A DNA stretch of 18,202 bases from a virus. Lineage: Duplodnaviria > Heunggongvirae > Uroviricota > Caudoviricetes. Position numbers and translations under genes: made by a program. Location of the stretch: positions 1-18,202 of IMG/VR virus record IMGVR_UViG_2617270976_000013; one strand, 5' to 3'. The notes under the pieces were generated by a model. That model did not search any database. It had not been told where the DNA came from and was given only the letters and a program-made list of their open reading frames with translations. Every line of letters begins with the position of its first letter. Within the stretch, counting starts at the first letter, position 1. Positions 1 through 18,202 of this stretch are shown here, piece by piece.

Positions 1-1254
1 ATGCTGGAACAAATGGGCATTGCCGCGAAGCAAGCCTCGTATAAATTAGCGCAACTCTCCAGCCGCGAAAAAAATCGCGTGCTGGAAAAAATCGCCGATG
101 AACTGGAAGCACAAAGCGAAATCATCCTCAACGCTAACGCCCAGGATGTTGCTGACGCGCGAGCCAATGGCCTTAGCGAAGCGATGCTTGACCGTCTGGC
201 ACTGACGCCCGCACGGCTGAAAGGCATTGCCGACGATGTACGTCAGGTGTGCAACCTCGCCGATCCGGTGGGGCAGGTAATCGATGGCGGCGTACTGGAC
301 AGCGGCCTGCGTCTTGAGCGTCGTCGCGTACCGCTGGGGGTTATTGGCGTGATTTATGAAGCGCGCCCGAACGTGACGGTTGATGTCGCTTCGCTGTGCC
401 TGAAAACCGGTAATGCGGTGATCCTGCGCGGTGGCAAAGAAACGTGTCGCACTAACGCTGCAACGGTGGCGGTGATTCAGGACGCCCTGAAATCCTGCGG
501 CTTACCGGCGGGTGCCGTGCAGGCGATTGATAATCCTGACCGTGCGCTGGTCAGTGAAATGCTGCGTATGGATAAATACATCGACATGCTGATCCCGCGT
601 GGTGGCGCTGGTTTGCATAAACTGTGCCGTGAACAGTCGACAATCCCGGTGATCACAGGTGGTATAGGCGTATGCCATATTTACGTTGATGAAAGTGTAG
701 AGATCGCTGAAGCATTAAAAGTGATCGTCAACGCGAAAACTCAGCGTCCGAGCACATGTAATACGGTTGAAACGTTGCTGGTGAATAAAAACATCGCCGA
801 TAGCTTCCTGCCCGCATTAAGCAAACAAATGGCGGAAAGCGGCGTGACATTACACGCAGATGCAGCTGCACTGGCGCAGTTGCAGGCAGGCCCTGCGAAG
901 GTGGTTGCTGTTAAAGCCGAAGAGTATGACGATGAGTTTCTGTCATTAGATTTGAACGTCAAAATCGTCAGCGATCTTGACGATGCCATCGCCCATATTC
1001 GTGAACACGGCACACAACACTCCGATGCGATCCTGACCCGCGATATGCGCAACGCCCAGCGTTTTGTTAACGAAGTGGATTCGTCCGCTGTTTACGTTAA
1101 CGCCTCTACGCGTTTTACCGACGGCGGCCAGTTTGGTCTGGGTGCGGAAGTGGCGGTAAGCACACAAAAACTCCACGCGCGTGGCCCAATGGGGCTGGAA
1201 GCACTGACCACTTACAAGTGGATCGGCATTGGTGATTACACCATTCGTGCGTAA
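1..1254 (+). CDS. proA: gamma-glutamyl phosphate reductase (proline biosynthesis)
   Basis: 417-aa ORF beginning [21 protein letters not shown], recognised as E. coli ProA over its full length; the window starts at its ATG. Confidence 0.95.
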
Positions 1255-1260
1255 ATAAAA

Positions 1261-1323
1261 CCGGGTGATGCAAAAGTAGCCATTTGATTCACAAGGCCAT
1301 TGACGCATCGCCCGGTTAGTTTT
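1261..1323 (+). terminator. putative proA terminator stem-loop
   Basis: Inverted repeat ccgggtgatgc (1261-1271) / gcatcgcccgg (1305-1315), one G-U position, followed by ttagtttt. The loop is long, so this is not a textbook terminator. Confidence 0.4.
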
Positions 1324-1368
1324 AACCTTGTCCACCGTGATTCACGTTCGTGAACATGTCCTTTCAGG

Positions 1369-1444
1369 GCCGATATAGCTCAGTTGGTAGAGCAGCGCAT
1401 TCGTAATGCGAAGGTCGTAGGTTCGACTCCTATTATCGGCACCA
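1369..1444 (+). tRNA. thrW: tRNA-Thr (anticodon CGU)
   Basis: 76-nt sequence GCCGATATAGCTCAGTTGGTAGAGCAGCGCATTCGTAATGCG...GGTTCGACTCCTATTATCGGCACCA with cloverleaf features, CGT anticodon in the loop and 3' CCA; located immediately after proA as in E. coli. Confidence 0.9.
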
Positions 1445-1458
1445 TTTAAATCAATAAG

Positions 1459-2622
1459 TTACACATCACTAGTACCTTCCTTATTTTTTGACTGGGACAA
1501 ATTTGGGACCGATGGGTTCAGGATCGAGTCTATTTGCCGTGCATGTTCGGTAAGGTGATTAGGTGCGAGGTGAGCATATCGACGAACCATTTCGATAGAC
1601 TCCCAGCCTCCCATTTCCTGTAACACTGACAACGGGACTCCGGCTTGAACCAGCCAACTTGCCCAGGTGTGTCTCAAGTCGTGAAATCTGAAATCATCAA
1701 TACCTGCTCGTCTCAGCGCCGCTTTCCAGGCTGTGTTTGCGTCATACCGCATCTTCCTGACCGTTGGCGCTTTCGTTCCGTCTGGTTTGGTACAGCTTTC
1801 CTTGTACACAAATACCCAACGGTGATGATTCCCGATTTGTTTTTTCAATACGCGACATGCAGTATCATTCAGCGCAACGCCAATTGCGCGGTTTGATTTA
1901 CTCTCTTCCGGGTTTATCCATGCCACCCGGCGCTGCATATCTATTTGTTGCCATTCAAGGTTGATGATGTTCGAGCGTCTTAAGCCTGTTGCCAGTGCAA
2001 ATTCAACAACAGACTTTAATGGCTCCGGACATTCATCAATCAGCCTTTGTGCTTCATGGGGCTCCAGCCAGCGGATCCGTTTATTCTTTGGTTGAGGCAC
2101 TTTAATAATTGGTGCCTTATCCAGCATTTTCCATTCACGCTCTGCGGCTCTTAGTAGGGCCTTTATAAATGAAAGATGCGTAGCCTTCGTTGCAACGGAC
2201 GCTGGTTTTGGCGTGTATTCTGGAACAGGTTTCCCTTTTTTTCTGCATGCTTCTGCCCTGAGTTTCCAGTTTTCCTCATGACGCCGGTTCGTCATTTTCT
2301 GCATTGCTGAATAAATTTTTGATTCAGTAATGTCTCTTAGTTGCATTCCTGCGAAATGTTGAAGCCAGAATCCGATCCGGCTTTTGTCATCGTCCAGTGA
2401 TTTTTTATGTGCTTTCTCTTCAAGCCACCTGACACACGCTTCCTCGAACGTTATATCAGGTATTTCACCAAGTTTGCTGACCCGCCATGCTTCAGCCTTT
2501 AGCTTGTCATGGAGTTCTGTCGCCTGCCTTTTGTCCTTTGTTCCAAGAGACTGTTTAAATCTTTTACCGTTCGGCAATGTGAAACTGGCGTACCATATTT
2601 CACCTCTGCGGAAGAGTGACAT
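1459..2622 (-). CDS. int: tyrosine site-specific integrase, P22-type
   Basis: 387-aa ORF with C-terminal catalytic motifs ([10 protein letters not shown] ... RRYAHL) typical of phage tyrosine recombinases; SD GAGGA upstream of the ATG at 2622; adjacent to the tRNA. Confidence 0.95.
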
Positions 2623-2849
2623 TTTCTTTCCTCTGTTATGCCATCACCCGCGCTCACCTGGACAGTATGCAGCGGAGACTGAAGCGCCGCAATGCAGGCT
2701 TGCCGTGTTGTGAGGTAAGGATATTTTGGCTTGGTTGGATCTTTACGTGTTGCCTGTAGGCGGCCTGTTCGTATCCAGTTGGTGGCGGTTGGTCTGGATA
2801 TCTTAAGAAACTGACAGGCCTCATCGAGTGTGAGGCTGTATGATTCCAT
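2499..2849 (-). CDS. xis: excisionase, P22-type
   Basis: 116-aa product starting [31 protein letters not shown], an HTH-type excisionase; overlaps the int 5' end; SD GAGGT 5 nt upstream of the ATG at 2849. The ORF track start at 2879 was rejected in favour of this ATG. Confidence 0.8.
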
Positions 2850-3099
2850 GGTTACCTCTGCTTTTTGAACGCATGTCACGTAACTTCTTAATGTGTTCTG
2901 CCGTTTCGATCTCTTCTGCTATCCGATCTGCATCAGCTTTATTCACAGGTTCAAAGTCATGATTAAAGCGGAACATGCTGGCGATACATGTTCTGCCTTT
3001 TCGGATGTAGTGAACTTTGTTGTGGGTAGAACGCAGGATTTTGCAGGGAGTGCCGTGGTGGTCGACGTACCAGGTGTTAGGAAAAATGATTCTGAACAT
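2821..3099 (-). CDS. hypothetical phage protein (92 aa)
   Basis: ORF with SD GAGGTG about 7 nt upstream of the ATG at 3099; no family recognised. Confidence 0.5.
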   Translation of the reverse strand: MFRIIFPNTWYVDHHGTPCKILRSTHNKVHYIRKGRTCIASMFRFNHDFEPVNKADADRIAEEIETAEHIKKLRDMRSKSRGNHGIIQPHTR

Positions 3100-3146
3100 T
3101 TTTACACCTCAGTTGGACGATGTTGAAATTTGCTGCTTTGAGGCCA

Positions 3147-3365
3147 TCACAGTCCCCATTGTTTGTTCTTAAGTTCGATCTCCTCCTGGCAACTTGCACA
3201 AGTCCGACAACCCTGAACAGCCAGGCGTCTTCGCTCATCTATCGGATCGCCACACTCACAACAATGAGTTGCGGATACAGTCTGGTAGTTCAGACGACGC
3301 ATTTTTATTGCTGTATTGCGCTGTAATTCTTCGATTTCTGATGCTGAATCAATGATGTCTGCCAT
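3147..3365 (-). CDS. TraR/DksA-family C4-type zinc-finger protein
   Basis: 72-aa product with CCECGDPIDERRRLAVQGCRTCASC, a four-cysteine zinc finger of TraR/DksA type; SD GGAAG upstream. Confidence 0.8.
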   Translation of the reverse strand: MADIIDSASEIEELQRNTAIKMRRLNYQTVSATHCCECGDPIDERRRLAVQGCRTCASCQEEIELKNKQWGL

Positions 3366-3414
3366 CTTCCATTAATCCCTGAATTGTTGGTTAATACGCT
3401 TGAGGATGAATGCG

Positions 3415-3441
3415 AACAATAAAAAAGGAGCCTGTAGCTCC
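3415..3441 (-). terminator. putative intrinsic terminator (minus strand)
   Basis: Hairpin ggagc-ctgta-gctcc (3427-3441); on the minus strand it is followed directly by a T6 run (plus-strand aaaaaa 3421-3426). Confidence 0.4.
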
Positions 3442-3463
3442 CTGATGATTTTGCTTTTCATGT

Positions 3464-3679
3464 TCACCGTTCCTTAAAGACGCCGTTTAACATGCCGATC
3501 ACCAGGCTTAAATGAGTCGGTGTGAATCCCATCAGCGTTACCGTTTCGCGGTGCTTCTTTAGTACGCTACGGCAAATGTCATTGACGTTTTTATCCGGAA
3601 ACTGCTGTCTGGCTTTTTTGATTTCATAATTAGCCTGACGGGCAATGCTGCGAAGGGCGTTATTATGTTCTATTGTCAT
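3464..3679 (-). CDS. hypothetical protein (71 aa), translationally coupled downstream of the 250-aa gene
   Basis: ATG at 3679 with GAGG about 5 nt upstream, 8 nt after the stop of the 250-aa ORF; product MTIEHNNALRSIARQANYEIKKARQ..., no family recognised. The ORF track extends it to 3817 but that overlaps the upstream gene. Confidence 0.5.
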   Translation of the reverse strand: MTIEHNNALRSIARQANYEIKKARQQFPDKNVNDICRSVLKKHRETVTLMGFTPTHLSLVIGMLNGVFKER

Positions 3680-3686
3680 ATTGGCC

Positions 3687-4439
3687 TCACACTTCGAATG
3701 CCAGTTGAGGGGTAAAGACGTCCCGTTCAGCGTTGTAATTAAGTGAACTGGCACTGTTGAATGATTCAATGCGTTCCACAAGAACTTGCGTACGGGTTTC
3801 TTTACTTGCGGGAGCATATGGCGAACCTACCCAGGATTTGTCGATGCCTATATTTCTTGCGACGTTCGTGCTGTCTGCAGACGAAAGCGGTACATGAGTA
3901 AAAATGTCTTTATTTAACATCCGTAACCCATGAATCTTGGTGATTGGGTAGCCGTACTGATCTACAACATGACGTATAAGATCGCGTAGTTTAGCCCGAC
4001 ACGCTCTCGGTCGTTTTGCATCGTATTCCCCCATCGAGCCGATGCAGACGCGGGGAAACTCATGGCACAGACGAATAAATCGCTCATCTGGTTCGTTCAT
4101 GTGCCACACCGGAGCACCAATAAATTTACCGTGAGGCCATGCCGCAATCAGGGCGTCATTCTCTTCACTGGTTCCGCCGATAACATCCGGGATAACCGCG
4201 AATGAGAAACGAGGGTGATTACCCCAGCGTTCAACAAATCTGTAATATTCATTCCAGTCTATGGCCTTGTTTTTTGTCCAGAATGTGAATGCACCATTAT
4301 CAAGAGCAAATGATTGGGTGACTTCGGAAGCCAGATCAATCTGAGCTGGATTAGCAAAACTGATGAATGCGTGTCTGCCTTTCCAGGCTTTCAACGCACA
4401 GGTATCGGGAGTTATTGGACCACCGTGAAAATGAATCAT
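3687..4439 (-). CDS. 250-aa protein with TGT-superfamily (tRNA-guanine transglycosylase-like) motifs; candidate DpdA-type 7-deazaguanine DNA transglycosylase
   Basis: Ordered motifs resembling bacterial Tgt: LDNGAF (46-51) vs TDSGGFQ, AVIPDVIGG (81-89), CIGSMG (132-137) vs VGGL, KDIFTHVP (177-184) vs IDMFDCVMP, TNVARN (191-196) vs TRNARN. No CxCxxC zinc site. The ORF itself is secure; the family call is from a by-eye alignment. Confidence 0.5.
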   Translation of the reverse strand: MIHFHGGPITPDTCALKAWKGRHAFISFANPAQIDLASEVTQSFALDNGAFTFWTKNKAIDWNEYYRFVERWGNHPRFSFAVIPDVIGGTSEENDALIAAWPHGKFIGAPVWHMNEPDERFIRLCHEFPRVCIGSMGEYDAKRPRACRAKLRDLIRHVVDQYGYPITKIHGLRMLNKDIFTHVPLSSADSTNVARNIGIDKSWVGSPYAPASKETRTQVLVERIESFNSASSLNYNAERDVFTPQLAFEV

Positions 4440-4594
4440 ACACTCTCCCGTTTATTATTTATCTCCTCAGCCAGCCGCTGGGCTTTCAGCGGATTTCGGA
4501 TAACAGAAAGGCCGGGAAATACCCAGCCTCGCTTTGTAACGGAGTAGACGAAAGTGATCGCGCCTACCCGGATATTATCGTGAGGATGCTTCAT
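4436..4594 (-). CDS. small protein (52 aa), lambda orf60a-like position immediately downstream of exo
   Basis: ATG overlaps the exo stop (ATGA) and its stop overlaps the ATG of the 250-aa gene (ATGA); product [52 protein letters not shown]. Below the ORF track length cutoff. Confidence 0.5.
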
Positions 4595-5271
4595 CGCCAT
4601 TGCTCCCCAAATACAAAACCAATTTCAGCCAGTGCCACGTCCATTTTTTCGATGAACTCCGGCACCATCTCGTCAAAATTCGCCATGTACTTTTCATTCC
4701 GCTCAATCACGACATAATGCAGTCCTTCACGCTTCATCCGCGGGTCATAGTTGGCAAAGTACCAGGCATCTTTTCGTGTCACCCACATGCTGTACTGCAC
4801 CTGGGCCATGTAAGCCGATTTTATGGCCTCGAAACCACCGAGCCGGAACTTCATGAAATCCCGGGAGGTAAACGGGCATTTCAGCTCAAGGCCATTGCCG
4901 TCACTGCATAAACCATCGGGAGAGCAGGCGGTGCGCATACTTTCGTCGCGATAGATGATCGGGGATTCAATAACATTTACGCCGGAAGTGAACTCAAACA
5001 CGGTTCTGGCGTCGTTCTCGTACTGTTTTCCCCAGGCCAGCGCTTTAGCGTTAACTTCCGGAGCCACACCGGTGCAAACCTCAGCCAGCAGGGTGTGGAA
5101 GTAGGACATTTTCATGTCAGGCCACTTCTTTCCTGATCGGGGCTTTGCTATCACGTTGTGAACTTCTGAAGCGGTGATGACGCCGAGCCGTAATTTGTGC
5201 CATGCATCATCCCCCTGTTCGACAGCTCTCACGTCGATCCCGGTACGCTGCAGGATAATGTCCGGTGTCAT
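4591..5271 (-). CDS. exo: lambda-type 5'-3' exonuclease (Red alpha)
   Basis: 226-aa product [40 protein letters not shown]... matches lambda Exo along its length; ATGA overlap with bet. Confidence 0.95.
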
Positions 5272-6053
5272 GCTGCCACCTTCTGCTCAGTGGCTTTCTG
5301 TTTCAGGAATCCAAGAGCTTTCACTGCTTCGGCCTGTGTCAGTTCTGACGATGCGCGAATGTCGCGGCGAAATATCTGGGAACAGAGCGGCAATAAGTCG
5401 TCATCCCATGTTTTATCCAGGGCGATCAGCAGAGTGTTAATCTCCTGCATGGTTTCATCGTTAACCGGAGTGATGTCGCGTTCTGGCTGACGTTCTGCAG
5501 TGTATGCTGTATTTTCGACAATGCGCTCGGCTTCATCCTTGTCATAGATACCAGCAAATCCGAAGGCCAGACGGGCACACTGAATCATGGCTTTATGCCG
5601 TAACATCCGTTTGGGATGCGACTGCCACGGCCCCGTGATTTCTCTGCCTTCGCGGGTTTTGAATGGTTCGCGGCGGCATTCATCCATCCATTCGGTAACG
5701 CAGATCGGATGATTACGGTCCTTGCGGTAAATCCGGCATGTACAGGATTCATTGTCCTGCTCAAAGTCCATGCCATCAAACTGCTGGTTTTCATTGATGA
5801 TGCGGGACCAGCCATCAACGCCCACCACCGGAACAATGCCGTTCTGCTTATCAGGGAAGGCGTAAATTTCTTTCGTCCACGGATTAAGGCCGTACTGGTT
5901 GGCGACGATCAACAATGCGATGAACTGCGCATCGCTGGCATCACCTTTAAATGCCGTCTGGCGAAGAGTGGTGATCAGTTCCTGTGGGTCGACAGAATCC
6001 ATGCCGACACGTTCAGCCAGCTTCCCTGCCAGCGTTGCGAGTGCTGTACTCAT
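5268..6053 (-). CDS. bet: lambda-type single-strand annealing protein (Red beta)
   Basis: 261-aa product [66 protein letters not shown]... matches lambda Bet. Confidence 0.95.
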
Positions 6054-6058
6054 CCGTT

Positions 6059-6355
6059 TTATACCTCTGAATCAATATCAAACTGGTGGTGAGCAATGGT
6101 TTCAACCATGTACCGGATGTGTTCTGCCATGCGCTCCTGAAACTCAACATCGTCATCAAACGCACGGGTAATGGCTTTTTTGCTGGCCCCGCAGCGTTGC
6201 AAATGATCGATACAGAGTGATTCAAACAGGTGCTGTGGAAGACCTTTTTCCATGTCGTCTGCCAGTTCTGCCTCTTTCTCTTCACGGGCGATCTGCTGGT
6301 AGTGACGTGCCCAGCTCTGAGCCTCAAGACGATCCTGAATGTAATAAGCGTTCAT
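6059..6355 (-). CDS. gam: RecBCD inhibitor Gam (short, GamS-like form)
   Basis: 98-aa product [47 protein letters not shown]... matches lambda Gam; SD AGGAG 8 nt upstream. The in-frame upstream extension has a stop and no ATG. Confidence 0.9.
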
Positions 6356-6431
6356 GGCTGAACTCCTGAAAATGGCTGTGAAAATATCGCCTGCGAAATG
6401 CCAGGCTGATTAGGAAAACAGGAAAGGGGGG

Positions 6432-6590
6432 TTAGTGATTCAGGCCGTTACCGCGTCCGTCGAGAAAAACTTCCACGAGCAAATCACGGGTATAAGTGCG
6501 CTCGATGCCGCGATGCAGATATAGCCGTCCGCGTAAATTAGCTGATGCAGTCCAGGTACCATCTTTGTGTTTGACCAGCATTCCTGGCAT
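6432..6590 (-). CDS. small ORF (52 aa) in the kil/cIII position, function unknown
   Basis: ATG at 6590 preceded by GAGGTG (5-nt spacer); product MPGMLVKHKDGTWTASANLRGRLYLHRGIERTYTRDLLVEVFLDGRGNGLNH; below the ORF track cutoff. Overlapping alternative ORFs exist in other frames. Confidence 0.35.
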   Translation of the reverse strand: MPGMLVKHKDGTWTASANLRGRLYLHRGIERTYTRDLLVEVFLDGRGNGLNH

Positions 6591-6899
6591 GACCGCACCT
6601 CAATTAACGGTCTGCATTCCGTAATGTTGATGAACCATAAAAACTCCTGCCCGTAAGCTGGGCTGCTGAACATATAGAGACTTCTGCGCGTATTCAGGCG
6701 GTGGATGGCCGCCGGTTGTCATAACTAAGCCGCCTCGTTGAAGCGACTGAGGTATGAAATGTTGAGTTAATTTCAGCTGGTCACACCGACGTTCACGCGT
6801 CCGTTTCACCCCTCGCACTCCCCGAAGCCTGCTGAAATTCAAACTGCGGATCTAAGCGGTCATCGCAACGGTGAATCAGGTAGTTGCCGTATCGTTGTG

Positions 6900-6990
6900 T
6901 TGTTGCGATGAACTTATTTAAAACTACAGTTGTTTTATCGTCAACAACAAAAGTTGTTTTATTGGTTGTTTTAGATATAACTGGTTGTAT
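6900..6990 (-). promoter_or_regulatory. putative leftward early promoter and operator array (pL/OL-like)
   Basis: Minus strand reads TTGACG, 17 nt, TTAAAT; overlapping repeats of TAAAACAAC/GTTGTTTT in direct and inverted orientation (plus strand agttgttttatcgtcaacaacaaaagttgttttattggttgtttta). Confidence 0.4.
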
Positions 6991-7085
6991 TTAGGATGGA
7001 TTTATTTTGTGACTTGAATCGCATAGCGATAACTGAAGCGAGGTTATGGTGGTTTTTTTAACGGTGTGTGTGATGAGGGGGGGGG

Positions 7086-7113
7086 CAAAAGAAAACCCGG
7101 CACGGTGACCGGG
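7086..7113 (-). terminator. putative intrinsic terminator downstream of the repressor gene (minus strand)
   Basis: GC stem cccgg (7096-7100) / ccggg (7109-7113) with an 8-nt loop; on the minus strand followed by TTTTCTTTT and then a C9 tract (plus-strand G9 at 7077-7085). Confidence 0.4.
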
Positions 7114-7234
7114 ATTCTTACGCCGTTAGGTAAAGATATTATTGCGGTGGCTTAATATTACTACCTAGAGCAAAGATAGGAATTAGTTCTTTACTGAATG
7201 AGCACAATGCCCAGTTGATAATTTTTAATTGGTA

Positions 7235-7924
7235 CTACCCATGCTTCCTATATGTCTGCGGCATGCTCCCAATAACCTTACCGAAGATGAACACCCGGTT
7301 CATCTCGTCTTTCTCGATCGGGTCCCACGGTGAGTAGCTTTTGTTATCAGAGATGACCAGCAGCTTATCCTTCATCATTTGCAGGCGCTTTACATGGGCT
7401 GTGTCGTCGTACAGAAACGCATAGATACCATCACCGTCGAAAGATTTAACTGTGATATCAACGAACAGCAGATCACCTGGTTCGATCGTTCCTGACATGC
7501 TGTCACCACGCACGTTAATGATGCGGATATTTTCCGCCTTCCTACCATCGAACATGTGACGAGCATCGTCAAACGAGTACTCAACCGAGCGTAGAACTTC
7601 TACAAACTCACGGTTGATGACTCCCGGCCCAGCACTGACTTCTATATCAAGAACGTCAATCTTGAAGTATTTGGAATGGCTGACAGTTGATTGTATTGGT
7701 TGCACTGTACTGTCTGACATATTTCCAACGCCAGAAGATAACCATTCTGCGCGCACACCCAAAGCGTTCGCGATCTCCACGATTTTAGTTGTTTGATTAG
7801 CTTTCCCTGTTTCGATTTTCTGAATAGCAGCCTGGCTAACCCCGACCAAATCCCCAAGCGCCTTTTGTGTAAGGCCTCGCGCTAATCTGGCTTCTTTAAG
7901 TCTTTCTGAGAGTGTTGTTTTCAT
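7235..7924 (-). CDS. cI: CI-like prophage repressor, HTH plus S24 (LexA-type) peptidase domain
   Basis: 229-aa product MKTTLSERLKEARLARGLTQKALGDLVGVSQAAIQKIETGK... with C-terminal GDSM and VKRL (Ser/Lys dyad context). Start chosen at ATG 7924 (not 7990) to leave a 105-bp operator region; no SD, consistent with a leaderless mRNA. Confidence 0.9.
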   Translation of the reverse strand: MKTTLSERLKEARLARGLTQKALGDLVGVSQAAIQKIETGKANQTTKIVEIANALGVRAEWLSSGVGNMSDSTVQPIQSTVSHSKYFKIDVLDIEVSAGPGVINREFVEVLRSVEYSFDDARHMFDGRKAENIRIINVRGDSMSGTIEPGDLLFVDITVKSFDGDGIYAFLYDDTAHVKRLQMMKDKLLVISDNKSYSPWDPIEKDEMNRVFIFGKVIGSMPQTYRKHG

Positions 7925-8028
7925 AGTCCAAATGTACAACCAAGGTTTTATTCCATCAAACGAAAATGGTTGTTGACTAAAAACAACCATGGTTTTAATC
8001 TTGATTCAAATTAACCACGGAGGTTGTT
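7925..8028. promoter_or_regulatory. divergent promoter/operator region (OR, pR, pRM-like)
   Basis: Three operator-like sites sharing AACCA/TGGTT half-sites (caaccaaggtttt, aaaatggttgttg, aaaacaaccatggtttt with perfect palindrome aaccatggtt). Rightward TTGACT (7973-7978) then TTTAAT; leftward TTGATG, 17 nt, TACATT ending about 7 nt before the repressor ATG. Confidence 0.55.
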
Positions 8029-8259
8029 ATGAACCCAGCTATCAAAACAGCGATCAATATCGTTGGTTCACAAAAGAAACTGGGCGCTGCTTGCGAAGTT
8101 TCACAGCAGGCCGTCTATAAGTGGCTTCACAACAAAGCAAAGGTATCCCCTGAACATGTCGGCAGCATTGTTACGGCTACTGGTGGAGTAGTGAAGGCAT
8201 ACCAGATTCGCCCGGATCTTCCGAAGTTGTTTCCACACACCGAAAAGAACGCAGCTTAA
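8029..8259 (+). CDS. cro: Cro-like HTH regulator (YdaS-like)
   Basis: 76-aa product MNPAIKTAINIVGSQKKLGAACEVSQQAVYKWLHNKAKVSPEH...; SD GGAGG 5 nt upstream; divergent from the repressor across the operator region. Confidence 0.85.
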   Translation: MNPAIKTAINIVGSQKKLGAACEVSQQAVYKWLHNKAKVSPEHVGSIVTATGGVVKAYQIRPDLPKLFPHTEKNAA

Positions 8260-8271
8260 ATTTCCATTTCA

Positions 8272-8284
8272 CGCTCTTTAACAA
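8272..8284 (+). promoter_or_regulatory. boxA-like element (nutR-equivalent position)
   Basis: CGCTCTTTAACAA, 12 nt after the cro stop, closely matching the boxA consensus (CGCTCTTTA / rrn TGCTCTTTAACAA); no convincing boxB hairpin follows. Confidence 0.5.
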
Positions 8285-8328
8285 TAAGCAATCAACTTAA
8301 CAGTCAATTCAAACTAAAGGAGTCAATT

Positions 8329-8868
8329 ATGCAACCACTTACATACCAACAGACTAGCGGATTTAGCCCGACTGCGGTGATAAATCGTTCTCAAACAAAA
8401 CAGGTGCCAGGCCACGAAAAGATCCGTGATGCCGTCCGCGCCTGGTCGGCTGTAGATAATCAGGATGTCGTTGCCACACTCATTGTGAATGAGTATCGGG
8501 AGCAGGGCGGCGGCACCATCGATTTCCCTGATGATGTCAGCCGTGCACGCCAGAAGCTGTTCCGCTTCCTCGATAACAAATTCGATTCTGAAAAATACCG
8601 AAATAACGTGCGTGAACTGACCCCGGCAATTCTGGCGGTACTACCGCTGGAATATCGCGGTTACCTGGTTGAGCAGGATAGCTTCATGGCTAGGTTGGCT
8701 GAAATGGAAAAGGAACTCAGTGAGGCAAAACAGGCTGTCATTCTCAACGCACCACGCCACCAGAAACTGAAGGAAATTAGTGAAGGTATTGTGTCGATGT
8801 TTCGTGTGGACCCAGATCTGGCTGGTCCATTGATGGCGATGGTTACTACCATGCTGGGGGCGATATGA
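8329..8868 (+). CDS. CII-position regulator, YdaT-family
   Basis: 179-aa product; segment ARQKLFRFLDNKFDSEKYRNNVRELTPAILAVLP resembles Rac YdaT ARNTQKIFRWVEKDTPDAVEKMQALLPAIEKSMP; strong SD AAGGAG; follows cro as cII does in lambda. Confidence 0.7.
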   Translation: MQPLTYQQTSGFSPTAVINRSQTKQVPGHEKIRDAVRAWSAVDNQDVVATLIVNEYREQGGGTIDFPDDVSRARQKLFRFLDNKFDSEKYRNNVRELTPAILAVLPLEYRGYLVEQDSFMARLAEMEKELSEAKQAVILNAPRHQKLKEISEGIVSMFRVDPDLAGPLMAMVTTMLGAI

Positions 8869-8954
8869 CAGGTTCAGAAATGGCGAAAGCCGGTCTGCTG
8901 GAACAGAACCGACTTTCAGGTGCAAACCGTAACACACTCATTGCGGGAGGAATT

Positions 8955-9560
8955 ATGGCAAACACTGCTGAGATATTCAATTTTCCAGTGCCGGATGTGG
9001 CACAAAAGGAGCCGCGCGTGGCAGATCTCGATGATGGTTATACGCGCATTGCAAATGAGTTGCTGGAAGCTGTGATGCTGGCCGGATTAACACAGCACCA
9101 GCTTCTGGTCTTCCTGGCTGTCATGCGCAAAACATATGGCTTTAATAAAAAACTGGATTGGGTGAGCAACGAGCAACTTTCCGAGTTGACCGGGATATTG
9201 CCGCACAAGTGTTCTGCTGCAAAAAGTGTTCTGGTAAAGCGTGGGATTTTTATTCAGAGCGGGCGGAATATCGGCATTAATAATGTGGTCAGTGAATGGT
9301 CAACATTACCCGAATCAGGTAAGAAAAATAAAGTTTACCTGAAAGAGGTAAATTTACCTGAATCAGGTAAGAAAAGTTTACCCAAATCAGGTAAAGACGT
9401 TTACCCGAATCAGGTAAACACAAAAGACAAACTAACAAAAGACAATATAAAACCTTTTTCGTCCGAGAATTTTGGCGAATCCTCTGACCAGCCAGAAAAC
9501 GATCTTCCTGTGGTGAAACCGGATGCTGCAATTCAGAGCGGCAGCAAGTGGGGGATCTGA
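8955..9560 (+). CDS. O: replication initiator, lambda O-like (N-terminal origin-binding domain)
   Basis: 201-aa product; VADLDDGYTRIANELLEA...LAVMRKTYGFNKK matches lambda O (VADLDDGYARLSNMLLEA...LRKTYGWNK); SD GGGAGG upstream of ATG 8955; contains iterons. Shorter than lambda O. Confidence 0.85.
   Translation: MANTAEIFNFPVPDVAQKEPRVADLDDGYTRIANELLEAVMLAGLTQHQLLVFLAVMRKTYGFNKKLDWVSNEQLSELTGILPHKCSAAKSVLVKRGIFIQSGRNIGINNVVSEWSTLPESGKKNKVYLKEVNLPESGKKSLPKSGKDVYPNQVNTKDKLTKDNIKPFSSENFGESSDQPENDLPVVKPDAAIQSGSKWGI
9306..9418. repeat. origin iterons (ori) inside the O gene
   Basis: Four to five copies of about 18 bp TTTACCYRAATCAGGTAA (starts near 9306, 9333 degenerate, 9353, 9377, 9400), each internally palindromic (ACCTGA-a-TCAGGT), followed by an AT-rich stretch (9418-9462). 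Confidence 0.7.
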
Positions 9561-9609
9561 ATGGAGCGTTAATGATGCAGCGGATATCATCAGGTGCCTA
9601 GTACGGGTG

Positions 9610-9861
9610 ATGGAGATCATCAAGCAGGATAGCCAGCAGAAAGAAGGTAATCAGGCATTAATGTTGAAACAGTACTTTGTTAATCTGCTAATAATGGAAC
9701 TGTACGAGGAAGTTCATAACGGTGATGCGGCTGATTCTGTTTTTAAAAGTACGGAACCTACACAAGTACTTGATAACTTATGGAGCAAATGGCAGGAGGC
9801 TATAGCTATTTTTGATATTTGGAATTACCCAGTTGCGACTGAGGAAGACTTGGCAGACTAA
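9610..9861 (+). CDS. hypothetical protein (84 aa) in the position normally occupied by a helicase loader
   Basis: ORF from ATG 9610 (MEIIKQDSQQKEGNQALMLKQYFVNLLIMELYEE...); no similarity to lambda P or DnaC recognised; start uncertain. Confidence 0.4.
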   Translation: MEIIKQDSQQKEGNQALMLKQYFVNLLIMELYEEVHNGDAADSVFKSTEPTQVLDNLWSKWQEAIAIFDIWNYPVATEEDLAD

Positions 9862-10055
9862 TTTTCAGCACATTTGATTTCCAATAATCAACCAGCCATA
9901 ATCATGCCATTGGAGCCTGAACAACTCCGGTGACTTCTGCGCTAAACGGGGACGTTTATGCGCACATACAATCCAACCTATCTTCTCCATTCACAGATGC
10001 AGAAATGCACCTGCGTTTTTTTGCATCCAACGTTTGACCTCTGCGGAGGTGAAGC

Positions 10056-10511
10056 GTGAACCTCCCACAAGACGGTATCAAATTGCATCGCGGTAACTTC
10101 ACCGCTATCGGTCAGCAGATCCAGTCTTATCTGGAGGACGGCAAATGCTTTCGCATGGTGCTTAAACCGTGGCGCGAAAGACGCAGTCTTTCCCAGAATG
10201 CACTCAGCCACATGTGGTACAGCGAAATCAGCGAGTACCTCATCAGCAGGGGGAAAACGTTCGCTACTGCAGTATGGGTAAAAGATGCACTCAAACACAC
10301 ATACCTCGGTTATGAAACCAAGGACTTGGTTGATGTCGTAACCGGCGAAATCACTACTATCCAGTCGTTACGCCATACCTCCGATCTTGATACCGGAGAG
10401 ATGTATGTCTTCCTGTGTAAGGTTGAAGCCTGGGCGATGAATATTGGCTGCCACCTGACTATTCCGCAGAGCTGCGAGTTCCAGCTGCTGCGCGACAAGC
10501 AGGAGGCGTAA
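10056..10511 (+). CDS. ninB: NinB/Orf-family recombination protein (YbcN-like)
   Basis: 151-aa product with [17 protein letters not shown] motif (lambda NinB RSLDQNRKLWACLGDVS); GTG start with GGAGG 6 nt upstream. Confidence 0.85.
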
Positions 10512-10681
10512 TGGCTACACCGCTTATTCGGGTCATGAACGGACACATCTACAGAGTACCAAATCGTCGTAAGCGTAAACCGGAGCTGAAGCCTTCCGAA
10601 ATACCAACACTGCTCGGATATACCGCCAGCCTGGTTGATAAAAAATGGTTGCGACTGGCAGCAAGGAGGAATCATGGCTGA
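10511..10681 (+). CDS. ninE: NinE-like small protein
   Basis: 56-aa product [56 protein letters not shown]; SD AGGAGG; TAATG overlap with ninB; below the ORF track cutoff. Confidence 0.65.
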   Translation: MATPLIRVMNGHIYRVPNRRKRKPELKPSEIPTLLGYTASLVDKKWLRLAARRNHG

Positions 10682-10964
10682 TTTGAGAAAAGCAGCGCGT
10701 AGTCGGGAATGCCAGGTAAGAATCCCTGGCGTATGTAATGGCAACCCTGAAACGTCTGTACTGGCACATATCCGGCTGACTGGATTGTGCGGCACCGGTA
10801 CCAAACCGCCAGACCTGATTGCCACCATTGCATGTTCTGCCTGCCACGACGAAATCGACCGCCGCACACATTTTGTCGATGCTGCATATGCAAAAGAATG
10901 CGCGCTGGAAGGTATGGCGAGAACACAGGTTATCTGGCTGAAAGAGGGGGTTATTAAGGCGTGA
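10674..10964 (+). CDS. YbcO-like cysteine-rich protein (DUF1364-type)
   Basis: 96-aa product [34 protein letters not shown]...[11 protein letters not shown] with conserved Cys/His; SD AGGAGGA; same order (ninB-like, ninE, ybcO, rusA) as in the DLP12 prophage. Confidence 0.75.
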
Positions 10965-11323
10965 ATACCTACAGCATCACATTACCCTGGCCTCCGAGCA
11001 ATAATCGCTATTACCGCCATAATCGCGGGCGCACGCACGTCAGCGCAGAGGGGCAGGCATACCGCGATAACGTCGCCCGAATCATTAAAAACGCAATGCT
11101 GGATATCGGCCTGGCTATGCCTGTGAAAATCCGCATTGAGTGCCACATGCCGGATCGCCGTCGCCGTGACCTGGATAATCTGCAAAAAGCCGCTTTTGAC
11201 GCACTCACTAAAGCAGGTTTCTGGCTGGATGATGCTCAGGTCGTTGATTACCGTGTTGTGAAGATGCCTGTTACCAAAGGTGGGAGGCTGGAACTGACCA
11301 TCACCGAAATGGGGAATGAATGA
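10961..11323 (+). CDS. rusA: Holliday junction resolvase RusA
   Basis: 120-aa product [74 protein letters not shown]... closely matches E. coli RusA; GTGA overlap with the upstream gene. Confidence 0.9.
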
Positions 11324-11460
11324 TGTTTGAGTTTTATATGGCAGAACTTCTTCGCCACCGCTGGGGGCATCTGCGCTTATATCGTTTCCCCGGTTCTGTT
11401 TTGACCGATTACCGAATACTGAAGAATTACGCCAAAACCCTGACAGGAGCAGGAGTATGA
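11320..11460 (+). CDS. ylcG: YlcG-like small protein
   Basis: 46-aa product [46 protein letters not shown]; ATGA overlap with the rusA stop. Confidence 0.65.
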
Positions 11461-11545
11461 AGCCAGAGATAACAATCAACTAATACTGTTTTATTGATTT
11501 TTGCTTGTAATTGGCGTTCTGGTCTGATTTTTGTGGAGTAAGTTG

Positions 11546-11929
11546 ATGCGTGATATTCAGATGGTTCTTGAGCGTTGGGGAGCGTGGGCGGCTAATAATC
11601 ATGAAGATGTGACCTGGTCGTCCATTGCCGCCGGTTTTAAGGGATTAATTCCTTCAAAAGTAAAATCTCGCCCGCAATGTTGTGACGATGACGCGATAAT
11701 CATTTGCGGGTGCATGGCCCGTCTGAAAAAGAACAACAGCGATTTGCACGATTTATTAGTAGATTATTATGTAGTCGGTATGACATTCATGTCACTGGCA
11801 GGTAAGCATTGCTGCTCTGATGGTTATATCGGGAAAAGGTTACAGAAGGCTGAGGGTATAATTGAAGGGATGTTAATGGCATTAGATATCCGGTTAGAGA
11901 TGGATATCGTTGTTAATAACTCTAATTAA
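11546..11929 (+). CDS. late-gene antitermination protein Q (QuuD-like)
   Basis: 127-aa product [60 protein letters not shown]... with the Cys cluster of Q-family antiterminators; SD GGAG upstream. Confidence 0.9.
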
Positions 11930-11941
11930 TATGCCAATTGT

Positions 11942-11970
11942 TTACTAAAAATTATTAAAAATGGGGCGTT
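11942..11970 (-). terminator. putative intrinsic terminator for the porin gene (minus strand)
   Basis: Stem ggggcg / cgcccc with loop ttgaga (11953-11970); on the minus strand followed by ATTTTTAATAAT. Confidence 0.45.
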
Positions 11971-12117
11971 GAGACGCCCCCAAAAATAAAGGGTAATATA
12001 TAACAGAAGGTTTATATAGTTAGAAGCAAGTTTGTGCTCATAAAGGAAGTGGTTTGAGGGAGCCATTTATATGTGGGGGAGGAAAAGCCCCCCGCAACAT
12101 ATCTTTTAGTAATCAAA

Positions 12118-13200
12118 TTAGAACTGGTAAACCATACCTACAGCAACGATATCATCGGTAGCAACGCCAGATGCTTTCGTGAAATCGCTCTTATCAATCA
12201 GGTTGATTTTGTAATCAACAAAAGTGGACATATTTTTGTTGAAGTAATAGGTTGCACCTACATCAATATATTCAACCAGGTCCTGATCACCCCACGCACC
12301 CAAGTCTTTTCCTTTAGATTGCAGGTAAGCAACGGACGGACGCAGACCGAAGTCGAACTGATATTGTGCAACTACTTCGAAGTTTTGTGCTTTGTTGGCA
12401 ATATGGTTATTACCAAAAACAGTCATGTTCTGGGTTTCAGAATAGGTGGTAGCCAGATAGATGTTGTTCGCATCATATTTCAGACCAGCTGCCCATACTT
12501 CAGCATTTTGACCAGATGCATTCAGGCTGTTGTTACCGTAGATAACCTGATTATTAGTGCGGTCAGATTTAGCATAGGTTGCACCTACACCGAATCCTTC
12601 ATACTCATAAGTAGTGGAGAAACCGAAACCATCACCATTAGCTTCAGTTACGTCAGTGCGGTCATTTTTACCCTGATACTGAGCAGCAAAGTTCAGACCA
12701 TCAACCAGACCAAAGAAGTCATTGTTACGATAAGTTGCAACACCTGTGGTGCGACCAGTCATGAATACATCTGTTTGGGTCCAGGTATCGCCACCGAATT
12801 CTGGCAGAACGTCGGTCCATGCACCAATATCGTATGCTACACCGTAGTTACGGCCATAATCGATGGAGCCGTAGTCACCGAATTTCAGGCCAGCGAAGGC
12901 AAGACGGGTTTTATCTTTGGAGGAACCTTGAGATTCAGCGCGGTTGCCTTTGAATTCATATTCCCACTGACCGAAACCAGTCAGTTGATCGTTGATTTGG
13001 GTTTCACCTTTGAAGCCAAGACGGGCATAAGTAGTATCACCATCATCTGCATCATTAGAGGAGAAGTAGTGCTTAGCATTAACTTTCCCGTACAGATCCA
13101 GCTTGTTACTGTCTTTATTATAAATTTCAGCTGCCTGAGCAGACATCGCCATCAGTACTGATGCAGTTACAGCAGAAATTGCCACTGTTAATTTTTTCAT
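12118..13200 (-). CDS. OmpC/NmpC-family outer-membrane porin (prophage moron)
   Basis: 360-aa product with signal peptide [23 protein letters not shown], Gly/Tyr/Asn-rich beta-barrel composition and C-terminal F (..VGMVYQF); lies between Q and the lysis genes in opposite orientation, as nmpC does in DLP12. Confidence 0.9.
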
Positions 13201-13626
13201 CGTGAGCCCTTTTTTTGAACTATTATTAAAAAATGATGTCACTGCGCGATAAATATTCATCTAATCAATGTGATTATTTCAAGATGTAAGTTTTGGTTTC
13301 TCATTTGATTTGTGAAGTAGATCTCTATTTTTATCTGAACTTTTTCTATCGAATCCTATTCATGGCTCTTGGCTGAATAAAAATAAATCTATTAGCCAAT
13401 TTATATTAATGGCTGTTATTTATAAGTGCTCTATAATTTGAAGGTTCAATTTAAATCGGCTAAAAATAACGCTGGAAATTATTTGTTGGTTATTTGTTGA
13501 GATTTGCTTATGTATTTGTAGTGGTGTTTTCAATACTCGGTAGCATTCTCGCAAATATCATTTAGTGGTTTACGTACGTAAAAAATTGGTTATGCTGTTA
13601 AGAGTGGTTACTTCGTCACACAGCTT

Positions 13627-13659
13627 AAACCCGCCGTCGAGCGGGTTTTTCCATTTTTT
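13627..13659 (+). terminator. intrinsic terminator upstream of the lysis cassette
   Basis: Stem aaacccgc / gcgggttt with loop cgtcga, followed by tttttccatttttt on the plus strand, about 110 nt before the holin start. Confidence 0.5.
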
Positions 13660-13771
13660 GAGTCTCGATATTAGCTGATAACCCAATACCTGAGTTATTC
13701 ACTGACTCCGAGTCTGTTACGTTTCGTAGTATTCCCTCAATTTACACCCGCTTTGTCTGCGAGGTGGGGTT

Positions 13772-13987
13772 ATGAAATCCATGGATAAGTTAACAACGGG
13801 TGTCGCCTATGGCACCTCAGCAGGTAGTGCCGGGTACTGGTTTTTACAGCTGCTAGATAAAGTCACGCCCTCACAGTGGGCGGCAATTGGAGTGCTGGGT
13901 AGCCTGGTATTTGGCCTGCTGACGTACCTGACAAACCTTTATTTCAAGATTAAAGAAGATAAGCGCAAGGCTGCGAGAGGTGAATAA
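13772..13987 (+). CDS. S: class II holin (phage 21 S-type pinholin) with dual-start motif
   Basis: 71-aa product [71 protein letters not shown]; two TM helices; Met1 and Met4 (MKSM); SD GAGGTGGGG. Confidence 0.9.
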
Positions 13988-14484
13988 TGCCTCCATCATT
14001 ACGAAAAGCCGTTGCTGCTGCTATTGGTGGCGGAGCAATTGCTATAGCATCAGTGTTAATTACTGGCCCAAGTGGTAACGATGGTCTGGAAGGTGTCAGC
14101 TACATACCATACAAAGATATTGTTGGTGTATGGACTGTATGTCACGGGCATACAGGAAAAGACATCATGCTCGGTAAAACGTATACCAAAGCAGAATGCA
14201 AAGCCCTCCTGAATAAAGACCTTGCCACGGTCGCCAGACAAATTAACCCGTACATAAAAGTTGATATACCGGAAACAACGCGCGGCGCTCTTTACTCGTT
14301 CGTTTACAACGTGGGCGCTGGCAATTTCAGAACATCGACGCTTCTTCGCAAAATAAACCAGGGCGATATCAAAGGCGCATGTGATCAGCTACGTCGCTGG
14401 ACATATGCTGGCGGTAAGCAATGGAAAGGTCTCATGACTCGTCGTGAGATTGAGCGTGAAATCTGTTTGTGGGGTCAGCAATGA
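13987..14484 (+). CDS. R: SAR endolysin (T4-lysozyme-like muramidase with signal-anchor-release domain)
   Basis: 165-aa product; N-terminal Gly/Ala-rich weakly hydrophobic segment [18 protein letters not shown] followed by a Glu, Asp, Thr catalytic spacing ([15 protein letters not shown]); TAATG overlap with the holin. Confidence 0.9.
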
Positions 14485-14941
14485 ACAGAGTAACCGCGAT
14501 TATCTCCGCTCTGGTTATCTGCATCATCGTCTGCCTGTCATGGGCTGTTAATCATTACCGTGATAACGCCATTACCTACAAAGCCCAGCGCGACAAAAAT
14601 GCCAGAGAACTGAAGCTGGCGAACGCGGCAATTACTGACATGCAGATGCGCCAGCGTGATGTTGCTGCACTGGATGAAAAATACACGAAGGAGTTAGCTA
14701 ATGCGAAAGCTGAAAATGATGCTCTGCGTGATGATGTTGCCGCTGGTCGTCGTCGGTTGCACATCAAAGCAGTCTGTCAGTCAGTGCGTGAAGCCACCAC
14801 CGCCTCCGGCGTGGATAATGCAGCCTCACCCGACTGGCAGACACCGCTGAACGGGATTATTTCACCCTCAGAGAGAGGCTGATCACTATGCAAAAACAAC
14901 TGGAAGGAACCCAGAAGTATATTAATGAGCAGTGCAGATAG
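14481..14941 (+). pseudogene. Rz: Rz (i-spanin) disrupted by a -1 frameshift
   Basis: N-terminal about 113 aa ([45 protein letters not shown]...) is lambda Rz-like, but the frame runs into ...[19 protein letters not shown] (the Rz1 C-terminus) and stops at 14882; the lambda Rz C-terminus [31 protein letters not shown] is in another frame ending at 14941. Confidence 0.7.
14701..14850 (+). pseudogene. Rz1: Rz1 (o-spanin lipoprotein), C-terminally altered by the same frameshift
   Basis: Embedded [52 protein letters not shown] (49 aa) with lipobox VVVGC; lambda Rz1 continues ...[21 protein letters not shown] (60 aa), sequence that here sits in the Rz frame. Confidence 0.6.
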
Positions 14942-14972
14942 AGCTGCCCATATCGATGGGCAACTCATGCAA

Positions 14973-15266
14973 TTATTGTGAGCAATACACACGCGCTTCC
15001 AGCGGAGTATAAATGCCTAAAGTAATAAAACCGAGCAATCCATTTACGAATGTTTGCTGGGTTTCTGTTTTAACAACATTTTCTGCGCCGCCACAAATTT
15101 TGGCTGCATCAACAGTTTTCTCCTGTCCAATTCCCGAAACGAAGAAATGATGGGTGATGGTTTCCTTTGGTGTTACTGCTGTCGGTTTGTTTCCAACAGT
15201 AAACGTCTGTTGAGCACATCCTGTAATAAGCATTGCCAGAGCGGCAGAAAACAACATTTTTTTCAT
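14973..15266 (-). CDS. bor: Bor lipoprotein (serum-resistance moron)
   Basis: 97-aa product MKKMLFSAALAMLITGCAQQTFTVGNKPTAVTPKETITHHFFVSGIGQEKTVDAAKICGGAENVVKTETQQTFVNGLLGFITLGIYTPLEARVYCSQ with lipobox LITGC; matches lambda Bor. Confidence 0.9.
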   Translation of the reverse strand: MKKMLFSAALAMLITGCAQQTFTVGNKPTAVTPKETITHHFFVSGIGQEKTVDAAKICGGAENVVKTETQQTFVNGLLGFITLGIYTPLEARVYCSQ

Positions 15267-15446
15267 CTTATTATCCTGCATTGTTAAAAACGGCAGAATC
15301 CTATGTGACAACAATTAAACGATAGTTAAATGGATTGATGAAAATTAAAACTATATAGGTGTACGGTCAGACTATTGGAGGTAGTCAGGATTTGAATGTC
15401 AGTCTGTTGTCGGCATTCTGGCAATGCAATTTGGATAAAGCGGGGA

Positions 15447-15569
15447 TTAAAAAGATAGAGGCGAGCCGGTCAGGTAGAAATGAATCAGGCTCAAAGTGAA
15501 GCGGAAAAGGTCTGTGGCACAAGCTGATGCAGCCATAATTACAGCCTGATGATTTGTGGAATGAAACAT
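15447..15569 (-). CDS. candidate small hydrophobic ORF (40 aa), unverified
   Basis: ATG at 15569 preceded by GGAGG with a 6-nt spacer; product MFHSTNHQAVIMAASACATDLFRFTLSLIHFYLTGSPLSF; no homolog recognised. Confidence 0.25.
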   Translation of the reverse strand: MFHSTNHQAVIMAASACATDLFRFTLSLIHFYLTGSPLSF

Positions 15570-15649
15570 GTTGAACCTCCTTAATTGATGTTATTCGAGT
15601 GATGAAGGCATTCTGTCCTTCTATAGTGTCCAGTAAATCAAACAGGAAA

Positions 15650-15705
15650 CTTGTCCAACGTGTTGGACAAGCCTCTCCATTAGTGAGTTGTATTGATCAC
15701 AACTC
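15650..15705. repeat. pair of inverted repeats of unknown function
   Basis: cttgtccaac-gt-gttggacaag (15650-15671, perfect 10-bp arms) and gagttgt-attgatc-acaactc (15685-15705, 7-bp arms); lie between bor and the tail-module remnant with no flanking T-run. Confidence 0.6.
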
Positions 15706-15808
15706 TACAAAGAATTCATTACTGGGTAGATGAAAATAGTTTCACGATGAATGGAGGAGGCTATGTCGGTGGCTTCTTCATTGGAGTATCCGCGAATGCC
15801 TGCAATGG

Positions 15809-15964
15809 ATGATTGATGACGGCGTGGTGTCCCGTATTGATCTGGATATCCGCCGCACCGGGATTAATGAACTGGGTAACAGTATCACTCTCTGGCGTCG
15901 TGACGGACCGGTAATGATTTCTTTTGATGATCTGTGGAGTGCGATAACGCATGGCGGACAGTGA
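15809..15964 (+). pseudogene. truncated ORF overlapping the J start, possibly the 3' remnant of an upstream baseplate gene
   Basis: Open frame from the stop at 15737 to 15964 encoding ...MIDDGVVSRIDLDIRRTGINELGNSITLWRRDGPVMISFDDLWSAITHGGQ; overlaps J by 14 nt as upstream baseplate genes often do; no SD or N-terminal domain. Confidence 0.3.
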
Positions 15965-16871
15965 ATTTCAGCGCCCGACGCTGGCAGAAAATATCAGTAT
16001 GCTCCGTAACGATTTATTCGCCAGGCTGGACGTCAGCGACACGCTCCGGCGCATGGATGAAGACGTGCGGGCAAAGGTGTATGCGGCGGCGCTGCATACG
16101 GTTTACGGTTACATCGATTATCTGGCAATGAACATGCTGCCTGACCTGTGCGATGAGTCCTGGCTGGCGCGACATGCTGCGATGAAACGGTGTCCGCGCA
16201 AGGGGGCCACGGCTGCCAGCGGGTATATGCGCTGGGAAGGTGTCAGCGATGGCCTGAAGGTGACTGCCGGGAGTGTTATTCAGCGCGATGACCTGGTTCA
16301 GTACACGGCAACTGCCGATGCAACCAGCTCCGGTGGTGTCCTGCGCGTGCCGATCGCCTGCTCAAGTGCAGGCGCGGTCGGTAACGCTGACGACGGTACG
16401 TCATTAATCCTGGTCACGCCGGTGAATGGTCTGCCGTCTTCCGGCGTGGCAGACACTCTGACAGGTGGATTTGATACTGAAGAGCTGGAAACGTGGCGCG
16501 CCCGCGTCATTGAGCGGTATTACTGGACGCCTCAGGGCGGGGCTGACGGGGACTATGTTGTCTGGGCTAAAGAAGTGCCAGGCATTACCCGTGCATGGAC
16601 ATACCGCCACTGGATGGGAACGGGGACTGTCGGTGTGATGATTGCCAGCAGTGACCTGATTAATCCCATTCCGGAAGAATCAACGGAAACGGCGGCAAGA
16701 CAACACATTGAGCCACTGGCCCCGGTGGCAGGCTCTGATTTGTATGTATTCAGGCCGGTGGCGCATAAAGTGGATTTTCATATCCGCGTGACGCCGGACA
16801 CACTGGAAATACGGGCTGCCATCACCGCCGAGTTGCGTTCGTTCCTGCTGCGTGATGGTTATCCGGAGTAA
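15951..16871 (+). CDS. baseplate assembly protein J-like (P2 gpJ family)
   Basis: 306-aa product MADSEFQRPTLAENISMLRNDLFARLDVSDTLRRMDEDVRAKVYAAALHTVYGYIDYLAMNMLPDL... recognised as the P2 J / e14 JayE baseplate family. Confidence 0.8.
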   Translation: MADSEFQRPTLAENISMLRNDLFARLDVSDTLRRMDEDVRAKVYAAALHTVYGYIDYLAMNMLPDLCDESWLARHAAMKRCPRKGATAASGYMRWEGVSDGLKVTAGSVIQRDDLVQYTATADATSSGGVLRVPIACSSAGAVGNADDGTSLILVTPVNGLPSSGVADTLTGGFDTEELETWRARVIERYYWTPQGGADGDYVVWAKEVPGITRAWTYRHWMGTGTVGVMIASSDLINPIPEESTETAARQHIEPLAPVAGSDLYVFRPVAHKVDFHIRVTPDTLEIRAAITAELRSFLLRDGYPE

Positions 16872-17095
16872 TCCATGCATCGTATAGATACGAAAGACAG
16901 CTATTAATTAATCAGGCCAACGAATACATGAACAGTAAACAATGGCCCGGTAAAACCGCTATTGGTCGTCTGAAAGGCGAGGAACTGGCGCAATATAATT
17001 CGTGGCTGGATTATCTGGACGCACTGGAGCTGGTTGATACCTCCAGTGTGCCAGATATTGAATGGCCTACGCCTCCGGCAGTTCAGGCCAGATGA
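16872..17095 (+). pseudogene. tail fibre assembly protein remnant (C-terminal part only)
   Basis: Frame open from the J stop encodes ...ERQLLINQANEYMNSKQWPGKTAIGRLKGEELAQYNSWLDYLDALELVDTSSVPDIEWPTPPAVQAR, the conserved C-terminal region of Tfa chaperones, with no N-terminal domain; converges on and overlaps the complete tfa on the other strand. Confidence 0.5.
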
Positions 17096-17669
17096 CATCA
17101 GGCGCGGTGCTGGTATCAGTTGCCGTCACCGCGTCAATGTAATCCAGCACAGCGTTAAGGCTGGTTGTTTCTGCCTGCGTCAGTTTACGTCCGGCCTGCA
17201 ATTTCAGCTGAATCAGACTGATTGAAGCCATTGCAGTATCAATCAGTGACTGGCGCTGTGCTTCTGCTGCATCTACTGCGGCGCTATGCTGTGCTTCGGT
17301 ATCCGTCACCCATTTCTCACCATCCCATTTATCGTATGGCGTTAACGGGGCGATAGTGGTTGTATTATCAGGGTAATCACCCGGAGCTGTGATTTCTTTT
17401 GACTCTCCCGTTTTGGTGCTATAGACGATTTCACCGCGATGGTCTGGCACATATTCCCATGAGTTAAAATTTGCAGAACGACAGATAGCATAACCCGCCT
17501 TATGTGTGCCAGGGGCATCTAAACAGGAATATGCAGGAATACCGACACCAATGGCAAGATATTCAGTTGATGCTGAAATATATTCCTGCGTCTCACTATC
17601 ATAGTTATAAACGGTAATATCCCCCGACTTTGTAGCAATAAGCTCACTATTTAATATTGCTTTATCCAT
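17067..17669 (-). CDS. tfa: tail fibre assembly protein (Tfa chaperone)
   Basis: 200-aa product ending ...QSLIDTAMASISLIQLKLQAGRKLTQAETTSLNAVLDYIDAVTATDTSTAPDVIWPELPEA, the characteristic Tfa C-terminus; start overlaps the stop of the upstream tail-fibre ORF (TAATG). Confidence 0.85.
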   Translation of the reverse strand: MDKAILNSELIATKSGDITVYNYDSETQEYISASTEYLAIGVGIPAYSCLDAPGTHKAGYAICRSANFNSWEYVPDHRGEIVYSTKTGESKEITAPGDYPDNTTTIAPLTPYDKWDGEKWVTDTEAQHSAAVDAAEAQRQSLIDTAMASISLIQLKLQAGRKLTQAETTSLNAVLDYIDAVTATDTSTAPDVIWPELPEA

Positions 17670-18202
17670 TATGCTGCTCTCACGATATAGTTAAATGCAA
17701 TGTTTCGAGGGCGATTCTCTGATGCTGTTGGTACAACCCTGGATGCATCAAAACTGAATCCTGTGTAAGGGGTATTTTTTGTTTCATATGTGCCTAGGTT
17801 ATTATAGATATTTCGCGTAGCTTGAGATGCTAAGGCAAAAGCACCAGTACCAGTCTGTAACCTGAAAGTTGCTGTATCAATGGTGCCTTTAACTTCATTT
17901 ATAAATCCTGTTATATTCCGAATGGTATCTCCCTGTGACGAAAGCAAGCTACGGTTAGTATCAATCCCTCTTCCATCATCCCAGCCACGAATAAACTCAC
18001 CGCGTAAATCAGGCAATTTATTTGTCGGGTAAACCTTTGCCAGTTCCGGGTATTCTTCAGCAGAAAAAGCCGCCCCGTTGCATTTCAGCCAGCCTGTTGG
18101 CGGAGTGGCGGAAGGCCACGGAACAGGCACGCCAACGGGTAATGCCGAACCTTCTCCCAAACCAACGTTTATGAAAATGCAGAAATAACGAGCAAATGGC
18201 AT
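17669..18202 (-). CDS. tail fibre protein, C-terminal (variable) segment with tail-collar domain
   Basis: 177-aa product containing LPDLRGEFIRGWDDGRGIDTNRSL (tail-collar signature); only 177 aa, so it cannot be a whole fibre; the ATG sits at the last bases of the window. Confidence 0.75.
   Translation of the reverse strand: MPFARYFCIFINVGLGEGSALPVGVPVPWPSATPPTGWLKCNGAAFSAEEYPELAKVYPTNKLPDLRGEFIRGWDDGRGIDTNRSLLSSQGDTIRNITGFINEVKGTIDTATFRLQTGTGAFALASQATRNIYNNLGTYETKNTPYTGFSFDASRVVPTASENRPRNIAFNYIVRAA
18152..18177. other. candidate DNA-invertase crossover site (hix/gix/pix-like)
   Basis: TTCTCCCAAACCAACGTTTATGAAAA: 26 bp, imperfect dyad around an AAACC-AA-CGTTT core; resembles hixL (TTCTTGAAAACCAAGGTTTTTGATAA) recalled from memory; lies within the 5' end of the tail-fibre segment. 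Confidence 0.5.

Follow-up and report, generated by a model that had tools for sequence, protein, structure and literature searches.

T7-like and SP6-like podophages shut off the host RNA polymerase, and the promoters of the SP6 group (SP6, K1E, K1-5) and the T7 group (BA14 phi4.3, 285P) are the first point of comparison for the prophage locus described here, in which two sites share with them 21-nt identities, a G at +1 and a subsequent 5′ stem-loop. As in K1E, the SP6-class site is preceded by a hairpin, which is shared with the gene 17–18 region of that phage. However, in contrast with the lytic phages, a single copy of each promoter is present here, the temperate lambdoid prophage itself has no gene for such a polymerase, and two polymerase families are represented in tandem, antisense to the prophage late operon. 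Prophages also carry exclusion and abortive-infection morons, such as lambda RexAB, P22 SieA/SieB, P2 Old/Tin/Fun and DicB, and the locus resembles them in being an accessory gene in a prophage spacer, beside the moron bor, which is kept in a decaying prophage and is plausibly anti-phage. Nevertheless, these morons are transcribed in the lysogen from promoters of host type and respond to phage proteins or processes, whereas the trigger proposed here would be the specificity of the invader's polymerase. The small membrane toxins of type I toxin–antitoxin systems, including Hok, TisB, Ldr and Ibs, are similar to the product of the small open reading frame (ORF) of this locus, a hydrophobic helical peptide of ~40 residues with a structured leader, a strong Shine–Dalgarno (SD) sequence and an antisense-unit overlap. 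However, there is no sequence relationship, the peptide is less hydrophobic than typical type I toxins and falls below membrane-helix grade, and no sigma-70-like promoter on either strand, no dedicated antisense RNA and no Rfam family were found around it.

Cross-activation between mobile elements is known from P2 Ogr and the satellite P4 delta, as well as from helper-induced islands, where transcription of an element's genes depends entirely on a transcription factor brought in by another phage, as is proposed for this locus. Whereas P2 and P4 are a helper and a satellite that propagates, the supplier here would be a virulent podophage providing its complete polymerase, and the cargo would be one tiny peptide. 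Until now, detection through phage transcription specificity has been exploited in engineered suicide circuits triggered by phages. Moreover, defective E. coli prophages with deletions, such as e14 and DLP12, have lost structural genes by illegitimate recombination at short microhomologies, with further decay nearby, and the deletion found at this locus is not unusual. The best overall explanation of the locus, to which about an even chance can be given, is that of a native prophage spacer carrying a peptide cassette triggered by podophages.

The window, that is, the whole stretch of 18,202 nt that was analysed, starts with proA, followed by thrW (tRNA-Thr CGT, 1369–1444) and an integrase gene. 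The thrW gene is the integration site of SfI, SfII, SfIV and SfV phages (PMC3851460), and the window is a decayed SfIV/SfV-type prophage at thrW–proA. Positions 15267–15788 align without interruption, at 99–100% identity, in 566 complete E. coli genomes, and in the same genomes the alignment runs on into the HNH, terS, terL, portal and capsid genes. In intact prophages, the aligned stretch sits between iss/bor and the HNH endonuclease gene, which is followed by the P27-family small terminase, the large terminase, the portal, the HK97 protease, the capsid and the Mu-like sheath, tube and baseplate genes. Positions 15267–15788 are, therefore, the native spacer between the lysis/bor module and the HNH–terminase module of intact SfIV/SfV-type thrW prophages. 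A preliminary description of this DNA had taken the interval 15267–15808 as a junction, marking the place of lost structural genes. The loss itself is correct, since head and tail-shaft genes are absent at this place, but the junction does not extend over the whole interval, because 15267–15788 is colinear with the bor/iss-to-HNH interval of complete prophages and the joint is one point, 15787/15788, at the far right. The description had itself given such a continuous alignment as an outcome that would refute it. No ORF longer than ~46 aa crosses 15267–15808.

The spacer block was found in 750 of 5426 complete E. coli genomes (~14%), and it is a mosaic hot zone. An old mosaic joint lies at ~15381/15382, between the lambda-type sequence upstream of bor and the SfIV-type sequence, whose alignment begins at query position 114. 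The remnant of lysC that follows comprises the last 118 nt of the o-spanin gene and ends with the stop codon TGA at 15497–15499. The bor/iss gene has the orientation of the minus-strand cassette, which consists, in order, of a BA14/285P-class promoter, the stem-loop of palindrome 1 (I1), a K1E/K1-5-class promoter, a 52-nt leader, a strong SD sequence and a 40-codon ORF (Table 1).

Table 1. Position, strand and basis of assignment of the features of the spacer and its flanks, in window coordinates.
Feature	Position	Strand	Basis or detail
bor/iss lipoprotein gene, 97 aa	14973..15266	-	Pfam Lambda_Bor E = 6.4e-31; RefSeq homologue name Iss
Lambda-type sequence upstream of bor	15267..15381		alignment to lambda, 434 and 21 confined to query positions 1-115/119
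3′ remnant of SfIV-type o-spanin gene (lysC/Rz1-like)	15382..15499	+	homologues annotated LysC or 'Rz1, missing N-terminus'
40-codon ORF, MFHSTNHQAVIMAASACATDLFRFTLSLIHFYLTGSPLSF	15447..15569	-	frame, coding signature, homologues
Shine–Dalgarno AAGGAGG	15582-15576	-	6 nt upstream of ATG; invariant in alignments
Leader hairpin, predicted, GAAGG-8 nt-CCTTC	15604..15621	-	minimum-free-energy fold
SP6-group (K1E/K1-5 class) promoter, ATTTACTGGACACTATA followed by GAAGGA	15638-15616	-	predicted +1 = 15621
Palindrome 1 (I1) stem-loop	15646..15675	-	core arms 15650-15659 and 15662-15671; 13 pairs when extended
T7-group (BA14/285P class) promoter, CAATACAACTCACTAAT followed by GGAGAG	15695-15673	-	predicted +1 = 15678
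Palindrome 2 (I6)	15685..15705		overlaps T7-class promoter core
Weak hairpin just upstream of the ribosome-binding site of the lost HNH gene	15754..15779	+	-15 kcal/mol
Orphan ribosome-binding site GGAG of the deleted HNH gene	15783..15786	+	comparison with intact prophages
Deletion joint, 2-nt microhomology TA common to both parents	15787..15788		three-way alignment
Last 176 nt of Mu-like GP46 baseplate gene	15789..15964	+	RefSeq 'phage GP46 family protein' on homologous stretch
Baseplate J/gp47 gene, 3′-truncated	15951..16871	+	Pfam Baseplate_J E = 4.8e-51

The SD-led 40-codon ORF, which had already been pointed out, looks like a real small gene. In the 96 related loci that were gathered, which amount to 52 haplotypes, its frame, length, ATG and SD sequence are intact throughout (52/52). 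Across codons 23–40, eight of nine variable sites are third positions (pN = 0, pS = 0.14–0.21), and nine of ten substitution events in codons 21–41 are synonymous (P = 4e-5, or 2e-3 with transitions only). The ORF overlaps the lysC remnant in antisense by 53 nt, and its synonymous sites are the second codon positions of the overlapping lysC tail; the variable sites of non-overlapped lysC are distributed 15/8/15 over the three codon positions, and the other plus-strand frame is closed. Such a pattern is the mark of a minus-strand coding constraint, and the C-terminal half of the ORF is under purifying selection, of which there is no sign in the N-terminal half (codons 2–20), where pN (0.30) exceeds pS (0.10). 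The encoded peptide is only moderately hydrophobic (GRAVY 0.67; best 17-residue window 1.37), less so than had been supposed, and AlphaFold2 predicts one helix at residues 3–34 (mean pLDDT 83), which is not informative about function. No match to the peptide was found in Pfam, PHROGs, NCBIfam or PADLOC, and an exhaustive profile search returned the family itself and one diverged 38-residue homologue only. K1E gp18 was considered as a relative and is unrelated. A promoter scan of 15150–15950 detected no sigma-70-like site on either strand; a host-promoter candidate with 8/12 matches was found by eye only, and a weak host promoter for the ORF may exist. Rfam contributed no known RNA family except a chance microRNA match inside bor, and a scan of genome representatives for the SD motif gave a single chance match, in a Saprospiraceae genome.

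The two sites upstream of the ORF were overlooked in the preliminary description because the minus strand was not read, and their sequence identities make them very probably podophage promoters, of a kind that only T7-like and SP6-like phage RNA polymerases read. The core of the T7-class site (−16 to −3) agrees with the T7 core at 13 of 14 positions, which was equalled in 2 of 200 shuffles. The sequence ATCAATACAACTCACTAATGG presents 21-nt identity to a promoter with seven copies on 38–40-kb lytic contigs, which correspond to 285P, BA14, BSP161 and relatives, and the GenBank record of BA14 annotates the homologous site as promoter phi4.3. The consensus of the BA14/285P class is matched, including CTCACTAAT followed by GG, but the canonical T7 consensus TAATACGACTCACTATAGGGAGA is not, since −2/−1 and the positions from +3 onward differ. 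As only the −16 to −3 core fits canonical T7, the site belongs to the BA14/285P class and not to T7 proper, and its activity is assumed by analogy with BA14 and 285P.

The SP6-class site has three mismatches to the SP6 consensus, and none of 200 shuffles matched at ≤3 mismatches. With ATTTACTGGACACTATA followed by GAAG, it is identical at 21 of 21 positions to the commonest variant (41 copies) on multi-copy ~44-kb lytic contigs, namely K1E, K1-5, AAPEc6 and relatives; the conserved −17 to +4 sequence of the SP6 group and its G at +1 are both present. When viral contigs were scanned for this promoter with positions −12 to −10 left free, two classes were obtained, consisting of ~44-kb contigs with several copies on the same strand and of prophage loci with one. 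SP6 itself has about 12 promoters per genome (PMC11880802), and an SP6-like polymerase transcribes in vitro from an identical −17 to −1 sequence (PMC13029058 Table 2). Moreover, the succession of hairpin, spacer, promoter, leader, SD and ATG is colinear with the K1E gene 17–18 intergenic region. The predicted leader hairpin begins at the +1 of the SP6-class promoter and would, thus, be 5′-terminal; longer hairpins occupy its place in two other loci (L106 and L109), and lytic-phage transcripts also begin with a stem-loop. The leader and the SD sequence are the least variable stretch of the spacer. Only 40 of the 96 prophage loci have both promoters in the lytic-phage form, the remaining ones having one or two promoter substitutions, for instance CTCGCTAAT or GACAGTATAGG, which could represent decay.

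Related cassettes are present in other phages. The diverged 38-residue homologue comes from a phage without HNH, where it is encoded in antisense orientation with the lysis module on one side, the packaging module on the other and the palindrome-1 hairpin ahead of it, and two Klebsiella phages have the same arrangement. Homologues of the ORF keep their position and orientation in unrelated temperate phages. Klebsiella-type cassettes carry TTAATAGTGGCGAGTATAGA, which is multi-copy on ~45-kb contigs of Klebsiella podophages, and the promoters that lie upstream in these cassettes, AATTAGGTAGCACTATAG and AATTAGGGCCCACTATAG, vary in the specificity region and are found again, letter for letter, on ~40–41-kb lytic contigs (66 and 10 copies, respectively). 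The cargo peptides, of 37–40 residues, form at least three families, of which B and C attain membrane-helix hydropathy, and none of seven cargo peptides had a match at E ≤ 1 in PADLOC-DB v2, nor any in NCBIfam, Pfam or PHROGs. One locus, L180, has two cassette units; its upstream element was rejected as a strict T7 promoter, with >3 mismatches to the 23-nt consensus, and is T7-like only (core ACGACTCACTATAGG). Altogether, at least four promoter classes and three cargo families show the ordered set of T7-class promoter, hairpin, SP6-class promoter, SD and ~38-codon ORF, which in every case lies in antisense orientation with the lysis module on one side and the packaging module on the other, and these promoter classes correspond to those of podophages infecting the same host genus. 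A literature search found no account of podophage promoters in prophages, which does not prove that none exists.

These features suggest how the cassette might operate. In the lysogen, the small ORF would be silent, since it has no recognisable host promoter. A superinfecting T7-like or SP6-like podophage would bring its own RNA polymerase, and only then would the ORF be transcribed; RNA started at the upstream, T7-class promoter would have I1 as its 5′ stem-loop. The helical peptide could then act against the infected cell or the invader, by abortive infection or exclusion. Podophage-dependent transcription of the ORF is slightly favoured, and a defensive role of the peptide, suggested by the architecture, can be put forward as a tentative proposal; the arguments for both are that no host promoter was recognised, that the promoter classes fit the host and that the ORF is under selection. 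Nevertheless, transcripts from the promoters would also enter bor, and the lysis genes in antisense, so that the peptide may not be the effector. By extension, and with comparable caution, temperate phages of Enterobacteriaceae might share a modular 'polymerase trap', a hydrophobic-peptide gene of ~38–40 codons that lacks a host promoter and stands behind tandem promoters copied from T7-like and SP6-like podophages of the same host, so that the invader's polymerase, taking over once host transcription has stopped, would turn on a peptide for suicide or exclusion, and in which positions −12 to −8 would diversify with the local podophage polymerases.

If the cassette works in this manner, it would be a natural resident element that detects an invader via the invader's own transcription specificity, and thus a new sensing mode in bacterial immunity, functional after the shut-off of the host polymerase. 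It would also account for a conserved block without annotation that about 14% of complete E. coli genomes contain, predict an arms race readable in promoter positions −12 to −8, possibly affect therapy with K1-specific and Klebsiella podophages, and provide compact, orthogonal and naturally tuned promoter–peptide modules.

The same promoters and the hairpin could have reached the spacer as recombination debris, if temperate phages acquired podophage fragments in co-infected cells, or vice versa, and these have since been hitch-hiking in a permissive spacer, next to an ORF that is fortuitous or unrelated. This explanation is rather unlikely, although several observations fit it, namely the homology of the regulatory unit to the K1E gene 17–18 and 285P phi4.3 regions, the fact that the lytic gp18 downstream is unrelated to the small ORF, the promoter substitutions in many prophage copies and the mosaic character of the spacer. 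However, debris would hardly account for an ordered architecture that recurs across promoter classes and cargo families and is always antisense, for promoter classes that fit the podophages of the same host genus, for the coding signature of the ORF, or for the low variability of the leader and SD sequence. Even without a function, the presence of exact podophage promoters in lambdoid prophages shows that genes flow between virulent and temperate phages, and such promoters are relevant wherever T7- or SP6-type polymerases are expressed in cassette-carrying strains.

Both palindromes reported in the preliminary description are real. The two 10-nt arms of palindrome 1 are perfectly complementary, and 0.75% of 2000 dinucleotide-preserving shuffles of 15267–15808 contained a perfect inverted repeat whose arms were ≥10 nt long and whose loop was ≤10 nt. 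Across haplotypes, pairing is retained in 94.7% of cells, both bases have changed in three of its stem pairs, and none of 500 shuffles reached the covariation score. This covariation mirrors lytic-phage variants, and templated mutation within palindromes could also yield the same. In K1E, K1-5 and SP6-size contigs, the hairpin stands ahead of the gene-18 promoter in the gene 17–18 interval, and its copies there include variants found among prophages; it is also present in three further loci (L106, L108 and L180). Palindrome 2, with 7-nt arms at 15685–15691 and 15699–15705, is alone not beyond chance, since a shuffled region has 0.44 such repeats on average. Its 3′ arm on the minus strand, ACAACTC, corresponds to positions −13 to −7 of the T7-class promoter. 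One of its pairs is changed on both sides, with many G·U-type intermediates, and its variable base is promoter position −11, A or G, both of which are seen in lytic phages. The statement that neither palindrome is followed by a T-run is valid on the plus strand but not on the minus strand, where TTTCCTGTTTGATTT trails palindrome 1 with a terminator-like score; this T-rich tail is not kept in SfIV, L106 or K1E, and, with a U-tract that is not conserved, palindrome 1 is a doubtful candidate for an intrinsic (Rho-independent) terminator. Another inverted repeat, 15484–15491/15543–15550, was set aside as not conserved in SfIV.

The palindromes might instead function as plus-strand stem-loops in the late mRNA, for processing, stability or control of HNH/terminase translation, with the ORF unexpressed. 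To judge from gene order, the Q-dependent late operon has the plus strand as its sense strand, the intermediates of palindrome 2 are G·U on that strand, and in the minimum-free-energy fold the plus-strand sequence ACCTCCTTA (15576–15584) is able to base-pair with the ribosome-binding site of HNH. Nevertheless, a role confined to the late mRNA is improbable, since the fold z-score is unremarkable on the plus strand (−1.7) and more pronounced on the minus strand (−3.3), phages without HNH have the I1 hairpin together with the ORF, the variation of palindrome 2 is explained by promoter position −11, and the 21-nt identities to podophage promoters would be left unexplained.

Another possibility, equally improbable, accepts the promoters as such and places the benefit with the prophage, rather than with the host population. 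The prophage would borrow the invader's polymerase for a purpose other than cell death, for example to over-express Bor/Iss or to produce antisense RNA across the lysis genes, or the lytic phage would be the one to gain. T7-type polymerases read through most host terminators, and transcripts from both promoters enter bor in the sense direction in bor-type prophages and run antisense into lysC, Rz and the endolysin gene in SfIV-type prophages, all of which would favour such a benefit. However, conservation and selection bear on the small ORF and its strong SD sequence, and the SfIV-type and Klebsiella-type cassettes have no bor.

The original proposal that the palindromes are protein-binding or recombination sites tied to the loss of the structural genes, for which the statistical rarity of palindrome 1 and the lack of plus-strand T-runs could speak, is very improbable and is contradicted by the unbroken alignment to intact prophages; the deletion neither produced the palindromes nor took place at them, and no support was found for an operator. 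Both palindromes are unchanged in intact prophages and lie 82–138 nt from a joint that uses a 2-nt microhomology, the stem of palindrome 1 swaps sequence and stays paired, unlike an operator, and both have homologues in lytic phages, palindrome 1 being the hairpin shared with K1E, K1-5 and SP6 phages and palindrome 2 overlapping the T7-class core.

At the joint, the left homology stops at 15788 (TTGGAGTA) and the right homology, to GP46, begins at 15787. Both flanks are colinear with an intact relative and the switch between them is abrupt, at a short microhomology; a single illegitimate deletion joined 15788 to the 3′ end of GP46 via the microhomology TA. The Pfam match to GP46 is weak (E = 0.034). 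The missing DNA amounts to ~15.5 kb; it starts with HNH, takes in the initial ~250 nt (60%) of GP46 and includes cos, which lies downstream of HNH. Decay close to the deletion also includes a spanin frameshift and the truncation of baseplate J, which has 306 aa here and 352 aa in intact copies (intact gene of 1059 nt), and the deletion itself is ordinary prophage decay. This joint was not found elsewhere among the complete E. coli genomes, viral contigs and metagenome contigs searched. An independent deletion in another locus (L098) ends 1 nt from it. LR-46 (L008) seemed to share the left breakpoint and to indicate a deletion hot-spot, yet it retains the 5′ end of HNH and was rejected as such. 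The HNH start is a frequent mosaic boundary, as many prophages share HNH from its ATG with unrelated DNA upstream, and a site-specific cause for the clustering of breaks there, as opposed to coincidence, is therefore unproven. In the weak hairpin next to the orphan ribosome-binding site, 86.6% of cells are paired and zero pairs are changed on both sides. The joint lies 3 nt short of the lost HNH start codon, and intact prophages read on as TTGGAGTACATATG after the ribosome-binding site and as CATATG after the end of the left homology, the final three bases being that codon in both cases.

The 5' edge of the HNH endonuclease gene is a recurrent joint, and a possible hot spot, among prophages. 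From its ATG onward, HNH is common to many Escherichia coli prophages, while the DNA upstream of it is unrelated. In the related locus L098, the head genes have been deleted independently of the window's deletion, the tail-assembly chaperone and tape-measure genes come right after the spacer, which is the same in both, and the switch point lies 1 nt past the window's breakpoint. Moreover, in L009, from E. coli MS 69-1, an insertion of ~300 nt that encodes a 64-aa hypothetical gene is placed between the cassette and HNH.

L155, another related locus, has a T7-like promoter, a hairpin, and an SP6-like promoter as in the cassette, followed by a different downstream sequence, and L180 contains two hairpin-promoter units and two further small ORFs, one of which overlaps the 3' end of Rz. 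The annotation of the cassette was compared in L003, in L108/L109 and in the RefSeq entries that cover the block. In RefSeq, no feature is annotated under the cassette in nearly all the genomes carrying the block. A few phage records name the small ORF "hypothetical protein" or "DUF4347", and the latter label is apparently wrong. In addition, the plus-strand complement of the cassette SD, ACCTCCTTA, is identical to the 3' tail of 16S rRNA. When the plus strand is folded to minimum free energy, this complement is base-paired to the orphan ribosome-binding site of HNH, and it could act in the late mRNA as a cis anti-SD element.

Features of the window and of related loci
Feature	Sequence	Position	Strand	Remark
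Putative porin region	window	12073-13260	both	one long ORF on each strand, overlapping
1-nt deletion	window	~14825-14826		within the Rz/Rz1 overlap
Complement of cassette SD	window	15576-15584	+	
L098 switch point	window	15788-15792		
Baseplate J end	window	16871-17095 region		306 aa vs 352 aa in intact copies
Tail-fibre assembly protein, 55-aa C-terminal fragment	window	within 16871-17095		after baseplate J stop
Pattern	L098	10132	+	
Insertion	L009	about 1590-1925		
Promoter-hairpin-promoter	L155	rc 6906		
Two hairpin-promoter units	L180	rc 2440-3420		

Upstream of the lysis genes, the counterpart of the porin region is annotated as a porin (OmpC/OmpD/NmpC-type) in homologous phage and genome records, and its plus-strand ORF has no match in Pfam; this porin would be a second lambdoid moron. 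With L098 and L003 as the reference, the 1-nt deletion shifts the Rz reading frame into that of Rz1, and the product matches the Pfam profile Phage_lysis over positions 1-90 before continuing as the Rz1 tail. The deletion also truncates Rz1, and both spanins of the window are probably inactive. On the right-hand side, tfa and the tail-fibre end follow the tail-fibre assembly fragment in the opposite orientation; ymfQ and the 5' part of the tail fibre seem to have been lost here through another deletion or rearrangement, the second in the window.

Follow-up and report, generated by a model that had tools for sequence, protein, structure and literature searches.

Deletion junctions and gene fragments at the decayed tail-gene end of an SfV/SfI/e14-type prophage of Escherichia coli

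How did a baseplate J-like gene in a phage-derived stretch of DNA come to lie between a short open reading frame (ORF) with no start context and no more than the end of a tail-fibre assembly gene (tfa)? We analysed this stretch over its whole length of 18,202 nucleotides (the window). The original prediction, made from the sequence alone, had proposed at least two deletions that left J as an island. There is very little doubt that the window is the decayed tail-gene end of an SfV/SfI/e14-type prophage, in which deletion junctions left gene fragments. This high confidence applies to the best explanation as a whole, i.e., a decayed late-gene end with three microhomology junctions at which about 17.2 kb were removed.

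Prophage identity and intact relatives

The host strain is E. coli 2-316-03_S4_C2 (assembly GCA_000704325.1), and window positions 5951-18202 were 100% identical to its contig JNQT01000010.1. The window starts with proA (1-1254), followed by the tRNA-Thr(CGU) gene thrW (1369-1444) and a tyrosine integrase ORF (1459-2622); both proA and the integrase ORF gave 98.8% alignments to the annotated genes of strain G1/2. Integration at thrW/proA with the integrase adjoining is as in the SfV/SfI/e14 type. The tRNA-Thr gene next to proA has been published as the site at which SfI, SfV and related phages integrate, and SfV and SfI have a mosaic architecture as well as an HNH gene in a cos-type packaging module (PMC3636060). 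After the integrase, the window contains lambdoid early genes, the Q antiterminator gene, a porin gene, a holin-lysozyme-Rz cassette and an iss/bor-like lipoprotein gene, an architecture published for the SfV/SfI/e14 group (PMC3636060). The prophage type combines lambdoid early and lysis genes with an HK97-type head and a Mu-type contractile tail.

Four intact references were used for comparison, namely the prophages of strains 3036 (L001), VG1046-3E9 (L002, L005), ET201 (L004) and G1/2 (L145). The closest was G1/2 (96.8-98.8% identity to the aligned parts of the window), which occupies the same proA-thrW locus and has every gene that is missing from the window. In G1/2, VG1046-3E9 and 3036 the genes follow in the order HNH, terminase, portal, capsid, sheath, tube, tape measure, gp45, gp46 and J, and on from J come ymfQ, fibre, tfa, an inverted tfa plus fibre, and pin. 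The products measure 141 aa (gp46), 352 aa (J), 194 aa (ymfQ), about 214-374 aa (fibre) and 147 aa (tfa) in intact relatives. As these relatives carry full-length genes in that order, the short ORFs of the window are fragments. Between J and tfa, where a second baseplate gene, the constant part of the fibre and the tfa N-terminus had been predicted to be missing, the intact relatives have ymfQ, the fibre gene and a complete tfa, and the short ORFs were not seen as genuine full-length genes in intact homologues.

The window element has its integration site and mosaic architecture in common with SfV, SfI and intact proA-thrW prophages such as G1/2. However, while these prophages are complete with about 37-38 kb, the window element is without about 17 kb of late genes and, in the replication module, also lacks P, ren and the C-terminus of O. 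It belongs to the SfV/SfI/e14 type as a remnant and not as a functional member.

Three side observations concern the rest of the element. At 9556-9873, 318 bp that were unmatched in the fetched references take the place of about 3.8 kb of the G1/2 replication module (P, ren, the C-terminal part of the O-like protein and adjoining ORFs), and the O-like ORF has 231 aa vs. 339 aa. This looks like a further scar, which would make the prophage defective for replication too. In the early-left region, a 775-bp segment (3662-4436) stands in place of 283 bp at the equivalent place in G1/2 as a mosaic replacement. Two cargo genes on the minus strand, the OmpC/NmpC-like porin gene between Q and the lysis genes (12118-13200) and the iss/bor-like serum-resistance lipoprotein gene after Rz (14973-15266), were both kept while the adjoining structural genes were lost.

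Three junctions and the fragments that flank them

A megablast search with window positions 15300-18202 against 5,426 complete E. coli genomes matched 4,123 of them. Among the matches listed, all alignments begin at window position 15787 and span about 4.0 kb of the subject vs. 2.4 kb of the window. Alignment to the four intact references gave the same three junctions, termed A, B and C, and so mapped the deletion endpoints in the tail module.

Junction A (15787-15788, microhomology TA) was resolved by three-way junction alignments. On its left, the spacer from the iss/bor-like gene to the HNH gene is retained on the plus strand (15315-15787) and stops 3 nt before the HNH start codon; positions 14930-15788 are 99.7% identical to VG1046-3E9 (reverse complement of L005, 1-859), where the HNH gene comes next. 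The sequence ...CATTGGAGTA, 3 nt before the HNH ATG, is joined to TCCGCGAATG... at about codon 84 of the 141-codon gp46 gene. Relative to G1/2, 15,609 bp are deleted at this junction, and 15,531 bp relative to VG1046-3E9. The lost stretch carries the genes for HNH, the two terminase subunits, portal, protease, capsid, connectors, sheath, tube, tape measure and the DNA-circularisation protein, along with two baseplate genes and codons 1-83 of gp46. The window thus holds no complete morphogenesis module from HNH to baseplate, all of which lies inside the 15.6 kb removed at junction A.

To the right of junction A, the last 58 codons and the stop codon of gp46, a Mu gp46-like baseplate gene, remain on the plus strand (15788-15964). 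This remnant aligns to strain 3036 from position 6001, within the 141-aa gp46 gene at 5753-6178. The predicted ORF of about 50 startless codons before J is therefore real as this 58-codon tail: it can be read from 15740 to the end of the frame at 15964, with 51 codons counted from the first ATG at 15809, while 15737-15739, earlier taken as the ORF start, is a stop codon. Only positions 60-100 of 101 of the Pfam GP46 profile (PF07409) were matched and not the full-length domain, whereas the strain 3036 counterparts of all three fragments (gp46, J and tfa) matched full Pfam profiles.

In many prophages that are otherwise complete, the 51-aa ORF has been called as a gene of its own. A one-base frameshift from G5 to G4 splits gp46 into 90 and 51 aa and accounts for these separate calls; the 51-aa ORF is no genuine short gene. 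The G5-to-G4 change lies 5 nt upstream of the gp46 breakpoint hot spot described below, and the 90-aa and 51-aa ORFs overlap at ATGA. It was located at 1490-1503 in ET201 (L004) and at about 3970-3981 in six further loci (L011-L014, L017, L019), which corresponds to a place immediately to the left of window 15788. In the index of the searched collection the 51-aa ORF occurs in 181 blocks, and none of 120 IMG/VR contigs carried the G5-to-G4 change.

The baseplate J/gp47 gene itself is truncated (J', 15951-16871, plus strand), with 306 aa vs. 352 aa in relatives. J' consists of J codons 1-305 of 352 fused to the last ymfQ codon and the native ymfQ stop, so that 47 codons are gone; its alignment to strain 3036 stops at 7082, while J of that strain extends to 7223. 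The fusion point is junction B (16860-16865, microhomology TATCCG), where codon 305 of J is joined to the end of ymfQ by a 713-bp deletion of the J 3' end and nearly all of ymfQ. Accordingly, the domain set of J' is incomplete: Baseplate_J (PF04865) was matched at positions 2-239 of 255, compared to 2-255 in a 352-aa relative, and Baseplate_J_C is listed for the 352-aa relatives but not for J'. Compared to three intact J alleles, J' showed 13-23 synonymous and 3-5 non-synonymous differences (pN/pS 0.04-0.13), and its frame has neither internal stops nor frameshifts. As the differences are mostly synonymous and the frame is clean, the deletions would be recent relative to allele divergence. Judging by these substitution patterns, we take the differences to date from the functional gene and the deletions to be young.

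Between junctions B and C, a plus-strand island is retained (16866-16891) with the last codon and stop of ymfQ (TAA at 16869-16871), a spacer of 3 nt, and the first seven codons of the fibre gene from its ATG (16875). It amounts to 36 aligned bp (window 16860-16895 to strain 3036, 7787-7822), or 26 bp if the junction microhomologies are excluded. At junction C (16892-16895, microhomology GAAA), codon 7 of the fibre gene is joined to about codon 81 of the 147 tfa codons, and 906 bp are deleted vs. strain 3036 or 858 bp vs. G1/2. The joined genes are in different reading frames, and that of the fibre gene comes to a stop after 10 codons. What follows is a tfa C-terminal fragment of 67 codons (16892-17095, plus strand), which aligns to strain 3036 from 8725, within the tfa gene at 8485-8928. 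It covers only positions 71-130 of the 131-position Caudo_TAP profile (PF02413), short of the full-length domain, in agreement with the C-terminal-only tfa that had been noticed after J.

The proposal of two or more deletions around J therefore held in that junctions lie on both sides of the gene and show microhomologies of 2, 6 and 4 bp at A, B and C. It has to be modified in that the junctions are three and J is no intact island, as it lacks 47 codons itself.

The debris is adjoined by the frozen half of an invertible fibre cassette. Invertible tail-fibre segments are known from the Din family (Mu G/Gin, P1 C/Cin, e14 P/Pin), in which convergent pairs of a fibre C-terminal segment and tfa lie between inverted 26-bp sites, with a serine invertase adjoining. 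This layout was seen in the intact relatives: two crossover sites of 20-26 bp in inverted orientation, separated by about 1.85 kb in strain 3036 and ET201, enclose two variable fibre parts and two tfa genes, and pinE adjoins. In the window, a full-length alternative tfa (tfaE-like, 200 aa, Caudo_TAP 1-131 of 131) lies on the minus strand (17067-17669); it equals tfaE of strain 3036 and K-12 in length, and the plus-strand tfa fragment overlaps it convergently by 29 nt. It is followed by an alternative fibre C-terminal segment (stfE-like, 177 aa, Pfam Collar; 17669-18202, minus strand) in the unexpressed orientation, equivalent to the 'phage tail protein' at 9502-10035 of strain 3036. The crossover site TTCTCCCAAACCAACGTTTATGAAAA (18152-18177, plus strand) was the single match in the window, even at 3 mismatches. 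The left copy (8086-8105 in strain 3036) falls inside deletion C and is therefore gone from the window. Unlike the intact relatives, the window has thus lost the left site together with one of the variable fibre parts and the greater part of one tfa, and no complete fibre gene is left. Nor does an intact serine invertase lie beside the segment; outside the window, the source contig has pin cut to a 42-aa Resolvase fragment, followed by a GmrSD-type gene. With these losses and a truncated invertase, the inversion switch can no longer work.

The truncated pin was also found elsewhere. In the source contig beyond the window end (L006, 12282-14395) as well as in VG1046-3E9 (L005) and ET201 (L004), pin has only about 41-61 codons left and directly adjoins a GmrSD/DUF262 type IV restriction gene. 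Since the otherwise intact VG1046-3E9 prophage has the same truncated pin, the pin cut is older than the deletions of the window. The fibre segment has opposite orientations in VG1046-3E9 and the window despite the shared cut, and so inversion took place either before the pin cut or in trans by another invertase.

Mechanism, number of events and rival explanations

In the proposed mechanism, illegitimate recombination at three junctions with microhomologies of 2-6 bp would have removed the whole packaging/head/tail module and ymfQ, as well as the 3' end of J, the first 80 tfa codons and, together with the left inversion site, the constant part of the fibre gene. The gp46 tail, the C-terminally truncated J, the 10-codon fibre stub and the tfa tail would be left as non-functional debris, the remaining fragments having presumably lost their function. 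No IS element or recombinase site was found at junctions A, B and C. This, together with the short microhomology at each of them, is the pattern of microhomology-mediated deletion and argues for microhomology-mediated illegitimate recombination. The best-supported process is illegitimate recombination without RecA, in which slippage, template switching or end joining at microhomology may have been at work, even though the microhomology of only 2 bp at junction A does not by itself tell mechanisms apart.

The number of events was probably two or three. Genomes with only A, only B or only C were found neither in the 5,426 complete E. coli genomes nor in exact-protein look-ups. Junctions B and C may have a common origin in a single complex event, in which the template was switched twice and a short island copied in between. 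Only 26 unambiguous bases separate the two junctions, both of which show microhomology, and all contigs with B that reach far enough also carry C. Complex events with microhomology at each switch are the signature of the MMBIR model (PMC2621351). However, other strains have independent deletions in J-ymfQ (L022, L023), so that two separate hits are not implausible here, and the missing intermediates may simply reflect a rare clone. We rate one two-jump template switch and two hits in a deletion-prone stretch as about equally probable.

The remaining explanations concern the nature of the junctions as such. Cas3 deletions combine a fixed endpoint with variable upstream endpoints, a pattern that the fixed right end and variable upstream ends at the gp46 hot spot resemble; an AAG motif precedes this hot spot, the 2-bp overlap at junction A is what serine recombinases leave, and the pin gene and its crossover sites belong to the tail module. 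Nevertheless, it is very unlikely that a site-specific enzyme (Pin or the phage integrase at own or pseudo-sites, or CRISPR-Cas3 by self-targeting of gp46) made the junctions: the flanks of A, B and C showed no resemblance to the 26-bp crossover site, the right breakpoint of the LR-33 remnant (L003) lies 44 nt from a crossover site and not at it, and no CRISPR array of the 5,426 complete genomes contained a matching spacer. Hardly any credence can be given to the idea that the short ORFs represent real, compact genes which make up a minimal but functional tail-fibre or baseplate module. Although the clean J' frame points to past purifying selection and the 51-aa ORF is called as a gene in many genomes, homology to the full-length genes starts and stops in mid-domain exactly at the junctions, the fibre gene is cut to 10 codons, and the gp46 frameshift explains the 51-aa call elsewhere. 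The source is a short-read draft assembly, in which junctions can be suspected to be artefacts; the probability of this is negligible, since the NCBI contig and three further contigs from other sequencing runs, 100% identical over 14846-18073, agree across A, B and C, and microhomologies of 2-6 bp are far below assembler k-mer sizes. Microhomology-mediated illegitimate recombination hence remains the preferred explanation.

Recurrent breakpoints and other decayed prophages

The finding is a fresh instance of a well-known process, ordinary prophage decay. The K-12 element e14 (ymfN, beeE, jayE, ymfQ, stfP, tfaP, tfaE, stfE, pinE) belongs to the same phage family as the window, with the same tail-end genes in the same order and up to about 96% nucleotide identity. 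It is deletion-scarred as well: the portal fragment beeE is fused to the 5'-truncated jayE, and the chimeric replication/terminase ORF ymfN is oweE joined to aaaE. While the window element lies in thrW and lost the 3' end of J, e14 lies in icd and lost the 5' end. Moreover, e14 keeps the invertible fibre cassette end and retains ymfQ, stfP, a full tfaP, both crossover sites and an intact pinE, all of which are deleted or broken in the window. Further decayed strains are LR-33, in which the HNH-upstream point of junction A is joined to the far fibre segment, EC812A1, in which ymfT is joined to gp46, and strains 41 and 18AR0366 with deletions within J-ymfQ.

The gp46 endpoint of junction A was used repeatedly. 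At the site that reads GGGGGTATA^TCCGCG in relatives (window 15783-15795, the caret marking the breakpoint; wild-type sequence GGGGGTATATCCGCG), at least eight independent deletions from different E. coli assemblies end within about 5 bp. Their left partners are the HNH spacer (junction A of this window), ymfT (L021), the DNA-circularisation gene (L016), gp45 (L018), tape measure (L146/L147), terminase (L148), sheath (L149) and an unmapped partner in the chimeric protein P0004. Microhomology at this main hot spot ranged from 0 to 5 bp. The exact junction sequences differ (TATATCC, ATATCC, GTATCC, TTTCC and others), and none of them can derive from another.

Other sites were reused, too. A second site, GGATA^TCCGCC, 60 bp downstream (window 15845-15855, GGATATCCGCC), was used three times (L150-L152), and a third, GCAA^TGGATG (window 15803-15809), twice (L153, L154). 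The second site contains another TATCCGC heptamer, inside the palindrome GGATATCC. The 18AR0366 deletion has its left end at the J site used by junction B, and the LR-33 junction has its left end in common with junction A and CATA^TCCGG as right partner. Junction B, the L023 junction and the LR-33 junction lie at other copies of (A/T)TATCCG(C/G), and the beeE/jayE junction of K-12 e14, at GGGTA^TATGCGC, matches the main hot spot in 11 of 12 bases. In the 3.7 kb from gp45 to tfa, TATCCGC occurs in four copies, three of which are recurrent breakpoints. In addition, the site GCGTATC^TGGGG in ymfQ (L022 4270-4285, L023 4066-4080), a right endpoint 84 nt before the end of ymfQ, is common to different deletions of two strains and is a recurrent breakpoint at a TATC motif.

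When 16 events were simulated uniformly on 250 nt, eight within 6 nt occurred in 0 of 400,000 runs; for the 12 in-frame chimeras alone, of which four fell within 6 nt, the simulation gave p of about 0.017. The sampling of breakpoints was anchored on the gp46 C-terminus and is biased to short chimeric ORFs. Partial gp46 was present in 12 of 1,113 complete-genome records, so that such deletions are rare per genome. A protein search with the gp46 part just upstream yielded few candidates for rightward deletions from the hot spot. In an IMG/VR survey for further remnants all 120 contigs were intact at the hot spot, and scans of JGI metagenomes and GTDB representatives for patterns of a left flank other than the intact one gave no match.

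Several candidate causes of the recurrence were tried and rejected. A repeat-spacer-repeat query for CRISPR self-targeting of gp46 found no array with the spacer in the 5,426 genomes, and deletion by Pin at pseudo-sites finds no support in the junction flanks and the position of the LR-33 breakpoint mentioned above. The DNA of five breakpoint regions was predicted to fold no more stably than shuffled sequences (z -1.8 to +0.5), which speaks against a hairpin or cruciform. As a break point, cos was dismissed because the published SfI cos, TGCCCGCCCC, is unrelated to the motif; on our reading, cos would lie roughly 0.4 kb downstream of the left end of junction A.

The recurrence of the gp46 endpoint of junction A in unrelated strains indicates that the choice of breakpoint is not random, and a purely stochastic slippage model is incomplete. 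We tentatively consider that copies of (A/T)TATCCG(C/G) in gp46-J-ymfQ might act as sequence-directed break sites that repeatedly seed upstream deletions from a fixed right end, a possibility that motif positions suggest but that we would sooner doubt than assume. The break could start as a nick made by the HNH endonuclease that is associated with the prophage's terminase, or it could arise where forks stall at the neighbouring G5-TATA tract, which, beside the hot spot, is a frameshift hot spot as well (G5-to-G4 alleles). The motif-associated recurrent breakpoints are an unexplained lead and no established finding.

J' and the tails of gp46 and tfa should be annotated as pseudogene fragments. 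While a deletion-scarred prophage end by itself is a routine example of decay, the wider point is that breakpoints recur at base-pair level across unrelated E. coli strains. If directed break sites exist, decay of SfV/e14-type prophages would be partly deterministic. A motif or enzyme that directs the breaks would explain the frequent survival of the fibre and invertase end in e14-like elements, would offer a tractable natural system for hot spots of illegitimate recombination, and would call for caution in taking shared deletion endpoints as evidence of common descent.

Follow-up and report, generated by a model that had tools for sequence, protein, structure and literature searches.

An orphan pixR crossover site in what appears to be a decayed e14/Mu G-type invertible tail-fibre cassette of a composite prophage

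In the P segment of the Escherichia coli K-12 prophage e14, the serine invertase Pin binds as dimers to pixR and to pixL, which lies in inverted orientation. The sites are brought together in a synapse at a Fis-bound enhancer located in the first ~100 nt of pin, and Pin then cleaves each of them at its central AA and rejoins the strands after a 180-degree rotation of the subunits. Pin, Gin, Cin, and Hin classically cross-complement one another. A flip of the ~1.6–2.1 kb segment joins the constant fibre N-terminus in frame to one or the other C-terminal receptor-binding part, each of which precedes its own Tfa chaperone. The same architecture is seen in the G segment of phage Mu (Gin), the C segment of P1 (Cin), and the Hin/hix system of Salmonella. 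Two invertase dimers on inverted 26-bp sites assemble with the Fis-bound enhancer, and cleavage at the central dinucleotide is followed by strand exchange through subunit rotation (PMC3798978). For Hin, the Fis-bound enhancer is a 65-bp element within the invertase gene, at a distance of ~100 bp from the proximal site (PMC3798978). The published e14 sites, both taken from GenBank X01805, are TTCTCCCAAACC AA CGTTTATGAAAA for pixR (Table 3 of PMC3241671) and TTCTCCCAAACC AA GGTTTTCGAGAG for pixL (PMC3241671). In K-12, the stfE pseudogene has pixR at its 5' end, with the pinE start codon 55 nt downstream of the site, and pixL lies inverted inside stfP, 1.8 kb from pixR.

We analyzed an 18,202-nt stretch of viral DNA (hereafter, the window) that carries the 26-mer TTCTCCCAAACCAACGTTTATGAAAA at positions 18152–18177 on the plus strand, exactly as quoted in the original prediction, where it was read as a Hin/Gin/Pin-type crossover site. 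That reading was correct, and the site could be named: the 26-mer is base-for-base identical to the published e14 pixR (26/26 bases; PMC3241671) and to positions 1209605–1209630 of e14 in K-12 MG1655 (contig L011, 5606–5631). It consists of an inner half-site (18152–18163), the 2-bp exchange core AA (18164–18165), and an outer, pin-side half-site (18166–18177). Of 12 positions, 8 are the same in the two half-sites, TTCTCCCAAACC and TTTTCATAAACG, which flank the central AA, and the whole element, with its AA core, differs by a single mismatch from the 26-bp palindromic Din-family consensus TTCNNNNAAACN-NA-NGTTTNNNNGAA. When up to three mismatches were allowed, the 26-mer occurred only once in the window and had no match in 200 dinucleotide-preserving shuffles, and no second match to the consensus was found elsewhere in the window at the same tolerance. 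Scans with a 14-mer core (≤2 mismatches) and with the looser core AAACCNNNGTTT likewise returned nothing outside 18152–18177. On base identity, the element is a known site, pixR of e14, in a system that is already known, and it is best annotated as an orphan pixR.

The genes around the site have the layout of an e14 P or Mu G segment, as had been proposed from the sequence, and the proposal agrees with the gene order in e14 and Mu; the placement of the site in the 5' end of a fibre C-terminal segment, beside convergent tfa genes, was also correct. A silent StfE-type variable C-terminal fibre segment occupies the minus strand at 17669–18163 and contains a Collar domain (Pfam Collar, E = 3.8e−15). 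The ORF at 17669–18202 (minus strand, 177 aa) that carries this phage tail Collar domain has pixR near its 5' end, at the junction where the StfE-type segment would meet a constant N-terminal part. The minus-strand translation of the site is …F-I-N-V-G-L-G-E…, with the exchange core in the Val codon, and the first 12–13 codons of the ORF come from DNA outside the invertible segment. Because the residues that precede the exchange core (MPFARYFCIFIN) are encoded in this outside DNA, the ATG at 18200–18202 is fortuitous and does not begin a real fibre N-terminus. The "phage tail protein" ORF at 17669–18202 is thus a variable cassette that is silent and has borrowed its start codon, and its annotation should be corrected. 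The cognate chaperone of the silent segment, a 200-aa tfaE-type tail-fibre assembly protein, is encoded at 17067–17669 on the minus strand (Pfam Caudo_TAP, E = 1.8e−32; annotated as tfaE in relatives). Converging on tfaE from the plus strand, and overlapping it, is the 3' remnant of the partner tfa gene (about 16896–17098, ~65 codons), which was identified with Caudo_TAP and by alignment to related contigs L004, L008, and L010, and which matches just profile positions 75–130 of the 131-position Caudo_TAP model.

Compared with the e14 P segment and pinE (X01805), the window has an identical pixR, the same spacer to pin, and the same gene order, namely stf constant part, pixL, variable part, tfa / tfaE, StfE-type part, pixR, and pin, as far as it is retained. 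The tfaE and StfE-type genes are homologous to those of e14, with 92% DNA identity over the aligned parts, whereas the middle of the StfE-type segment is of a different sequence type. In Mu, the gene order also matches and the site likewise lies at an Sc/Sv-type fibre junction; the distance from the centre of gixR to the start of gin is 67.5 nt, the same as that from pixR to the pin stub described below, the N-termini of Gin and Pin are near-identical, and the baseplate genes upstream in the window are Mu-type (gp44–48). However, the central dinucleotide of the Mu gix site is GA (TC in the strand that was read) rather than AA, the half-sites differ, the DNA of the variable fibre parts is unrelated (no BLAST match), and the Mu system is intact. 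The P2-like phage pro483 (Peduovirus) has an identical pixR, an inverted partner site, and an intact invertase 30 nt beyond its StfE-type ORF, and shares 92% DNA identity with window positions 16893–18202; its tail module is P2-type, not Mu-type, and its cassette is intact and presumably functional.

Inversion at this site is recorded in the genomes of relatives. In 17 of the 17 intact relatives examined, pixR and an inverted pixL lie 1.6–2.1 kb apart, and whichever way the segment is oriented, pixL is found at the junction with the constant part and pixR on the pin side. The positions of the two sites are the same in both orientations because their inner halves are identical and their outer halves are fixed. 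When the post-inversion sequence was computed from the K-12 segment, the constant part was joined in frame to the StfE-type part (…TALENLGLGEGSALPVGVPVPW…NYIVRAA), and the fusion translated as …ALENLGLGEGSALPVG…, open to the stop codon. We also used as a BLAST query a 700-nt chimera in which the K-12 constant part was joined to window positions 17764–18163 in reverse complement. Four complete E. coli genomes, those of ECOR29, STEC1575, F467, and SW07091, contained the chimera as one unbroken match at 97.4–99.0% identity, and many more genomes matched it over the first 553–557 nt. In these four genomes, the gene order is ymfQ, fibre gene, tfaE, two minus-strand genes, and full-length pinE, and the fused fibre gene encodes 261 aa (a "phage tail protein" in the ECOR29 annotation). 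Window positions 17084–18170 align to the opposite strand of ECOR29 and positions 18151–18202 to the same strand; because the matches change strand within 18151–18170, the switch falls inside the 26-mer. In other words, both orientations of the segment are present among complete E. coli genomes, relatives have inverted with exchange inside the site, and the site marks the constant/variable fibre junction with the frame kept in both orientations.

The window ends before the invertase gene, and the DNA beyond position 18202 was read from an identical public contig. A lookup of the exact 177-aa protein returned several contigs, including L005 (GCA_000704325.1, JNQT01000010.1), which comes from a draft assembly and matches the final 10,534 bases of the window without a single mismatch. 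Positions 18178–18202 (plus strand), which align to the DNA upstream of K-12 pinE, are the first 25 nt of a 54-nt pixR–pin spacer in L005, and the window stops 29 nt short of the pin ATG. An invertase had been expected just beyond the window end; its position was as predicted, but the intact gene was not there. The pin frame opens 29 nt past 18202, and homology to K-12 pinE stops after nucleotide 123 (41 codons), so that only a 123-nt stub is left, at window-equivalent positions 18232–18354 on the reverse strand of L005. The stub ORF, MLIGYVRVSTNDQNTDLQRNALSCAGCELIFEDKISGTKSET* (42 codons), matches positions 2–48 of the 145-position Pfam Resolvase model and has no HTH_7 domain, and the adjacent DNA in L005 contains no full serine invertase gene with a Resolvase domain and a C-terminal HTH. 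In the stub, the serine in the conserved YVRVS motif close to the N-terminus, which we take by homology to be the active-site serine, is still present, but the DNA-binding domain and the remainder of the catalytic domain are missing.

Downstream of the stub, L005 contains a hairpin, which is followed on the opposite strand by a DUF262/GmrSD gene of 629 aa, the replacement having taken out pin from codon 42 on; in e14, the full-length pin is followed by mcrA. The same pixR, stub, and stub–DUF262/GmrSD junction occur in 283 complete E. coli genomes, including IHE3034, APEC O1, and GPEC1189, in which the stub is labelled by PGAP as "recombinase family protein, incomplete, missing C-terminus". The junctions of this type are 94.5–99.6% identical to that of the window lineage. 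The cargo in the slot downstream of pin differs among relatives: K-12 has mcrA and L005 has DUF262/GmrSD, strains 3036, STEC1575, and SW07091 each have a GIY-YIG protein, F467 has an AAA ATPase, and contigs L003 and L007 carry UmuDC-like genes and contig L009 a 1484-aa protein. Because several of these cargoes are defence genes, the slot looks like a variable defence/cargo hotspot.

The recombinational enhancer probably survives within the stub. Nucleotides 25–41 (TCAACAAATGACCAGAA) and 73–80 (GCAGGATG) of the invertase gene are invariant among pin, gin, and the genes of pro483 and ZH177, synonymous positions included, and both blocks are kept in the L005 stub at window-equivalent positions 18256–18272 and 18304–18311 on the reverse strand. 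This invariance fits the Fis-site constraints expected of a recombinational enhancer, and the geometry in pin fits that of Hin. Judged from the Hin geometry and this conservation, the enhancer probably lies at pin nucleotides ~22–85, and thus within the 123 nt retained.

On the other side of the cassette, two deletions were mapped by comparing the window with L004, L008, and L010, which are 99.9–100% identical to it over the aligned stretches and carry the same pin stub. A 1082-bp deletion, with its junction at 16893–16895 and a 3-bp microhomology (AAA), removed the fibre gene from codon 8 on, that is, the constant part, pixL, and the expressed variable part, together with the 5' half of the partner tfa gene. 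The sole remainder of the constant fibre gene is its first seven codons (MHRIDTK; 16875–16895, plus strand), and the pixL of L004, L008, and L010 falls within the stretch that is missing from the window. A second, 713-bp deletion, with its junction at 16860–16865 and a 6-bp microhomology (TATCCG), took away the 3' end of the baseplate J gene along with almost the whole of ymfQ/gp48, and fused the shortened baseplate J gene to the last bases of ymfQ; the resulting truncated baseplate J/gp47 gene (15951–16871, plus strand; Pfam Baseplate_J) encodes 306 aa, compared with 352 aa in intact relatives. We considered whether the deletions were products of an invertase and rejected this, because neither junction is at a pix site and both have microhomologies of 3 bp or 6 bp; from their sequences, both look like ordinary illegitimate deletions. 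The 41-mer spanning the deletion junction had no match in a scan of genome contigs. When the window and 10 kb beyond it (L005), ~28 kb in all, were searched with the consensus at ≤3 mismatches, no second pix site was found, and therefore no inverted second site flanks the segment in the window or in the identical contig. The original prediction that a single site is visible, that the partner fibre gene has been deleted, and that the switch may consequently be locked was thus borne out, with pixL included in the 1082-bp deletion. In e14, pixL, the constant part, and the second variable part are present, whereas the window has lost all three. The E. coli genomes of the IHE3034, APEC O1, and GPEC1189 type still have pixL, the two variable parts, and a full baseplate/tail module, a set that the window has likewise lost. 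As a separate observation, the pixL of contigs L004, L006, L008, and L010 (12108–12133) has A for T at position 1 of the inner half (ATCTCCCAAACC…), a change that leaves the inner inverted repeat imperfect; the same lineage is also without pin.

We are therefore highly confident that the site is the pixR of a decayed, non-functional invertible tail-fibre cassette of the e14/Mu G type. What the window retains of the switch is pixR, the silent StfE-type part, and tfaE; pixL, the constant part, and the other variable part are gone. Inversion would be impossible in cis, because no invertase is left, and also in trans, because there is no partner site in the ~28 kb scanned. The StfE-type segment has neither an N-terminus nor a known means of expression, and we infer that the site has no remaining role. 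The locus would then be a clear example of the decay of a phase-variable host-range switch, by a route in which the invertase was truncated through replacement by a defence gene and one crossover site was then lost through a microhomology deletion.

Which of the parts is lost matters, as is seen in two relatives that still have both sites. The e14-type prophages of MS1679 (L018, 2894–4750) and APEC O2-211 (L022, 1368–3224) have the same pin stub and flanks that are 99.9–100% identical, yet the 1.86-kb pixL–pixR segment of one is inverted relative to the other, at 99.8% identity. This difference suggests a trans inversion by another Din-family invertase after pin was truncated, and inversion without a cis invertase has very probably happened in these relatives. 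Because the loss of pin alone does not freeze such switches, it is the deletion of pixL that has locked the relic in the window. In E. coli, this comparison separates the two losses: loss of the invertase alone does not freeze the switch, and loss of a site does.

The same pair of prophages is one argument for a different reading, in which the orphan pixR is still a live substrate that the Din-family invertase of another resident prophage recombines with a pix-like site elsewhere, such as one within another prophage's fibre gene, with large chromosomal inversions or deletions as the result. Such inversion despite the stub, the retention in the stub of the invariant nucleotides 25–41 and 73–80 (the presumed enhancer stretch), and the existence of pix-like sequences in fibre genes without an invertase, such as stf of HK97, are consistent with it. 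However, the 28 kb scanned contains no second site, the ~28 kb seen of the window's genome gives no sign of another invertase, no rearrangement in the window ends at the site, and invertases that depend on Fis and an enhancer are established to have a strong preference for inverted sites on the same supercoiled domain. We therefore consider it improbable that the site is still in use. Because MS1679 and APEC O2-211 inverted cleanly, activity in trans is plausible when both sites are present; the broader proposal that an orphan pixR and its stub may be used by invertases elsewhere, and that decayed switches are latent breakpoints for prophage-to-prophage inversion, is hardly more probable, though we rate it marginally higher.

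Returning to the site as the pixR of a decayed cassette, it has a counterpart outside invertible systems in HK97 (L020, 2638–2663), where the pixL-like 26-mer TTCTCCCAAACCAAGGTTTGTGCGAG lies in stf where the constant part meets the variable part, the stf–tfa–int region has no annotated invertase, and the variable part and tfa are 82.5% identical to window positions 17015–18173. The same fibre cassette therefore circulates in invertible and non-invertible contexts. This match could be taken to mean that the 26-mer is merely conserved fibre coding sequence (…NLGLGE…) and was never a recombination site, an alternative that had been named at the outset as part of what would overturn the original prediction. 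It applies to one part of the 26-mer and not to the other: the inner half and core are indeed found in HK97 stf, but HK97 shares only these, and the outer half and the following 25 nt are homologous to the pix–pin spacer of e14 and pro483, unlike fibre coding sequence. The outer half CGTTTATGAAAA and the spacer were found nowhere but on the side of an invertible segment that faces the invertase (e14, pro483, and every relative examined), a pin remnant lies at the expected distance, and relatives invert exactly at this site, so that the coding-only explanation is already refuted and we give it almost no credence. An assembly artefact, such as a collapse across inverted repeats that left a single site, has a negligible probability, since, even though the identical contig stems from a draft assembly, the same contig was recovered in two samples and both deletion junctions lie outside the pix repeats, away from the 15-bp inverted repeat at which a collapse should occur.

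The decayed cassette lies in a different genomic setting from that of e14. From the 417-aa first ORF, the window had been considered as a possible e14 at icd; this was rejected when a search of the whole window identified proA, a tRNA-Thr gene, and a lambdoid prophage. The window begins with proA (1–1254), followed by a tRNA-Thr (CGU) gene (1369–1444), which is thrW by its position beside proA, and an integrase gene (1459–2622, minus strand); this succession indicates a prophage integrated beside tRNA-Thr. An Rfam search of the window returned nothing besides the tRNA. The element thus lies between proA/thrW and the pao genes and is fused to a lambdoid prophage, whereas e14 is at icd. On its left, the Mu/e14-type tail remnant is bounded at 15787/15788, where it meets the lysis end of the lambdoid prophage. 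The composite prophage has lambdoid genes for a repressor, an O-like replication protein, RusA, Q, a porin, holin/lysozyme/Rz, and Bor, and there are no head or tail genes between the lambdoid part and the tail remnant. The porin gene (12118–13200, minus strand) encodes a 360-aa protein of the OmpC/NmpC type and is located between the Q antiterminator gene and the lysis genes.
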